This document shows, one piece after another, positions 1-64,000 of a DNA stretch of 64,000 nucleotides. Numbering within the stretch: position 1 is the first letter of the stretch; each line of letters opens with the position of its first letter. Made by a program: the position numbers and the translations under genes. Location: the NCBI GenBank assembly GCA_011390345.1, contig JAABSP010000006.1:35108-99107 (forward strand), written 5' to 3'. The stretch is from Desulfobacteraceae bacterium. GTDB taxonomy: Bacteria > Desulfobacterota > Desulfobacteria > Desulfobacterales > JAABSP01. The notes beneath the pieces are model-generated. The model was not told the origin of the DNA. It was given only the letters and a program-made list of their open reading frames with translations, and made no database searches.

Positions 1-869
1 TCGACTTCCAGCAGAATTTGCCCCTGTTCCGTGAATTTGACCGCATTGCTCAGTAGATTGATCAGGATCTGGCGGATTTTGCAGGGGTCCGAATAGACCC
101 CCTTGGGAACATCCGGAGAGATCCGGGTCTTCAATTCCAGCCCATTTTTCTCAGCCGTCGCACGAAACATCTCCTGCACAAACCGAACGGTTGCATGGAG
201 ATTGAAATCCTCCATGTCCAGGGTCGTGCGGCCGGCATCGATTTTTGCCATCTCCAGCAGGTCGTTGATCAGCTTCAGCAGGTGATTGCCGCTGTTGGAA
301 ATCGCGCTGATATCTTTTTTGATCTGCGGTGTCAGATCAGGATAGGTCTGAATCAGCTCGGAAAAGCCGAGAATCCCCTGCAGGGGGCTGCGCAGCTCAT
401 GGCTCATGTGCGCAAGAAAACGGCTCTTGGTTCTGTTGGCCGACTCGGCCAGCTCCTTTGCCTCGCGAAGCTCATCCTGCATCCGCTGGATCGAGAGATG
501 GGTGCGTATTCTGGCCAGCAGTTCGCTGGTGTCGATCGGTTTGGTGATGTAGTCCACCGCGCCGAGATCAAAGCCTTTGATCTTGTCAAAGCTCTCGGTT
601 AAACCCGACATGAAGAGAATTGGGATCTCCTTTGTCTTTTCCGAATTCTTGAGCCGTCGGCAGGTTTCATAGCCGTCGATCCCCGGCAGCAGAATGTCGA
701 GCAGGATAAGATCGGGCAGAGTCCGCTCGGCCCTCTCCAGGGCCTTTTCACCGGTGGTCGCGACCGAAACCAGGTATCCTTCCGCCTCCAAAGCCGTATT
801 TACCATTCCGATGGATGCCGGATTGTCCTCTACCAGCAGTACGATCTCCTCACGATCTTTTCGCTTCAT
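1..869 (-). CDS. Hybrid response regulator / sensor histidine kinase, N-terminal part (gene runs off the window start)
   Basis: My own minus-strand translation from the ATG at 869 gives MKRKDREEIVLLVEDNPASI...LPDLILLDILLPGIDGYE (REC). An H-box FLAHMSHELRSPL (HisKA) follows, then the start of HATPase_c (ILINLLSNAVKF). It is absent from the ORF track because no stop lies inside the window. Confidence 0.85.
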   Translation of the reverse strand, partial: MKRKDREEIVLLVEDNPASIGMVNTALEAEGYLVSVATTGEKALERAERTLPDLILLDILLPGIDGYETCRRLKNSEKTKEIPILFMSGLTESFDKIKGFDLGAVDYITKPIDTSELLARIRTHLSIQRMQDELREAKELAESANRTKSRFLAHMSHELRSPLQGILGFSELIQTYPDLTPQIKKDISAISNSGNHLLKLINDLLEMAKIDAGRTTLDMEDFNLHATVRFVQEMFRATAEKNGLELKTRISPDVPKGVYSDPCKIRQILINLLSNAVKFTEQGQILLEV

Positions 870-1440
870 CTCCCCCTCCCTTTTTCCTTCTACTGATTAG
901 TAAAACTAATAAAGCCTCCGGTCGAAGACTTGAAATTAAAATTGTCAGTAAAAATATCGGATAGCAATCAAATATTTGTAAAGACTATAGACTTTGATAG
1001 CTTGGATTCCGCTCTGTATCAAGATCTCAGTAATTGATTCTTATATTTTATCTCATTGATCGGCGAATGACAATTAAAATGTAAAATATAAAATAATTAA
1101 AGCCCCTTACAAATAGTTCTTCCTGAAATGATCGCAAAGTTATCAAAATCCGGAAAAACTGGTATTCAGAATAATCGGCTAATATCCTTTGCATTATTTG
1201 AATCTTTTCGAAAAACCCAAATATTGGCCCAAAAGAGAAGCCGGGAACCGGGCCTCGCTATAGGGTGATCTCCGTCAAAAAATACCTGATTGACCCTATT
1301 TCAGAAGATCCTCGGAGCGGAGATAATGAATTCTTGAAAAAAAGAGACGCTGATGCCTGTTTGTGGATCAATATCAAGATGAGGAGGCGCACTATGGGGA
1401 GCACCAGATCAGCCGATGTGATGATAGAGGTTCTGATGGA

Positions 1441-3708
1441 ATGGCGATAAAGAGTATGAAACCGGACAGAACAACCCCCCTTTTCGGATGGCTCCTCTCC
1501 CTTATCGCATGGGGCTTTTTCTTCTGGCTGGCCAGATTTATAAGGCCCGTTGCATCGGGGAAGACCTTTCTCTTCTCCTTTTCCTGGGCTCCATCCATCG
1601 GCGTCGATCTCTCCTTCTACATAGACGGGCTGAGCCTGATTTTTGCCCTGCTGATCTCCGGCATCGGCGGGCTGATCTTCATCTATGCCGGCTCCTATCT
1701 TTCGGGAAAGCCTTTGAGGGGCCGCTTCTTCCTCTTTCTCATCGCGTTTATGCTCTCCATGCTCGGCCTGGTGATGGCAGACAATTTGATCCTTCTTTTT
1801 GGGTTCTGGGAGCTGACGAGCATCACCTCCTTTTTTCTGATAGGATTCGATCATGAAAAAGAGGAGTCGAGAAGTTCGGCCATGCAGGCGCTGATCGTGA
1901 CCGGAGCCGGGGGGCTCTGCCTTCTGGCCGGGGCCATTCTGCTGGCTATGGTCGGAGGAACCCCGAGCCTTTCCGAACTGATGACCAGAGGGGAGATGGT
2001 CCGATCCCATGGGCTCTATCTGCCGATTCTGATTCTGATCCTGATCGGGGCCGCCACCAAGTCGGCACAGTTCCCGTTTCACTTCTGGCTGCCCAACGCG
2101 ATGGCCGCGCCCACGCCGGTCTCGGCCTATCTCCACTCGGCAACCATGGTCAAGGCCGGGGTCTATCTGGCCGCGCGGGTCAACCCGATCCTCGGCACCA
2201 CCCCGCAGTGGGAGTATCTGGTGACGGGAATGGGGTTTGTCACCATGATCATCGCGGCCTATCTGGTGCTCATCAGCTCCGATCTCAAGCGGATTCTGGC
2301 CTATTCCACGGTCGCGGCCCTGGGACTTTTCATGATGCTCATCGGAATGGGAACGGCCGTTGCCCTCAAGGCGATGATCCTCTACCTCATGGCCCATGCC
2401 TTCTATAAGGCCGCACTCTTCATGATCGCAGGGATCATTTATCACGAGACCGGGATTCGGGATGCCCAGGGGCTTGGGGGGCTGTGGCGGATCATGCCGA
2501 TCACCGGGATTGCGGCTCTGCTTGCGCTGCTCTCCAAATCAGGGATTCCTCCCTTTGTCACCTTCATCGGAAAGGAGATGGTCTTCGAGGCAACCCTCGA
2601 TTCGGCCCTTTCCCTTCTTCTGACGGCCGGGGTCTTCTTTGTCAGCGTCAGTTTTGTGGTTGCGGCCTTTCTGGTCGGCTTTGGCCCCTTTTTCAAAAAG
2701 ATGCCCGACTATGGTAAAAAGATTCACGAGGTCTCTTTCTCCTTCTGGATCGGCCCTATGGTGCTGTCGGTTCTGGGGATTTTCTGGGGGATTTTCAATG
2801 ACCGGACAGGCCGATGGTTCGTCTCTCCGGCCGCGTCTGCAATCTTCGGAGATGAGGTGAATGTCCATCTGGCGCTCTGGCACGGGGTCGATATCAAGCT
2901 GCTGCTGAGCGGGGCCGCAATCCTTCTGGGGATTCTTCTGTATGCCCTCTGGGGAAGGCCCTTTCGCCGGATGATCGGATGGGGGGAGGATCGGCGCTGG
3001 TTTGGGCCGGAGTGGGGATATGGAATGCTGCTCGATTTCATCCGGATGCTCTCCCGGTGGGGGGGGAGGATTCTGCAGAACGGGCTCCTCCACTACTATA
3101 TCCTCTTTGTGATTATCGGGGCCATCGGGATCATCGGCCTGCCCCTTCTGGAACTGAACATCAAAAGTCTCTTTTTAAAGGGCCAGAGCGGAACCTTTTA
3201 CGAGATCGGGCTGGTGATCATTCTGCTGGCCGGAATCCTCCAGGTGGTCTTTTCCGGTTCAAGGATCATATCCATTGTGGGGCTCGGAGTTGTCGGGTAC
3301 GGGATGGCGCTTCTCTTTCTTCTCTTCAGCGCGCCGGACCTGGCCATGACCCAGTTTGCCATCGAGACCCTTTCGGTGATTCTGCTGGTGCTGGTGATTC
3401 TTCACATCCCCCGGCTTACCCACCATTCGAGCCGGCTCTCCAGGAGGGTGGATGCCTTTTTCGCCCTTTCCATCGGCGCGCTGATCACCATCCTCGTTCT
3501 CATGACCGCAGGGCTTCCGGAAATGGGATCTGTGGGGAGTTACTTTGCCGAAAACAGCTATATCAAAGCCCATGGCCGAAACGTGGTCAATGTTATCCTG
3601 GTCGATTTCAGAAGCTTTGACACCCTCGGAGAGATCACGGTGCTTTCGGTGGCCGCGATGGGGGTCTATTCCCTGCTCCGGCTGCGACAGGAGGAGAAAA
3701 AGAGATGA
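1441..3708 (+). CDS. mrpA: Mrp-type Na+(K+)/H+ antiporter subunit A (NuoL-like plus MrpB-like C-terminal domain)
   Basis: Long polytopic ORF with NuoL/ND5-like motifs (FWLPNAMAAPTPVSAYLHSATMVKAGVYL). It is the first of seven overlapping genes in canonical mrp order. The start is uncertain: the track ORF starts at 1363, and ATGs at 1441 or 1456 sit just before the first TM segment. Confidence 0.9.
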   Translation: MAIKSMKPDRTTPLFGWLLSLIAWGFFFWLARFIRPVASGKTFLFSFSWAPSIGVDLSFYIDGLSLIFALLISGIGGLIFIYAGSYLSGKPLRGRFFLFLIAFMLSMLGLVMADNLILLFGFWELTSITSFFLIGFDHEKEESRSSAMQALIVTGAGGLCLLAGAILLAMVGGTPSLSELMTRGEMVRSHGLYLPILILILIGAATKSAQFPFHFWLPNAMAAPTPVSAYLHSATMVKAGVYLAARVNPILGTTPQWEYLVTGMGFVTMIIAAYLVLISSDLKRILAYSTVAALGLFMMLIGMGTAVALKAMILYLMAHAFYKAALFMIAGIIYHETGIRDAQGLGGLWRIMPITGIAALLALLSKSGIPPFVTFIGKEMVFEATLDSALSLLLTAGVFFVSVSFVVAAFLVGFGPFFKKMPDYGKKIHEVSFSFWIGPMVLSVLGIFWGIFNDRTGRWFVSPAASAIFGDEVNVHLALWHGVDIKLLLSGAAILLGILLYALWGRPFRRMIGWGEDRRWFGPEWGYGMLLDFIRMLSRWGGRILQNGLLHYYILFVIIGAIGIIGLPLLELNIKSLFLKGQSGTFYEIGLVIILLAGILQVVFSGSRIISIVGLGVVGYGMALLFLLFSAPDLAMTQFAIETLSVILLVLVILHIPRLTHHSSRLSRRVDAFFALSIGALITILVLMTAGLPEMGSVGSYFAENSYIKAHGRNVVNVILVDFRSFDTLGEITVLSVAAMGVYSLLRLRQEEKKR

Positions 3709-4163
3709 ACCAGACAGAGGAGAAAAAGAAAAGAAGAAAAGGGGGCAGACATATCGCCTCCCTCAACCTGACGGTCGGAGTCCGGTATCTTCTGCCGCTG
3801 CTGATCTTTTTGTCGTTCGATATCCTGATCCAGGGCCATCATGAGCCCGGCGGCGGATTTGTGGGGGGAATCGTGGCCGCGTCCGCCATCGCCCTCTATG
3901 CCCTCTCCTGCGGCCCCCACAATGCCCGGAAACTGATGCGGGTCAGCCCCAGGATCTTTATCGCGGGGGGGCTTACACTCGCCCTTGTCAGCGGGTGCAT
4001 TCCCCTTTTTGTGGGAGCCCCTTTTCTGACCGGCATCTGGGGCGGCTCCGACATTCCGGTGATTCAGAGCATCGGCACCCCCCTCTTCTTCGATATCGGC
4101 GTCTACCTTCTGGTGATCGGGGTGATGATGACCTTTCTGCTGACTCTGATGGAGGATGTCTGA
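3705..4163 (+). CDS. mrpB: Mrp antiporter subunit B
   Basis: MnhB-type motif GHHEPGGGFVGG. Its start overlaps the mrpA stop by 4 nt, and it holds the expected operon position. Confidence 0.8.
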   Translation: MNQTEEKKKRRKGGRHIASLNLTVGVRYLLPLLIFLSFDILIQGHHEPGGGFVGGIVAASAIALYALSCGPHNARKLMRVSPRIFIAGGLTLALVSGCIPLFVGAPFLTGIWGGSDIPVIQSIGTPLFFDIGVYLLVIGVMMTFLLTLMEDV

Positions 4164-4530
4164 CATGACCTTTCTGCTGGCTGTGGCTACAGGAGCGCTC
4201 TATGCCGGGGGCTTCTACCTGATGATGCGAAGAAGCCTGTTCAAGATGATCATGGGGGTGGTTCTCATGGGACATGCGGCAAATCTGCTCATCTTCACCC
4301 TGGGAGGGCTGGTACGGGGGCTTCCCCCCTATATCGCAGAGGGGCAGAAGCATCTGGGCGAGCACTTTGCCGATCCCCTGCCCCAGGCCCTGATTCTGAC
4401 CGCAATCGTCATCGGATTCGGCGTCAACGCGTTTGGAGTGGTGCTCATCCGCCGGGTACATGAGTCCGTAAAGACCGGTGATCTCGATGAGATGATCGAA
4501 ACCGACAGTCCCGAAGAGCTGCTCAAATGA
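4156..4530 (+). CDS. mrpC: Mrp antiporter subunit C (NuoK-like)
   Basis: 124-aa protein with three TM segments and NuoK-like sequence. It overlaps mrpB and holds the expected operon position. Confidence 0.85.
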   Translation: MSDMTFLLAVATGALYAGGFYLMMRRSLFKMIMGVVLMGHAANLLIFTLGGLVRGLPPYIAEGQKHLGEHFADPLPQALILTAIVIGFGVNAFGVVLIRRVHESVKTGDLDEMIETDSPEELLK

Positions 4531-6041
4531 ATTTATGTCTTCTTTTTCCGATCCTGATCCCGATGACGACCGGGATCGTCGCGCTTTTTTTCTGGAATCA
4601 TCTCCGGATTCAGCGGATCATCAGCATTCTGGGCGGGGCCGGGCTTTTCGGCTCGGGGATCTATCTTCTTCTCTGTCTGCTTGACGGAGGAATCCCGACG
4701 GTCCAGATCGGCGGCTGGCCCGCGCCCTTCGGCATCACCCTTGCGGCCGATCCTCTCAGCGTCGTGATGGTTCTTCTGACCGGAACCGTGGGGCTGGCGG
4801 TCTCGGTTCAATCCCTTACCGGCATCGACTCCCGGCGGGAGGCATTCGGCTACTATCCGCTGCTTCACATCATGCTCATGGGGGTATGCGGGGCCTTTCT
4901 CACCGGCGATATCTTCAACCTCTTTGTCTGGTTCGAGGTGATGCTCTTTGCCTCCTTTGTGCTGCTGGAACTGGGCGGAGAACGGGCACAACTGGAGGGA
5001 ACCGTCAAATATCTGGCCCTGAATCTGGTCGCCTCCTCCCTTTTTCTCTCTGCGGTCGGCCTCCTCTATTCGGCTGCCGGAACCCTGAACATGGCCCATC
5101 TGGCCCAGCGGATCCCGGAGATCGACCATCAGATCTTTCCCCAGGCCATGGCCATGCTCTTTATAGTCGCCTTCGGCCTCAAGGCCGCGATTTTCCCCTT
5201 CTTCTTCTGGCTGCCGGCCTCCTACCACACGCCGCCTGGCCCGGTGGCCGCGATCTTTGCCGGGCTCCTCACCAAGGTGGGGGTCTATTCTCTTATCCGG
5301 GTCTTTACCCTCTTCTTTCCGGGAAGCAGTGACATGCTGCTCTTTCTCGCGGGGCTGACTCTGGTTTCAGGGTGTCTGATCGCCCTGGTTCAGACCCATG
5401 TCCGGCGGGTCTTCTCCTTTCTGCTGGTGGGGCATATCGGCTATATGATCATGGGGCTGGGCCTATTTACCCCGTTGGCCCTTGCCGGCGCGATCTTCTA
5501 TCTTATCCATGATATTGTCGATATCACCGCCCTTTTTCTCATCAGCGGCCTGATACAGAAGATCGCCGGCACCGAATCGATAGATCGGATCAGGGGGCTT
5601 TACAGGTCCCATCCGTTTCTGGCGCTGCTCTTTCTGGTTCCGGCGCTGTCCCTTTCGGGCATCCCCCCCTTTTCCGGTTTCTGGGGAAAGCTGATTCTGA
5701 TCCGCGCAGGTCTGGAAGCCAAGGCATATGTCCTGGTGGGGGCCGGGCTGGTTGCGGCCTTTTTGACCCTTTGGGTCTTGAGCGCACTCTGGAGCGATCT
5801 TTTCTGGCGGCCGGAGAAACCCGATGAGGCGGCTAAAGCAGATCAATTGCCTCAAGAGGAGAGGGGATGGAAAGGATTCGGAGCGGAGGTGGCGCTGTAT
5901 GGGCCCGTTGCCGGCCTTGCCCTGATTACGCTGCTTCTGGGGATCTTTGCCGAGCCGGTATATGGGTTGTGCCGGATGGCGGCCGGCCATCTTCTTGACC
6001 CTTCGGCCTATATCGGGGCCGTGCTGGGAGGAAATCCATGA
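4527..6041 (+). CDS. mrpD: Mrp antiporter subunit D (NuoN/NuoM-like)
   Basis: 504-aa polytopic protein with the motif FFFWLPASYHTPPGPVAAIFAGLLTKVGVY, typical of proton-translocating NuoM/N-like subunits. A 4-nt overlap joins it to mrpC. Confidence 0.9.
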   Translation: MNLCLLFPILIPMTTGIVALFFWNHLRIQRIISILGGAGLFGSGIYLLLCLLDGGIPTVQIGGWPAPFGITLAADPLSVVMVLLTGTVGLAVSVQSLTGIDSRREAFGYYPLLHIMLMGVCGAFLTGDIFNLFVWFEVMLFASFVLLELGGERAQLEGTVKYLALNLVASSLFLSAVGLLYSAAGTLNMAHLAQRIPEIDHQIFPQAMAMLFIVAFGLKAAIFPFFFWLPASYHTPPGPVAAIFAGLLTKVGVYSLIRVFTLFFPGSSDMLLFLAGLTLVSGCLIALVQTHVRRVFSFLLVGHIGYMIMGLGLFTPLALAGAIFYLIHDIVDITALFLISGLIQKIAGTESIDRIRGLYRSHPFLALLFLVPALSLSGIPPFSGFWGKLILIRAGLEAKAYVLVGAGLVAAFLTLWVLSALWSDLFWRPEKPDEAAKADQLPQEERGWKGFGAEVALYGPVAGLALITLLLGIFAEPVYGLCRMAAGHLLDPSAYIGAVLGGNP

Positions 6042-6511
6042 AAACCTTTCTGCTCAACATCCTTCTTTCGGCCCTCTGGGTGGCCATCACCGGCGGATTC
6101 AGCGCAAAAAACTTTCTGGTCGGCTATATTCTGGCATTTATGATCCTCTGGTTTGTCCAGGGAACCGGCGAGGCTACCCCCTATTTCGACAAGGTGCGGG
6201 CTATTCTCTTCTTCTTTTTCTTCTTCATATGGGAGCTGATCAAGGCCAACTTCCGGCTGGCCCTCGACATCCTCACCCCGGCCCACCGGATGGAGCCGGG
6301 GGTGATCGCCATACCGCTCGATGTGGAGACCGATGCAGAAATCGTCCTGCTCTCCACCCTGATCACCCTCACCCCGGGAACCTTGAGCCTTCATGTCTCC
6401 CGGGATCGAAAGATGCTTTTTATCCATGCCATGTATATCGATGATCCGGACCGTTTCCGGGAGAGTGTCAAAAGCGGTTTCGAACATCGCATCCTGGAGC
6501 TTTTCCGATGA
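6038..6511 (+). CDS. mrpE: Mrp antiporter subunit E
   Basis: 157-aa membrane protein in the MnhE position, with 4-nt overlaps on both sides. Confidence 0.8.
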   Translation: MKTFLLNILLSALWVAITGGFSAKNFLVGYILAFMILWFVQGTGEATPYFDKVRAILFFFFFFIWELIKANFRLALDILTPAHRMEPGVIAIPLDVETDAEIVLLSTLITLTPGTLSLHVSRDRKMLFIHAMYIDDPDRFRESVKSGFEHRILELFR

Positions 6512-6783
6512 ATATTATTGATATCTTTCACTTTACAACGATTCTGCTCCTCACCTTCTCCTTCTTCTGCGCCTTTTTCCGCCTGCTGATGGGCCCCAGC
6601 CTGCCGGACCGGGTGGTCTCTCTGGAGCTGATGTCGGTGATCAGCATCGGGATCATCTGTGCCGAGGCCATCACCACCGGAGAGAGGGTCTTTCTGGAGG
6701 TTGCGGTGATTCTGGCGCTGGTCTCCTTTCTGGGGACCATCGCGTTTGCCTTTTACATGAAAAATGAGGACAGGCCCGAATGA
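6508..6783 (+). CDS. mrpF: Mrp antiporter subunit F
   Basis: 91-aa protein carrying the MnhF-type motif GPSLPDRVVSLELMS. Confidence 0.8.
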   Translation: MNIIDIFHFTTILLLTFSFFCAFFRLLMGPSLPDRVVSLELMSVISIGIICAEAITTGERVFLEVAVILALVSFLGTIAFAFYMKNEDRPE

Positions 6784-7169
6784 TTTTTGATATTTTTTAT
6801 GGAATTCTCATGGTGATCGGTGCGCTCTTCATGTCTCTTGCGGGTTTAGGCATCATCCGGATGCCGGATCTCTATACCCGGATCTCCGCTGCCACAAAGG
6901 CATCCACACTGGGGGCCGCCTTTCTGCTGCTGTCGGTGGCCGTTAAGTTTCAGGAGCCGGCCATTGTTGTCCGGATGATAGCGGTGATCTTCTTCATCGC
7001 GCTTACCGCGCCCATCTCCGCGCATATCATCGGACGCACCGCCTATCTCACCGGCATTCCCCTGTGGGAGAAATCGAAGATCGACGAGTTCAAAGAGGCG
7101 GCCCAAACGGTGATGGAGGATGAGGAGAGGGCCGCTGAGGAGGGGGAGAACCCGATGGGCTGTCTATAG
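6780..7169 (+). CDS. mrpG: Mrp antiporter subunit G
   Basis: MnhG-type motif IIRMPDLYTRISAATKASTLGA. It is the last gene of the operon. Confidence 0.8.
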   Translation: MIFDIFYGILMVIGALFMSLAGLGIIRMPDLYTRISAATKASTLGAAFLLLSVAVKFQEPAIVVRMIAVIFFIALTAPISAHIIGRTAYLTGIPLWEKSKIDEFKEAAQTVMEDEERAAEEGENPMGCL

Positions 7170-7252
7170 AAAAAATCTGTCTGGGACTGCCCCTTTACGA
7201 CAGTAGAATCAATGATAAATAGAAACATCAACAGAAACAATGAGGTAAAAAA

Positions 7253-7762
7253 ATGGCAAAGATTGCAGCGATCCTGACAAATCTGTTCGAGGATGTGGAG
7301 TACACCAAGCCGGTCGAATCTTTCAAGGAAAAGGGGCACACGGTGGTCAACGTGGGCCTGGAGAAGGGTCAGACCGTCAAGGGAAAGAAGAAGAATACGC
7401 CTGTTGTCATTGACGAGGCCGTCAAGGATGTATCGGTGGATGATTTTGATGCGCTGCTGATCCCGGGCGGCTACTCCCCGGATCAGCTCCGGGTGGACCA
7501 GAACGCGGTCGATTTTACAAAGCGCTTTGTGGAGAGCGGGAAACCGGTCTTCTCCATCTGCCACGCTCCGCAACTGCTGATCACGGCGCAGGCCATAGAA
7601 GGCCGAAAAATTACCGGATACAAGTCGATCATCCAGGACATCAAGAATGCGGGGGCCCACTTCATCGACGATGAGGTGGTGGTGGACGGCAACCTCGTAA
7701 GCAGCCGGAATCCTGATGACATTCCCGCGTTCATAGAGGCATCCTTGAAGAAACTCTCTTAG
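7253..7762 (+). CDS. DJ-1/PfpI family intracellular protease/deglycase
   Basis: 169 aa with LLIPGGYSP and the nucleophile elbow FSICHAPQLL, typical of PfpI/YhbO. Confidence 0.85.
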   Translation: MAKIAAILTNLFEDVEYTKPVESFKEKGHTVVNVGLEKGQTVKGKKKNTPVVIDEAVKDVSVDDFDALLIPGGYSPDQLRVDQNAVDFTKRFVESGKPVFSICHAPQLLITAQAIEGRKITGYKSIIQDIKNAGAHFIDDEVVVDGNLVSSRNPDDIPAFIEASLKKLS

Positions 7763-7823
7763 AGGGAGGCCAACTGCAGTATCGTATGGAATAAAAGAGA
7801 AAATAATCAAAAGGAGGCGTTCT

Positions 7824-8813
7824 ATGGAATTTGTCACCGTGCCGGGAACCGATATGAAACTCTCCCGGATCGCCATCGGCACTTGGGCCATCGGCGGCTG
7901 GATGTGGGGAGGAACAGACGAGGCCGAATCGATCCGGACGATCCATGAAGCATTGGATCGGGGGATCAATACGGTCGATACGGCCCCGGTCTATGGGTTC
8001 GGCCGCTCCGAAGAGATCGTGGGAAAGGCCGTAAAGGAGTACGGGGGAAGAGACAAGCTCTATCTCTCCACAAAGGTGGCCCTGGAATGGAAGGATGAGA
8101 AGGTATTCCGGAATTCAACAAGAGAGCGGATCGAAAAGGAGATCGACGACTCTCTGCGCCGGCTGAGGACCGACTACATCGATCTCTATTTCATCCATTG
8201 GCCAGACCCGCTGGTCCCCTTCGGAGAGACGGCCCAAGTGATGGAGGAGCTGATCCAAAAGGGGAAGATCCGCACGGTCGGGGTGAGCAACTACAGCCCC
8301 GAGCAGATGGATGCCTTTCGAGAAGCCGGAACCATCCACTTCTGCCAGCCCCCCTACAATCTCTTCGAGCGGGAGATCGAATCGGACGTAAAGCCCTACT
8401 GCGGAAAGAATGAGATCTTTCTGATGACCTACGGCGCACTCTGCCGGGGGCTGCTCTCAGGAAAGATGTCAAAAGATCGGGAGTTTGAGGGGGATGATCT
8501 GCGGAAATTCGATCCCAAGTTCAAGGAGCCCCGATTCGGCCAGTATCTGGAGGCGGTCGGAAAACTGGAAAAGCTGGCCCAGGAGCGGTTCGACAAGAGC
8601 CTTCTGGCCTTTTCGGTACGGTGGATTCTGGATCAGGGGGTCGAGATCGCGCTCTGGGGCGGCCGAAAGCCCGATCAGATGAAGCCGGTGAACGATGCCA
8701 CCGGATGGACCATGGATGAGAAGACCAAGGGGGATGTGGAGACGATCCTGGAGGAGACGATCAAAGATCCTGTGGGGCCCGAGTTCATGGCTCCGCCCTC
8801 GAGAAAGGAATAG
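7824..8813 (+). CDS. Aldo/keto reductase
   Basis: N-terminus LSRIAIGTWAIGGWMWGG...INTVDTAPVYGFGRSEEIVGKA and IDLYFIHWPD match the AKR family pattern. Confidence 0.9.
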   Translation: MEFVTVPGTDMKLSRIAIGTWAIGGWMWGGTDEAESIRTIHEALDRGINTVDTAPVYGFGRSEEIVGKAVKEYGGRDKLYLSTKVALEWKDEKVFRNSTRERIEKEIDDSLRRLRTDYIDLYFIHWPDPLVPFGETAQVMEELIQKGKIRTVGVSNYSPEQMDAFREAGTIHFCQPPYNLFEREIESDVKPYCGKNEIFLMTYGALCRGLLSGKMSKDREFEGDDLRKFDPKFKEPRFGQYLEAVGKLEKLAQERFDKSLLAFSVRWILDQGVEIALWGGRKPDQMKPVNDATGWTMDEKTKGDVETILEETIKDPVGPEFMAPPSRKE

Positions 8814-8849
8814 GATTCGGATCAATGGAGAAAGGCGGGAGGTGAATCA

Positions 8850-10085
8850 ATGGATCAATTTCTGGAACAGTGGGCCGAGGCGGCCTATACAAGCATCGGT
8901 TTCTTCTGGATGGCGCTGTGGGCATTTGCCCTGGGATATCTGATTTCCAGCCTGATCCAGGTGTTGGTCACCCGGGAGCGGATGCAGAAGACAATGGGAG
9001 TGTCGGGGCCCAAAAGCGTTGCCCTGGCCACTTTTTTCGGCTTCATCTCCAGCTCCTGCAGCTTTGCGGCATTGTCGACCACCCGGGCTCTGTTCCAGAA
9101 GGGCGCGGGGCTGGTCCCCGCGATGGCCTTCATGCTCTCCTCTACCAATCTGGTGATTGAGCTGGGGATCGTGATCGCCATATTCCTGAGCTGGCAGTTC
9201 GTGGTTGGAGAGTATGTTGGAGGGCTTCTGCTGATCGGATTCGCCTGGCTCTTTATCCGGCTGACCCGGCCCAAAAACCTGATCGAGAAGGTTCGAAAGC
9301 GGCTGGGCCATGATGAAAATGATCAGGATGGCGGGCCGTCCTGGAAGGAGAAGGCAGGCTCCCTCAAGGGCTGGCAGCAGATCGGCATGAAGTATGTGAT
9401 GGAATGGCAGATGGTCTGGAAGGACATCCTGATCGGCTTTACCATTGCCGGCATCATCTCGGCCTTTGTCCCCCAATCTTTCTTTCAGACGCTCTTTATC
9501 GGCTCAGGGGGGGAGAACGCGCAGCATCCTGGATTCCTGGCGGTGCTGGCGCAGGTGCTGGTGGGGCCCGTGGCCGCATTCTTCACCTTTATCGGTTCGA
9601 TGGGCAATATCCCCCTGGCCGCTGTTCTATTCGATAACGGGGTCAGCTTTGCAGGGGTCATGGCCTTCATCTTTTCCGATCTGGTGGTGCTGCCGGTGCT
9701 GCGGATCAACGCGGAGTATTACGGCTGGAAGATGGCGCTCTATATCCTGGCCATTCTCTTTACCTGCCTTATCGCAACCGCCCTTGTGATGCATTACGCC
9801 TTTCTTTTTTTGGACATCCTGCCCGAGAGCGGCGCGGGAAAGGATATCACCGACAGAGAGATGTTCAAGCTCAATTACGGCTTTTTTCTCAATATCTTCT
9901 TTCTGGGGGTGAGCCTGCTGCTCGGCTGGCTCTGGGCCCGGCAGCGGGCCGCACAGGATCATGGCGGACATGGCGGTTCAGATACGACCGCAACCGTTTG
10001 GATACTGCGGGCCTTCTCTCTTCTTTCCGTCATATGGCTGGCAGGGGGGCTGATCGTCAAGGCCTTTGGTATCGATGGCGGATGA
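8850..10085 (+). CDS. Predicted permease (DUF318/ArsP-type two-repeat membrane protein)
   Basis: 411-aa polytopic protein. FFGFISSSCSFAALSTTRALFQKGAG resembles the conserved Cys-containing segment of the YraQ/ArsP permease family. The family assignment is from memory only. Confidence 0.65.
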   Translation: MDQFLEQWAEAAYTSIGFFWMALWAFALGYLISSLIQVLVTRERMQKTMGVSGPKSVALATFFGFISSSCSFAALSTTRALFQKGAGLVPAMAFMLSSTNLVIELGIVIAIFLSWQFVVGEYVGGLLLIGFAWLFIRLTRPKNLIEKVRKRLGHDENDQDGGPSWKEKAGSLKGWQQIGMKYVMEWQMVWKDILIGFTIAGIISAFVPQSFFQTLFIGSGGENAQHPGFLAVLAQVLVGPVAAFFTFIGSMGNIPLAAVLFDNGVSFAGVMAFIFSDLVVLPVLRINAEYYGWKMALYILAILFTCLIATALVMHYAFLFLDILPESGAGKDITDREMFKLNYGFFLNIFFLGVSLLLGWLWARQRAAQDHGGHGGSDTTATVWILRAFSLLSVIWLAGGLIVKAFGIDGG

Positions 10086-10235
10086 AAGGCCGGCCCGAAT
10101 CACCCTTTCGGGATCAGCATCAGGGCAAAGAGGGCCGCCAGATAGAAGATGGAACAGCCGGAGATACTCGGCCTGAATTTAAAAAAGGATGTTCATTTAA
10201 GAAGTTAATGATTCTCCCTTATAGATTCTGTTCCG

Positions 10236-10454
10236 TTATTCGGTGCTGGTATCCTTTGGGATCTCTTCATCCTCCCTGCAGGTGGAAATCCCGATCAGGG
10301 CATAGAGTGAACACCAGGAGATGACCGCGGTCAGAATCGGCAGAAACCCGATCAATCCCCACCAGGAGCCGTAATAGATGCCGATGCCTAAGATCAGAAG
10401 TCCTGCAAAGAGCCGGATGATCCTGTCGGTTTTGCCCACATTGCATTTCATCAC
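10236..10454 (-). CDS. DUF2892 (YgaP C-terminal-like) small membrane protein
   Basis: 72 aa with CNVGKTDRIIRLFAGLLILGIG...W.SLYALIG, the typical DUF2892 pattern. A 4-nt overlap joins it to the upstream usp gene. Confidence 0.7.
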   Translation of the reverse strand: MMKCNVGKTDRIIRLFAGLLILGIGIYYGSWWGLIGFLPILTAVISWCSLYALIGISTCREDEEIPKDTSTE

Positions 10455-10924
10455 GATGCACCTCCCTCACCCCAGGAGGCTTTGACAGATAGCACCGGAC
10501 AGGGTGAATGGCGGATCACCCTTTCCGTGACAGAGCCCAGCAGCAGCCTTTCGAAACCGCTGTGGCCGTGGGTGGCGATGACGATCAGATCGGCCTTCTC
10601 CTCTTCTGCAACCCGGACGATCTCATCTGCGGCATATCCGACCATGACCTGGGTTTCCGATTTAAGATCGGACCTGATGAGATCATCGGCCACCTTCTGC
10701 AGGGTCTCCCGGCTCTGCTCAATAAAGGTCTGCTGGTAGGCCGGAATGTCGAAACTGACCGGCGTGGTATGGTGGGGCGCGCCCAGCACAGGAACCGGCG
10801 AGACCACATGAACCAGGATCAGCTCTGAAGAGAATTGACCCGCAAGTTCATTGGCTGTTTTGACCCCCTCATAAGAGGGCTCGCTGAAATCGGTGGTGCA
10901 GAGAATCTTTTTAAAGGGCAGCAT
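10451..10924 (-). CDS. Universal stress protein (UspA family)
   Basis: MLPFKKILCTTDFSEPS...DLIVIATHGHSGFERLLLGSVTERVIRHSPCPVLSV is a canonical Usp pattern. Confidence 0.85.
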   Translation of the reverse strand: MLPFKKILCTTDFSEPSYEGVKTANELAGQFSSELILVHVVSPVPVLGAPHHTTPVSFDIPAYQQTFIEQSRETLQKVADDLIRSDLKSETQVMVGYAADEIVRVAEEEKADLIVIATHGHSGFERLLLGSVTERVIRHSPCPVLSVKASWGEGGAS

Positions 10925-11122
10925 ATTCTTGACCTCCTTTGGCCAGTAAGGGTTTTGTCCATCTGTCAGAATATACCCGACCCCTTCTTTTGTGAGAATA
11001 GGGTTAAATCTGTAGATTCTCCCGGGAGAGACTGTATTTGCAAAGAGGCTTTTTTTCCTTGTATTCTTTTTTAACTTGAATTAAAGAGGAGATATATCGA
11101 AAAAATTAACAGCGGAGGCATC

Positions 11123-11302
11123 ATGGCAAAAGTAGAGGAAGTGAGAAAGATCATCGGCAACATGGAGCGGCTCATCGACAGCGGACAGGAGCTGGCCCGG
11201 TCCATGATGGACAAGGAGCCGAGCCAGCGCTCCCAGAACAACAACTGGCGCTACGTCCGTCAGGAGCTGATGGACCTGAAAAAGGAACTGGGCCTCCACT
11301 AG
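11123..11302 (+). CDS. Small hypothetical protein (59 aa)
   Basis: ATG at 11123 preceded by GGAGG. Translation is MAKVEEVRKIIGNMERLIDSGQELARSMMDKEPSQRSQNNNWRYVRQELMDLKKELGLH. It falls below the track length cutoff. I prefer it to the antisense 76-aa ORF (11081..11311), which has no RBS and antisense-like composition. Confidence 0.35.
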   Translation: MAKVEEVRKIIGNMERLIDSGQELARSMMDKEPSQRSQNNNWRYVRQELMDLKKELGLH

Positions 11303-11511
11303 ATAGCCCACTATTAGCTATCCCACTATCTAGCCGCGCCCGGGCTTTCCATAAAGGCCGTTTATACCGCTTTCGCCCCTTCCCGCGTCCTTTATGTCCC
11401 TTATGTCCTTTTGGTCCTTTTGAAAAAAAGATAGACCAGTCCGCTCTTTATTCTACAGTTGATCTATGATATCTTTCTAAACAAAGGATTCATTTATCGA
11501 AAGGAGAGACC

Positions 11512-13149
11512 ATGTCAGGAAAGAGGAGGATTTTGGGTTGTACTGCAATTTTCTTTTTCCTTGTTCTGCTTATTTTCGGGCTTTATGCCTGCACCGGTTC
11601 CCGGAAAGAGGCCAAAGAGGAGACACCCCAGGTCGCGCCGGTCATCTTCGGCGAAACCCAGGAGGAGATCCGCATCGAGGAGATGCACCAGCGGGTCTTT
11701 GCCCAACTCGGCGGATACAAAGGCCCCGAATCCTGCTACGCCTGCCACCAGGAGGCCTATGCGGATGTGAGCATGAGCTACCATGTCCACCAGGGCCGGA
11801 TCACAGCAAGCGGAGAAATCGCCTACCTTCCGTCCAATTCCGCTGATGTCGGCATGTACCACCGCTGGTATCCCCTCTCCAACCTGGACCACAAGTCCGA
11901 GCCGGAGAAGCACTGGAAGCAGATGGAATCGATCTTCTGTGCGCAGTGCCATCCGGGCGGCGGCGTACTGAAGCCCTACGGCATGGATGTGGACTGCCTC
12001 ATCTGCCACCAGAAGAGCGGCTACAAGGGGGGCCAGGGGCTGGGAAGAACCCCGGCCGGCATCGACCCCCGAGGCAATATGATCCAGAGCAACGGCGCAA
12101 GGCTGGCTTCTCTGATGATGGCCGGGGCCGCAGTGGGCGGCGACATGGATGAAATCGACCTCTCGAATATCGCGGTCAAGGCAATGGAGGGCGTGGAACT
12201 CCGGGTGGGAAAGCCGAACCCGGACAACTGCAACTTCTGCCACTGGCGCACCAATGGCAAACGGGGAACCCGTTACGGAATGTTCAAAGGAAAACCGACC
12301 GATGTTCACTACGCGGCCGGCATGCGGTGCCAGGAATGCCACGTCACCGTGGACCACCAGATCGGCAAGGGAAAAATATTGGACGCCATCGGAACCCCCG
12401 AACTCCGGGGAACCATGAAGACATGCGACACCTGCCACCCGGAAGAGCCCCACACCGGGGAATATGCGGACGAACTCAACTACCACATGGCCCAGATGGC
12501 CTGCGAGACCTGTCACATCCCCCAGACCTACCCCGCGGCCAAAAGAATCAACTGGCTCCCGGGAATGGACATGGAGAAGATGATGGAGCAGTACGAATGG
12601 ATGATGCCGGTTGCAAAGCTCTTTGGCATGGCCAGCCCCGAGATGATGACGGAGCAGATCAACGAGATGATCCAGTGCTACAAATCCCTGAAGCCGGCCG
12701 GTTTCAAACCGACCTATGCCTGGTACAACCCCGACATCATCTGGAAGCAAATCCCCTATCCCAACGCGGACCGGAACGATCCCAACGCCAGAATCTGGCC
12801 CTTCAACGTGGTGGATAGCGCATTTTTCAGCGACGGAACCGATCCTGAAGCCGTGGCCGCGCCCGACAGTTTCGTCAACAGCCATCCGGTTCCCAAAGCC
12901 TATGTAGCCCGCGCCGGCGGCAAAGGCGAAGAGGATACGACTCTATCGGAGATGCGCTCATGGAACGACGGCCAGTATGCCTCGGCCATCATCCGGAATC
13001 CGCCCATCTATTTCCAGCAGTTCCACAGCATAGCGCCGGCCTCTGAAGCACTGGCCTGCAACGATTGCCACGCTTCCAGCGGCCGGATGGATTTTGCGGC
13101 TCTGGGATATACACCCGCGGAAGTTGAAGACCTGAAGCAGCTCCGATAG
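11512..13149 (+). CDS. Octaheme c-type cytochrome, probable lipoprotein
   Basis: Eight CXXCH motifs: CYACH, CAQCH, CLICH, CNFCH, CQECH, CDTCH, CETCH, CNDCH. The N-terminal signal carries a lipobox (LIFGLYAC). A GGAGAG RBS precedes the ATG. Confidence 0.85.
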   Translation: MSGKRRILGCTAIFFFLVLLIFGLYACTGSRKEAKEETPQVAPVIFGETQEEIRIEEMHQRVFAQLGGYKGPESCYACHQEAYADVSMSYHVHQGRITASGEIAYLPSNSADVGMYHRWYPLSNLDHKSEPEKHWKQMESIFCAQCHPGGGVLKPYGMDVDCLICHQKSGYKGGQGLGRTPAGIDPRGNMIQSNGARLASLMMAGAAVGGDMDEIDLSNIAVKAMEGVELRVGKPNPDNCNFCHWRTNGKRGTRYGMFKGKPTDVHYAAGMRCQECHVTVDHQIGKGKILDAIGTPELRGTMKTCDTCHPEEPHTGEYADELNYHMAQMACETCHIPQTYPAAKRINWLPGMDMEKMMEQYEWMMPVAKLFGMASPEMMTEQINEMIQCYKSLKPAGFKPTYAWYNPDIIWKQIPYPNADRNDPNARIWPFNVVDSAFFSDGTDPEAVAAPDSFVNSHPVPKAYVARAGGKGEEDTTLSEMRSWNDGQYASAIIRNPPIYFQQFHSIAPASEALACNDCHASSGRMDFAALGYTPAEVEDLKQLR

Positions 13150-13221
13150 CAGACTTTTTATCTCCTGACCACCAGCTCCTGACTGGCTCCTGACCCCCGG
13201 CTTTTGACCCTGGGGCCACGG

Positions 13222-13284
13222 ATAAAACCTTAATCCTGCCGACTCCGGAAACGGATTGTTGTCAAAAAGCCGTTTCTGTCAGGT
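13222..13284. terminator. Hairpin between convergent genes (possible bidirectional terminator)
   Basis: AATCCTGCCGAC (13222-13233) pairs with GTCGGCAGGATT (13273-13284). An inner GGAAACGG/CCGTTTC pairing lies between them. There is no clear U-tract. Confidence 0.45.
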
Positions 13285-13309
13285 CGGCAGGATTCGGGGC
13301 AAAGAGGCG

Positions 13310-14470
13310 CTACTCCTCCTTTGGCCGCGTGATCTTTTCAAAAATTTCCTCTGCTGAAATAAAGACATCTGCAGAAGGGGTGTAGCCGATCTTTTCTGCC
13401 GTCTCCAGATTGATGGCGATCTTCAAAGGGCTATGGAAATCCTGAGGCAGATTCCTTGGCTTTTCTCCGTTCAGCACCGAAGCAATGATCGCTGCCTCAT
13501 ACTGTCCCAAGGAGCTGAAGTCCACCTGCGCGATGCTGATCAGCAGCCCGTTTTTCACAAACTTCGATCCGCCCTGTGCAAATGTCGGCTTTTTGTATTT
13601 TTGGGCCATGGAGACGATTCGGGAAATGGTATTGGGATTGACGCCGTTTTGGAGGGTGACGTAGATGGCATCGGCCTTCCGAACCAGTTCGTTGTAACAC
13701 TGAATTGCACTCTTTTCAGCCTTGCTCTTGTCAGGGGTATCGTCGATGGTATGGCAGGGAATGATCTCGAAATTCAGCTCCTTTGTCACCGGTTCGATCT
13801 GATCCAGCCCGGCAATGCTTCTGCCGGACTCTGTATCCTCATATGCGATCCCCATTGTCCTGAAGGCGACCATATCATGAAAGGTTCTCACCTGCCGGGC
13901 ATACTGGCCCGGGTTGATATGGGCATGGACATGATCGTATCCGGAATCTTCCACGCTTTTGATGATCCCCGCGGCAACCGGATCACTGGCCGAGATGATC
14001 AGAGTGTCCACAGAGTGATCGTTGTTGGCAAAATCCTGTCCGGCCCATGTGCCGAAGGCGAGCAGCAGGTCGATATCTCCCCTGTTGAGCCGATCCGTCA
14101 AGGCTTTTTGCAGTTCTTTCCGCTTCTCTTCGTCCCATCCTGCACAGTAATGGGCATCTTCCACAAAGAGGAGATAATCGCTTTTGGCCTCCTTGGCAAG
14201 CCAGTTCCAGAGCGTTTCCGTTTCCTCTCCTTCCATTTGCGGAATCTGAGCCTCCTCTATCCAGCCCCGATCCATCAATCCTTTGATGGTCGCTGCAAAG
14301 ATAGACTGATAATCGATATACTCTCCGCCTTCATAATAGGCGATCCGCCATTTCTCTCCGTTGTTTTTGGTCGGAGGCTTGGGCAAATTGAATTGTGCCT
14401 CGACCGTTGCCACCTCGATGGCAAAAAGAGCCATCACTGAAAACAAAACAATAAAAAACATTTTTTTCAT
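13310..14470 (-). CDS. Periplasmic substrate-binding protein (ABC_sub_bind-like), orphan
   Basis: Signal peptide MKKMFFIVLFSVMALFAIEVATVEA. The body resembles the PF04392-type binding-protein family. No permease or ATPase gene is adjacent. I moved the start to the ATG at 14470. Confidence 0.65.
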   Translation of the reverse strand: MKKMFFIVLFSVMALFAIEVATVEAQFNLPKPPTKNNGEKWRIAYYEGGEYIDYQSIFAATIKGLMDRGWIEEAQIPQMEGEETETLWNWLAKEAKSDYLLFVEDAHYCAGWDEEKRKELQKALTDRLNRGDIDLLLAFGTWAGQDFANNDHSVDTLIISASDPVAAGIIKSVEDSGYDHVHAHINPGQYARQVRTFHDMVAFRTMGIAYEDTESGRSIAGLDQIEPVTKELNFEIIPCHTIDDTPDKSKAEKSAIQCYNELVRKADAIYVTLQNGVNPNTISRIVSMAQKYKKPTFAQGGSKFVKNGLLISIAQVDFSSLGQYEAAIIASVLNGEKPRNLPQDFHSPLKIAINLETAEKIGYTPSADVFISAEEIFEKITRPKEE

Positions 14471-14681
14471 TTGAAAATCTCTTCTTTTCCTAATTTTCAA
14501 GAATGACCCCATAACCGCAAAAAAAGCCCGATGCTAAATAGCAGTTTTTCTCAATAAAAAGCTTGAAATACCATAAGTGCTTTACAGGGAGTGAGAACAT
14601 GGGGTGAAATGCCCATCCAGGAAATCTTATCACTGTATTTTGCGATGGCTGGCAGATCGGCCGATTTTGGAAGAGAATCCA

Positions 14682-14711
14682 AGGGTAAAATAGGGTAAAA
14701 TAGGGTAAAAT
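14682..14711. repeat. 3 x 10-bp tandem repeat AGGGTAAAAT
   Basis: Read directly from the sequence. It lies about 80 bp upstream of the 14788 gene, and each unit contains a -10-like TAAAAT. Confidence 0.8.
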
Positions 14712-14787
14712 ATGATATACTGGAACAATATTGTGAAGATCCGCGCTGTTTCTTTTACGCGAAATCTAAGAGGAGTCTATAAGTCCG

Positions 14788-17721
14788 ATGAGAAACATTC
14801 TGGCCATATCAATTCTGCTCTCCCTTTTTTTCCATGCAGTGGTTCCGCCCGGGACTGCTCTGGCCGCAACACCCGATATCCAAACCCTGCGATCCTGGGT
14901 GGCGGAGATGAAAACCTCCTATCGAGGGCCCTTTGGCCGGCTCCGCTGGTTCTGCAACGACGGAACGATCCTGCCCCCTGACGAGGATTGCGAGGATCAC
15001 GGCGGCGGCATCCAGCACGGCCAGTGGTCCGAAAGAACCCGCATTCTTCGGGGGGCCGGCTATCGAATCGCCAATGTGATTGCCGATATCGAACCGGCAG
15101 ATTTTGTCCGCCAAGAGGATCTTATCGATGTTCTGGGGCAGATCCTTCTGGAAAGATATCTGATCCGGGCCGATGACGGCTGGATCTATCGGGAATCCCG
15201 CTACTATCGCGGCTCTTTTCAGTCTCAGGATGAGGCCGAAAAGGGGCGGGAGATTCTGCTTGCGCTTGCGGCCGATCCGAAATGGCGGGACCGTCACTTT
15301 CCTTTGCTCCGGGAGGCGGTCCGTCTGCTGCCCCATGATCAGGATGTGGGGCCCGTGACCAAAATGCGGGAGCTGTCGAGGGAGATCGCGGAAAAGGATG
15401 CCGGTTTCGAGACGATTCGAATCAAGATCCATGTGCTGCCGGAAAGATCTGATGCGGCAACGGTTCGAAATTACGCCCGAAATAAGGGAAAAAAAGGGCT
15501 GACCCATGATTATGCAGAGCTTGCCCGGACCATTGATGCGGTCTTTTCCGTTTCAGATATCGCAGGTGAGATCCGCAGGGTCGTGGAAAAGATCCGGGCG
15601 CCCAAGCTCAAGGAGGTCTTCGCGCGGCAGATGGAGATGCTGGAGGCGGCCCAAGAGAGCCTTGGCCGAACCGCAGCATTGAACCGTGTTCTGGCCTCTA
15701 TCCGGGGCGCGCTGCCCGGTGTGGAATCTTCGGATTTGGCACTTGAACTGCTCGATTTGAGCCTCTCCCTGGAGGAGGAGGTCTTTAAAATGGGTGCGGA
15801 AGTGGTCCGGGCCGCTCAGGGGAAATCCCGCCGGGAAGTGCTGGAGATCGCGGCCAACGGAATGACCGGGATCTACGGGATCGGGCTGATCTCGGCACGG
15901 CAGATCCGGGAGATATTTGAAAGCATCGTCGCCATCGAGGAGAAGCCGGAGGTGGATCGGTATCAGAGGGAGATCGACTACCTGATCCGGGTATCGGACT
16001 GGAGCGAAGATACCCTCTATTTCTATTTCTCCCCGGCCATGAAAATGCTGGCCCGAATCGAGTCCAAGGCAAAAAATTTCATCCAGGACCGTCTTCATGA
16101 GAGCCCGGTACTCTTTGTTGCCCAGATCCTGGAGCCGCTGGCAGCGGATGCAAGACTTCTCTCCGGCGTGGAACAGAGCCTCTTTGGAAAGCCGGTTTCC
16201 ACTGGCCTGGTTCCCCTGAATCCCGGACTTGCCCGGGGGGTGCTGCGGATTCCGGTAGAGGAGACCGATCTTTCGGCCTTTTCCCCGGACGGGATCTACC
16301 TGCTGCCGGCCACGGTTCGGGATCTGCCGCGGGTGGCCGGGATTCTCACCGAAGGGGAGGGGAATGCGCTCTCCCATGTCCAGCTTCTGGCCCGGAACCT
16401 GGGCATTCCCAATGTTGCTGTTGCCCGACATTTAATCAAGGATATCCGCGCCTATGAGGGCCAAAAGGTCGTTCTTGGGGTCAGCCCCAAGGGCGCTGTC
16501 CGGCTGATGTCTTACGGCCCCCAGTGGGACGGGATCTTTGAGCAGCAGAAACAGGAGACAGAAGCCGCGCTGATCCGGCCCGATACGGAAAAACTCGATC
16601 TCACCCGAAAGCGGCCCATCACCCTTTCCGAGCTGCGGGCAGCGGATTCGGGCCGGATCGCAGGGCCAAAAGCGGCCAATCTCGGGGAGCTGAAGCACTA
16701 TTTTCCAGAGGCCGTGGCAGAGGGGATCGCGATTCCCTTTGGGGTCTATCGGGAGATGCTCGACAGGCCCTTTGATCCGGCAGATCCGAATGGCCTCTCC
16801 ATCTGGGAGTGGATGAATGGCTATTATGAAAAGCGATCTTCCGAAAGAGCCGGTTTCGGAGAGATCACCAAGGCCGATGAGCAGTTTCTGGCGGCTCTCC
16901 ACAAGCGGATTTCAACTCTTTCTTTTGATGATGAGACCAGGGCGCTGCTCAAATCCGAGATGGCCCGGGTCTTTGGCCCTGATAAGACCTACGGCGTCTT
17001 TGTCCGCAGCGATACCAACGTGGAGGATCTGCCGAACTTCACGGGCGCGGGCCTCAACCTGACGGTTCCCCATGTGGTGGGCGAAGATAAGATCCTGGCC
17101 CAGGTTCCCAGGGTCTGGGCCTCCCCCTTTACCCTGCGGGCCTTTCAGTGGCGCCAGGCGAGAATGTCCGATCCGGCCCATGTCTATGTTTCGGTACTGC
17201 TGATGAAGAGCGTGCCGGTCGACAAATCCGGGGTTCTTGTGACAACGGACCTGGAGACCGGCAGCCGGGAGTGGCTCTCCATCGCAGTCAATCAAGGGCC
17301 CGGCGGTGCGGTCGCGGGGCAGAATGCCGAGGAACTCCGGGTGCATCAGAAGACCGGAGAGATCCGGCTGATAACCGAGTCCGCAGAGCCGATGCGGATA
17401 GTGCTGAAGCCTGACGGCGGCATCGGCAGGAAAAGGGCAGAAAAGCCCGAGTGGCTGCTGACGCGCGATGAGATCAAAAGTCTGATCCGGTTCTCCCAGG
17501 ATGCGCCGAAACGCTTTCCCATGCTCAAAGGGGATGTCCGCGAGTCGATCCCGGCCGATATCGAGTTCGGCTTTCTGGATCATGCGCTGGTCCTCTTTCA
17601 GATCCGCCCCTTTCTGGAGAGCCCGGAGGCGCGGAAGAACAGCTATCTCATCGAACTCGACTCTGCTGTAACGGATAATATTTTCCAGCCGGTTGCCCTG
17701 AAAAAGCCTCCGAAGGAATGA
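14788..17721 (+). CDS. Exported PEP-utilizing-family phosphotransferase (unknown N-domain, phosphohistidine swivel domain, PPDK_N/ATP-grasp domain)
   Basis: Sec-type signal MRNILAISILLSLFFHAVVPPGTALA. Swivel-domain motif GILTEGEGNALSHVQLLARNLGIPNVAV. C-terminal PPDK_N motifs GPKAANLGELK and VFVRSDTNVEDLPNFTGAGLNLTV...WASPFTLRAFQWR...VLLMKSVPVDKSGVLVTTD. Confidence 0.8.
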   Translation: MRNILAISILLSLFFHAVVPPGTALAATPDIQTLRSWVAEMKTSYRGPFGRLRWFCNDGTILPPDEDCEDHGGGIQHGQWSERTRILRGAGYRIANVIADIEPADFVRQEDLIDVLGQILLERYLIRADDGWIYRESRYYRGSFQSQDEAEKGREILLALAADPKWRDRHFPLLREAVRLLPHDQDVGPVTKMRELSREIAEKDAGFETIRIKIHVLPERSDAATVRNYARNKGKKGLTHDYAELARTIDAVFSVSDIAGEIRRVVEKIRAPKLKEVFARQMEMLEAAQESLGRTAALNRVLASIRGALPGVESSDLALELLDLSLSLEEEVFKMGAEVVRAAQGKSRREVLEIAANGMTGIYGIGLISARQIREIFESIVAIEEKPEVDRYQREIDYLIRVSDWSEDTLYFYFSPAMKMLARIESKAKNFIQDRLHESPVLFVAQILEPLAADARLLSGVEQSLFGKPVSTGLVPLNPGLARGVLRIPVEETDLSAFSPDGIYLLPATVRDLPRVAGILTEGEGNALSHVQLLARNLGIPNVAVARHLIKDIRAYEGQKVVLGVSPKGAVRLMSYGPQWDGIFEQQKQETEAALIRPDTEKLDLTRKRPITLSELRAADSGRIAGPKAANLGELKHYFPEAVAEGIAIPFGVYREMLDRPFDPADPNGLSIWEWMNGYYEKRSSERAGFGEITKADEQFLAALHKRISTLSFDDETRALLKSEMARVFGPDKTYGVFVRSDTNVEDLPNFTGAGLNLTVPHVVGEDKILAQVPRVWASPFTLRAFQWRQARMSDPAHVYVSVLLMKSVPVDKSGVLVTTDLETGSREWLSIAVNQGPGGAVAGQNAEELRVHQKTGEIRLITESAEPMRIVLKPDGGIGRKRAEKPEWLLTRDEIKSLIRFSQDAPKRFPMLKGDVRESIPADIEFGFLDHALVLFQIRPFLESPEARKNSYLIELDSAVTDNIFQPVALKKPPKE

Positions 17722-19169
17722 GCGAAAACAGAAGAAGACGGTTTGCGGCAAAAAAAATTCTAATGGCTCTGATGGCGAGCCAAAACGATCTGGTGTCAGG
17801 AGGTATCATCATGAGAAGAAGAGAAGCAAATCAACATAATCAACATAATCAATATGGGCACAAGGCAATATCCGTGCTGGCGGCCATTCTGCTGTCCGGT
17901 TCTATGCTGATTTCAACGGCTTTCGGCTATCCCATCGACGGGTATGAACATACCGGGATTACGCGGCTGGAGGGGTATCAACTGGCTCAGGAGGGTGAGG
18001 TGCGGGGCCGGGACCTGCCCGAGGGGGCACAGTGGCCACTGGAATGGGTCGATATCCGGCTGACGGACCGCCCCGATTTTACCATTCCCCCATCCGATCC
18101 TGAGCTGGAAAAGAAGATCCGGGGCTTTCTGGGGCATGAGTCAAACCGGTACGGCATCACCCTTCTCGATCTCACGGACCTAAAAAATCCGAGGTATGGG
18201 GCCCATCGGCCCGAGGCCCGATACAACCCCGGCAGCGTTGGAAAGCTGATGATCGGACTTGGGGTATTTCAGGCCCTGGCCGATACCTATCCGGACGACA
18301 CCCGGAAGCGGATGGAGATCCTGCGCACGTCACAGGTCGTATCGGACCGGTTCATCCAGTCCGATCACCATGTGGTTCCCTTCTGGGAGCCGGGGCAGTC
18401 CCGGATTCAAAAGCGGCCCCTTCGCATCGGAGACACGGCCAATCTCTTCTCCTATCTCGACTGGATGCTCTCGGCCTCATCCAATTCCGCGGCCAGCATG
18501 TGCGGCCGTGAGGGGATGCTGATCCGCAATTTCGGCCGGGAATATCCGGTGAGCCAAGAGCGGATCGACCGCTTCTTCTCAGAGACTCCAAAGAGCGATC
18601 TTTCGGATCTGCTCTCCGCGACCATCCATGAGCCGGTGGCGCAAAATGGCCTCGATCCGGAGGAACTCCGGCAGGGGGGGCTGCTCACCTGGCGGGGCAA
18701 GCAGTTGGTTCCCGGCACCACCAGCTTTGGCAATGCCGGGGAACTGATGCGGTTTCTGGTGAAGCTGGAAAAGGGGGAGCTGGTGGATGAATTCTCCAGC
18801 CGGGAGTTCAAGCGCCTCCTCTATATGACCCAGCGCCGCATCCGGTACGCATATTCGCCGGAGCTGCACGACCATGGCGTCTATTTCAAGTCCGGCTCCC
18901 TGTACAAGTGCCGGTCCGGCGGATGCGGAAAGTACAAGGGCGATGTCTACAACATGATGAACTCGGTCGCCATCGTCGAATCACCCCCGGACCGAAACCC
19001 CCGGCTCCACTACATGGTCGTGGTTATGTCCAACGTGCTCCGGAAGAACTCGGCCTGGATTCATTCGGTGCTGGGCGGGAAGATCCACAAACTCATGGAA
19101 TCGCTTCATCCGATCGAGACGCCCCCTGCTCCGGACGTTGGGCCAGATACCGCTCCGGATGGTGGATGA
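17718..19169 (+). CDS. Beta-lactamase-fold serine hydrolase (class A-like), membrane-anchored or exported
   Basis: The start overlaps the upstream stop (ATGA). N-terminal hydrophobic segment AISVLAAILLSGSMLISTAFG. Three motifs are present: SxxK (SVGK), SxN (SSNSA) and KSG (YFKSGS). Confidence 0.6.
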   Translation: MSENRRRRFAAKKILMALMASQNDLVSGGIIMRRREANQHNQHNQYGHKAISVLAAILLSGSMLISTAFGYPIDGYEHTGITRLEGYQLAQEGEVRGRDLPEGAQWPLEWVDIRLTDRPDFTIPPSDPELEKKIRGFLGHESNRYGITLLDLTDLKNPRYGAHRPEARYNPGSVGKLMIGLGVFQALADTYPDDTRKRMEILRTSQVVSDRFIQSDHHVVPFWEPGQSRIQKRPLRIGDTANLFSYLDWMLSASSNSAASMCGREGMLIRNFGREYPVSQERIDRFFSETPKSDLSDLLSATIHEPVAQNGLDPEELRQGGLLTWRGKQLVPGTTSFGNAGELMRFLVKLEKGELVDEFSSREFKRLLYMTQRRIRYAYSPELHDHGVYFKSGSLYKCRSGGCGKYKGDVYNMMNSVAIVESPPDRNPRLHYMVVVMSNVLRKNSAWIHSVLGGKIHKLMESLHPIETPPAPDVGPDTAPDGG

Positions 19170-20049
19170 GATCGTCGAGCGCGACGATCAGCTTGGGGAA
19201 CCATCCGCCTGCGGATCGGTCCTGTGCAAGGGCGACCGCGATATAGCGCCGGCCGTCCCTCTCCACGATGGCACTGTCGGCATGGTACTGGCGCCATGAC
19301 CCCGATTTTCGAAATATCTTCGATCCGGGGCGGTCCCCTTCCAGCCCTTTGACGAACTTGTGGTGGATGCCGGGATTGCCGAGGATCTTCTTCATCTGCC
19401 GGCTCATCTCCGGAGATACGAGCCTTCCGGTCTCCATAAGATAGTAGAAGCGGGCCGTCTGCAGGACTGTTGCGCCGTGGGAAAGATTGTAGAGGGGGTC
19501 CCGCTTCCATGCGGGATGCTTTCCGTACTCCTTGCCCACCCAGAGGCCACCGCTCCCTTTCCGGTCATAGAGAAGATATTCCGGCGATTGGAGCAGCTCG
19601 GCCAGTTGGGGTTTGCCCACCCGGTTCAGAATCTCGGTGGCGCAGCGGTTGCTGGAATTGCGGATCATCCGGGTGATGGTCTCCATGGTTTTGGCATCTG
19701 TCGGCAGCCGTCCCTTGTCGATCGCATCAAATGCCCCCAGCAGGATCGCGATCTTGGGCAGACTGGCCGCGTAGATCATGGTGTCGCCGTTGATGAAGGC
19801 CGCCCTCGGCGATTCGGGATCGGTGATGTCGACCAGGGCTACGGCCAGCCGTTTCTGCCGGGCCGCAGGTGTCAGATGGAGCAATGAGACGGCCTTTTCA
19901 AGCCCCTGCTGGAGTCCGGTATCCCGGCTTTCTTTCAGGAGGGGCCATTCGGAAAAGGAATGGCCTGCTTTTTCGATCTCGGTGGCATAAAGGGGAAGGG
20001 AGAGAAACGCGATGATCATCAGTCCGGCCAGAAAAGTTTTTTTGAACAT
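19093..20049 (-). CDS. Class A beta-lactamase-like serine hydrolase, exported
   Basis: I moved the start to MFKKTFLAGLMIIAFLSLPLYA (signal peptide). Motifs SLPK (SxxK), SSN and RKSGSW (KSG) are present. Its 3' end overlaps the convergent gene by 77 nt. Confidence 0.65.
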   Translation of the reverse strand: MFKKTFLAGLMIIAFLSLPLYATEIEKAGHSFSEWPLLKESRDTGLQQGLEKAVSLLHLTPAARQKRLAVALVDITDPESPRAAFINGDTMIYAASLPKIAILLGAFDAIDKGRLPTDAKTMETITRMIRNSSNRCATEILNRVGKPQLAELLQSPEYLLYDRKGSGGLWVGKEYGKHPAWKRDPLYNLSHGATVLQTARFYYLMETGRLVSPEMSRQMKKILGNPGIHHKFVKGLEGDRPGSKIFRKSGSWRQYHADSAIVERDGRRYIAVALAQDRSAGGWFPKLIVALDDLIHHPERYLAQRPEQGASRSDEAIP

Positions 20050-20162
20050 AAAAACGATACTCCTTAGCATATCTGTTATCATTTCACAGATTCGGGTTGA
20101 TTTTCGTTCTGGTTTTTTTCGCATCAAGCCGGACACTATATTATATTTGATTTGGATTGTAA

Positions 20163-21503
20163 ATGTTAAAGTTGATAAAACTCAGGAAAAAGACCTGCAT
20201 GCCGAAAAAACCGTCTCTGAGATCAGCCAGGCGGCGGACCGCGCTGCTCTTCTTTAATTTTATGCTGATCATCATGGCGATCTATCAGGTCAAACCGGCC
20301 AGCCGCTCTCTCTTCATCGAGTGGATCGGCTCGGAGCAGTTCCCCTATGTCTGGATCGGCTCTGCGATCACCATGGGAATCTTTATCCCCTTTTATCACT
20401 GGGTGAACCGGCGGTTTGGAAGATTTAGGGTCGTTATGGGAACTTATACAGCGGTCACGCTGATCCTCTTAGGTTTCGAAGGCGCGCTGATCTATCCCCA
20501 TCCGGCCACAGTGGTGCTCTTCTATCTTTTTGTGGATGTTCTGGGGGTGATCCTGGTGGAGCAGTTCTGGAGCCTCTGCAATTCGATCTATACCACCCAT
20601 GAGGGGCGGAACTGGTACGGATTGGTCGGAACCGGGGGGCTCATCGGCGGGACCATCGGCGGTGCGGGTGCTGCGGCCGTGCTTCACTATACACCGTTGA
20701 AGACCGTGGATCTGCTGCCGGCCGCGGCCGTTATAATGGTGGTTCTCCTCTTCATGAACTGGCGAATGGGCCGGGAGGGCTTCTACTGCGAGATCGACGG
20801 CGAAGGCGGGTCCGGAAAGATCCTGAAGAGCGCATGGCCCCGGCTTATCCGCCACCCTTATCTTCTGATGATTGCCGGATTGCTGCTGCTGAGCCAGATC
20901 GTCGCGCCGGTGGTGGAGTATCAGTTCCTAAATGTGGTGGCCCGGGAGATCGAATCCCAGGAGATGCGGACCACCTTCCTTTCGATATTTTTCGGTGTGC
21001 TCGGGTTCTTCTCCATCATCGTCAATCTGGGGATAACGCCGGTGGTCCACCGGTATCTGGGGGTGATTCCGGGGCTTGTGATGCAGCCGCTGGTGCTGGC
21101 CATAAGCTCGATCCTCTTCTGTTTCCATCCGACCCTTCTCATCGGCGCGGTCGCCAAGATCTGCGACAGGGGGCTGGGAAACTCGATCAACCGGACATCC
21201 AGAGAGCTGCTCTATGTCCCGATCGAGCCGAGTCTCGTGTTCCAGGCAAAGACCCTCATCGACATGTTCGGATTCCGGATGTTCAAGGTGATCGGATCAT
21301 TTCTGATCCTGCTCTTCACCCGATGGTTTCCGGTTCAGCTCGACCTGCCTCAGCTCAGCATCTTCAGCGTCGTGGCCTGCAGCCTATGGATACTTCTGGT
21401 GATCAAAATCCGGCGCCATTATCAGCATCTGACCCGGCCCGTTCGCGCGATTCGCTCTCAGGCCGGGGCAAAAAACAACCCGAATGGGTGGATTCGAAAT
21501 TGA
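20163..21503 (+). CDS. TLC/Npt1-Npt2-like (ATP:ADP antiporter family-like) MFS-type transporter
   Basis: Polytopic protein. YQVKPASRSLF and VEQFWSLCNSIYTTHEGRNWYGLVGTGGLIGGTIGG resemble the conserved LRxxKD and ELW..FW.FAN...AKR.Y segments of the TLC family. The assignment is from memory only. The start may be at 20199. Confidence 0.5.
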   Translation: MLKLIKLRKKTCMPKKPSLRSARRRTALLFFNFMLIIMAIYQVKPASRSLFIEWIGSEQFPYVWIGSAITMGIFIPFYHWVNRRFGRFRVVMGTYTAVTLILLGFEGALIYPHPATVVLFYLFVDVLGVILVEQFWSLCNSIYTTHEGRNWYGLVGTGGLIGGTIGGAGAAAVLHYTPLKTVDLLPAAAVIMVVLLFMNWRMGREGFYCEIDGEGGSGKILKSAWPRLIRHPYLLMIAGLLLLSQIVAPVVEYQFLNVVAREIESQEMRTTFLSIFFGVLGFFSIIVNLGITPVVHRYLGVIPGLVMQPLVLAISSILFCFHPTLLIGAVAKICDRGLGNSINRTSRELLYVPIEPSLVFQAKTLIDMFGFRMFKVIGSFLILLFTRWFPVQLDLPQLSIFSVVACSLWILLVIKIRRHYQHLTRPVRAIRSQAGAKNNPNGWIRN

Positions 21504-21507
21504 GCCG

Positions 21508-22911
21508 CTAAAGCGTCAGATCGCCTTCCAGAAGGGTACGGGCCATTACAACTGCCTGCCCGTCGCCGCTGTTTTCGATCTTCACCGCCTCTTTTGCCAC
21601 AATCCCCTTTTCAAACCGGACATCTCCGCTCACGGAAAAGGCGCTGCACGCTTTCAGAGAGGGTACGCCTTCGGGAAATCGGGCGTCGAACCCGTCTATC
21701 TTCTTGTAGTATTCTGAATCGAGGCTGATTTTGATGTCATCATACCGGTTCTCCGGGTTGAGGATCAGGCCGTCCTTTTCATCCAGCAGAAACCGGTCCG
21801 ACCGGACTGCAAGCAGGTCCCCGCTCTTTTTCACGGGAAAGAAGCGGCTTCGGGAGACCGCAAGCGCTGCCGCCTCCGGAAAGAGCGAGATGGCCGCGCC
21901 CATCGCGGTCTCCACCTGATAGACCGGAGGGCTTTTCTCGTCTCTCGGGTCCAGGGTCTTGGGATTCAGGATCATGGGGAGCCGGATCGTCTTCTCCCGC
22001 GCGATGAGATCCTTTAAAAACTTGAGGTTGACCCAGAGGTTGTTGGTGTTGAAGAACCTGTACCGCTCGATATCGGTGAAGGCATCCATCTCATCTTCGG
22101 GACACTGGGCCGCCTCCCTCAGCAGGAGATATCCTTCCTTGTGGCGGGCCAGATGGCCCCCTTTCATATCCGAAGGGGTGCGCCTGGCCACCTCCATCAT
22201 GAAGGGATAATTCTTTTCGGCAAAATAACCGAGGATGGAGGGCTCCATAGACGCGCCAAGGTTGTCGGAATTGCAGATAAAGGCGTATTCGATCCCTGAA
22301 TCGAGAAGCCTGTCAAGCATTCCGGATGTCAGCAGCGCGGTGTAGATGTCGCCGTGTCCCGGCGGGTTCCACTCCAGATCCGGATCATCGGACCATTCGG
22401 CCGGGGAGAGATCCGACTGCAGGATCTTGGGAAATTTGTGTTGGAGAAAGGTGATCGGCTTCTGGGGAAGGTCCATCCGGGAGAGGACATCTTCGGTCTC
22501 CTGGTGGGTGCTGAAGCTGTTCATCAGCGCAAGGGTGACGCGCCGCTGCCGGGCCATCTCCACGATGATGTCGATGAATCGTTTTCCCTCCTTCACCTCC
22601 AGCAGGGATTTAGGGCCCGTGAGGCCCATGCTCGTTCCCAGCCCACCGTTCAGGACGATCATCACCGCATTTTCAAAGGCTTTTTTCCCCGCATCGGTAT
22701 AGGGGCTCAGGTTTTCGGCCTCTTCGATCTCATCCGGGGAGATGGCCTGGATATCGCTGTTCCGGATCATTCCGGTCTCGCCGGTGATGACCTTTTCATA
22801 ATAATGGGCAAAGGTGTCGATGACCACCGGAGGAAGTTCTGCCTCCTCCATCTTTTTCGTAAATGCCGAAAGATGCCCTTTCTGCGGATTCGACTGACCA
22901 GATCGTGCCAT
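21508..22911 (-). CDS. UTP--glucose-1-phosphate uridylyltransferase, UDPGP (eukaryote-type) family
   Basis: VLNGGLGTSMGLTGPKS and NPPGHGDIY...FICNSDNLGA are UDPGP-family signatures. Confidence 0.85.
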   Translation of the reverse strand: MARSGQSNPQKGHLSAFTKKMEEAELPPVVIDTFAHYYEKVITGETGMIRNSDIQAISPDEIEEAENLSPYTDAGKKAFENAVMIVLNGGLGTSMGLTGPKSLLEVKEGKRFIDIIVEMARQRRVTLALMNSFSTHQETEDVLSRMDLPQKPITFLQHKFPKILQSDLSPAEWSDDPDLEWNPPGHGDIYTALLTSGMLDRLLDSGIEYAFICNSDNLGASMEPSILGYFAEKNYPFMMEVARRTPSDMKGGHLARHKEGYLLLREAAQCPEDEMDAFTDIERYRFFNTNNLWVNLKFLKDLIAREKTIRLPMILNPKTLDPRDEKSPPVYQVETAMGAAISLFPEAAALAVSRSRFFPVKKSGDLLAVRSDRFLLDEKDGLILNPENRYDDIKISLDSEYYKKIDGFDARFPEGVPSLKACSAFSVSGDVRFEKGIVAKEAVKIENSGDGQAVVMARTLLEGDLTL

Positions 22912-23046
22912 TTGAATTGCAACCTCCCTTATCGATATTGACGGTTCTATATTGACGGTAACAGCGACAGTATACCACAGGATGGAGGGATATTGAAATT
23001 ATCTCTCCATCCTGCAGGGAGCATTGCCTGTATTCGACAGATCGGC

Positions 23047-24111
23047 CTATGCGACCGGCACGATCCAGCCGAAGGGATCTTCGGTTTCGCCGTACTGGAT
23101 GGCTTTGATCTCGTCGAAGAGCTTTCGGGCTACAGGTCCGACCGCGCCGCGGCCGATGGTGATCACCCGGTCTCCGTATTTCAGCTCGCCCACCGGAGAG
23201 ATGACCGCAGCCGTTCCGGAGCCGAAGATCTCCTGGAGCTTTCCGCTGTCATGGGCTTCCATCACCTCGTCTATGCTGATGAGCCGTTCTGTCACCTTCA
23301 TCCCCCATTTCATGCCCATCTGCAGCACCGAATCCCGGGTGACGCCCGGCAGGATGGAGCCGTTGAGGATCGGGGTGATCAGCTCGCCGTCGATGACAAA
23401 GAAGATGTTCATGGAGCCGACCTCCTCCACATACTTCTGCTCCACGCCATCGAGCCAGAGTACCTGGGTGTAGCCCTTCTTGTGGGCCGCATCGCCGGCC
23501 GCAAGGCTTGCCGCATAGTTGCCCGGGGTCTTGTATTCTCCCAGTCCGCCGCGAACCGCGCGGACATGGTTCCGGGAGACCCAGATCTTGATCGGATTGA
23601 AGCCTTCGGCGTAATAGGCTCCCACCGGCGAGAGGATCACGAAATACCGGTAGGTGTGGGAGGCCCGAACCCCGAGAAAGGGGTCCATCGCAATAAGAGT
23701 GGGCCGGATGTAGAGGGATGTCTCCTCTGCGCTGGGAATCCACTCCTTTTCCACCCGGAGCAGCTCTTTCAATGCCTCCAGCAGAAAGGCTTCATCCAGC
23801 TCCGGAATGCAGAGCCCCCTTGCAGAGCGGTTGAACCGGGCAAAGTTCTCCTGGGGCCGGAAGAGCTGGATCTTTCCCTCTTTTGTCCGATACCCTTTCA
23901 AGCCCTCGAAGATGGCCTGTCCGTAGTGGAGGACCATCGTGGAGGGGTCCATCGTAATGGGGCCGTAGGGCTCGATTCTCGGGTTGTGCCATCCCTTGTC
24001 CGGGTTGTAGTCCATGTTTAACATGTGATCCGTAAAAATAGAGCCGAAGCCGAGCTTGTCGTCATCAGGCTTCTGTTTCAACTGCTCCGCCTTCTGGATA
24101 GTGATCTGCAT
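23047..24111 (-). CDS. ilvE: Branched-chain amino acid aminotransferase (class IV)
   Basis: 354 aa with the typical type-II BCAT pattern: FEGLKGYR...IRLFRP..N..R...SA, and GGLGEYKTPGNYAASL. Confidence 0.9.
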   Translation of the reverse strand: MQITIQKAEQLKQKPDDDKLGFGSIFTDHMLNMDYNPDKGWHNPRIEPYGPITMDPSTMVLHYGQAIFEGLKGYRTKEGKIQLFRPQENFARFNRSARGLCIPELDEAFLLEALKELLRVEKEWIPSAEETSLYIRPTLIAMDPFLGVRASHTYRYFVILSPVGAYYAEGFNPIKIWVSRNHVRAVRGGLGEYKTPGNYAASLAAGDAAHKKGYTQVLWLDGVEQKYVEEVGSMNIFFVIDGELITPILNGSILPGVTRDSVLQMGMKWGMKVTERLISIDEVMEAHDSGKLQEIFGSGTAAVISPVGELKYGDRVITIGRGAVGPVARKLFDEIKAIQYGETEDPFGWIVPVA

Positions 24112-24358
24112 CTTCAGGGCCTCCTTATAAAGTCTTTGGGTACATGAATGTTATAGGGTTGAAAACCTCTTCCATCGGAATTGAAAAGAGCGAAAAGCCG
24201 AAGTAAACAAAGACCCTATACCAGATTTATCTGCTAAATCAAGTTTTACTTTTTAAGATTTTATCCTTGTCGATATATTTCCCCCGGCTGGTATAGCCGG
24301 TAAAAAATTCCTACCCCTGTATTACATCTTTTTCCCCATTGATGCTTTCAGCCCCTGC

Positions 24359-24565
24359 ATGATAATACAGATCAATAACCGTTCAATAAACATGGATACG
24401 GTCCGAACATCAGCGGAGAATATCCGAAAAACGGCTCAAAGGTCAGCCATGTTAAACAGGATCATCAGAGAAGTCTATATTTTTTTGGGGCTTGTCTTTG
24501 CCGCATCAGCCATCTTTACCCTTTTCTACGGGGTTTCTCTGCTCATGCAACTTCTCAGCACCTGA
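24359..24565 (+). CDS. Small hypothetical membrane protein (68 aa)
   Basis: One C-terminal TM segment (IFLGLVFAASAIFTLFYGVSLLMQLL). A weak hairpin AAATCC-TTAC-GGATTT plus T-run sits right after the stop. I see no convincing RBS. Confidence 0.25.
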   Translation: MIIQINNRSINMDTVRTSAENIRKTAQRSAMLNRIIREVYIFLGLVFAASAIFTLFYGVSLLMQLLST

Positions 24566-24797
24566 AATCCTTACGGATTTTTTCCTTCTTTTTTTCTTTG
24601 AAGCTCTTCTTATCTGTGATATAGTCTTTCACTATCTTTAAATCGCTTCCGCTATCCGCGGTCCTGCCGATTTATACCCGCGGAAGCGCAGCCCTTTTCC
24701 TTTCCAATGAAATGACCGAACATGTGTTATATGCATATCCCTGAAGATAACACGAAACAGAAACAGTGACCCGCGTCTGAAAAAAAAGAGAGGTCTC

Positions 24798-25313
24798 ATG
24801 GACAAAAATTTTCTGGAGATGTGGGGGAATTATCTGATCAATCTGGCCAAGGGGCAGCGCCAGATGGAGGACATATCCCGGTGGATGGGGAAAGAACCGA
24901 CCGGCTTTTCGGAATTCTCTTCGGCCCTACGAAAATTCTACGGCCTCGATTCCCCCAAAGCAGATGCCGCAAAGCAGAAGGCCGATGTTTCCGAAGCCTG
25001 GCGCTCCTCCATTGACACCTTCTGGAAATCCTATCGGGAGTATCTCGACACCATCGGAATGATCCCCAAGGAGGAACACCTGAAGCTGGTCCGGAAGTAT
25101 GAGGACCTGAAGAAGAAGGTTGCGGCCTGCGAGGAGACTATCGAGCATCTAAGGATGCTGCTGAATGAGAAGGGCGGAAGCCAGGGGGAGGTGGTGGAGA
25201 AGTTCCAGTATCTGGTGCAGGACCAGAGCGAGCGGTTTCAGGAGCTGATGCGGGATATGGGGCAGTTTTATCAACAGACAGCCCTGATTCCGGAGAATGA
25301 TGAGAAGAAGTAG
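24798..25313 (+). CDS. Coiled-coil protein, PhaE C-terminal-like (possible PHA granule-associated)
   Basis: The segment IPKEEHLKLVRKYEDLKKKVAACEETIEHL parallels VPTLKEMDALYKDIYVLKKRVNDLSKKVEE at the C-terminus of the phaE product in this window. AGAGAGG precedes the ATG. Confidence 0.4.
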   Translation: MDKNFLEMWGNYLINLAKGQRQMEDISRWMGKEPTGFSEFSSALRKFYGLDSPKADAAKQKADVSEAWRSSIDTFWKSYREYLDTIGMIPKEEHLKLVRKYEDLKKKVAACEETIEHLRMLLNEKGGSQGEVVEKFQYLVQDQSERFQELMRDMGQFYQQTALIPENDEKK

Positions 25314-25341
25314 AGAACTTGGATGGCAGGAGGCCGGAAAC

Positions 25342-25830
25342 ATGGGAGAAAATGAAGGGAAAACGGACCTTTTTTGCAACTATCGGGCATTTGGGCGGAA
25401 GGATTGCATCGCAGTTCCCATCCGCTATTCGCGCTACGACAGTCCCGGAGTCTTTGTCGATGGAATGATGTTCAATCGGGGAACGGGCGGCATCTATTTC
25501 GAGACCGACAAGCTGCTGCCTCCGGGTGCGGATATCTATATCCGTGTTATCAATGGCGCGGCCCAAGTCCACGGGAACGAGGATCTCTATCGCGGCCATG
25601 TGATGTGGTGCAGAAAGATCGTTCGGGAGGATGCCTATATCTACGGTGTGGGGGTCCGGTTCCTGATCAATACCTGCTCCGAATGCGAGGATACCATTCC
25701 TTATGACCAGATCAACCGAACCCTGGATTATCTCCACCTCTGCCCGGACTGCACCAGAAAGCTCGACAGCCTCCAGGATGGGCATCTTAGAAGATCCATC
25801 GAAGAGTATCTTCAGGGGAATATTATATAA
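25342..25830 (+). CDS. PilZ-like domain protein with C-terminal CxxC...CxxC zinc ribbon
   Basis: I moved the start to the ATG at 25342, after AGGAGG. It has RxxxR (RAFGR) and a degenerate D/NxSxxG (NRGTGG), then CSEC...CPDC. Confidence 0.45.
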   Translation: MGENEGKTDLFCNYRAFGRKDCIAVPIRYSRYDSPGVFVDGMMFNRGTGGIYFETDKLLPPGADIYIRVINGAAQVHGNEDLYRGHVMWCRKIVREDAYIYGVGVRFLINTCSECEDTIPYDQINRTLDYLHLCPDCTRKLDSLQDGHLRRSIEEYLQGNII

Positions 25831-25928
25831 AAGGGGCTCATCCCGGTCTTCCATGTTCCGGTCCCATGCGGGTGAGCCCCCAATTCGGCAGGCAAGAAAC
25901 AGCCTGGGTTCTGGCCGCGCTTTTAAAA

Positions 25929-26357
25929 CTACGCCTTCGGCTTTTTGGGCGGGCTGACCAGGGCCTCTCCGTCGATGACCACGGTTCCGTCCTGATTTGT
26001 GCAGGTGGTCCGGAGCCGGACCCTTTTCTTCTCCTCCAGCAGCTCTGCCACCTCGACCACAGCCGTTACGGTATCCCCTATCCGGACCGGCGCGAGAAAA
26101 CTCAGACTCTGCTTCATATAGATGCTTCCCGGGCCCGGAAGCTGCATCCCGATCACGGCCGAGATAAAGCCGGCAGAGAGCATCCCGTGGGCGATCCGCC
26201 CCTTGAAGAAGGTCTCTTTGGCGTAGGCTTCATCGATATGTGCGGGGTTGAGATCTCCGCTGACGCCTGCAAAGAGGTAGATATCCGTCTCCGTCACTGT
26301 CTTTGAAAACTGTGCGGTATCGCCCACCTTGAGCTGATCGAAAGTTTTTCCCGCCAT
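25929..26357 (-). CDS. phaJ: (R)-specific enoyl-CoA hydratase (MaoC/PhaJ hot-dog)
   Basis: Hydratase-2 motif FAGVSGDLNPAHIDEAYA, 142 aa, located in the PHA locus. Confidence 0.85.
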   Translation of the reverse strand: MAGKTFDQLKVGDTAQFSKTVTETDIYLFAGVSGDLNPAHIDEAYAKETFFKGRIAHGMLSAGFISAVIGMQLPGPGSIYMKQSLSFLAPVRIGDTVTAVVEVAELLEEKKRVRLRTTCTNQDGTVVIDGEALVSPPKKPKA

Positions 26358-26464
26358 CTTCTCCTCCTTTTGTCAGAACCCATTTATACATATACAAAAA
26401 CCGGATAAAAAAACCGGCATGAAAAATCCGCGTCTCCCACGGTTCATTTCCGGAAAAAAGATGC

Positions 26465-28009
26465 TTAGAACCAGATCCGATGGCTCCAGATATCCTGTTC
26501 CAGATCCTGCTTGTCCTGCTGAAGGGTCAGGTACATGGAAGCGTTCTGGATGGCCAGCCCCCCCTGATGGGCAAGGGCCACGGCAAGCATGATCTCGTCC
26601 TCGGTAAATACCCGTTTGGTCTCGCTGTAGAGGCGCATAACCCCCACCACATCCTCCCGGGCATGGATGGGAACCGTAAGAATCGCGCCAATTCCCTCTT
26701 TCCGCTTCTCCTCACGGTACTGCACCCCCTCGTCCGTTTCGATGTCTCGGACCACGTTGGGCCGCATGTTCAGGGCACGGTTGATGCTCTCCTCCGCGGA
26801 GATGGGCCCCTTGTCCAGATACTCATCGCTCAACCCGTAGCTTGCAACCAGTTCCAGGGTCTTCTTCTCCTCGTCCAGCAGCCGGATGGAGACCGCCTTT
26901 ACCCCGAAGACCTCCGCGATGTCGGCCGACAGGATATGGAGGATCTTCTTGATGTCCAAAGTCTCGTTCATGCTCACCGCGAAGTCGTGGAAGATCTCCG
27001 TATTCATCCGGATGCGGTTGAAGAGGCGCTCCCGCTCGATGGCAATTCCCCCCTGGTGCGCGAGCCCTTTGATCATCTTGACGAGATGATCCGGAAAGCT
27101 GCGTTTGACGCCGCTGTAGAGACGCAGTTCTCCGATCACATTCTCCCGGGACTCGACGGGAACGCAGAGGACCGAGACGATCCCTTCCCGCTGGGATTCC
27201 TGCGGGTACTGAAGGCGGGGATCGTTGCTCACATCCTCGATGATCACCGTTTCGGCTCGAAGTACCTGGGCCACCACCTCGCTCTTCTCCGCAGAGACGG
27301 AACCTTTGTTGATGAAGGCTTCGCTCAGACCGTAGCTGGCGACCATATCCATCATTTTCGTCTCGGGATTGTACAGGCGGATCGAGACCCCTTTCATGCC
27401 GAATGCCTCGCCGATTTCGGCCGACAGGATATGGAAGACCTTCTTCATATCCCGGCTGGTATTGATGTTGTAGGCGAGGTTGAAGAAGAGATCCGCGTTC
27501 TTGTTGATCCGCTCGAAAAGGCGGGCATGCTGGATGGCTGCGCCCCCCTGTTCTGCCAGGGCCGTCAGAAATTCGATATCGTCTTCGGAAAAATCCCTCG
27601 GCTCTGCGGTATAGAGGGAGAGGACCCCGATGCTCTTGCTTTCCACCATCACCGGAACCGCAAGAATGGATGCGATACCTTCGGCCCGTTTGGCCCCGTG
27701 ATGGTCGAGACGGGGATCTTCTGTGGCATCTTTGAATGCAAGATAGCCGCCGGCCGCCATCAGTTCCTTGATCGCCTCCTCGATCCTCATCGGCTCCGCG
27801 TGCAGGTAATTTTCCGACAGCCCTTTTTGAGCCACCGGCACGGATATCCCCTGTTCCTCATCGGCCATGAAAAGACATGCTGCCTTTGCGCCCATTGTCG
27901 ATATCGCGCTCTCGACAATCAGATCGAGCAGTTCCTCCTTCCGGAGGGTGGTCCCAAAGGCCTTGCTGATTCTGCAAAAGGTCTTGAAGTAGTCGGTGTT
28001 CTTGGTCAT
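26465..28009 (-). CDS. Stand-alone triple-GAF domain protein
   Basis: Three internally similar units of about 165 aa. Each ends in LY(T/S)...R.F(S/T/P).D.I..L..LA.QGG.AI. I see no kinase, cyclase or HTH output domain. Confidence 0.8.
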   Translation of the reverse strand: MTKNTDYFKTFCRISKAFGTTLRKEELLDLIVESAISTMGAKAACLFMADEEQGISVPVAQKGLSENYLHAEPMRIEEAIKELMAAGGYLAFKDATEDPRLDHHGAKRAEGIASILAVPVMVESKSIGVLSLYTAEPRDFSEDDIEFLTALAEQGGAAIQHARLFERINKNADLFFNLAYNINTSRDMKKVFHILSAEIGEAFGMKGVSIRLYNPETKMMDMVASYGLSEAFINKGSVSAEKSEVVAQVLRAETVIIEDVSNDPRLQYPQESQREGIVSVLCVPVESRENVIGELRLYSGVKRSFPDHLVKMIKGLAHQGGIAIERERLFNRIRMNTEIFHDFAVSMNETLDIKKILHILSADIAEVFGVKAVSIRLLDEEKKTLELVASYGLSDEYLDKGPISAEESINRALNMRPNVVRDIETDEGVQYREEKRKEGIGAILTVPIHAREDVVGVMRLYSETKRVFTEDEIMLAVALAHQGGLAIQNASMYLTLQQDKQDLEQDIWSHRIWF

Positions 28010-28046
28010 CTGTGAGGTCTCCTTGGCCTTTTTTGTTTCCGGTGGC

Positions 28047-29438
28047 TTATGATTTTTTGGCGCTCTTCTTTCCGGTTTTGCTGCGCGATGTCGATTTCGG
28101 GGCCGAAGATGAAGCTACCTGACGCTTCGGTTTCTTGGATTTCGCAGCCGCCCTGGTCTCTGTCTCCTCTGTCTCCTCTGTCTCCTTTGTCTCTTTGGCG
28201 GCAGGTTCCGCGGTCTTTTTCGAAGCGGTACTCTTCTTTGCCGCTTTTTTCGGTTCGCTCTTCTTCGTCTCTTCGGGGGCCGCGTCCGGTTCAGTTGCGG
28301 TCTCTGCAGGCTTCTTCTCCGCTTTTGCCTTCTCCTTTGCCCGCGGCTGTTCCGCTTTCTGTTCTTGGTCCCGCTCCTTCAGCCAGGAGAGGATCTTGGG
28401 CCCGAAGATCTTCTGACATTTGGAGCTGACATAGATCCCGATGTGACCCGTATCGAGACACATGTCTTCGGTATCTTTGCTGCCCACCTGCTTGGTAAGC
28501 TTGTCGCATGCCTCCGGCGGAACCAGGTGGTCGAACTTGCCGTAGATGTTCAACAGCGGCATGGTGAGCTTCTTCAGATCGACCCGCTTCCCGTCCAGCT
28601 CCAGCCTGCTCTGGATCAGCCGGTTCTCCCGATAACAGTCGGTGATGAACTGGCGGAAGGTCTCACCCGGGACATCAGGGCTGTCGAAGATCCATTTCTC
28701 CATCCGGATGAAGTTCTCCACAAAACCCTTGTTGTCCATGTTTTCGAAAAAGCTGATGTACTTGTCGATGATCAGCCGGGCCGGATTGAGCAGCAGAAAG
28801 CCCAGGTTCATCAGATCGCCGGGCATGTTCTTATAGCAGTCGGCCATCTGATCCGCGTTGGTGTTGCGCATCCAGATGTGCAGCAGCCCCTTGTCGGTGT
28901 CGAAGTTGGTGGGGGTGACGGTGGTGACGAGGTTTTTGATCTTTTCGGGGTGGAGTGCGGAATACATCACGCAGAAGGCCCCGCCCATGCAGATCCCCAT
29001 CAGATGGATCTGTTCCAGTTCGTGGCGCTTCCGGATGAAGTCGATCACATTGTCCATGTAGACGTTCACATGATCGTCGATGGTCAGGTACTGGTCTTTC
29101 CGGGTGGGATAGCCCCAGTCGATCATGTAGACCTCGAGGCCGTTGTCCAGAAAGGTCTGGACAACGCTTCTCCCCTCCTGGAGATCGAGCATGGTCTCCC
29201 GGTTGATCAGCGCGTAGACCACCAGCAGAGGCCGTTTGTATTTCACCTCCTTGGGCATGTAGTGCTTCAGCTTGATCCGGTCCTCCTCATAGACCACCTC
29301 GTAGGGGGTAGGGGAGATTTCCGTATCCAGTGGGCCGAGCAGAATCTCCGAGGCACGTTTGGCTTTGACATGGCTCTGTTCGGTGCTCTCGGCCATCTTT
29401 TTCATGATGAGATCGACGGCGATTTTCGGCTGCGTCAT
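28047..29438 (-). CDS. phaC: Class III PHA synthase catalytic subunit PhaC with Lys/Ala/Glu/Pro-rich C-terminal extension
   Basis: Lipase box GICMGG. Class III-like sequence (MIDWGYPTRKD, LLNIYGKFDHLVPP, DTGHIGIYVS). I moved the start to MTQPK (29438) after GGAGAAAG. About 108 extra C-terminal residues are low-complexity. Confidence 0.9.
   Translation of the reverse strand: MTQPKIAVDLIMKKMAESTEQSHVKAKRASEILLGPLDTEISPTPYEVVYEEDRIKLKHYMPKEVKYKRPLLVVYALINRETMLDLQEGRSVVQTFLDNGLEVYMIDWGYPTRKDQYLTIDDHVNVYMDNVIDFIRKRHELEQIHLMGICMGGAFCVMYSALHPEKIKNLVTTVTPTNFDTDKGLLHIWMRNTNADQMADCYKNMPGDLMNLGFLLLNPARLIIDKYISFFENMDNKGFVENFIRMEKWIFDSPDVPGETFRQFITDCYRENRLIQSRLELDGKRVDLKKLTMPLLNIYGKFDHLVPPEACDKLTKQVGSKDTEDMCLDTGHIGIYVSSKCQKIFGPKILSWLKERDQEQKAEQPRAKEKAKAEKKPAETATEPDAAPEETKKSEPKKAAKKSTASKKTAEPAAKETKETEETEETETRAAAKSKKPKRQVASSSAPKSTSRSKTGKKSAKKS
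28155..28197. repeat. 9-bp tandem repeat (CTCTGTCTC-like, about 4 units) inside the phaC tail
   Basis: Read directly from the sequence. It encodes ...KETKETEETEETE... Confidence 0.8.
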
Positions 29439-29463
29439 GGGACTTTCTCCTTGAAAAAATCGT

Positions 29464-30378
29464 TTAGGTCTTCTCTTCGACCTTTTTGGAGAGATCATTG
29501 ACCCTCTTCTTAAGGACATAGATATCTTTGTAGAGCGCATCCATCTCCTTCAAGGTCGGAACCGGAAACTCCTGGAGCAGATCGGCAAGAAAATCCTCCT
29601 TGGCCTGCTTGTACTGGGCCAGCGCATCAATGGTCTGGGTCATCACCTCGGTGTACTCCGGGGACTTGAGCAGTGTCATGTAATGCCCCTCAAGGATCTT
29701 TATCCACATGTTGTAGTAGGCCTTGAAATCGTCGTGGAACTCCCCCTTCTCGGCCAGGGTCTCCATCTGCTCCTGCATCACCGAAAAGGATTTCTCCATG
29801 GGGATGTAGAACATATAGAGGAATTCGTTGATCGCGGTCTGGTAGAGATTGAACTTGTCGAGAAAGCGGTTGTACCGATCCTGATACAACCGATTGAGGC
29901 CAAGTGAGGGGACATTGAAATACTTCTGAATCTCGGTTTGATACATCTCCCGGAATTTTTTGAAGAGATCCCGGTCGATGTCGTCGAAGCTGTACGGAGG
30001 GACTTGTTCGCCGGTCCGCTGGATTCGCTCGGTCATCTTCTGCTGGACCATGAGATAGTTGTCCATCATCTGCTGGCCCAGGTTCATCATGAACTGGGGC
30101 AGGGTCTCGAGGCTCTTGAACGATGCGTTGACGTTTTCCGGTTCGGCCAGCGCGGCCATCATGGCGGTCAAGATCCGCTGGCTCGATTCAAAGGATCTGT
30201 TGAACCGGTTCTTGGTCTCGCCTGTTTTCCCCTCCTTCCTGTCCTCATCATTACCGGAAGAAGGGCCGGCGGCCGGCGGCCAGGAGGGCATCCCCTCCCA
30301 GAAGCTCATGGTGGTTTTCATCCAATCGGCGAACAGGGCTTCGGGGCTCGTCTTGCTGTTTTGACTCTGATCTCCCAT
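29464..30378 (-). CDS. phaE: Class III PHA synthase subunit PhaE
   Basis: 304 aa immediately upstream of phaC (25-nt gap). It has a Trp-rich N-terminus and the conserved central block NVPSLGLNRLYQDRYNRF typical of PhaE. Confidence 0.8.
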   Translation of the reverse strand: MGDQSQNSKTSPEALFADWMKTTMSFWEGMPSWPPAAGPSSGNDEDRKEGKTGETKNRFNRSFESSQRILTAMMAALAEPENVNASFKSLETLPQFMMNLGQQMMDNYLMVQQKMTERIQRTGEQVPPYSFDDIDRDLFKKFREMYQTEIQKYFNVPSLGLNRLYQDRYNRFLDKFNLYQTAINEFLYMFYIPMEKSFSVMQEQMETLAEKGEFHDDFKAYYNMWIKILEGHYMTLLKSPEYTEVMTQTIDALAQYKQAKEDFLADLLQEFPVPTLKEMDALYKDIYVLKKRVNDLSKKVEEKT

Positions 30379-30463
30379 TTTTGCCGGCTCCCTTTTAGAA
30401 TTAATTCGGGTGTTCCAGATTTAATATGTGGTTTTCCTTTATATCGCAGATCCGATTTTCTTT

Positions 30464-30907
30464 TCAAGGAGATTTTTTCGTCTCTACTAGCTTTTTTCTC
30501 CCCCCTTTTTCCATGAAAAAGCGCTCCGCGATGCTGGAAAGATCGATGCCCAGTTCAAGACAGATGCGGAACTGCTCATCCAGACTCTTTTTATAGTTGA
30601 GATAGGAGTGGATGGTCTGTTCCAGATAATTTTCGAAAAATTCGTTCAAGGTATCCTCGCCGAACCTGATCAGCAGGTGGAGAAGGGAGACCGGCAGAAT
30701 GCTGTGCTGCCGTTTGGCCCGCTCCATGACGATCTGCGTCAGGATGAAGGCCGTTACATCCTTGTCTGTCTTTGCGTCTGTGACCAAGACCTGCCGCCCC
30801 TCCCGGATCATCTCCTCCACATCTTTCAAGGTGACGTAGCTGCTGGTTTCGGTATTGTACAATCTGCGGTTCGGATATTTTTTTATGGTGATGCGCTCGG
30901 TGTTCAT
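30464..30907 (-). CDS. phaR: PHA synthesis repressor PhaR
   Basis: N-terminal PHB_acc_N motif ITIKKYPNRRLYNTETSSYVTLKDVEEMI. I moved the start to MNTER (30907). Confidence 0.85.
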   Translation of the reverse strand: MNTERITIKKYPNRRLYNTETSSYVTLKDVEEMIREGRQVLVTDAKTDKDVTAFILTQIVMERAKRQHSILPVSLLHLLIRFGEDTLNEFFENYLEQTIHSYLNYKKSLDEQFRICLELGIDLSSIAERFFMEKGGRKKLVETKKSP

Positions 30908-31035
30908 CGCTATTCTCCTGATATTGACACATTGCAACATGAAGCCCCGCCCTGGGTGAAAGCTCTTCTATTTATCCCATCTATTTATATAGATGTCAAA
31001 GGATTTTGCCATTTCCCGGGGCGATGAAAAAAACA

Positions 31036-31087
31036 TTGTGCATTGCACAAAAAAAACCTTGACAATCCTTATTTTTTCCCATAGGAT
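31036..31087 (+). promoter_or_regulatory. Candidate PhaR operator plus sigma70-like promoter for the phasin genes
   Basis: Perfect inverted repeat TTGTGCA-T-TGCACAA (31036-31050), then TTGACA (31059-31064), a 17-nt spacer and TAGGAT (31082-31087). It lies in the phaR/phasin divergent intergenic region. Confidence 0.35.
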
Positions 31088-31194
31088 CAGAATTCGAAAA
31101 GAGGGGATCTGCAAAAGGGTTTTCTCTTCTTCTCGGACGGATCGATGATGACCCCAAAAGTTTTTTCAAACCTTAAAACCACAGGAGGTGCAGT

Positions 31195-31455
31195 ATGGAA
31201 CCAGAAAAAATGGCGCAGCAGATGGTTTATTTTCAAAAGACCCTTTTCGAGAGCAGCTTCAATGCCATGAACATGGTGCTGGACCAGTCCGAGCAGATGA
31301 CCAGAAACTTTGTCAAGCAGGTCCCTTGGGTCCCGGAAGAGGGGAGAAAGACACTGGAAGAGACCTTCGGATTCTACAAGAAGGCCCGGGAGGATTTCAA
31401 ACGGGCCGTGGATGACAGCTTTTCCAAGATGGAGACCATATTTACCGCCAAGTAA
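31195..31455 (+). CDS. Phasin-like small protein (paralog 1)
   Basis: 86 aa with a GGAGG RBS. It shares FQKT.F..SF.AM...L.Q.E.M...F..Q..W.P.EG.K with the next ORF and lies in the PHA locus. It is named phasin by context only. Confidence 0.5.
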   Translation: MEPEKMAQQMVYFQKTLFESSFNAMNMVLDQSEQMTRNFVKQVPWVPEEGRKTLEETFGFYKKAREDFKRAVDDSFSKMETIFTAK

Positions 31456-31476
31456 AGCGGAGAAAGGGAGAGAAGG

Positions 31477-31779
31477 ATGATGGATCAGAAGCGGATGTTC
31501 AAGCAGATGCTCGACTTTCAGAAGACGACGTTCGACAACTCCTTCAGCGCGATGACCGCCCTCCAGGAGCAGGGGGAGAAGATGGTCAACACCTTTATAG
31601 AACAGTCTCACTGGCTTCCGCCCGAGGGGAAGAAGGTGGTCGGGGAATGGATCAATGCCTACAAGAGCGGCCGGGAGAATTTCAAAAAGACCGTGGACAC
31701 CAATTTTGCCAAAGTCGAGAAATACTTCTCCGATTTTGAATCCAAATCTTTTGAATCCAAATCTTCTGATTCCGAGTAG
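31477..31779 (+). CDS. Phasin-like small protein (paralog 2)
   Basis: 100 aa, a tandem paralog of 31195..31455. The C-terminus has an FESKS repeat. Confidence 0.5.
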   Translation: MMDQKRMFKQMLDFQKTTFDNSFSAMTALQEQGEKMVNTFIEQSHWLPPEGKKVVGEWINAYKSGRENFKKTVDTNFAKVEKYFSDFESKSFESKSSDSE

Positions 31780-31792
31780 CTTTTGACAGAAC

Positions 31793-31826
31793 AGGAGCCC
31801 CTACAGCCGTGCATTTGGGCTCCTGA
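31793..31826 (+). terminator. Hairpin after the phasin pair
   Basis: CAGGAGCCC (31793-31801) pairs with GGGCTCCTG (31818-31826). There is no strong U-tract. Confidence 0.4.
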
Positions 31827-31970
31827 ATTATCATAAAATGCTTCTTTTCCGCCGCTCGATTACCGCTCTTTCCCCATTGATATTCCCTTCGGGTTCCGAT
31901 AAAGTATCATATATAGGGGCAGAAGAAGTTGATCTCCCCATAACATATTGCAAGTCTTAAGGAGACGATC

Positions 31971-33569
31971 ATGAACGCCGCATACGAAGCAAACCGAGGG
32001 TTATACGAGAGCATGATGGAGAGCTTCTCCGAGAGGTATCTCGCCCCGTTCCGGATTGCCGTCAATCAGTTCGCTGCCACCCAGAACAGTATTGTCGGGC
32101 TGAGCAAATATGCCAATGAATATCTGGTTCCGTATATGCTCGCCACCAACTATTTTGCCGAGGCTGAAAAACAGCGGTTTTCCGAGTCGGACCCGATGGA
32201 GCTTCTCCAGTCCTATGTGGATCTGCTGGAGTTCAACTGGAATATCACCGCAAAGAACCTGATTGCCAGCATCCGGGTGCTAAACGACTACAGCAACAAA
32301 GAGCTGCAGAATGCCCTGGAGGCCATTCTCAATACCCTGTTTCTCAACGAGGGGGAGGATCTGGAAGGCTTTGTGGAGCGACAGTCGAAGATGCTTGAGC
32401 AGGTGACGATGGTCTATCCCAAGGCCATCTCCGACATCGCGCCCGAGTTCGGGTTCCATTTCGAGCAGGGGGGCAATCCGCTGGTTGCGGAGTCGGATCG
32501 ATTCCTGGTCTACCAGGTGCTTCCCACGGACAAGAGCGTTACGGTCCGAAAGGATGCAAAGCCGATTCTGATCCTGCCCCCCTATGTGCTGGGGGCCAAT
32601 ATCCTGGCCTTTTTGCCCGGGGAGAACCGGAGTTATACCCACTGTTTCGCGAATCAGGGGGTTCCCACCTATATCCGGGTGCTGAAGCCCATCGACGAGA
32701 CCCCGGCCCTGCAGCAGATGACCCTTGAAGAGGATGCCCTGGACACAAAGGATTTCTGCGGCAAGATCATGGAACTCCATGGCAAGCCCGTGACTCTGAA
32801 CGGCTACTGCCAGGGCGGTTTCGTCGCGATCTGCAACTATCTCTCCGGTGAGCTGGACGGAGTGGTGGATGCCCTTCTCACCTGTGTTTCGCCCATGGAC
32901 GGCACTCGGAGCAAAGGGCTTTCCGGCTTTCTAAAGGGGCTGCCCCAGCGTTTCAACCATCTCGATTACGGGACCAAGACCCTGGAGAACGGCAACAAGG
33001 TCGCGGACGGAAAGCTGATGGGCTGGGTCTACAAGATCAAGAGCATTGAGAGCGAGGCCCCCCTGGTGGCCTTCTACCGGGACATGATGATGCTCAAGCC
33101 CCGGAACGGAAAAGAGGCCAAGATAAGCAAGACGGCTGCGGCCCTGAACTACTGGCTGCAGAACGAGAGGATGGATCTTCCCCTTACCATCACCAAGATG
33201 AGCTTTGAATCCTACAATATCCCCATCACCGATGACGGGACTCTGCCCATAACCCTCTTCGGCCGGAAGCTCAACTTCCATCGGATCGCGGAGAAGCAGA
33301 TCCCCTGGCTCATCTGCTACGGCGAGCGGGACGACCTTGTGGAGAAGGAGACTGCCCTTGCGCCTCTGGACTTCATCGATGTGGAGATCGCGCCCTTTCC
33401 CAAGGGGCATGTGGCCATGGCCACCTCCTGGTCCGATCCGAGATCGGAATATGCGCTCCACACCCGTTTCGGAGAGAACAAGCAGTACCGGGGGCCGGTG
33501 CGGTATCACCTGGACCTGGATCAGGCGCTTTCCGAAAAAACGTCGACAGAAGCAACGGACCAGCAGTAA
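31971..33569 (+). CDS. Second PhaC-like PHA synthase (532 aa alpha/beta hydrolase)
   Basis: Lipase box GYCQGG. It also has PILILPPYVLGANILAF (compare PhaC PxxxVPPxINKxYIxDL), candidate catalytic Asp (YGERDDLV) and His (PKGHVAM). AAGGAGA RBS. Confidence 0.7.
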   Translation: MNAAYEANRGLYESMMESFSERYLAPFRIAVNQFAATQNSIVGLSKYANEYLVPYMLATNYFAEAEKQRFSESDPMELLQSYVDLLEFNWNITAKNLIASIRVLNDYSNKELQNALEAILNTLFLNEGEDLEGFVERQSKMLEQVTMVYPKAISDIAPEFGFHFEQGGNPLVAESDRFLVYQVLPTDKSVTVRKDAKPILILPPYVLGANILAFLPGENRSYTHCFANQGVPTYIRVLKPIDETPALQQMTLEEDALDTKDFCGKIMELHGKPVTLNGYCQGGFVAICNYLSGELDGVVDALLTCVSPMDGTRSKGLSGFLKGLPQRFNHLDYGTKTLENGNKVADGKLMGWVYKIKSIESEAPLVAFYRDMMMLKPRNGKEAKISKTAAALNYWLQNERMDLPLTITKMSFESYNIPITDDGTLPITLFGRKLNFHRIAEKQIPWLICYGERDDLVEKETALAPLDFIDVEIAPFPKGHVAMATSWSDPRSEYALHTRFGENKQYRGPVRYHLDLDQALSEKTSTEATDQQ

Positions 33570-33582
33570 AAGCATTCTTCCT

Positions 33583-33610
33583 GAAGAAGGCGCGCGCCTG
33601 CGCCTTCTTC
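33583..33610 (+). terminator. Strong GC hairpin after the second synthase
   Basis: GAAGAAGGCGC (33583-33593) pairs with GCGCCTTCTTC (33600-33610), a perfect 11-bp stem. No U-tract follows. Confidence 0.5.
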
Positions 33611-33621
33611 AATCTTCCTCT

Positions 33622-33679
33622 CTCAATCCACTAATCTTTCTCCCTCAATCCACTCTTTACCGCGGGTCTTTACCGCGGG
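33622..33679. repeat. Direct repeats upstream of the binding-protein/kinase operon
   Basis: CTCAATCCACT occurs at 33622 and 33644 (22-bp spacing). TCTTTACCGCGGG occurs in tandem at 33654 and 33667. Confidence 0.8.
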
Positions 33680-33721
33680 AAACCCTTGACGAATCCTGGA
33701 CAAGCCGGTAAGAATCATTCC

Positions 33722-34489
33722 ATGAAAACGTATCTGATCTGCCTTCTGCTGGGGGCAGGGCTGCTCTGTGGCGCGGCCCTGGCCGAAGATCCTGTCTATC
33801 GCTTTGTCGGGGATGATCTCTTCATCCCCTTCAGCTTTGAAGCGGATGGAGAGATCCGGGGCATAGACTGCGACATCATCCGGGAGATGGCCAGGCGGAT
33901 GGATATCCGGATCGAAATCACCCTTGTTCCGTGGAAACGGCTCATCGAGATGACCCGTGCGGGCCTCTGCGACGGGGCCTTCTCCCTTTTCCAAACCCCG
34001 GAGCGGCAGGAGTTTGCCCTCTTCGCGAATGCGCAGCCGATCCATGAAAGCACATTCTACTTCTTTGTCCGGAAGGGGGAGGAATTTCCCTTTGCCGATA
34101 TCACTGATCTCGGTGGAAAAATCATCGGGCTGAACCGGGGCTTTACCATCTCCGAAACCTTTGACGAGGCCGCACAGAGGGGAAAATTCATCGTCGAAGA
34201 GGTGGAGGGGATCGAGCCGAATATCCGAAAGCTGACGGCCGGCCGGATCGATACTTTTGTTGCCAATTACGATGTGTTGCGCTACAATCCTCTTGGCCGC
34301 AGGCTGCTGGGCAATGAGATCCTCTTTCTTCCCCGGCCCGCGTTGGAGAAAAGAGGAGCCTATCTGGTTCTCTCCCGCAACGGTTCCATCAAAGACAAGG
34401 CCGAGTTCATCCGGCAAATCGATAAAACCCTGAAAGCGATGCAGGAAGACGGCTCCTATGCAAAGATCTATGAAAAGTATCTCCGATAA
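33722..34489 (+). CDS. Periplasmic solute-binding protein, family 3 (amino-acid-binding type)
   Basis: Signal MKTYLICLLLGAGLLCGAALA. The SBP_bac_3 pattern is present (PFSFEADGEIRGIDCDIIREMARRMD..I....PW.RLI). I moved the start to 33722. Confidence 0.8.
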   Translation: MKTYLICLLLGAGLLCGAALAEDPVYRFVGDDLFIPFSFEADGEIRGIDCDIIREMARRMDIRIEITLVPWKRLIEMTRAGLCDGAFSLFQTPERQEFALFANAQPIHESTFYFFVRKGEEFPFADITDLGGKIIGLNRGFTISETFDEAAQRGKFIVEEVEGIEPNIRKLTAGRIDTFVANYDVLRYNPLGRRLLGNEILFLPRPALEKRGAYLVLSRNGSIKDKAEFIRQIDKTLKAMQEDGSYAKIYEKYLR

Positions 34490-37400
34490 AGGCTCCCGTT
34501 CCCCGTCCATCGCCGAAAAGCTGACCCTCACCCTGGCCGCGGCCCTGATCTTTATCGCCGCCATCGGCATCCTGATGACCCATGCCCGGCAGACAGCGCT
34601 GATAAAAGAAACGCTAAAGGTAACGGAAAACCGATCCCTGGAAAAACTCAAACTCCAACTCGGTTTTCTGCTCTACCTGGCAAGTGATTCAAAAAGAGAT
34701 GCCGGGGAAGGGGGGGAGGCGGATGTTTTCCGGGGAACGGGTCCGGAGACCGGCCGCGGATATTCCAAAGAAGCCATCCTTTTTCAGATCCAGCAACTGG
34801 CAGAGAAGGTTGCCCGGAATGAATTCATCGGCCGACTCACCATCATAGACAGCAGCGGGGCTATCCTTTTCCAGAAAGAGCAAAGGGCTTTTGACCCGGC
34901 ACTTCTTCAGACCCATTCGATCGGGTATCAGGATCTGGAGGGAAATCTTCTGGAGAATCTCGGCCTTCTGGAAATCGGGTTGACCGAAGAGCCCTATCAG
35001 GAGATCAACCGGCGTTTCCTGTGGGGAAGCATCATTACGGTGCTCTTCATGCTGCTGACCCTCATCGCGGCCGCAGGTCCTTTGCTGCGGGCCTATCTCC
35101 GCAGATTCACCGAGGCTATTGAAGAGCGGATAAACGGGCTTGCGGAGCCGGAGCCGCTTCCGCCCCGGATAGGAGATATACCCATAGAATTCCTGCCCAT
35201 TTTCAACGCACTGGATCGGGTCTCCCGCCACCTGGAAGTCTGCCAATTCGAGAGAAAAGGAGAGGAATTTCTCCACCACCATTTTGTAGAGAATGCGGCC
35301 GAGGGCATTTTCATGACGAGCGGAGAGGGCAGGTTCATCTATGTCAACAGGACACTGGCAAAGATGCTGGGATACGATGGACCGGAGCGGCTGATCGGAA
35401 AAGGGTTCGAGATGCTTGCCCAGTGCTTTTCCGGTTCAGAGAGACGGTTGGACCTTCAACGTCTTCTCGATGACCGGGATGAGGCCATCGGCTTTGCCCT
35501 TCAGCTCTGCCGCAATGAGGGGGGGCGGATCTGGGTCTCCATTACCGCACGGGGATTCCGGCAGGAAAGCGGAAACATCCGCACCATCGAAGGGTCGGTG
35601 ATCGATATCACCGAGCGCCGGCGGATCGAATCGCTCCAGCGGGCAAAGATGATGGCTGAGGCCGAACAGAATGTGAAAAATGCGTTTATGGCCAACATCA
35701 GCCATGAGATCCGTACTCCCATGAATGCCATCGTGGGGCTGACCAATCTGCTCATGAAGAGCGGCATCAATGCCAAACAGCGCGATTATCTGGGAAAGAT
35801 CCGGGCCTCCGCGCAGATTCTGATGGGGATCGTCAGCGACATCCTCGACTATTCCAGGATTGAGTCCGGAGAGCTGGAGCTGGAATCGGCTCCGTTCAGG
35901 CTTGACGACATCCTGGAGAACCTCTCGGACATCTTTGCCCGGCAGGCGGCCCAGAAGCATATCGAGATGATCATTTCCGCGACGGAGGACGTACCCAATG
36001 CCCTTATCGGAGACCGGATGCGGCTGGAGCAGGTTCTGATCCACCTGACAGGAAACGCCCTGAAATTCACCAATCAGGGGGAGGTCTCCATCGTTGCGGA
36101 GGTTCTGGAAAAGACCGGGGACCGGACCACCCTTCAGTTCACCCTCTCCGACACCGGCATCGGCATCTCCCAGGAACGGATTCCCCGACTTTTCAGCAGT
36201 TTTCACCCAGACCATACCGGCGCATCAGGTGCGGGACGGGGGCTTCAGATCTGCACCAGCCTGGTCCGGCTGATGGGCGGAGAGATCAATGTGCAGAGCG
36301 ATCCGGGGCAGGGCAGCAAATTCTTTTTCACCGCAGCCTTCGAGCGGCAGATAGAGACTCAGGAGATCCGGCCCGAGCCCCCGGCAGAGCTGGCAGGAAA
36401 GCGCATCCTTCTGGCGGATGACAATGTCACCGCTCGGGAGACGGTCGATCGGATGTTGAAATCCTTCTCCTTCCAGACCGTGACGGCCGAATCCGGAGAG
36501 GCCGCAATGGAGATCGTCAGCAAAGGCGAGCTGCTGCTGGATCTGGCTATCATCGACTGGCGCATGCCCGGCCTGGACGGTCTGGAGATCTCCAAAAGAA
36601 TCCAAAGGATCACGCCCGATCTCCCGATCATCATCATGACCGAATTCGGCAGCGATGCCACCATTGAAAGAGCTGAGGCCGCAGGGGTGGATGCCTTTGT
36701 CATCAAGCCGGTGAAACAGTCCTCCCTATTCGATACCATTATTGAGGTTTTCGGAGAGAAGGTGATCGCCGCATATAAGGGGATTACGGCCAGGCCCGAT
36801 CTCCAGGAGGAGGCAAAAGCCCTGACCGGTGCGGATATCCTGCTGGTAGAGGACAATGAGATCAATCAGGAGGTGGTTCGGGAACTCCTGGAGGGTGTCG
36901 GCATACAGGTAACCATCGCTGCCAATGGCAAGGAAGCCATCCAAATTCTTGAAGATAGCGAGGCGACCGGCAAAAAGTTTGATTCGATCCTGATGGATAT
37001 CCAGATGCCGGTAATGGATGGTTATGAAGCCACCCGGCAGATCCGGGCATCGGATCTGTCGGGGCGGGATCTTCCGATCATCGCGATGACGGCCCACGCG
37101 TTTACCTCGGACCGGGACAAGTGCTTTCAGGCCGGCATGGATGATTATATCCGGAAGCCGGTCGATGTGAAACAACTCTTCTCAGCCCTGACCCGATGGG
37201 TGCAGAACAACACCTCCTACCCAGAGCGGGCCGAATCTCCCACTGGTGCGACGCCCTCTGTCAAAGGGCTGCCACCGATTTCCGGCATCGATCTGAATGC
37301 CGCGCTGAAGCGGCTGGGAGGCAATGAGGAACTCTATCGAAAACTGCTGAAGACCTTTGTGACGGAATACGCATCAGGGGTGAAGGTGATCCGTTCGGCG

Positions 37401-37613
37401 CTGGATAAGGGGGATATGGAACTGGTACTCTATCGGACCCATGACCTGAAAGGTCTTTCCGGCAACATCGGCGCGACCGAGCTTCACGAAGCCCTGTTGG
37501 GGGTCGAGGCGGAGCTGCGCCACAAGGAGGGGGAGAACATCGATCCGCTTCTGGATCATCTTGAATCCCTTCACCGCTCTCTGGTAAGCGCCATCCGTTC
37601 ATCCGGCTTCTAA
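34458..37613 (+). CDS. Hybrid sensor histidine kinase (TM sensor, PAS, HisKA, HATPase_c, REC, REC, HPt)
   Basis: H-box SHEIRTPMNAIVG. ATPase G-boxes DTGIGIS...GRGLQIC. Two receiver domains (LLADDN...IIDWRMPGLDG and LLVEDNEIN...ILMDIQMPVMDG). HPt motif HDLKGLSGNIGA. It overlaps the binding-protein gene by 32 nt. Confidence 0.9.
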   Translation: MQRSMKSISDKGSRSPSIAEKLTLTLAAALIFIAAIGILMTHARQTALIKETLKVTENRSLEKLKLQLGFLLYLASDSKRDAGEGGEADVFRGTGPETGRGYSKEAILFQIQQLAEKVARNEFIGRLTIIDSSGAILFQKEQRAFDPALLQTHSIGYQDLEGNLLENLGLLEIGLTEEPYQEINRRFLWGSIITVLFMLLTLIAAAGPLLRAYLRRFTEAIEERINGLAEPEPLPPRIGDIPIEFLPIFNALDRVSRHLEVCQFERKGEEFLHHHFVENAAEGIFMTSGEGRFIYVNRTLAKMLGYDGPERLIGKGFEMLAQCFSGSERRLDLQRLLDDRDEAIGFALQLCRNEGGRIWVSITARGFRQESGNIRTIEGSVIDITERRRIESLQRAKMMAEAEQNVKNAFMANISHEIRTPMNAIVGLTNLLMKSGINAKQRDYLGKIRASAQILMGIVSDILDYSRIESGELELESAPFRLDDILENLSDIFARQAAQKHIEMIISATEDVPNALIGDRMRLEQVLIHLTGNALKFTNQGEVSIVAEVLEKTGDRTTLQFTLSDTGIGISQERIPRLFSSFHPDHTGASGAGRGLQICTSLVRLMGGEINVQSDPGQGSKFFFTAAFERQIETQEIRPEPPAELAGKRILLADDNVTARETVDRMLKSFSFQTVTAESGEAAMEIVSKGELLLDLAIIDWRMPGLDGLEISKRIQRITPDLPIIIMTEFGSDATIERAEAAGVDAFVIKPVKQSSLFDTIIEVFGEKVIAAYKGITARPDLQEEAKALTGADILLVEDNEINQEVVRELLEGVGIQVTIAANGKEAIQILEDSEATGKKFDSILMDIQMPVMDGYEATRQIRASDLSGRDLPIIAMTAHAFTSDRDKCFQAGMDDYIRKPVDVKQLFSALTRWVQNNTSYPERAESPTGATPSVKGLPPISGIDLNAALKRLGGNEELYRKLLKTFVTEYASGVKVIRSALDKGDMELVLYRTHDLKGLSGNIGATELHEALLGVEAELRHKEGENIDPLLDHLESLHRSLVSAIRSSGF

Positions 37614-39124
37614 GGGATATCCCCCCCCTCGGGTGTCCATCGCCGGATATTGAGCTGCCCCGGAAAGGCCCGGGGTTTATACAGCGATGTCCCCAGCAGC
37701 ATCCGGAGGCACTCCTGGATGCTCTCGGAGATGGTTGGGTGCGGATAGATCAGCTTGAGCACCTCCTCCACCCCTTTGCCCTGATCCATGAAATGGGCGA
37801 TGGAGACAATGGTGCTGGATACCTGAGGCCCGGCGGCCCGCATTCCTAGAATAGTCTGCTCCTCGTCATCGCTCACGATGATCTTCACAAAGCCGTTGGT
37901 CGCCCGCATCGCGATGGCCCGGTTGAGCAGGTTGTTCGAATAATAGCCCACCCGATAGGGGATCTTCTGCTTCTGGCAGTTTTTTTCGCTCAACCCCACC
38001 GAGGCCACGGCCGGATAGAAGAACATCACCGTTGACATATTCTTGTAGTTGATGGGCCACCGCTTCAGGTCATACATGTGCTTCACCGCATACCGGGCCT
38101 CGGTCTCCGCGATGTTGACCAGGGCCGGATGATCCGTGACATCCCCTACCGCATAGATCCGATCCGATACCCGGCAGTCCGCATCCGTCTCCAGATGCCC
38201 CCGTTCGTGGGGGGTGATCCCGGCCCGATCGAGCTGAAGCACGGAAAGATCCGGGGTGCGGCCGATGGAGATCAGCACCGTATCCACCTCCACCACCTCG
38301 GAGTGGCCATCTTCGAAGTCGAGCACCACCTCCAGATACTCCTCTTCATGGCGAATATCTCTGAGCCGGGCCGAATGGATGATCTTGACGCCGTTGGCCC
38401 TCAGGTTCCGGCTGACGAACTCGCTCACATCCTCGTCCTCATAGGGGATCACTCGGTCCTTATGGTCCACTACATAGACATCGGTCTGGCAGAAGTTGGA
38501 GAAGATGGTGGCATATTCGCATCCGATGATCCCCGCGCCGATGATCATCAGGCGCCGGGGAAATTCCTTCAGCCGCAGAACATGATCCGAGTTGATCACC
38601 CGATTTCCGTCCGTGGGAATACCGGGAAATTCCCTGGGCTTGGAGCCGGTTGCGATCAAGAGGTGGCGGGCCTTGATCTCCTCGGTCCTGCCCCGGTGAT
38701 CGGTGACCTCCAAACGGTCAGGGCCGGAGAACGCGGCCCACCCCCGTTTCAAAGTCAGAGACCCGGGCCCCTCCCACTGCCCGGAAGAAAAGGATTCGAT
38801 CTGGGAGAGCATCTGATACTGCTTCTCCTTTGCGGCCTTGATTACGGTGTTCCGCAGGGCGTCATAATCGACGGTGAGATCCCCGGCCCGGTATCCCCGG
38901 TCCACTTTGGCCGCGATCGCGTAATCCTTTGAAAGCTCCCACATGGTCTTGGAGGTGAGGGCCCCCCACATGACCCCCGCGCCGCCGATCTGAGCCCCCT
39001 CCACAATACAGACCTCCCTGCCCTGATCCAGGGCGTGCATGGCCGCGGCAAACCCGCCGGGGCCGCACCCGATGACGCAGAGGTCATAAAGATCATTTTG
39101 ATTTCCGGCATCTGTTTCTGTCAT
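37610..39124 (-). CDS. FAD/NAD(P)-dependent pyridine nucleotide-disulfide oxidoreductase family protein lacking the redox-active Cys pair (SthA-like)
   Basis: GxGxxG present (VIGCGPGGFAAA). A second Rossmann motif (IIGAGIIGCEYA) and the C-terminal dimerisation motif YPHPTISE are also present. The usual GGTCLNVGCIPSK position reads GGAGVMWGALTSK. Confidence 0.8.
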   Translation of the reverse strand: MTETDAGNQNDLYDLCVIGCGPGGFAAAMHALDQGREVCIVEGAQIGGAGVMWGALTSKTMWELSKDYAIAAKVDRGYRAGDLTVDYDALRNTVIKAAKEKQYQMLSQIESFSSGQWEGPGSLTLKRGWAAFSGPDRLEVTDHRGRTEEIKARHLLIATGSKPREFPGIPTDGNRVINSDHVLRLKEFPRRLMIIGAGIIGCEYATIFSNFCQTDVYVVDHKDRVIPYEDEDVSEFVSRNLRANGVKIIHSARLRDIRHEEEYLEVVLDFEDGHSEVVEVDTVLISIGRTPDLSVLQLDRAGITPHERGHLETDADCRVSDRIYAVGDVTDHPALVNIAETEARYAVKHMYDLKRWPINYKNMSTVMFFYPAVASVGLSEKNCQKQKIPYRVGYYSNNLLNRAIAMRATNGFVKIIVSDDEEQTILGMRAAGPQVSSTIVSIAHFMDQGKGVEEVLKLIYPHPTISESIQECLRMLLGTSLYKPRAFPGQLNIRRWTPEGGDIP

Positions 39125-39296
39125 GGGATTTTACCGTCCATTTCTGTTCATCCTGTCCATAGAAAGTCCCTTTGATATTCCATCATAGAAGAAAAGCCCG
39201 GCCCTCGTCAATGAAAGATCAGTTTCAAACGGGGAATACAAATCGTTTACAAGCAGATGAAGGCTCTGATATATTTGAAAGGAAAAGAACAGGAGA

Positions 39297-39370
39297 GGCT
39301 TTTTTTTTATGATGAGGCTTTTTTTATGATGAGGCTTTTTTTTATGATGAGGCTTTTTTTTATGATATAG
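39297..39370. repeat. Tandem repeat ATGATGAGGC(T)n with T-tracts of 9, 7, 8 and 8
   Basis: Read directly from the sequence. It ends 24 bp upstream of the PilZ gene start. Confidence 0.9.
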
Positions 39371-39394
39371 AGGTGACAGGAGATTTCGATCCCG

Positions 39395-39907
39395 ATGGAA
39401 CCGACCGGAAAAAAGAAGTTAGAATCGAAAAAGGGATGGCGGGGCATTATCAATGTTCTCAGGCATCTGCCTGATTTCAGAAGATATTTAACGACAGCTC
39501 CCCGGGAGCGGCGGCTCTACACCCGGTTTCAGGTCAGCGATGATGTCTATGTGGTCTTCCGCCACCCCGTAACCCGGATCGGCCGGATCATCAACATCAG
39601 CCGCGGGGGGATCGCCTTTTCTGCAACGATCCCTCCTGAAAAAGTGGAGGAACTCTTTGAGATGGATATCTTTTTGGATCAGACGAGCTTCTGTCTGGAG
39701 AAGGTCAGGGGAAAACTGGTATGGAATGCCCCGGACTCGGGGGGAACCGCAGATGAACTGGCTCATCGGTACGGATTTCAGTTTACAGAGCTGACAGAGC
39801 GGCAGGTCTCCCAGATCGAACATCTGCTGAAGAATCATTCCCAAGGTGAGGATCACTCTCCGCCCTATCTGATAATTCCGGGCGGGGAGGGAGATGATGG
39901 AAGCTGA
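39395..39907 (+). CDS. PilZ domain protein (c-di-GMP receptor type)
   Basis: Canonical RxxxR (RERRLYTR) and (D/N)xSxxG (NISRGGIAF) motifs. Confidence 0.75.
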   Translation: MEPTGKKKLESKKGWRGIINVLRHLPDFRRYLTTAPRERRLYTRFQVSDDVYVVFRHPVTRIGRIINISRGGIAFSATIPPEKVEELFEMDIFLDQTSFCLEKVRGKLVWNAPDSGGTADELAHRYGFQFTELTERQVSQIEHLLKNHSQGEDHSPPYLIIPGGEGDDGS

Positions 39908-39998
39908 CACTTTTTCCTGCTTTGGGACGGGCCTGGGGTATAGCCCACAGGATGGGAGCTGTCGAAATTCTGCAATCGTTTTTGAAAAGAGGAGAATC

Positions 39999-40604
39999 AT
40001 GCAAAAAACAGGGCTGATCTGGGCGGTGATATTTACAATGCTTTCAATGATGCTGGTGATTTCCTGTGAAAAGGATTCCATCGAGAACGAGGAAGAGTTG
40101 GAAAGAGACTTTAGCCAACTCCCCTCTTTTACCGGATCTTCCTCGGGCTATGAAGTGTTTGAGCCCTTTTACAGCCCCGGAACCGATGTTCAATTCAGTG
40201 TCACTCACGCTGAAGATTCCAATTTTGCCCTTTATATAGTGGATGCAACGACCGGGGAAGTGGTGGATGCCCTCATATATGACCAGAGCGTCACTGATGA
40301 GACGACCTTGCGGTATGTTCCCCCGGGCGACTATTGGGTGGAGGTGGAGGCTGCGGGTAACTGGACATTTACGCTGACCGGCAATATCCATCTCTACCAG
40401 GACCCCAATAACCTGGAGACGGACTCTTCTCTTTATGTGGGCTGCGGCGAGGGGTGCTGTGAGGGCCGCGGCGGCGTGATCGGGTGCGACTGCACCACCG
40501 GGGAGTGCATCTGTGCAGACGATACCGTAAGCCTCAACTGCACCGAGTGCGAGTGCATCGGCTACGGCGATATGCCGAGCCCGGAACCGGAACCGGAGCC
40601 TTAG
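39999..40604 (+). CDS. Lipoprotein with PPC-like beta-sandwich and Cys-rich C-terminal tail
   Basis: I moved the start to MQKTGLIWAVIFTMLSMMLVISC (lipobox) after AGGAGA. The middle region FALYIVDATTGEVV...YVPPGDYWVEVEAAGNWTFTL resembles a pre-peptidase C-terminal domain. The tail is GCGEGCCEGRGGVIGCDCTTGECICADDTVSLNCTECECIG...PEPEPEP. Confidence 0.55.
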   Translation: MQKTGLIWAVIFTMLSMMLVISCEKDSIENEEELERDFSQLPSFTGSSSGYEVFEPFYSPGTDVQFSVTHAEDSNFALYIVDATTGEVVDALIYDQSVTDETTLRYVPPGDYWVEVEAAGNWTFTLTGNIHLYQDPNNLETDSSLYVGCGEGCCEGRGGVIGCDCTTGECICADDTVSLNCTECECIGYGDMPSPEPEPEP

Positions 40605-40736
40605 TCGGAATCGGAAGAGTGAAGAGCGGCCGTTTGAAAGTTTCTCAATCGATATCGATCCGCGCCGTATCCCATACGGAGAAAGGGATGGACTTGCCCT
40701 CTTTTCTCCGATTCCCGGCTATCATGCCGGTTCCGA

Positions 40737-41702
40737 TCACGCCTTTTCTCCCTCGTCCGCATGGATCTTCTCGAAGAGGGCCTCGGTATCCTCCCGCCGG
40801 CAGAGTTCCGACCCCGGGGTCATGACCGCAGCCCCGCCCGCGGCCAGACCGAAGCGGACCGCAGAGATACGGGAGTTGCCCCGGGCAAGGCTCAATACCA
40901 TCCCGGCCACCATGCTGTCTCCGGCCCCGACCTTGCTTTTGATGGCGACCGTGGGCGCACGCAGCCGGCGGGAATCCTTCTTGTCCACCATCATGGCCCC
41001 GGCCGCGCCCACGGAGATCACCACGATCTCGCTTTTGCCGCTCTCAATGATCTTTCGGGCCATCTCCGACGCGATCTCCTCCAGATGGGTCTCGTCTTCG
41101 ATATCCTCCTCATGGCTGAGGTCCTTCAGCTCATTGAGGTTCGGCTTGACCAGGAAGACCCCCTCTTCGACGCCTGCGGCCAGGGCCTTGCCCGAGGTGT
41201 CTATGATCACTTTGGCCCCGGCCTTTTTCGCGGTTCTGGCCACCTGTGCGTAGAAATCGACCGGAACCCCCGGGGGAAGACTGCCGCTGGCCACCACGAA
41301 ATCGGGATTTCCCGCTTTTTGGATTGCGTCGATGCAGGCTTTCCACTCCTTTTCCCTGATTTCGGGCCCGGGCATGCCGAACCGGTACTGAAGACCCGTG
41401 GCATTCTCATAGACCACCAGGTTCTCCCGGGAGGTGCCTTTGATTTCGATGGGCTCGTGGTCGATGCCCTCCTCCCGGAGCAGGTTTTTCAGCCGCTCTC
41501 CGGTCAGTCCGCCGGCCAGGTAGATGGCCGTTGCCTGTCCCCCCAGTTTGGCAACGGCTCTGGCCACATTGATCCCCCCGCCGCCGGGGTCATACTGGGG
41601 CCTGCCGCACCGGAGCTTCTTCTCCGGAACCACATGCTCCGCATTCGAACTCTTGTCCACGGCGGGATTCAGGGTAACGGTCAGGATCTTTTTCTGTTCC
41701 AC
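40737..41702 (-). CDS. PfkB-family sugar kinase (1-phosphofructokinase / 6-phosphofructokinase II type)
   Basis: Motifs GGGGINVARA and VGAGDSMVAG, 321 aa. Confidence 0.85.
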   Translation of the reverse strand: MEQKKILTVTLNPAVDKSSNAEHVVPEKKLRCGRPQYDPGGGGINVARAVAKLGGQATAIYLAGGLTGERLKNLLREEGIDHEPIEIKGTSRENLVVYENATGLQYRFGMPGPEIREKEWKACIDAIQKAGNPDFVVASGSLPPGVPVDFYAQVARTAKKAGAKVIIDTSGKALAAGVEEGVFLVKPNLNELKDLSHEEDIEDETHLEEIASEMARKIIESGKSEIVVISVGAAGAMMVDKKDSRRLRAPTVAIKSKVGAGDSMVAGMVLSLARGNSRISAVRFGLAAGGAAVMTPGSELCRREDTEALFEKIHADEGEKA

Positions 41703-41705
41703 CGG

Positions 41706-41906
41706 CTACTCCTCGTCGGCCCAATGGATACATTCCACGGGGCAGGTATCGATGGACTCCTGCGCACACTCTTCATCTTCCACTTCCGGATTTATCAACC
41801 GGGCCTTCTCCTCGTCCTCGTCAAATTCAAAGATGTCGGGGCAGAGTTCCACACAGCTCTCGCAGCCAATGCACTCGGGAATGTCGATGAAGATTTCTCT
41901 TGCCAT
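41706..41906 (-). CDS. Small 4Fe-4S ferredoxin
   Basis: 66 aa with [12 protein letters not shown]...CP and an acidic composition. Confidence 0.8.
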
Positions 41907-41941
41907 GGTTTAGGTCTCCTTTTGGAATGAATAAAATAACA

Positions 41942-42496
41942 TTATTTCAAGTAGATGCCTGCATACTGCTCCAGTCGGGCATGAAATTCGTCATGCTTGC
42001 CGGGGCCGATCCGCTCCTCTTCCACTTTGGCAAAATCCTTTTCCATGCTTTTGAGCTTTTCGGCCGGAACCTTGGCTTCGGCCATGGGAAAGAGGACCGT
42101 ATTCTCCTTATGGATGTGCTGGCGGAGCAGGTCGATATAGTTTCGGGCCGCCTTCCGGAACCGTTCCCGGCCCTGCTCTTCTCCCTCCAGCAGTTCCTTG
42201 ATTCCGGCCTCCATCTGGGTCACGAAATCCCGGCCGGCCTGGTGCTCCATGAGCATTACGCCGATGGGGCCTCCCTCCTTAGAAACCCCGGCCGCCTCCA
42301 TCGCGGGAAAGAGAAAATCCTCCTCCTTGCCGTGGTGGCAGCGGTCCACAAAGACCCGAAGAAATTCAAAGATGCCGTCGAAGTGTTCCTTCGGAACATT
42401 TTCTTTGGCTTCGTTCTTATTCACCACCGCACCCAATATATCGAGCATGTGAAGAACTCCTTCATGCTCGGCCTTCAGTTCTTCTGTCGGTTTCAT
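41942..42496 (-). CDS. Hemerythrin-like (HHE cation-binding) domain protein
   Basis: LKAEHEGVLHML...CHHGKEEDFLFP...MLMEHQAGR...HIHKENTVLFP, the His/Glu pattern of hemerythrin-like domains. Confidence 0.8.
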   Translation of the reverse strand: MKPTEELKAEHEGVLHMLDILGAVVNKNEAKENVPKEHFDGIFEFLRVFVDRCHHGKEEDFLFPAMEAAGVSKEGGPIGVMLMEHQAGRDFVTQMEAGIKELLEGEEQGRERFRKAARNYIDLLRQHIHKENTVLFPMAEAKVPAEKLKSMEKDFAKVEEERIGPGKHDEFHARLEQYAGIYLK

Positions 42497-42538
42497 TTCC
42501 TGTATTTCCTCATTTTGGGTTTTCCTTTCCCTTCAGCT

Positions 42539-43528
42539 TCATGCCTCTTCTTTGCCTTCGGATGCTTTCTCTTTTTTCTCCAGCTCTCCCCAGATCAGGG
42601 CCGCGGCCCCGATGATCCCCGCACTTCCCGCGTCCAGCGCGGAGGGGATCACCTGGATCTTGCCCTTGAAGACCGGAAAGAGGTTTTCCTCCATATGTTC
42701 CTTGACCGGGTCGAGGATCAGTTCTGCCGCACCCATCATGCCGCCGAAGAGGACAAAGGCCTCGGGGCTGAAATAGGCAGCGGCATCGGCCATTGCTTCC
42801 CCCAGAATCTTTGCGGTCCGGCCGAAGGCCCTTTCCGCGACAGGGTCCCCGTTCTTTGCGGCCTCATGGATTTTGTCGCCTGTCATCTCTTCCCATTTCA
42901 GATCTCTCAGGCCGCTCTTTTCGGTCATCTCCGAGAGCAGCTCATAGATGGTCCGGCGCAGGCCGTTGACCGATGCATAGGTCTCCAGACATCCCTTTTT
43001 TCCGCAGTTGCACTGCCGCCCCCCCCGGACGGCCGTCACATGCCCCATCTCCCCGGCAAAGCCGTCGTGGCCGTAGATGAGCTTTCCCTCTTCGATGATG
43101 CCGCTGCCCACCCCTGTCCCCAGGGTGATCTGGATGAAGTGGTTCATTCCTTTGGCAGCGCCGAAGCGGAACTCTCCCAGCGCGGAGGCGTTCGCGTCGT
43201 TGGTGATGGCCACCGGCAGATCTATGTGCCTCTGGATCAGCTCCACGATGTCAACGGTTCCCCAGGAGAGGTTGGGCGGGGTTTCGATCATTCCGGTATG
43301 GTGGTTCGCGTTGGGTGCGCCCACGCCGATGCCTTTGATCTCCACTCCATCGGAAACATCCCCTTTCAGATCTTCGATCTTCCCGAAAAGCCGGTCGAAA
43401 AAGGCCGAAGCCGGCTGATCCGCATGGGTGGAGATGCGTTGGCGGGCAACGATGCCGCCGTTTTGCTCCACAAGGCCGAATTTGGTGTTGGTTCCGCCGA
43501 TGTCGATGCCGAGAACTACGGATTTCAT
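42539..43528 (-). CDS. ROK-family glucokinase
   Basis: LGIDIGGTNTKFG and the ROK zinc motif CNCGKKGCLETY. I moved the start to MKSVV (43528). Confidence 0.85.
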   Translation of the reverse strand: MKSVVLGIDIGGTNTKFGLVEQNGGIVARQRISTHADQPASAFFDRLFGKIEDLKGDVSDGVEIKGIGVGAPNANHHTGMIETPPNLSWGTVDIVELIQRHIDLPVAITNDANASALGEFRFGAAKGMNHFIQITLGTGVGSGIIEEGKLIYGHDGFAGEMGHVTAVRGGRQCNCGKKGCLETYASVNGLRRTIYELLSEMTEKSGLRDLKWEEMTGDKIHEAAKNGDPVAERAFGRTAKILGEAMADAAAYFSPEAFVLFGGMMGAAELILDPVKEHMEENLFPVFKGKIQVIPSALDAGSAGIIGAAALIWGELEKKEKASEGKEEA

Positions 43529-43586
43529 GGGTGCGCCTCCCAACGGTTTTGTCGGGGATTCAGATTCAGCTCTGCCGGTTTCATGC

Positions 43587-45938
43587 TCACTCAGGTTCCG
43601 TTTTCAAATTCTGTGCTCCGGTTCCGTGATCCGGTTCCAGTAGATACCGCTGATTCGTGTCCGTGATCTCAAAAGGTTTACAGCCCGGGACCTTTGCCGA
43701 CATCGAAGGCGGTTCTTCCCGCCATGTGGCCGACACCTTCAGGAAAAGGCTTCCGTTCTCCCTTTCTATGAAGAGGCTGACAGGGCCGTAGGGCGTGGGG
43801 GTGGGGCCAAAGCAGACCTGCCGCCCGTCGGCCTCTTCTCTTTCGTTTGCCGATGCCTCCAGCCACTCCGGAAAGATCCCGGAACCGAAGATCAACCCCT
43901 CATCCTCCTCCCGGACAAAGAGGTTCCGGATCATCACCACCCATTCGGCCGCGGCCCATCCGTGGTGGCCGTCGCCCATGCATCCGCCCCGGGTGAGGGG
44001 GTGGATCGCCTCTGGCCACTGGCCCGTGGGGGAGGCAAAGTCGGCAACGGTGCGGATCAGATCCCGGTATCTCGGGTCCCCGCTTCTCAGCAGGGTCTGC
44101 GCGATGTCCAGGGTAAGATAGGCATTGATCCCGGAATGGATCATGTCCTGAAAGAACCCGCCCTGTTGAAAGCAGAATTCCATGAGAAATTCGGCTGTCT
44201 TCATGATGCGGGGGTAACCGGCCGGGGTGAGCCGGAGGGGATAGTCGGCCACCAGAGAGCCGATCGCGCCCGCGTCCATCCGCCGGTAGGGCGCGGCCGG
44301 AATGCCGCCCCGGCACCGTTTGTCGGGAATGGTGGAAATGCTCTTGAAGATGCTTCGCTCGAAATCGAGGGCCTCTTTGAGAATCTGCAGTGACCCGCGC
44401 TCCGATCCGAAGATCGAAACCAGACGGGCTGCTGATTTCAGCCCGGCAACGCCCCAGAAGTCGTCCCAATAATAGTAGTCATTGGGGCCGAAATGCTCCG
44501 CGCTGAAGCCCGGGGGCAGGAGCCCGTCATGGGGCAGGCCGTCTCCGTTTCGGATACGTTTTCGTTTGATCCATTCCGCGCCCGATACCACCGCATCCAG
44601 CCACTCTTTGCCCAGCCGGTCCCCGGTGAGTTGCTGATACCGGTCGATGATCCAGAGGGTCTGGCCGTTGGAGTCCCACTCGCCGGTCTGGGAGCGGAAA
44701 TAGCCGGAACGGCGCTGCCGCGCCGGAAAGGTGGAAAGAATCCGCTCGGCCCGCTCGGTCAGGTTGACTGCCAATATCCCATTGAGCATGAAGCAGGCAT
44801 CCCGGAACCAGAAGCGCCGATAGGTATAGGGCCCCGGCACCACATCCTTTGCCGAGAGCAGGATCAATGAACGGAGGGCCGCATCATAGAGAAACCGGAT
44901 CTTGGGATCGGGGATCTCCAGCTCGGCCGCGCCCGACAGAGCACTGCTCCAGGTCTTGGACGACGGCGGGGGCTGTGCCGTGAACCGGGAGCGCACCTCC
45001 TCGCCGGTCAGCGGAACTCGGAGGCTCACCTCTCGAATCCCGTCCCCTGCCACCGAATAGATCGCGGCCGATGTGGCCATTCCAACATCACATTCCACCG
45101 AATGCCTGCGGAAGGCATGATCCCCGCCCAGGCGGTGGAGAACATCCCCCTCCTCGTAGTTGGAGAAGCGCAGCCGTTCCGGAACTTCGCTCAGATGGAT
45201 ATGGATCTTCTCATCAACGATCCAGCCGGGCCCGGCTTCCTGATCTTCGTATTCGATCTTTTCGATGAACTGGATGCCCTCGGGGTTGTACGGCCGCAGA
45301 GCAATCGCCAGCCATGCCGGGTCCGGGGATTCGGCCTTTGCCGTCAGAACGAGGCAGGGAGTCCCATCGCAGACCTCCACCCGGGCAGCACTGATCATCC
45401 GCCGCCCATCCTGCAGGCAACGGGTGCGCACCGTCGGGTTCTCCCGGATATCCCACATCTGCTCGGCCTCTTCCAAACGGGAGGGAAGCAGCGGCTCTCC
45501 GTTTTCGGGGATGATCCAGCAGTCGATGGACCACCCGTCAAAGAGCGGCGTCACCAGCCCCCGCGGGTCGACAATGGGATAGAGCGGGGCAAAGGGCTGG
45601 CCCACCGCGGTCCAGTTCCGGTGGGTCAGGTTGACATGGGAAAAGGAGAATGCCCTGGGGATGAAGGAGACGTCTTTCGGGTTGAACTGGCGCTCCACCC
45701 AGAAGGGCCAGACCCAGTCCAGGTTGTGCTGGATCGCCTTGGTGTTTATCAGCCCCCGGGCATGGAACTGTATGCCGGCCCGAAGAAGCTCGATCGGCTC
45801 CTGCACCTCCGAGGGCTGTGAGAAGCGGCGCACCTGGGCCATCAGATTCACCGGATCGATGATTCCGTAGGCCCTGGCGGTTCGTTTGACGAGAAATTTC
45901 CACGGTATCCACTGTGTAAAGGGCATTTTCAGAGGCAT
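43587..45938 (-). CDS. Glycoside hydrolase family 15-like (glucoamylase / glucodextranase-like six-hairpin) protein
   Basis: 783 aa. YTYRRFWFRDACFMLNGILAV matches the GH15 Y..WxRD motif. Sugar kinases lie downstream in the same direction. Confidence 0.65.
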   Translation of the reverse strand: MPLKMPFTQWIPWKFLVKRTARAYGIIDPVNLMAQVRRFSQPSEVQEPIELLRAGIQFHARGLINTKAIQHNLDWVWPFWVERQFNPKDVSFIPRAFSFSHVNLTHRNWTAVGQPFAPLYPIVDPRGLVTPLFDGWSIDCWIIPENGEPLLPSRLEEAEQMWDIRENPTVRTRCLQDGRRMISAARVEVCDGTPCLVLTAKAESPDPAWLAIALRPYNPEGIQFIEKIEYEDQEAGPGWIVDEKIHIHLSEVPERLRFSNYEEGDVLHRLGGDHAFRRHSVECDVGMATSAAIYSVAGDGIREVSLRVPLTGEEVRSRFTAQPPPSSKTWSSALSGAAELEIPDPKIRFLYDAALRSLILLSAKDVVPGPYTYRRFWFRDACFMLNGILAVNLTERAERILSTFPARQRRSGYFRSQTGEWDSNGQTLWIIDRYQQLTGDRLGKEWLDAVVSGAEWIKRKRIRNGDGLPHDGLLPPGFSAEHFGPNDYYYWDDFWGVAGLKSAARLVSIFGSERGSLQILKEALDFERSIFKSISTIPDKRCRGGIPAAPYRRMDAGAIGSLVADYPLRLTPAGYPRIMKTAEFLMEFCFQQGGFFQDMIHSGINAYLTLDIAQTLLRSGDPRYRDLIRTVADFASPTGQWPEAIHPLTRGGCMGDGHHGWAAAEWVVMIRNLFVREEDEGLIFGSGIFPEWLEASANEREEADGRQVCFGPTPTPYGPVSLFIERENGSLFLKVSATWREEPPSMSAKVPGCKPFEITDTNQRYLLEPDHGTGAQNLKTEPE

Positions 45939-45940
45939 AA

Positions 45941-46183
45941 TCAGTTCGCTGCGTTGGAGGAAGAGCCGGTTTCAATATCCTTTCCCATAACGGGAGAAGC
46001 GATTTCCGTATCGGAGTTCTTGAATCGGCCGATCCTGGTTTTTGAGGGTCTCTTTTGGATGACAAAAGAGGATTTCTCCGGAAATAGATCGGTAATCGGG
46101 TTCAATATGTGCTGCTTTCGAATGTTGGTGACCCCGTTTCCGGAGAAGCGCTCGATATCGTTTTCCATCATTTTTTTCTCCAT
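45941..46183 (-). CDS. Small hypothetical protein (80 aa)
   Basis: Its start forms a TAATG overlap with the REC gene stop. Its stop lies 2 nt before the GH15 start. I recognise no homology. Confidence 0.3.
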   Translation of the reverse strand: MEKKMMENDIERFSGNGVTNIRKQHILNPITDLFPEKSSFVIQKRPSKTRIGRFKNSDTEIASPVMGKDIETGSSSNAAN

Positions 46184-46620
46184 TATCCGGGAAGGGACGG
46201 ATCTTCTTTCTGGTCTTGATCCCCCCGATCTCCGGAGGGATCATCGACCCCAAAGGCGCTGAAAAGAGACCGGATCAGCTCGATCATATCGTCTGAGGTT
46301 CCGCTCCCTTTGGAAATGAACTCGTCGGCGCCGAACTGGAGTGCCGCCTTTTTGTATTCCGGAAAATCATAATTGGAATTGACAATGATCCCGATATCCG
46401 GATATCTCTTTTTAATTGTCTGGGTCAATTGCAGCCCGTTCTCTCCGGGAAGTTTGATATCCATCAGGATCAGATCCGGCGGCTGGTTTTCGATGGCTGC
46501 GAGGGCCTCTTTGCCATTCGATGCTGTGGAAACTATGATCTCTTTCAGTTTTGTTGTCAGCATCTCATGAAGAATCTTCACCAGTGCAGGATTATCTTCG
46601 ATAATAAGAATCGATGCCAT
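46183..46620 (-). CDS. Single-domain response regulator (CheY-like receiver)
   Basis: ILIIEDNPALVKIL...PDLILMDIKLPGENGL...GADEFISKG. Confidence 0.85.
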   Translation of the reverse strand: MASILIIEDNPALVKILHEMLTTKLKEIIVSTASNGKEALAAIENQPPDLILMDIKLPGENGLQLTQTIKKRYPDIGIIVNSNYDFPEYKKAALQFGADEFISKGSGTSDDMIELIRSLFSAFGVDDPSGDRGDQDQKEDPSLPG

Positions 46621-46823
46621 TTTGTACCTTTATGTAAAACATACATCAGCCGCAAAAGCTGTAAATATCACTTTACTGGATGGGGAAAAAGTGGTATATA
46701 CTTATTTCACTGTATTTTAGAAGTGGTGATACAGTAGATCCAAACGATGTCAGCCACTCGCCGAAGCATGAAATGAATGGTAAAGCATTGCCGGCGACAT
46801 CATCTTTCCAGAGGAGTTAGGCT

Positions 46824-47477
46824 ATGGAGAAAAAGACCATCGTTATCGCCGAGGATCATACGATCCTTAGAGAGGGATTGCGCTCTCTGCTGAGTGGTGA
46901 TGACGAATTCAAGGTAGTCGGTGAAGCCGAAGACGGGCTTGAAGCCGTACGCTCTGCTTCGAGCTTGACCCCGGATCTGATTCTTCTTGACTTGGCCATG
47001 CCCAAGATGAACGGGATTGCCGCGATCAAGGAGATCAAGAAACAGACCCCCCAAACCAAGGTTCTGGCACTCACCATCCACAAGTCCGAAGAGTATATCC
47101 TCGAAGCCTTCCAGTCGGGCGCGGACGGATATTGCCTCAAGGACTCCACCCATTACGAGCTGCTCATGGCCATCCGAAGCGTCCTTTCGGGCAAGACCTA
47201 TTTGAGCCCGGACATTTCAGAGAAGGTGCTCACCGGGTATCTCGAGGGGAAGAAGAGCATCAAGACGAGTACCTCCTGGGATTCGCTGACCCAGCGGGAG
47301 CGGGAGATTTTAAAGCTCATCGGCGAGGGCTACAAGAACAAGGAGATCTCAGACTATCTCTGCATCAGCGTCAAGACTGTGGAGAAGCACCGGGCCAACC
47401 TGATGAAGAAGCTCGATCTTCATAATGTCTCGGCCCTGACGGCCTATTCCATTGAAAAGGGGCTCGTCATCAAGTAG
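46824..47477 (+). CDS. NarL/FixJ (LuxR-type HTH) response regulator
   Basis: REC domain (IVIAEDHTILREGL...PDLILLDLAMPKMNG) plus the HTH LTQREREILKLIGEGYKNKEISDYLCISVKTVEKHRANLMKKL. Confidence 0.9.
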   Translation: MEKKTIVIAEDHTILREGLRSLLSGDDEFKVVGEAEDGLEAVRSASSLTPDLILLDLAMPKMNGIAAIKEIKKQTPQTKVLALTIHKSEEYILEAFQSGADGYCLKDSTHYELLMAIRSVLSGKTYLSPDISEKVLTGYLEGKKSIKTSTSWDSLTQREREILKLIGEGYKNKEISDYLCISVKTVEKHRANLMKKLDLHNVSALTAYSIEKGLVIK

Positions 47478-47653
47478 CAAGTCTTTTCAAGACAAAAACT
47501 CCCCGAACAGCATCCCTGCGGATGTCACCATTCGTCTGAATCTGAGCGGGGAGCAGTTGCCTTTCGCTTTAACTGCCTTTAACTATACCTGCCTTTAAAA
47601 AGTCGTCCTGTCTTTAAAAAATCAAACGAGATCCAGGTCGATCCGGCAGATGC

Positions 47654-48229
47654 TTATTCGTAGGCCGACCGGAACCAGCCGCTCTGCTTGTTGATCTGGA
47701 TTTTGTCCACCAGATCGCCCTTTTGGGTGACCACTTGGGCCTCGAAGAATTCCTCCTTCTCCGTCACATCCCCCACCTTCAGGCTGGGCATGGAGCGGAG
47801 GTAATCCTTGACCAGGAGGGTGGCCTTCTCTTTGGTGAAGCTCTCTTCGTAGGGCTGTTCCTGGGGATTGCCGTAGCCGTACCGTTGTCCTTGGGGATAT
47901 CCGCGGCCGTTCTGGTCAGAATATCCGCGGTTCATCATTCCCGGTCCCATACCGCGGCCCATCATCCCGGGTCCCATACCCCGGCCCTGATGGTATCCTC
48001 TCATTCCGCGGCCCATGTCTCTGCCGCCATAGCCTTGCTGCATGCCCTCTCCGCACCAGGGGCAGTACCAGCCCTGACCCGGATCATAATCATCGTAATA
48101 GCCTCCCTGCTGCCCCTGCTGATCCATCATGGGGCCGCCGTACCCCTGCTGCTGGGCATAGAGGTTTCCATGGCCGATGACCATCAGGCCGAGTGACAGA
48201 ATCGCTGCTGCAAATAGGACTTTCTTCAT
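47654..48229 (-). CDS. Secreted Gly/Gln/Met/Tyr/Arg-rich protein with CPWC motif and PepSY-like C-terminal domain
   Basis: I moved the start to MKKVLFAAAILSLGLMVIGHGNLYA (48229) after AAGGAG. The low-complexity region contains GWYCPWCGEG and RGMGPGMM repeats. The C-terminal approx. 65 aa are a paralog of the C-terminus of the upstream gene (shared ...GWFRSAY). Confidence 0.7.
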   Translation of the reverse strand: MKKVLFAAAILSLGLMVIGHGNLYAQQQGYGGPMMDQQGQQGGYYDDYDPGQGWYCPWCGEGMQQGYGGRDMGRGMRGYHQGRGMGPGMMGRGMGPGMMNRGYSDQNGRGYPQGQRYGYGNPQEQPYEESFTKEKATLLVKDYLRSMPSLKVGDVTEKEEFFEAQVVTQKGDLVDKIQINKQSGWFRSAYE

Positions 48230-48259
48230 TTTTCTTTCTCCTTTCATTCGTTTTTTCAT

Positions 48260-49186
48260 TTATGAAGTCGTGTCTGTTCCCGTTTCCTGTTGATCCGTCT
48301 CCTGCTCTTCATTTTGATTTTGATCGGCAGGGGCGTCATAGGCCGAGCGGAACCATCCGTGGTTCTTGTCCACCTGAATCCGATGCACGGTCTCGCCGCC
48401 CTGAGTGGTCACTTCCACCACAAAGTAGTTCCCCTCTTCGGTGACAGCGCCCATCTTCAGGTTCGGGTTCTTCTCCACATTGAGATGAACCTTCACCTGT
48501 TCCACGGCTTCATCCGAAGTCAGGGATCTCTTTTTGAGGGTAGCCATCATGCCGCTATGCATCATGGAGGGGCACTTTCCGCCCATACCCTTACGATTGC
48601 GGTTCATCATTCCCATTCCCATGCCGCCTTGGCCCATCATACGGCCGCGCATTCCGTCTTGACCCATCATGCCGCTGCGCATCATCTTGGGGCACATCTT
48701 ACCCATTCCACCTTGACCCATTCCGCCTTGGCCCATCATACCCATTCCACCTTGACCCATTCCGCCTCGACCCATCATACCCATTCCGCCTCGACTCATC
48801 ATGCCGCAGCGCATCATCATGGGGCACATCATCATGGGGCACATCATACCCATGCCGCCTTGGCCTTGTCCCATCATCCGGGGATTCATCATCCCCATTC
48901 CCATACCCCCTTGGCCTTGGCCCATCATTCGGGGATTCATCATCCCCATTCCCATGCCGCCTTGGCCTTGGCCCATCATCTGAGGATTCATCATCCCCAT
49001 TCTTCCCTGACCCATCATCGAACCGCCATACTCCTGTTGGGATTGGGGCATATTTCTGTCGTCTTCCCCTTCAGGGGCCATCCCCATTCCATGTTGGCTC
49101 ATTCCCTGCTGCTGTGCATATGCAAGGGTGCCGGCCAGGAGGAGCGCCAGCGCGATAACGATTGTCGTCAGTCCTTTCCTTTTCAT
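48260..49186 (-). CDS. Secreted hyper-methionine-rich protein with MCP motifs and PepSY-like C-terminal domain
   Basis: Signal MKRKGLTTIVIALALLLAGTLAYA with an AAGGAG RBS. The central approx. 190 aa consist of MGQGGMGMGMMNPRMM-type repeats plus MMCPMMMCPMMMRCGMM, KMCPKMM and GKCPSMM. The C-terminus is EAVEQVKVHL...YFVVEVTTQGGETVHRIQVDKNHGWFRSAYD. Confidence 0.75.
   Translation of the reverse strand: MKRKGLTTIVIALALLLAGTLAYAQQQGMSQHGMGMAPEGEDDRNMPQSQQEYGGSMMGQGRMGMMNPQMMGQGQGGMGMGMMNPRMMGQGQGGMGMGMMNPRMMGQGQGGMGMMCPMMMCPMMMRCGMMSRGGMGMMGRGGMGQGGMGMMGQGGMGQGGMGKMCPKMMRSGMMGQDGMRGRMMGQGGMGMGMMNRNRKGMGGKCPSMMHSGMMATLKKRSLTSDEAVEQVKVHLNVEKNPNLKMGAVTEEGNYFVVEVTTQGGETVHRIQVDKNHGWFRSAYDAPADQNQNEEQETDQQETGTDTTS
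48870..49002. repeat. 51-bp tandem repeat (about 2.6 units) inside the Met-rich gene
   Basis: Units at 48870-48920, 48921-48971 and 48972-49002, read directly from the sequence. They encode MGMGMMNPRMMGQGQGG units. Confidence 0.9.
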
Positions 49187-49200
49187 GATCCATTCTCCTT

Positions 49201-49257
49201 TCGTTTGTTTGATTCGTTCTCGTTTGTTTGATTCGTTCTCGTTTGTTTGATTCGATC
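49201..49257. repeat. 3 x 19-bp direct repeat TCGTTTGTTTGATTCG(T/A)TC in the intergenic leader of the Met-rich gene
   Basis: Units at 49201, 49220 and 49239. On the coding (minus) strand it reads GA(A/T)CGAATCAAACAAACGA x3 and ends about 5 nt before the AAGGAG RBS. Confidence 0.9.
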
Positions 49258-49273
49258 ATTTTCAGGCTGCCGA

Positions 49274-49861
49274 TTATTCCGATGGCGAAGAGCTGCTTTC
49301 CCCATGACCCTGCCGGAATTCCACAACCCGCATCCGTTCTCCCCACACTTTGCCGATGCCCCATGCACAGAACCCGAAGCCGATGGCCAGCACTCCCACT
49401 GCAATGGCATAGCTGCCGAAGAGGTCGGTCAGGGTGATCTGGCCCACATTGGTGGGATCATACAGAAGGGGAATCAGCACCTCGTGGAAGTGGGCAAAGA
49501 GCAGGGTTCCGGCAAGTCCGCCGATCAGCGCGAATACCGCATCCATCCTTCCCTCTCCGGCCGCTGCCCATGTGGTTCCGGGGCAATACCCCGCGATCCC
49601 CCAGCCGATCCCGAAGATCACCGCAGCAAGACCGGTGGCCACAAGGCTTGTGGGCAGCACCAGGGTTCTGCCTATGCCGACGGCCTGGAGCCCGAAAAGC
49701 CCCAGCGCAGAGAGGGCCGTCGCCAGAACCATGAACCTAGGGATGTCCGAATCCAGCATAAGGTGGGATCGGGCCATCCTGTGGGCATCGGTCGCGCCGA
49801 TCCGCTGGATCACATATCCGAAGGCAATGCCGGAGAAAAGGCCGAGCCATACTTTTGTCAT
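49274..49861 (-). CDS. YeeE/YedE-family sulfur-compound transporter half (Sulf_transp)
   Basis: 195-aa polytopic protein with the conserved Cys motif GIAGYCPGT. Confidence 0.8.
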   Translation of the reverse strand: MTKVWLGLFSGIAFGYVIQRIGATDAHRMARSHLMLDSDIPRFMVLATALSALGLFGLQAVGIGRTLVLPTSLVATGLAAVIFGIGWGIAGYCPGTTWAAAGEGRMDAVFALIGGLAGTLLFAHFHEVLIPLLYDPTNVGQITLTDLFGSYAIAVGVLAIGFGFCAWGIGKVWGERMRVVEFRQGHGESSSSPSE

Positions 49862-49873
49862 AAAATCTTCTCC

Positions 49874-50443
49874 TTATTCGATATCATCCATCGTTTCCGT
49901 TCTTTCCATCTTTCCGAAGATGAGCCGGGCCGTCAGCATGGCAACGCCGAAGATGATGACCCCGAAATAGAGGCCGCTGACCGCAAGCTGGGTCGATCCG
50001 GAGATGAAAAGCCCCAACGTGCATCCGCCCGCAAGCCGGGAGCCTAAGAGGATCAGGAAGCCGCCCAGAAAGGTCGCGGCATACCGTTTGATCCGGCTGG
50101 GCCCGAAACGCTTCTCCCAGATGGGCGGCATGTCCCGCACCGGAATCCGCTTCGATGTCCGGCCCGCGATGAATCCGCCGATGGCCATGCCGAGGACAAA
50201 AGCCATGAGCCATGAGCCGGGGCCCGGAATGGCCTGATAATGTGTCTTGTCTGCGATATATTCCGGCGCTGCGGCCTGAAAGAAGCCCTTCAGCACGCTG
50301 ACGAATCCGCTGGAGGAGGCCGGAGGGCCGAAGGTGGCAAAGATGAAGACGATGATCCCGGCCAGTGCAAAGGATGTGGGAATCCATCTCCAGTAAGGGG
50401 GTGTTGTCTGATCCTGTTCCGCCATTGTTTTCATCCTCCGCAT
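49874..50443 (-). CDS. YeeE/YedE-family sulfur-compound transporter half (Sulf_transp)
   Basis: 189-aa polytopic protein with the conserved motif RLAGGCTLG. Its start region overlaps the rhodanese stop. Alternative starts exist at 50434 and 50425. Confidence 0.8.
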   Translation of the reverse strand: MRRMKTMAEQDQTTPPYWRWIPTSFALAGIIVFIFATFGPPASSSGFVSVLKGFFQAAAPEYIADKTHYQAIPGPGSWLMAFVLGMAIGGFIAGRTSKRIPVRDMPPIWEKRFGPSRIKRYAATFLGGFLILLGSRLAGGCTLGLFISGSTQLAVSGLYFGVIIFGVAMLTARLIFGKMERTETMDDIE

Positions 50444-51549
50444 GAGACATAACCGCTCTTGGATCCGCCGGAACCGGACCCGGCCGATGAAGCGCCGGAA
50501 CGATCCGTGGATGTGCCCCCGGAACCGCCGCCCAGAGATGGTCTTCCGGATGTGCCGACGCCTCCGGAGGCGCCCGGCAGCGCATCTCCTTTCAGCAGGT
50601 TCTCCCGGGTCTCAACCGGGTAGAAATACTTCCCGTTCCCCCATTCGTTCCAGGAGGGCTCGTAGATCATCACATCGTCGAAGCCCATCAGCCGGAGAAT
50701 GAAGTAGGAAAAGGAACTCCGTCGGCCCGAATGGCAGTAGGTGACCACGGCCCGGTTCGGATCGAGCCCCCGGTAGAGCTGCTGTAGCTCGGCATAGGAT
50801 TTCAGATTTTTGGTATCCGGATCGGCCCAGTTGAGCGTATAATCAACATTGTAGGCACTGGGCATGTGCCCCAGTTTGAGCACCTGCCCGTCCAGCCCCA
50901 CGTTCGGGGTCTGGCCCAGATACTCGGCTTTGGATCGGACATCCAGGATCTGGTAATAGGGATCTTTCAACCGGTTCATGAGAAAGGCCGCATCCGCGCT
51001 CTTCCGCAGATCGATCTGATCTGCCGGGGCCTGGTAGAGTACAGCCTCCCGCTCTGCCGGTTCCGCTGCCGCGTCGCCGCCCGCGTCGATCCAGCCCTCG
51101 ACGCCCCGCTCCAGCACCTTCTTCTTCTCATGCCCCAGCAGATCCAGCACCCAGAAGAGATAGGAGCTGGTGGCCCCGCCGTCCCGCTTCAGATCGTCGT
51201 ATAGCACTACGGTATCGTTTCTGCCGATGCCGTGCTCCCCAAGAATCTCCTGTGCCCGCTCCGTCCCCACGAACCGGCCCCCGATATTGGCGGCCGCATC
51301 ATTGTACTGAAACTGCCGCCAAGGCATGCGGATCGCGCCGGGAATCAGGTTGTCGTCGAAATGCTTGTCTGTCCTCACATCCACGATCACCAAACCCGAA
51401 TCGTCTGCATGATCCTGCAGCCATTGGGCAGTGGCCAGAAAATCGGCATTGGGATAGCCGGTCTCCCCGGCCTTCTGTGCCTCGGCCAGGGACCAGTAGA
51501 CGCCCAGGATCAGCAGAACCGCAATGATTCCGTATCGCAGCATCTTCAT
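50431..51549 (-). CDS. Periplasmic tandem-rhodanese sulfurtransferase with Gly/Ser-rich C-terminal arm ending in SCGG
   Basis: Signal MKMLRYGIIAVLLILGVYWSLAEA. The N-terminal rhodanese is inactive (Asp at the loop). The C-terminal domain is active with YCHSGRRSS. A 48-aa tail ...GSGSGGSKSGYVSCGG follows. Confidence 0.85.
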   Translation of the reverse strand: MKMLRYGIIAVLLILGVYWSLAEAQKAGETGYPNADFLATAQWLQDHADDSGLVIVDVRTDKHFDDNLIPGAIRMPWRQFQYNDAAANIGGRFVGTERAQEILGEHGIGRNDTVVLYDDLKRDGGATSSYLFWVLDLLGHEKKKVLERGVEGWIDAGGDAAAEPAEREAVLYQAPADQIDLRKSADAAFLMNRLKDPYYQILDVRSKAEYLGQTPNVGLDGQVLKLGHMPSAYNVDYTLNWADPDTKNLKSYAELQQLYRGLDPNRAVVTYCHSGRRSSFSYFILRLMGFDDVMIYEPSWNEWGNGKYFYPVETRENLLKGDALPGASGGVGTSGRPSLGGGSGGTSTDRSGASSAGSGSGGSKSGYVSCGG

Positions 51550-51612
51550 TGTCTAAGGCTCCTCCTTTTGATTGAATGTGGATTGATGGAATTTGAGATG
51601 CGCCCGATCAAT

Positions 51613-52311
51613 TCAATGGCCTTCTTCCTCTGCATGGGGGCCGCCATCCTCATCACCTTCTTCGGATGCCGGCATCGGCTGTGTCAGCCCCCCGGTTTCG
51701 GCCGAACCATTGGAATGTCCATGTTCCGGCCCCTGAGTCTCCTCCTCGATTTCTGCGCGGCCATCTCCTTGGCCGCCCCCGCCATGATGCTCCTTCACCT
51801 CGGTGGATATCCCGGCCTTTCGGAGCAGATCCTTGTAGCCCGAGTCGTTCAGCTCCGGCATGCGCCGCACCAGCCCTGCCAGCCCCTGGATCTCCTCTTT
51901 GCTGTGGGTGGGGGAGAAGGCCGGCATCCCCGACATCTTGATGCCGTGTTCGATGATCCAGAAGATGTCCGCATCGGACCATTTCTGCTGATGGGATCTT
52001 TCGGCCAGATCCGGGGGGCTGGGGTAGAGGCCCTGGGCGAATTCGTTCCGGGGATAGCCGGGCGCGCTGTGGCAGAGGCGGCACATGGAGTGGAAATGGT
52101 CGATATAGGCTTCTGCTGCCTCGGGTGTTTCCGGCAGGGGATTGACCACGGAATCGCTCTGCTGCTTGATGGAATTCTCCGTCACCATCCCGATGAATTT
52201 ATAAGTGACATCCCAGTGCTCCTGCGTCGCGGCGATGTTGTACATCCCGGACCATGCATAGAGAAAGGCCGCTCCCATAACCAGAATAACGATGATCAGC
52301 AGTGTTCTCAT
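51613..52311 (-). CDS. Membrane-anchored monoheme cytochrome c with His/Gly/Glu-rich C-terminal tail
   Basis: N-terminal TM segment. One CXXCH (CRLCH). Distal Met region HGIKMSGMPAF. The tail is EHHGGGGQGDG...GPEHGHSNG...GGPHAEEEGH. Confidence 0.75.
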   Translation of the reverse strand: MRTLLIIVILVMGAAFLYAWSGMYNIAATQEHWDVTYKFIGMVTENSIKQQSDSVVNPLPETPEAAEAYIDHFHSMCRLCHSAPGYPRNEFAQGLYPSPPDLAERSHQQKWSDADIFWIIEHGIKMSGMPAFSPTHSKEEIQGLAGLVRRMPELNDSGYKDLLRKAGISTEVKEHHGGGGQGDGRAEIEEETQGPEHGHSNGSAETGGLTQPMPASEEGDEDGGPHAEEEGH

Positions 52312-52341
52312 GGAGATTCTCCCTTTATGGAATTGATGGTG

Positions 52342-53001
52342 TCAGCCCGATGGTTGGGGCCCGCGGTCGAATTCGATGATCCGGGCAAATTTCGTATCCA
52401 CCCCCGGTTTTACCTGGTGGTAGAGCGGACTTTTAGCGCCAACCCTTCCGCCCATATCATAGGTGAAGGTCGAGGTTGCCACATGGCGGAGCCAGTAGCC
52501 GGTCCATACATGGCCTCCGGCATCATGGCAGGAGTGGAAGTGCAGATACTCTTCCTTGGGTTCGGGACGCGCATTGCGCCAGGCTTCCGGCGCATCCGGA
52601 AAAAAGATCGGGTTGATCCGCAGGCTTTCGGGAATCGCGACATCCTTTTTCTCTAAGGTCTGTAGCACCGCATCCCCTTCAAAGAGCTTCGCGTTTTCCG
52701 GCATATCCGAAGAATAGAAGCCCCTTTCATTGAAGCATACGAACCGGAGGCGGGTCAGATCCTTTGGGTTTTCGGGCTTGAAATAGTAGCCCACAAAGGG
52801 GCCGAAGCGGATCAACCTGCCGTCGGTCTCGATTTCGAGCTGATGGAGGTATCCGTGGGGGATTTCAAGGGGCACGGGATCTGTCGTTTCTTCCGCAGGA
52901 GCGGTGCATCCCGCCAATGCAAACCCGATCAGCATGATTTTGACCGGTATTCCGAAGCGGGGATATCTCGCCATGTTTAAAAGAAAATGGATCGGTTTCA
53001 T
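52342..53001 (-). CDS. Hypothetical lipoprotein
   Basis: Lipobox IMLIGFALAGC after candidate starts at 53001 or 52974. It contains HFHSCHDAGGH. I recognise no family. The track ORF (to 53217) probably over-extends into the copA promoter region. Confidence 0.5.
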   Translation of the reverse strand: MKPIHFLLNMARYPRFGIPVKIMLIGFALAGCTAPAEETTDPVPLEIPHGYLHQLEIETDGRLIRFGPFVGYYFKPENPKDLTRLRFVCFNERGFYSSDMPENAKLFEGDAVLQTLEKKDVAIPESLRINPIFFPDAPEAWRNARPEPKEEYLHFHSCHDAGGHVWTGYWLRHVATSTFTYDMGGRVGAKSPLYHQVKPGVDTKFARIIEFDRGPQPSG

Positions 53002-53172
53002 CAGTCCATTACGGCTCATCTCTATGTATTGTCCGATATTCGGCAGCAAGGCAGCAAGTTCATAATATACCATTATATCGGATGTACCTTTCTTTACAAT
53101 CAGGTAAAGACTGTATTTTTCCTTGGACTCGCTTAATTTTTTGAAAGCATTCGGCATATTTTTTACTGAAAT

Positions 53173-53201
53173 TTGAAAACAGAAGCGGAAAGGGCTATAA
53201 T
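53173..53201 (+). promoter_or_regulatory. Sigma70-like promoter upstream of copA
   Basis: TTGAAA (53173-53178), a 17-nt spacer and TATAAT (53196-53201), 47 nt upstream of the copA ATG. GAAGGAGG RBS. Confidence 0.5.
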
Positions 53202-53247
53202 ATAAAAAAGCAGGCATGATGATTCACTCCCATGAAGGAGGCATGAG

Positions 53248-55701
53248 ATGACCGAACAACAGATCGACCTTCCCGTCACCGGGATGACCTGCGCCAACTG
53301 CGCGGCCAATATCGAACGGGGATTGAAAAAACTCGGAGGCGTCGCGGACGCCAATGTCAACTTTGCATCGGAAAAGGCGTCAGTCCGCTTCGACCCGGAT
53401 GCGATTCCGATGGAGGAGATCCTGGAGAGGATCGACAAACTCGGCTACGGGGTTGCAAAGACGAAGATCGAAATCCCCGTCACCGGGATGACCTGTACCA
53501 ACTGCGCTGCCAATATCGAAAGAACCCTGAACAAAAAGGTCTCCGGCGTCGTGGATGCCTCGGTCAGCTTCGCGTCCGAACGGGCGTCGGTGGAATACCT
53601 TGCGTCGGAGACGAACCTCGATGAGATCATCGCGGCCATCGAGAAGGCCGGCTACGGCGCGATCCGTCCCGATACCGGAGACGAGGACGGGCAAGCCGAT
53701 GCAGAGCAGGCCGCGCGGGATGCGGAGATCAAAGATCAGACCCGGAAGTTCACTGTCGGATTGATCTTCACCCTGCCGCTCTTTCTGCTGAGCATGGGAA
53801 GAGATTTCGGCCTCATCGGCCCCTGGAGCCACGCGCCCTGGGTCAACTGGCTCTTCCTCCTTCTTGCCACTCCGGTGCAGTTCTACACCGGCTGGGACTA
53901 CTATGTGGGCAGCTACAAGAGCCTGAGAAACAAGACCGCGAACATGGATGTGCTGGTGTCAATGGGCTCGTCCGTAGCATATTTCTACTCTCTGGCCTTG
54001 ATGCTCTTTCCGATGCTCGGAGATCATGTCTATTTCGAAACCTCTGCAGTGATCATCACCCTGATCAAGCTGGGCAAACTGCTGGAAGCCCGCACCAAGG
54101 GCAAGACCGGCGGCGCGATCCGAAAGCTCATGGGGCTGCGGCCCAAGACCGCGACCATCATCGAAGAGGGCGAGGAAAAGAGCGTTCCCCTGACCCGGGT
54201 AAAGGCCGGAGACACGGTGATGGTGCGCCCCGGAGAGCGGATTCCCGTGGACGGCGAGGTGACATCTGGCGAATCATCGGTGGACGAGTCCATGCTCACC
54301 GGCGAGCCGATCCCGGTGGACAAGACCCAAGGCGACACGGTGGTCGGCGGAACCATCAACGGCGAGGGAACCCTCCGCTTCACCGCAACCCGCGTCGGCA
54401 AGGAGACGGCCCTTGCCCAGATCATCCGGCTGGTGCAGGAGGCCCAGGGGAGCAAGGCCCAGATCCAGGCCATCGCGGACCGGGTCGCGGCCGTTTTCGT
54501 TCCCGTGGTCATTCTCATTGCCTTTGTCACCTTCGGCATCTGGTGGGGGATAACCGGCGAGTTCGTCCCCGCCATGATCCGCCTGGTCGCGGTCCTGGTG
54601 ATCGCCTGTCCCTGTGCATTGGGTCTTGCCACCCCCACTGCGATCATGGCCGGAACCGGCAAGGGCGCGGAGAACGGCATCCTCTTCAAGAAGAGCCAGG
54701 CCCTGGAGACAGCGACCAAGCTCTCATCGATAGTCTTCGACAAGACCGGAACCATCACCCAGGGCGCGCCCACGGTGGTGGATACGATCTTCTACCCCCC
54801 TTATATAAAGGATGAAACGGAACTGCTCCGGCTGGCCGCATCCGCGGAGAGCGGCTCCGAGCATCCCCTGGGCAGGGCCATTGTTGCCTCGGCAAAGGAG
54901 CGGGGCATCGAACTTGCAGAGGCGCAGAAATTCAAGGCTGTCAAAGGCTTTGGAGTGGAGGCCGAAGTGGATGGAAAGCCCCTGAAGATCGGAAAACCGA
55001 AGTGGTTCGATCAGAATGAGATCGAGCCGGAGACCGCGGAGAAGATCACCGCGCTCCAGTCCGAGGGCAGAACCGTGATGGTGGTGATGGCAGAGGGAGG
55101 AACCGCGGGCTTGATCTCCGTGTCGGATGTTTTAAAGCCCGAGTCTGCATCCGCGATCGCAAAGCTCCACGAGCAGAATATCGAAGTGGTGATGATCACC
55201 GGCGACAACGAGAAGGCCGCCAGAGCCATCGGAAAAGAGGTAGGGATCGACGAGATATTTGCAGAAGTCCGGCCCGAGGAGAAGTCGGAAAAGGTCAAAG
55301 CCCTTCAGGAAAGGGGCGGCCTGGTCGGCATGGTGGGCGACGGCATCAACGATGCCCCGGCCCTGGCCCAGGCCGATGTCGGCTTTGCCATCGGCACGGG
55401 CACGGATGTGGCCATCGAGACCGGCGACGTGATACTGTCATCAGGAAGCCTCACCGGAATCCCAAAGGCCATCGCACTGAGCCGCGCCACCATGAGAACC
55501 ATCCGGCAGAACCTCTTCTGGGCATTTTTTTACAATGTGATGCTCATCCCGGTGGCCGCAGGGGTACTCTATCCCTTCGAGTTCTTTCCCGGCTTCCTGC
55601 GGCAGCTCCATCCGATTCTGGCGGCATTTGCAATGGCCTTTTCCAGTATTTCGGTGGTGACAAACAGCCTGAGATTGTATAGAACGAAGGTGATCGAATG
55701 A
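53248..55701 (+). CDS. copA: Cu+-exporting P1B-type ATPase with two N-terminal HMA domains
   Basis: Two GMTC(A/T)NCA metal-binding domains. Also the CPC motif ([12 protein letters not shown]), [13 protein letters not shown], and the YN and MxxSS motifs of P1B-1 pumps. Confidence 0.95.
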
Positions 55702-55772
55702 TTCGGTCTTCTCGATTTCCGGAAGTCCGTTGTAATAGAATGGATTGAGGGAACATATAACAGGATACAATA

Positions 55773-57077
55773 ATGACGCAACCGCACCAACAGCTCTCTC
55801 TGCTCCCTGATGAAGGGAATTCAATAAAAAGGACCCAGCGGTCCGGCAGTTTTGTGGACAACATGAAACTGCCGGTTCACCGATGGTTTCGATATTCCGC
55901 GGGTTTTTCTGCCGAATGGGTGGAAAGCCTCCTCGATGACCCAAAAAAGGGTCGGCCTCAATGTGTTTTCGATCCTTTTGCAGGTTCCGGTACAACCCTT
56001 CTTGCCTGCGATAAACACAATATCGAAAGCATCGGCGTTGAAGCCCATCCCTTTGTCTGCCGAATTGCCGGAGCCAAGCTCTTATGGGACAGTTCCATCG
56101 AAACCTTTGATAGATTTTCAAAAGAGGTCATTCGGTTGTCCCAGGAACTTCCGGACGGGAATGGTAATGGCAATTATCCGGACCTGATCCACAAATGTTT
56201 TCTCCCGGAGGCATTGAAGAAGTTGGACGGCTTGAAGCGGGCATGGCTACGTCTCAATGACGGCAGTACCGCTTCTGCGCTGACATGGCTGGTTCTGACT
56301 GCCATTCTGCGGCCATCATCTCATGCTGGAACCGCACAATGGCAATATATCCTGCCGAACAAATCGAAAAAGGCGATCCTCGATCCTTTGGAGGCGTTCT
56401 CGGCCCAGCGGTATCAGATGATGTCAGACATGCAGTATCTGCAGGGCAGGTCTTCAAAATCTCGATCAACACTCTTACAGGCCGATGCCAGGAACCTTGC
56501 GGAGATTCCTCCGGAATCGGTGGATCTGATTATCACATCCCCGCCTTATGCCAACAATTACGACTATGCGGATGCCACACGCTTCGAACTTTCCTTCTGG
56601 GGCCAGGTCCGGAGCTGGGGAGATCTGCACGACGCTGCCCGCAAGTATCTGATCCGCTCCTCTTCTCAGCATGCAGCAAAGGAAAAACTGAAGCTGGAGG
56701 AGGTATTGGCCGCTCCGGAACTGGAACCGATTCGAGCGGAGCTGACAGATGTCTGTGAAAAACTGGCCAAAGAGCGCCTTCATCATGGAGGAAAGAAGCA
56801 TTATCACACAATGATTGCCGCGTATTTTGCAGATATGGCAAAGGTCTGGTCGGAACTTTCCCGCATCACCCGACCCGCTGCCATGTCCTGCTTTGTGATC
56901 GGCGATTCCGCACCATACGGAATTTATGCGCCGGTGGACAGATGGCTGGGGGAACTTGCCGTCGCCGTCGGATTCAAGCGGTACCGGTTCGAAAAGCTGA
57001 GGGATCGAAATATCAAATGGAAAAATAGAACCCACCGCATCCCATTGCATGAGGGAAGGCTCTGGGTGGAGAAATAG
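55773..57077 (+). CDS. N6-adenine / N4-cytosine DNA methyltransferase (motif I, then a long insert, then motif IV; alpha-like order)
   Basis: AdoMet motif VFDPFAGSGTT near the N-terminus and the catalytic motif DLIITSPPYANNYDY about 190 aa later. Confidence 0.85.
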   Translation: MTQPHQQLSLLPDEGNSIKRTQRSGSFVDNMKLPVHRWFRYSAGFSAEWVESLLDDPKKGRPQCVFDPFAGSGTTLLACDKHNIESIGVEAHPFVCRIAGAKLLWDSSIETFDRFSKEVIRLSQELPDGNGNGNYPDLIHKCFLPEALKKLDGLKRAWLRLNDGSTASALTWLVLTAILRPSSHAGTAQWQYILPNKSKKAILDPLEAFSAQRYQMMSDMQYLQGRSSKSRSTLLQADARNLAEIPPESVDLIITSPPYANNYDYADATRFELSFWGQVRSWGDLHDAARKYLIRSSSQHAAKEKLKLEEVLAAPELEPIRAELTDVCEKLAKERLHHGGKKHYHTMIAAYFADMAKVWSELSRITRPAAMSCFVIGDSAPYGIYAPVDRWLGELAVAVGFKRYRFEKLRDRNIKWKNRTHRIPLHEGRLWVEK

Positions 57078-57098
57078 AGGAGGCGGAACAGACAGAAG

Positions 57099-58004
57099 AT
57101 GGTTCGCAGATTCAATGCATCTTCCGGGCATAAGCTCGGACAGCTCGTCGGAGACTGGTTTGAACGGTATTTCGTCCTTCCGCTTCTTGAAAAGGTGAGC
57201 GATGAACTGGGGCTGTATCTGGATCATCGCTTCAAAAAACGACCGGCAAGAGGCGACAAGATCCTTTGGCGGGATGAAGACGGCAATATCGTAGATTATG
57301 ATTTCGTTCTGGAACTGAAAGGAGCCGATGAGAAGATCGGCATACCCGTCGGTTTCATGGAATGCTTTTGGCGCAGAGGTTCCCGCCATTCCAAAGACAA
57401 GGCAAGAGATGACAGCGGAAAGTTGCTGCCCATGCGGAAGACTTACCCTTCGGCAAGATTTCTGGGCATCATTGCTTCTGGTGATTTTACCGCACCTGCC
57501 CGGGAACTGATCCTGAGCCGGAAGATCGACCTGTTCTATCTGCCGAAGGAGCGGATTGTAGAGGCTTTTGCCCATCATGGCCTGATCATTGATTATCCGG
57601 ATACTGCGTCGGAAAAGGAAAAAAGAGCGATCGCGAAACAGTTCGGAAAGCAGTTTTCCGAATCGAGGAAGGTAGCTGTCAGCCAAACCCTTTATCAGCA
57701 GGTCGGACATGTGGCGATTGATTCCTATCTGCATCGGGTGCGGGCGACACTGAGTTCCCTTCCGCAGGAGATCCGTCTCATCCTTCGAGATGAGTACGCG
57801 CCGATGATTTTCGATTCCGTGGGCAAGGTCTCCGATTTTCTGGAAGGGCCGTCATTTGATAAGGCCGATCCGAAGGAGAATTATCTCTATCAGATCACCT
57901 ACAGCGACGGAACCGACTTCGAAGGATATGCAGCGTCTCTTGAAGAATTGAAAAGGATGCACGAGGACATTGCGGAGCTGACGGACCATATGAACCGTTT
58001 GTGA
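57099..58004 (+). CDS. Putative type II restriction endonuclease partner
   Basis: It lies 21 nt downstream of the methyltransferase on the same strand. A candidate PD-(D/E)xK core is present (NIVDYDFVLELKG). I recognise no family, so the call rests on context. Confidence 0.4.
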   Translation: MVRRFNASSGHKLGQLVGDWFERYFVLPLLEKVSDELGLYLDHRFKKRPARGDKILWRDEDGNIVDYDFVLELKGADEKIGIPVGFMECFWRRGSRHSKDKARDDSGKLLPMRKTYPSARFLGIIASGDFTAPARELILSRKIDLFYLPKERIVEAFAHHGLIIDYPDTASEKEKRAIAKQFGKQFSESRKVAVSQTLYQQVGHVAIDSYLHRVRATLSSLPQEIRLILRDEYAPMIFDSVGKVSDFLEGPSFDKADPKENYLYQITYSDGTDFEGYAASLEELKRMHEDIAELTDHMNRL

Positions 58005-58303
58005 GGTCATTCCAAAGGAATGAGCAAAAAATGCACACCTTTTCCATTATCGGAAAATATTTACCCACATACAGATTTAACGCCTTTTGAACCAGCTTCG
58101 ACGAAATTGTCGAGGCAGATCGCCGATTGTCGAAGGGTTTTCCCATTTCCGAGGGGTGCGCACTCGCATCTTTCGGCAATAACAACCTCTTCCGGTAAAT
58201 TGACCTGGGTTGGCATCCGATTTGCATGTATAATTTACCGAGAGTGAATAAGAAAGGTAAAACAACAATAACGATCAAACCAACGATCAAGGAGGTAAAC
58301 GGT

Positions 58304-59239
58304 ATGAAAATCAGATGGATGGTATTTTTTCTGGCGGTTCTGATGCTGGTTCCGATACAGGCGATGGCGCGGCAGGGAGGTCATCAGGGCGGTTATGGCG
58401 GAAATGACGGATATGGGCAGGGAGCCTACGGCAGCACGGTTCCCGGCACAGTCCCCTCTTCTCCCATGACAGATGATGACCAGAGCCTATATGGTCCTGG
58501 CTCCGGGATGGGAATTCCTCAGGACAACAGCGGAGATCTTAACAATTTTCATCACATGGGCGGCAACGGGTACGGCTGGCAGGAACATGCCGCGTATCAG
58601 ACCCGCGGCCCTGTGGGGGCAGGAATGCAGCACTATTATGGATTCGATGTCTCGACCGAAGAAGATCCCTTTGTCCATCCGGGCCGGTTCGGCCAGGCGA
58701 CCGGCGGCATGCGGTTTGTGGATGATAACGGAGACGGTATCGCGGACATCGTCCAGAATACTGAACTTTTCCATTCCTTTGATTTCGGCGAGTTTGTCGA
58801 TGAGAACGGAGATTCCATCCATGATCCTCTTCAGACCTGGGAGACATATCAAGCACTTGGGTTGAAAAACTTTGTCGATGCCGATGGTGACGGCCTCTGC
58901 GACAATTATGTCGAGGGGATAGGCTTCCGCGGACAAGGGTTCCACCGGTATGAGAACTTCGATGTGGATATCAGCGAAGATCCCTTTGTCCATCCGGGCC
59001 AGTTCGGCCAGGTGACGGGCGGCATGCGGTTTGTGGATGAGAACGGAGACGGGATCGCGGACATCGTACAGAATACGGAGCTGTTCCACTCCTTTGATTT
59101 CGGCGAGTTTGCCGATGAGAACGGAGACACCATCCATGATGCCTTCGAGACCTGGGACATGTATAACGCGCTCGGGATGAGAAACTTCCTGGATGCGGAC
59201 GGAGACGGCCTCTGCGACAACTATCAGTGGAATTTCTAA
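58304..59239 (+). CDS. Secreted protein with Gly-rich N-region and two 105-aa repeats carrying DxDGDG calcium-loop motifs
   Basis: I moved the start to MKIRWMVFFLAVLMLVPIQAMA after AAGGAGG. Each repeat carries VDDNGDGIAD, VDENGD(S/T)IHD and DADGDGLCDNY (EF-hand/dockerin-like loops). Confidence 0.65.
   Translation: MKIRWMVFFLAVLMLVPIQAMARQGGHQGGYGGNDGYGQGAYGSTVPGTVPSSPMTDDDQSLYGPGSGMGIPQDNSGDLNNFHHMGGNGYGWQEHAAYQTRGPVGAGMQHYYGFDVSTEEDPFVHPGRFGQATGGMRFVDDNGDGIADIVQNTELFHSFDFGEFVDENGDSIHDPLQTWETYQALGLKNFVDADGDGLCDNYVEGIGFRGQGFHRYENFDVDISEDPFVHPGQFGQVTGGMRFVDENGDGIADIVQNTELFHSFDFGEFADENGDTIHDAFETWDMYNALGMRNFLDADGDGLCDNYQWNF
58633..59226. repeat. Intragenic duplication, two units with 315-bp period
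   Basis: GAAGATCCCTTTGTCCATCCGGGCC occurs at 58661 and 58976, and the flanking sequence is highly similar over about 270 bp per unit. Confidence 0.85.
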
Positions 59240-59278
59240 TTCCGACTGCCGTAAATAAAGAGTTATAAGACAATAGAA

Positions 59279-59311
59279 GGGAGGGGAGACATCGGTTTCC
59301 CCTCCCTTTTT
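59279..59311 (+). terminator. Rho-independent terminator
   Basis: GGGAGGGGA (59279-59287) pairs with TCCCCTCCC (59298-59306), followed by TTTTT. Confidence 0.7.
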
Positions 59312-59604
59312 CCATTTATCCGATGCTGTTCCTCATTCTGTTCCTCATTCTATTCTTCAGCAAGAACCTTTCCCGCAGAGATCACGGTTCGAAATCCCAC
59401 ATCCTCATAAGCCTCCCAGGCCGACCGCCGCACGGATGTCTCAACATCGATCAACAGGCCTTGGAATTAGTTATATCGATGTATAAACAAGCACTTAAAA
59501 TCAATTCCTTGTCGGATTCCCCAAGGGTATGATAATCTGAAAGATATTATGTAGCGGAATGCTCTTATAAAATACTACGCTACAGAAACCATAGCGTCAA
59601 GGAG

Positions 59605-59961
59605 GTGCTTACACGCATGCATCGCTGCCGCAGAGCGTCAAAACTTTTTTTACTGCTTCTTTTAGCTTTTTCGGTGATGTCGATTGATTGGACGGCTGAT
59701 CCCGGCAGATCGGCGTTCCCTGGAATCGAAACAGTCCAGGCCGCTGACGGATCTGCCGATATCCAATGGTTCAAAGAGGAGATGAGAATCTCGCCGAAAT
59801 ACCTCGAAAAGGAGGAGGGGGTTCTCGGAATGACCTGGGCTCATTTCTTTACGATGCTCTTCCTTGTCCTCTTTCTGATCGGAACGCTGATCCTCTACTA
59901 TCGCCGAAACAAGAGAACAAATGAAATTCTTCAATCCCTGTTGCAAGAGGAGAAATCATGA
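59605..59961 (+). CDS. Hypothetical bitopic membrane protein
   Basis: N-terminal signal or anchor (LFLLLLLAFSVMSI) and a C-terminal TM segment (FFTMLFLVLFLIGTLILYY). Its stop overlaps the ferredoxin start (ATGA). Confidence 0.4.
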   Translation: MLTRMHRCRRASKLFLLLLLAFSVMSIDWTADPGRSAFPGIETVQAADGSADIQWFKEEMRISPKYLEKEEGVLGMTWAHFFTMLFLVLFLIGTLILYYRRNKRTNEILQSLLQEEKS

Positions 59962-60218
59962 GTTTCACTGTTGAATTCAAGAAATCGGGAAAGAAGCTCC
60001 CGTGGGATGACAAATACGAAAGCCTGCTGGAGATGGCCGAGGAGAATGGCGTGGAGATCGAATATCAGTGTCGGGAGGGATACTGCGGCGAATGCAAGAC
60101 ACGGCTGATCTCCGGCGATGTGAAGATGGAAGATGACAGCGGACTGGAGGATACGGATGAGGGAATGATTCTTCCCTGCGTATCCAGGCCCAAAACCGAT
60201 ATCGTTCTCGATGCATAG
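59958..60218 (+). CDS. Plant-type 2Fe-2S ferredoxin
   Basis: CREGYCGECK...LPC gives the Cx4Cx2C...C ligand pattern. 86 aa. Confidence 0.8.
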   Translation: MSFTVEFKKSGKKLPWDDKYESLLEMAEENGVEIEYQCREGYCGECKTRLISGDVKMEDDSGLEDTDEGMILPCVSRPKTDIVLDA

Positions 60219-60236
60219 CAGATTGGCATATCCACC

Positions 60237-60974
60237 ATGATTGACGAAAAAAGAGTCACGCCGATCCTTTCCGCGGCCTTTGTCGGGCTTGTCTTCGCAT
60301 TTCTGCTCTTCCCCTTGCCGATCGCAGGCGGCAGCTTTGTCGGCCACTGGATCGGCATTCTGGGAACGGTTCTGATGGGATTGACCCTGGTCTATCCCTA
60401 CCGGAAGCGGATTCTCGGAAAGAAGGGAAAGAAGAACCCGCTCTCTTCCCATATCTACTACGGCCTCATCGGCCCTTCTCTGGTCGTGATCCATTCGGGC
60501 CATCGGATTTCCGCAACCATCGGGATGTTCATCTTTGTGGCGATGCTGCTGGTGGTCCTGAGCGGTATCGTTGGAAAGGTGCTCTTCAAGAAGGTGAGCC
60601 GTTCCGCCAAGGATCAGAAGAATGATCTGGAGCGGCTCAACCGGCTGTTTCAGGAGAAGCGGAAAGAGATCCGCCGCGAAGATATCCGCCGGTTTCTCGA
60701 GGGAGAGGCGCTGATGGTGGGGTATGAAGCGTCGGCCGCTTCTGATGCTCCCGAAGAGAATCCGTATCGGGATGCGGTATGGCAGCAGTGCGAGGAGCTT
60801 CAGCGGATCGGGGCCGCGGTCGCGGAAGAGGAGGAAGCCCTCAAAGCCATTACCTCGCTGAAGAGCTTCTTCACCTGGTGGATTCAGATCCACATCTACC
60901 TTTCGATCTTTCTCTTCGCGATGATTTTGGTTCATGTGCTGACAACCTTCTATTACGGCTTTCGGTGGCTATAG
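60237..60974 (+). CDS. Hypothetical 5-TM membrane protein with intramembrane histidines and a cytoplasmic coiled-coil insert
   Basis: TM segments contain HWIGIL, SSHIYYG, VVIHSGH, IQIHIY and ILVHVL. I recognise no family. Confidence 0.5.
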   Translation: MIDEKRVTPILSAAFVGLVFAFLLFPLPIAGGSFVGHWIGILGTVLMGLTLVYPYRKRILGKKGKKNPLSSHIYYGLIGPSLVVIHSGHRISATIGMFIFVAMLLVVLSGIVGKVLFKKVSRSAKDQKNDLERLNRLFQEKRKEIRREDIRRFLEGEALMVGYEASAASDAPEENPYRDAVWQQCEELQRIGAAVAEEEEALKAITSLKSFFTWWIQIHIYLSIFLFAMILVHVLTTFYYGFRWL

Positions 60975-60975
60975 C

Positions 60976-61623
60976 ATGGATTACAGGAAGCTGATCACCA
61001 AAATTGTTCTTCTGGTCCTCATCTTTTCGATCTCGCTGTGGCTCTTTTTTGATGAGGAGGCCGCACAGCCAGGAGCTTTGAGTTATTCCCATGCGGAAAA
61101 TGCCGCGTGTGAAGATTGTCATGTGCCGTGGCGGGGCGTTTCAAATGACATGTGTCTGGGATGCCATGATCCGGAGGAAACAGCTCAGGCCAAGCCGAAA
61201 CTTCGTTTTCACGAGACAGGCTGGCGCTGCCTCGAATGCCATACCGAGCATCAGTCTAGAATTACAGCGATGGATCATACCCTTTTAAACGGCGATCTTC
61301 TCTGCTCCCAGTGCCATCTCGATCCCCACGACGGCCTTTTCGGTGCGGAGTGCCGGGAGTGTCACGGAATAAGAACATGGAACATTCCGGCCTTCCGCCA
61401 TCCGCCGGCGGATCGGGGAAATTGCAACCGCTGCCATCGACCGCCGTTTTCCCACACTGATCCGCATCTCTGGTCCCTGATTCAAAAAGAGCACGAGGAG
61501 ACCGCGGGAAGGAGACTCGAATCTCCCGGGGACTGCCGGCGCTGCCATGTGACCCATGACTGGCGTCATCAGCGGATGAAGCATGTGCTCGCGGAAGACG
61601 GGAAGAACGGAAAGGAAGAATAG
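60976..61623 (+). CDS. Membrane-anchored heptaheme c-type cytochrome
   Basis: Seven CXXCH motifs in 215 aa: CEDCH, CLGCH, CLECH, CSQCH, CRECH, CNRCH, CRRCH. N-terminal TM anchor. The start lies 2 nt after the upstream stop. Confidence 0.85.
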   Translation: MDYRKLITKIVLLVLIFSISLWLFFDEEAAQPGALSYSHAENAACEDCHVPWRGVSNDMCLGCHDPEETAQAKPKLRFHETGWRCLECHTEHQSRITAMDHTLLNGDLLCSQCHLDPHDGLFGAECRECHGIRTWNIPAFRHPPADRGNCNRCHRPPFSHTDPHLWSLIQKEHEETAGRRLESPGDCRRCHVTHDWRHQRMKHVLAEDGKNGKEE

Positions 61624-61626
61624 AAG

Positions 61627-61953
61627 ATGAAATATTTTTGGAACCGTGCATTGCCGACCCTGCTGCTCTCATCGACAATGGCAGGATGCATGCACAGCAG
61701 CAGATACGGGGACCGGCATATGTTTCCGGGCTTTTCCGGAGGATGGGGGATGGGATTTATGGGTATTCTGTTCTGGATTATCATTGTTGCGGCAATCGTC
61801 CTGCTGGTCCGAATGGTCAAGCAGGGGCAAGGCGGCGGGAATCCAGTAGACCGGAAGGAGCGGACCCCGCTGGAGGTTTTAAAGGAACGGTATGCACGCG
61901 GCGAGATCGACAAAGAGGAGTACGAGTCAAAACGTAACGATCTTTTGGAATAG
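61627..61953 (+). CDS. SHOCT-domain membrane lipoprotein
   Basis: Lipobox STMAGC, one TM segment, and the C-terminal motif PLEVLKERYARGEIDKEEYESKRNDLL (SHOCT). Confidence 0.75.
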   Translation: MKYFWNRALPTLLLSSTMAGCMHSSRYGDRHMFPGFSGGWGMGFMGILFWIIIVAAIVLLVRMVKQGQGGGNPVDRKERTPLEVLKERYARGEIDKEEYESKRNDLLE

Positions 61954-61977
61954 ATCATCGAAGAGAAAAGAAAGGGC

Positions 61978-63435
61978 ATGTTCATGGAACTCACCCGACG
62001 ATCCTTCATCAGGACAGCGCTGGCCGCGGCTGCATACGCGGCTGCCCCAAAGGGAATTCTTCCGGTCTATGGACAGGGGGAAGCCAAGGTTCGGGAATTT
62101 TCCCTTTCCGCATCGGTCGCCGGTATTGACCTTGGAACAGGCCGGGAATTCAATGCCTGGGCCTATAACGGGCAGGTTCCGGGTCCGGAAATTCGGGCCA
62201 AAGCAGGAGAGATCATCCGGGTGAGGCTCAAAAACGATCTGCCGGCGGCCACGACCATCCATTGGCATGGGGTACCGGTTCCCAATGAAATGGACGGCGT
62301 TCCGGGTGTCACCCAGAAGGCTGTTCAGCCGGGGGAGACCTTCCTCTATGAATTCAAGGCCGACCCTCCCGGTTCCTATATCTACCATTCTCATGTGGAA
62401 TATCAGCTCGATCAGGGGCTGTACGGGCCGTTGATCATCGAGCCGTCTGAGGAGAAAGAGTGGGATCGGGAATATACACTCACCTTGGAGGACTGGGTCA
62501 TGAAGGATGGCGGCGGGGTAGCGGCAACCCCACGCAGATCCACGATGGGAATGGGGATGATGCATGGCAGGATGGGAATGGGACGCGGCTTCGACAGGGA
62601 CAGTGGCCCTCTTCAGGAGCCGATCTATGATGCCTTTGCCGTAAACGGGAAGATATATCCGCATATGGAGCCCCTGACGGTGAAAAAGGGGGAGAAGGTC
62701 AAGCTACGGCTGATGAACCCCTCCTCTGCAACGATCTACGATCTTCGGCTGGCGGGCCATTCCCTCACCATCACCCATGCCGATGGAAGGCCCGTCCGGC
62801 CCTTGGAGACAGATGTGCTGCGAATCGGCATGGGAGAGCGCTATGATGTCACCTTTACCGCGGATCATCAGGGGCACTGGCTCCTGTCCGGAATCAATGC
62901 CGGCTACCGCGGCAATCCCGCGGTTCAGATCCCCATCCGGTATACGGGGATCCGGTCCGATTCGCCTGCCCCGCCCGCTTTCCGGGGCCCCGGGATTCGG
63001 TTTGCCGGATATTGGGACATGGAAGCGCTGACCCCCGAGTCCGCACAGCCCAGAGGAGAAGCGGGGAATGGCAAGGAGCCCGAATTGCTCCGTCAAACCC
63101 TGAGCGGCGGCATGCATTCCCCCTATTGGACCATCAACGGTCAGGTCTATCCGAATGTGGAACCGATCCGATTCCAAAGGAACGACAGGGTCCGAATCGC
63201 CTACTGGAACCGCAGCATGATGCCCCATCCCATGCATCTCCACGGCCATTTCTTCAAAGTGGTAAATGATCGATTGCCGCCAAGCCGATGGATCGAAAAG
63301 GATACCATCATCGTCAATTCCATGCAGGGGCTGATGATCGAATTCATTGCAGACAATCCGGGAGAATGGTTTCATCACTGCCATAATCTCTACCATCTGA
63401 TGGCCGGTATGGCCAATGTCGTCACCATCAGATAG
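61978..63435 (+). CDS. Tat-exported multicopper oxidase (CopA/CueO-like)
   Basis: Tat motif TRRSFI. Copper ligand motifs HWHG, HSH, HPMHLHGH and HCHNLYHLMAGM. Met-rich insert STMGMGMMHGRMGMGRG. Confidence 0.9.
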   Translation: MFMELTRRSFIRTALAAAAYAAAPKGILPVYGQGEAKVREFSLSASVAGIDLGTGREFNAWAYNGQVPGPEIRAKAGEIIRVRLKNDLPAATTIHWHGVPVPNEMDGVPGVTQKAVQPGETFLYEFKADPPGSYIYHSHVEYQLDQGLYGPLIIEPSEEKEWDREYTLTLEDWVMKDGGGVAATPRRSTMGMGMMHGRMGMGRGFDRDSGPLQEPIYDAFAVNGKIYPHMEPLTVKKGEKVKLRLMNPSSATIYDLRLAGHSLTITHADGRPVRPLETDVLRIGMGERYDVTFTADHQGHWLLSGINAGYRGNPAVQIPIRYTGIRSDSPAPPAFRGPGIRFAGYWDMEALTPESAQPRGEAGNGKEPELLRQTLSGGMHSPYWTINGQVYPNVEPIRFQRNDRVRIAYWNRSMMPHPMHLHGHFFKVVNDRLPPSRWIEKDTIIVNSMQGLMIEFIADNPGEWFHHCHNLYHLMAGMANVVTIR

Positions 63436-63529
63436 AAGACACATCCTGGGACAATTTTCTCTCTTTCTTTTCTTTGAAAACGGTTTATCTTGATCCTGTG
63501 AAAAACTTGTATTGAAAGAAGGGGGAAAT

Positions 63530-64000
63530 ATGGAAAGCGCCGACTTCAAAACGGATTCAAATCACCAGGAACGCTCCCGATTATACCAGCGGGCACTGAT
63601 CCTCGCCTATGTCACCATCATATATAACCTCATCGAAGGTGTGGTCGCGGTCTTCTTCGGCATGGAGGACGAGACCTTGTCCCTTTTCGGCTTCGGCCTC
63701 GACTCCTTTGTGGAGGTGATCTCGGGAATCGGGATATGGCACATGACCCGAAGGCTTCGCCACGGGGACATCTCCGATACCGATCCCTTCGAGCGCCGGG
63801 CCCTGCGGATCACCGGGGCCGCGTTCTATCTGCTGACCGCGGGCCTGATCGCAACGGCCACCATCAATCTCATCCAGGGCCACCAGCCCGAGACCACCTT
63901 CTGGGGGATCGTGATCTCCTCCATCTCCATCTTCACCATGTGGCTGCTGATCCATCTTAAAATGAAGGTGGGAAATGCCCTCAATTCTCAAGCCATTGTC
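63530..64000 (+). CDS. Cation diffusion facilitator (CDF)-like transporter, N-terminal part (runs off the window end)
   Basis: My own translation from the ATG at 63530 (after GGGGGA): MESADFKTD...ILAYVTIIYNLIEGVVAVFFGMEDETLSLFGFGLDSFVEVISG...ISIFTMWLLIHLKMKVG. This is the TM1/TM2 pattern of cation efflux proteins. It is in frame to the window end. Confidence 0.6.
   Translation, partial: MESADFKTDSNHQERSRLYQRALILAYVTIIYNLIEGVVAVFFGMEDETLSLFGFGLDSFVEVISGIGIWHMTRRLRHGDISDTDPFERRALRITGAAFYLLTAGLIATATINLIQGHQPETTFWGIVISSISIFTMWLLIHLKMKVGNALNSQAIV

Follow-up and report, generated by a model that had tools for sequence, protein, structure and literature searches.

The locus and the phaC gene

The window, by which we mean the whole 64-kb stretch of DNA analysed here, carries on its minus strand a gene cluster around phaC, with the following genes and features:

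25929..26357, minus strand: MaoC-type (R)-enoyl-CoA hydratase, PhaJ-like (PF01575, 90.9 bits)
26465..28009, minus strand: triple-GAF protein, 37 nt downstream of phaC (GAF_2, 3 stretches, 180 bits)
28047..29438, minus strand: phaC coding sequence, class III PHA synthase catalytic subunit with a C-terminal tail (463 aa plus stop)
28371..29438, minus strand: PhaC catalytic core, alpha/beta hydrolase, residues 1-356, with Cys150-Asp303-His332 (TIGR01836, AF2)
29446..29451, minus strand: Shine-Dalgarno sequence of phaC, AGGAGA, 8 nt upstream of the ATG, seen directly in the sequence
29464..30378, minus strand: phaE, second class III synthase subunit (PF09712, 93.9 bits, cut-off 25.7)
30464..30940, minus strand: phaR, PHA granule-associated DNA-binding regulator (PF07879 PHB_acc_N, 95.9 bits)

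The maximal frame of phaC in the open reading frame listing is 28047-29540. We place the start at the ATG at 29438, 25 nt past the phaE stop, because it is supported by the ribosome-binding site and by the ortholog alignment, in which M1 coincides with the ortholog starts. A database protein identical to the window PhaC (P0001) likewise has 463 aa.

PhaC matches the class III profile TIGR01836 end to end (417.2 bits, cut-off 365.3; residues 10-356 on profile positions 3-350 of 350), and the core therefore finishes at ...SWLKER, residue 356, window position 28371. The lipase box reads GICMGG with C150, and alignments of 52-54 orthologs show no variation at C150, D303 or H332. The AF2 model of the core is confident, with a final helix at 339-357, and the PDB sequence matches are the PHA synthases 9knj, 5hz2 and 5t6o. 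The profile, the Cys-Asp-His triad and the adjoining phaE place the protein in class III. Against the class I profile TIGR01838 it reached 119.2 bits (cut-off 622.65), and profile searches returned no match to HHH_5 (PF14520), as carried by HhH-bearing class III synthases, and none to a phasin domain of the PhaF type (TIGR01837). The gene is an ordinary class III phaC with PhaE as partner, an intact Cys-Asp-His triad and a disordered polycationic C-terminal extension.

Among 80 related loci, phaE lies directly upstream of phaC in 77, the GAF gene directly downstream in at least 61, and a PhaJ-like MaoC gene is present in 44. The triple-GAF gene is probably co-transcribed with phaC. The C-terminus of PhaE gave a weak, sub-threshold score with the phasin model TIGR01837 (19.8 bits, cut-off 94.7). 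For a neighbouring 171-aa protein, structure searches gave generic helical bundles only.

Anatomy of the C-terminal tail

Three features describe the extension:

28050..28370, minus strand: disordered Lys/Ala/Glu/Ser/Thr/Pro-rich tail, residues 357-463, 107 aa (composition, AF2)
28050..28154, minus strand: most basic tail segment, residues 429-463, RAAAKSKKPKRQVASSSAPKSTSRSKTGKKSAKKS, net +13 per 35 residues (charge profile)
28158..28193, no strand assigned: 9-bp tandem repeat, four copies, coding strand GAGACAGAG (E-T-E), an acidic block within the tail (TRF)

The tail consists of K26 A20 E17 S12 T12 P8 R4 Q4 D2 V1 G1, that is, 24% Lys, and the probability of 26 or more lysines given the Lys frequency of the core is 6e-7. 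Only 1 of its 107 residues is hydrophobic, with no amphipathic or hydrophobic element; its pI is 9.8 compared with 6.2 for the core, and its net charge is +11. AF2 renders it as coil without secondary structure at pLDDT 37-53, which predicts disorder. We describe it as an intrinsically disordered polycationic tail on the basis of predicted disorder, low hydrophobicity and net positive charge. The charge runs in blocks of +2, -5, +6, -5 and +13, so that the tail is a blocky polyampholyte and not evenly basic. Residues 429-463 have a charge density at or above the ortholog median (about +0.23 per residue) and, judged from their sequence, are the likeliest polyanion-binding part.

Tandem Repeats Finder reported a 9-bp unit in 4.0 copies at 28158-28193 (96% matches, score 65), encoding ETK-ETE-ETE-ETE. 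A structured RNA and an opposite-strand gene beneath the repeat were considered and rejected: Rfam gave no match on the window, and the plus-strand open reading frames that cover the tail merely mirror its low-complexity DNA. This DNA is rich in purines, and stop codons are scarce in every frame. When all six frames of the 64-kb window were scanned for K-rich, hydrophobic-poor 40-residue stretches, nothing was returned beyond the PhaC tail and the translation of that same DNA in another frame. K-rich tails as a general habit of the proteome were therefore rejected for the window.

By motif count, the window tail contains AAKP, PAKKA and S/TPKK zero times, and PKKAAKK and PKKA once each. Searches of the tail against Pfam (E<=10) and NCBIfam (E<=1) gave no matches, including none to H1, Hc2 (PF07382, NF038052, NF038053), PhaF or PhaM models, and PDB sequences gave none either. 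In a collection of 5.8 billion proteins, 1188 candidates shared words with the tail, none at E<=0.001. Because the tail matches no Pfam model, PHA synthase classifications based on domains miss a conserved appendage.

Much of the original prediction is borne out by this anatomy. The in-frame, predicted disordered extension past a complete class III fold and the 9-bp repeat are both there, and the coordinates agree, although the length given as about 108 residues becomes 107 with the stop codon at 28047-28049. The label 'histone-H1-like' fits the composition but not the model searches, and the comparison with AAKP/KA-type basic tails holds for the K/A richness but not for the motifs or for the blocky distribution of charge.

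Distribution and evolution of the tail

The ortholog set comprised 199 proteins (the 120 nearest database homologs and 79 species loci; 62-79% identical; 80 species), and 196 of them have a tail in the same frame. It extends at least 14 aa beyond the shared ...WLKER end in 118 of the 120 database homologs and 78 of the 79 species loci, including the finished genomes of the isolates Desulfonema magnum 4be13 (tail +12) and Desulfosarcina alkanivorans PL12 (tail +20). Net charge is positive in 131 of the 137 non-redundant tails. As a whole, the 137 have a median length of 47 aa and a composition of K 22%, A 15%, S 10%, T 9%, P 7% and R 7%. The shortest tail has 14 residues and the longest 115, and their sequences cannot be aligned with one another. 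Few tails are less basic than that of the window (+0.10 per residue versus the median of +0.23), which has two acidic blocks. The tail is lost in three orthologs (P0026, P0107 and L043), and Desulfamplus magnetovallimortis (L054) has an acidic 114-aa tail with a net charge of -7, so that a positive charge is not required. Of 121 class III PhaC representatives from outside the clade, 94 (78%) have fewer than 15 residues past the core, and we therefore regard the tail as a derived trait retained by the lineage.

Some sub-lineages share conserved tail ends, namely ...LMQKIAEAI (L047, L063, L038, L067), ...EQQQAG (L004, P0023, P0030, P0052) and ...KIGALVMAAAK (the P0045 group). No conserved terminal motif was found in the window tail, in that of its 96% identical relative L001 or in most other tails. 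Other class III PhaCs carry HHH_5 (PF14520) above cut-off at the C-terminus (P0132, P0148, P0155, P0158). A second, distantly PhaC-like hydrolase of the same gene clusters, which has no PDB sequence relative, gained K/A/P-rich tails in about 14 species.

Between the window and L001, its nearest relative, dN/dS is 0.80 for the tail, a value from only 19 substitutions, and 0.07 for the core. L001 also has two repeat units fewer, an 18-nt in-frame deletion. Across tails, K/(K+R) drops with GC content (rho -0.33, p 0.004), whereas net charge per residue does not. These patterns suggest that the tail sequence drifts almost neutrally while its presence and charge density are kept. Several motifs characteristic of basic DNA-binding tails exceed expectation from within-tail shuffles, possibly inflated by residual kinship among the tails: [ST]P[KR][KR] occurs 25 times (7.3 expected) and KK[AST][AST] 94 times (39 expected), with PAKK and TPKK likewise enriched. 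AAKP, found 4 times (2.1 expected), is not enriched, and the PhaM-type PAKKA occurs in 3 of the 137 tails. When 40 homolog tails were compared with family models, a few gave weak matches to H1-like DNA-binding models (NF038053, best at E 2e-5, NF038052 and PF07382); besides two matches to the Rv3852 family, these were the only families matched by more than one tail.

Comparison with known granule tethers

The histone-like C-termini of PhaM and PhaF bind DNA non-specifically and tether granules (PMC13052382), and in PhaM four lysines of the PAKKA motifs are sufficient (PMC9049629). PhaM of Ralstonia eutropha (Cupriavidus necator) resembles the window tail in having a Lys-rich basic C-terminus, which in PhaM is Lys/Ala/Pro-rich and histone-like; it joins the synthase in a complex when granules first begin to form, and it activates PhaC1. 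However, PhaM is a separate protein that binds a class I PhaC1, whereas the window tail is a covalent part of a class III PhaC, lacks PAKKA and has no detectable homology to PhaM. PhaF of Pseudomonas putida is likewise a protein of the granule surface whose C-terminal tail is basic and disordered; it binds DNA non-specifically and has a role in granule segregation. It combines an N-terminal phasin helix, a leucine zipper and regular AAKP repeats, in contrast to an irregular, AAKP-free tail on an enzyme.

The closest conceptual precedent is the class I PhaC2 of Cobetia and Halomonas, in which the synthase itself bears a basic disordered Lys/Arg-rich extension (about 380 aa, pI 10.3; PMC8686332). 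Its authors speculated that the extension is a nucleoid anchor in place of PhaM; the case was made in silico only, with H1/HC2 matches from a relaxed CDD search (PMC8686332). A nucleoid anchor borne by the synthase has thus been suggested before. PhaC2 nevertheless belongs to class I, comes from Gammaproteobacteria and has a tail of far greater length, whereas the window enzyme is class III with PhaE, and the tails are of independent origin. Haloarchaeal-type class III PhaC is also extended past the core, by a C-terminal disordered linker and an HhH (PMC12028471; bioRxiv 10.1101/693432). There a folded HhH (PF14520) stands behind an acidic linker, as opposed to a polycationic disordered tail. 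The HhH-bearing PhaCs share this module with PhaH, the Caulobacter phasin, in which the HhH domain binds DNA and tethers granules to the nucleoid (PMC13052382). A literature search for Lys-rich or histone-like tails of class III PhaC, or for nucleoid-linked C-terminal extensions, found the Cobetia class I paper alone.

Proposed role of the tail

PhaC remains bound to the growing polyester and is located on the granule surface, and many tail copies would therefore project from each nascent granule. Acting together, these tails would give a multivalent, electrostatic attachment to some polyanion of the cell. The nucleoid is the most probable candidate, and the last 35 residues (+13) are the likely contact. 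A tailed synthase alone would then do the work of the adaptors PhaM, PhaF and PhaH, and the tether would seed granules on the nucleoid, space them and hand them to both daughter cells. Selection would act on the presence, disorder and positive charge density of the tail and not on its sequence, and the acidic ETE repeat block would be a recent slippage insertion.

We infer DNA as the ligand, and the cellular role, from the anatomy, predicted disorder, conservation pattern and parallels described above. The idea of a DNA tether is plausible by analogy with PhaM, PhaF, PhaH, haloarchaeal PhaC, Cobetia PhaC2 and the second hydrolase; the HhH fusions, the basic tail of Cobetia PhaC2 and the tails of the second hydrolase arose independently and point to the same role. 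Several features of the window tail count against it: the tail is weakly basic, lacks AAKP, PAKKA and SPKK, matches no H1-like model and has a dN/dS near 1, which is compatible with weak constraint too. The three orthologs without a tail and the acidic tail of D. magnetovallimortis also speak against it. On balance, we give roughly even chances that the disordered polycationic tail serves the class III PhaC as a multivalent tether to the nucleoid or another polyanion. The fuller proposal, that the class III synthase of Desulfobacterales and Syntrophales self-tethers granules to the nucleoid or a polyanion condensate without a PhaM-, PhaF- or PhaH-type adaptor, is advanced more tentatively, as something that may well not hold.

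The same tail could also act without a specific ligand, as a charged disordered brush with a solubility, anti-coalescence or phasin-like colloidal role, or as a spacer. Overexpressed PhaC has been reported to be unstable and aggregation-prone (PMC12028471), and a brush would account for the conservation of composition, disorder and charge only, the wide range of lengths, the high dN/dS and the evolution through repeat expansion. It would also tolerate the acidic tail of D. magnetovallimortis, which polyanion binding would not. However, a brush should occur with either sign, and solubility tags could be, and commonly are, acidic, whereas nearly all of the tails are net positive. S/TPKK- and PAKK-type motifs are moreover enriched, and HhH domains were fused in parallel in other lineages, both of which point to contact with nucleic acid. 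We therefore consider a ligand-free tail unlikely, though worth keeping in view.

Besides DNA, disordered regions of this polycationic kind bind polyphosphate, RNA and acidic lipids. The tail might accordingly bind polyphosphate granules or RNA, coupling PHA to polyP granules or nucleating it in a polyanion condensate. The charge evidence is the same as for DNA, and the sequence specifies no preference for DNA. In Pseudomonas aeruginosa, AlgP positions polyP granules through a histone-like DNA-binding C-terminal domain akin to that of PhaF, but this tail works via DNA binding (PMC13052382). Furthermore, no ppk or CHAD gene was found among the flanking genes scanned, and the characterized PHA-granule tethers PhaM, PhaF and PhaH all bind DNA. 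Binding to polyphosphate or RNA is in our estimation improbable.

It is very unlikely that the tail is a flexible linker that offers a partner protein a short motif at its end, or that, as a polybasic signal, it directs the synthase to acidic membrane lipids. The conserved end motifs past the basic stretch in some sub-lineages would suit a linker, but most tails, those of the window and L001 included, lack one. A membrane signal is opposed by the near absence of hydrophobic residues and of any amphipathic element in the window tail, and PHA granules in vivo have been reported to be free of phospholipids (PMC4879537).

We give almost no credence to an artefact, caused by a frameshift or an error in sequencing, or to a neutrally drifting, functionless read-through. 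In favour of such a reading, stop codons are few in this purine-rich DNA, the tail dN/dS is high, and L001 has an 11-nt insertion at the core-tail junction, which puts phaC out of frame and joins it to the GAF gene downstream in one 988-aa annotated protein, P0273. Against it, the shifted frame of L001 yields an atypical Arg-rich product, whereas the window frame gives the K-rich composition common to 196 of the 199 orthologs, finished genomes among them, and a functionless tail would not hold its presence, low hydrophobicity and positive charge down to 62% core identity, nor a charge independent of GC content. A frameshift origin of the window tail was rejected, since the frameshift sits in L001 and not in the window.

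The original prediction had named a frameshift, or absence from all close homologs, as grounds for abandoning it, and neither applies to the window tail. The comparison across class III PhaCs that it called for places the tail in nearly all close homologs and mostly not outside the clade. That the basic tail sits on the synthase itself (residues 357-463) is confirmed, with HhH modules fused directly to PhaC elsewhere, and the analogy with PhaM and PhaF is reasonable in view of their DNA-binding, granule-tethering C-termini (PMC13052382, PMC9049629). The observation is thus upheld, and its interpretation as a direct tether is partly supported.

Implications for granule positioning

To our knowledge, granule positioning and inheritance are understood for only three aerobic model bacteria, each with a separate adaptor protein. 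A synthase bearing its own anchor would, if true, be the minimal form of a granule-positioning system, and the principle would hold in anaerobic sulfate reducers too. Taken with the HhH-bearing PhaCs, Cobetia PhaC2 and the second hydrolase, self-tethering would further imply that attachment of PHA enzymes to the chromosome arose repeatedly by direct fusion, and the nucleoid-scaffold model of granule formation would then cover anaerobes and archaea as well. Truncation would be an easy test of the idea, because the tail occurs throughout the lineage (at least 80 species) and lies on one polypeptide chain. In engineered PHA producers the tail may also be of use for setting how many granules form and how large they are, and it may help in interpreting similar unannotated tails on other enzymes. 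The host is a sulfate-reducer-type bacterium, and the tail is near-universal in the PhaC of its Desulfobacterales relatives.

The phaC gene and its C-terminal tail

The tail of the class III PHA synthase PhaC is encoded by the 3′ end of the minus-strand phaC ORF, within a pha cluster.

30464-30940, minus strand: phaR
29464-30378, minus strand: phaE, directly upstream of phaC
28050-28370, minus strand: PhaC tail, residues 357-463, following the core end in TIGR01836
28158-28193: 9-bp tandem repeat (×4) in the tail, encoding ETK-ETE-ETE-ETE (Tandem Repeats Finder)
26465-28009, minus strand: triple-GAF protein gene, downstream of phaC
25929-26357, minus strand: MaoC/PhaJ hydratase gene

The true start of phaC is placed at the ATG at 29438 (minus strand), since the spacing of the AGGAGA Shine-Dalgarno sequence (8 nt before; the phaE stop lies 25 nt before), the N-termini of aligned orthologs and the identical 463-aa database entry P0001 all agree. 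Residues 10-356 align with positions 3-350 of 350 in TIGR01836, the curated model for class III PhaC (417 bits, cut-off 365), and because the profile is covered to its end, the synthase fold is complete at ...SWLKER. Catalytic C150, D303 and H332 do not vary among orthologs, and the best PDB sequence matches of the core are solved PHA synthases. A further 107 residues follow, so that both features described in the original prediction, a long extension after a complete class III fold and a 9-bp tandem repeat in its DNA, are borne out.

Only one of the 107 tail residues is hydrophobic (K26 A20 E17 S12 T12 P8 R4). The net charge is +11 and the pI 9.8, against 6.2 for the core. Charge is distributed in blocks (+2 / -5 / +6 / -5 / +13), as in a blocky polyampholyte, and the last 35 residues hold most of the tail's net charge. 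AlphaFold2, given a 52-sequence alignment, modelled the core confidently up to a last helix at 339-357 and the tail without secondary structure (pLDDT 37-53). A six-frame scan of the whole window revealed no second K-rich, hydrophobic-poor segment.

Conservation and evolution of the tail

In 118 of the 120 best database homologs (62-79% identical), the same core end is followed by a tail of 16-115 aa. Of 79 species-representative genomic loci, 78 carry a tail of at least 14 aa, among them those of Desulfonema magnum and Desulfosarcina alkanivorans, whose genomes are finished. These counts rule out a frameshift or artefact origin of the window tail; neither an artificial frameshift nor absence from all close homologs, both named earlier as grounds against the fusion, was found. 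The sole frameshift lies not in the window but in its closest relative, a MAG (L001, contig JAABSZ010000070.1; 96% identical core), in which an 11-nt insertion (CAGGACAGAAT) at 7069-7079, the core-tail junction, causes the tail to be read in an Arg-rich frame that runs on into the GAF gene; the product is annotated as the 988-aa protein P0273. Either an error in sequencing or assembly or a recent pseudogenising slip probably accounts for the insertion. This relative is also two 9-bp repeat units shorter than the window.

Alignment across class III PhaC, as originally proposed, showed the extension to be near-universal in close homologs and absent from most of the wider family. Of 121 broad representatives (clustered at 50% identity, C-terminus complete), 94 end less than 15 residues past the core and 12 have a basic tail (at least 15 aa, net charge at least +5). 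Since most representatives are tail-less and the orthologs tailed, the tail is a derived trait of one clade, kept in Desulfobacterales and some Syntrophales (per record titles).

Net charge is positive in 131 of 137 non-redundant tails (median 47 aa; K 22%, A 15%, S 10%, T 9%, P 7%, R 7%, E 6.5%). Ortholog tails open with a short acidic E-G-D/E and then carry about +0.25 charge per residue. They are unalignable (15% mean column identity) and change by repeat expansion; comparison of the window with L001 gives a tail dN/dS of 0.80, a value resting on 5 synonymous and 14 non-synonymous changes, versus 0.07 in the core. The Lys:Arg ratio shifts with GC content (rho -0.33, p 0.004), while net charge per residue (median +0.23) does not track it. 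Judging from these sequence patterns, selection appears to act on the presence, disorder and positive charge of the tail and not on its sequence.

In some sub-lineages, the basic tail closes with a conserved motif: ...(S/A)LMQKIAEAI (loci L047, L063, L038, L067, L057), ...SEQQQAG (L004, L021 and database proteins P0023, P0030, P0052) or ...KTMAKIGALVMAAAK (P0045, P0051, P0056, P0061, P0069).

Resemblance to histone H1-like proteins

The window tail had no match in Pfam, NCBIfam, the PDB or a 5.8-billion-protein database. Among 40 diverse ortholog tails, histone H1-like models were weakly matched (NF038053, E 2e-5; NF038052; PF07382) and, barring two Rv3852-family matches, were the only families matched by more than one tail. 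Several motifs characteristic of basic tails that bind DNA exceeded within-tail shuffle expectation in ortholog tails, namely [ST]P[KR][KR] (25 observed, 7.3 expected), KK[AST][AST] (94 observed, 39 expected), PAKK and TPKK, figures that residual kinship among tails may inflate; AAKP was not enriched. The histone H1 likeness of the original prediction therefore holds for composition only: the window tail lacks AAKP, PAKKA and S/TPKK motifs, and is H1-type in composition while lying outside the H1/Hc2, PhaF and PhaM families.

Proposed function

The tail is real and conserved and lends itself readily to testing; its function is proposed by analogy. Because PhaC stays on the granule surface, its polycationic tails would bind the granule electrostatically and multivalently to a polyanion, with nucleoid DNA the likeliest candidate, and so take over directly the part played by the adaptors PhaM, PhaF and PhaH. 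We give this reading an even chance. PhaM and PhaF, through a histone-like C-terminus, and PhaH, through an HhH domain, bind DNA non-specifically at one end and the granule at the other, spreading granules along the nucleoid, and AlgP plays the same role for polyP granules (PMC13052382). For nucleoid attachment of PhaM, four lysines in PAKKA motifs are enough (PMC9049629).

Counting against a DNA tether, most tails are more basic than that of the window (+0.10 per residue), which also includes two acidic blocks; three orthologs have no tail; and the 114-aa tail of Desulfamplus magnetovallimortis (L054, 7069-7413, NZ_LT828542.1) is acidic, with net charge -7. This last tail consists of AKEVEAV-type repeats and is an exception among otherwise positive tails. 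A ligand-free charged brush, serving as solubiliser or spacer, is unlikely, and polyP or RNA as the ligand somewhat more so. A role as linker for a terminal motif, or in membrane targeting, draws support from the motifs closing some sub-lineages' tails (e.g. LMQKIAEAI, EQQQAG), which suggest an added partner-binding or amphipathic element; the window PhaC lacks them, and we regard this explanation as improbable. An artefact or neutral read-through is highly implausible.

Other fused PHA enzymes

The searchable literature yielded no account of basic tails on class III PhaC of bacteria; having no matching Pfam model, they escaped a domain survey reporting HhH fusion to class III PhaC (bioRxiv 10.1101/693432). 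That a synthase might carry its own nucleoid anchor has already been suggested for Cobetia PhaC2 and the haloarchaeal HhH. The class I PhaC2 of Cobetia/Halomonas has a 380-aa basic disordered extension, which its authors speculate stands in for PhaM (PMC8686332); as here, the extension is on the synthase itself, although our enzyme is class III. The HhH on Haloferax mediterranei class III PhaC has been reported with its function given as unknown (PMC12028471). Haloarchaeal-type enzymes end in an HhH, whereas the window PhaC ends in a polycationic disordered tail.

We found HHH_5 at the C-terminus of other class III PhaCs (P0131, P0132, P0145, P0148, P0155, P0158), above cut-off in P0132, P0148, P0155 and P0158. 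A 2019 survey restricted the HhH-PhaC fusion to haloarchaea; because P0131 and P0132 are without the acidic composition typical of that group, the fusion may extend beyond it. Given stand-alone adaptors and HhH or basic-tail fusions, both known types of tether DNA-binding module therefore occur both ways. Another database protein, P0187, is a PhaC fused to a cyclic-nucleotide-binding domain.

In 51 of 80 loci, a second alpha/beta hydrolase, distantly PhaC-like, is encoded within 6 kb of phaC.

31971-33569, plus strand: second hydrolase, 532 aa, with a GYCQGG box and Cys/Asp/His aligned with the PhaC triad (low-probability hhalign match, 19.6%)

The window copy matched no Pfam family at E<=1e-4, and the L029 homolog gave only a weak TIGR01836 match (25.6 bits). 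It is possibly a second synthase, or a PHA depolymerase not yet assigned to a class. In about 14 species it bears K/A/P-rich basic C-terminal tails of up to 100 aa, e.g. ...KPAKKTAAARKTTPRKATGAAKKPAKAAPAAKKKPKPRAK... (loci noted: L029 2636-4468, L061 3089-4921, L004, L006, L019, L025, L044, L046, L076); in the window its tail is short and not basic. These tails were gained independently; the hydrolase and its tails are an observation new here.

Gene neighbourhood

Of 80 related species loci, 77 have phaE immediately upstream of phaC, and at least 61 have the GAF gene immediately downstream. The GAF protein, which starts 37 nt past the phaC stop, has three GAF domains only, without an output domain. 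Conserved but uncharacterised within the pha operon of Desulfobacterales, it may sense or regulate PHA metabolism. A 171-aa protein (24798-25313, plus strand) belongs to no Pfam or NCBIfam family and has no significant PDB fold match; single-sequence AlphaFold2 predicted five long helices (pLDDT 76). Its homologs stand close to phaC in 53 of 80 loci, and the protein is a candidate novel phasin. The 177-aa ORF at 25297-25830 (plus strand) shares 17 nt with the end of that gene, is kept beside phaJ in many loci and weakly matches TIGR02266 (22 bits, cut-off 68.7). At the PhaE C-terminus, residues 244-298 give a weak, sub-threshold match (19.8 bits, cut-off 94.7) to TIGR01837, the NCBIfam model of PHA granule-associated proteins (phasins); if real, a phasin-like PhaE and an H1-like PhaC tail would jointly mimic the two modules of PhaF.
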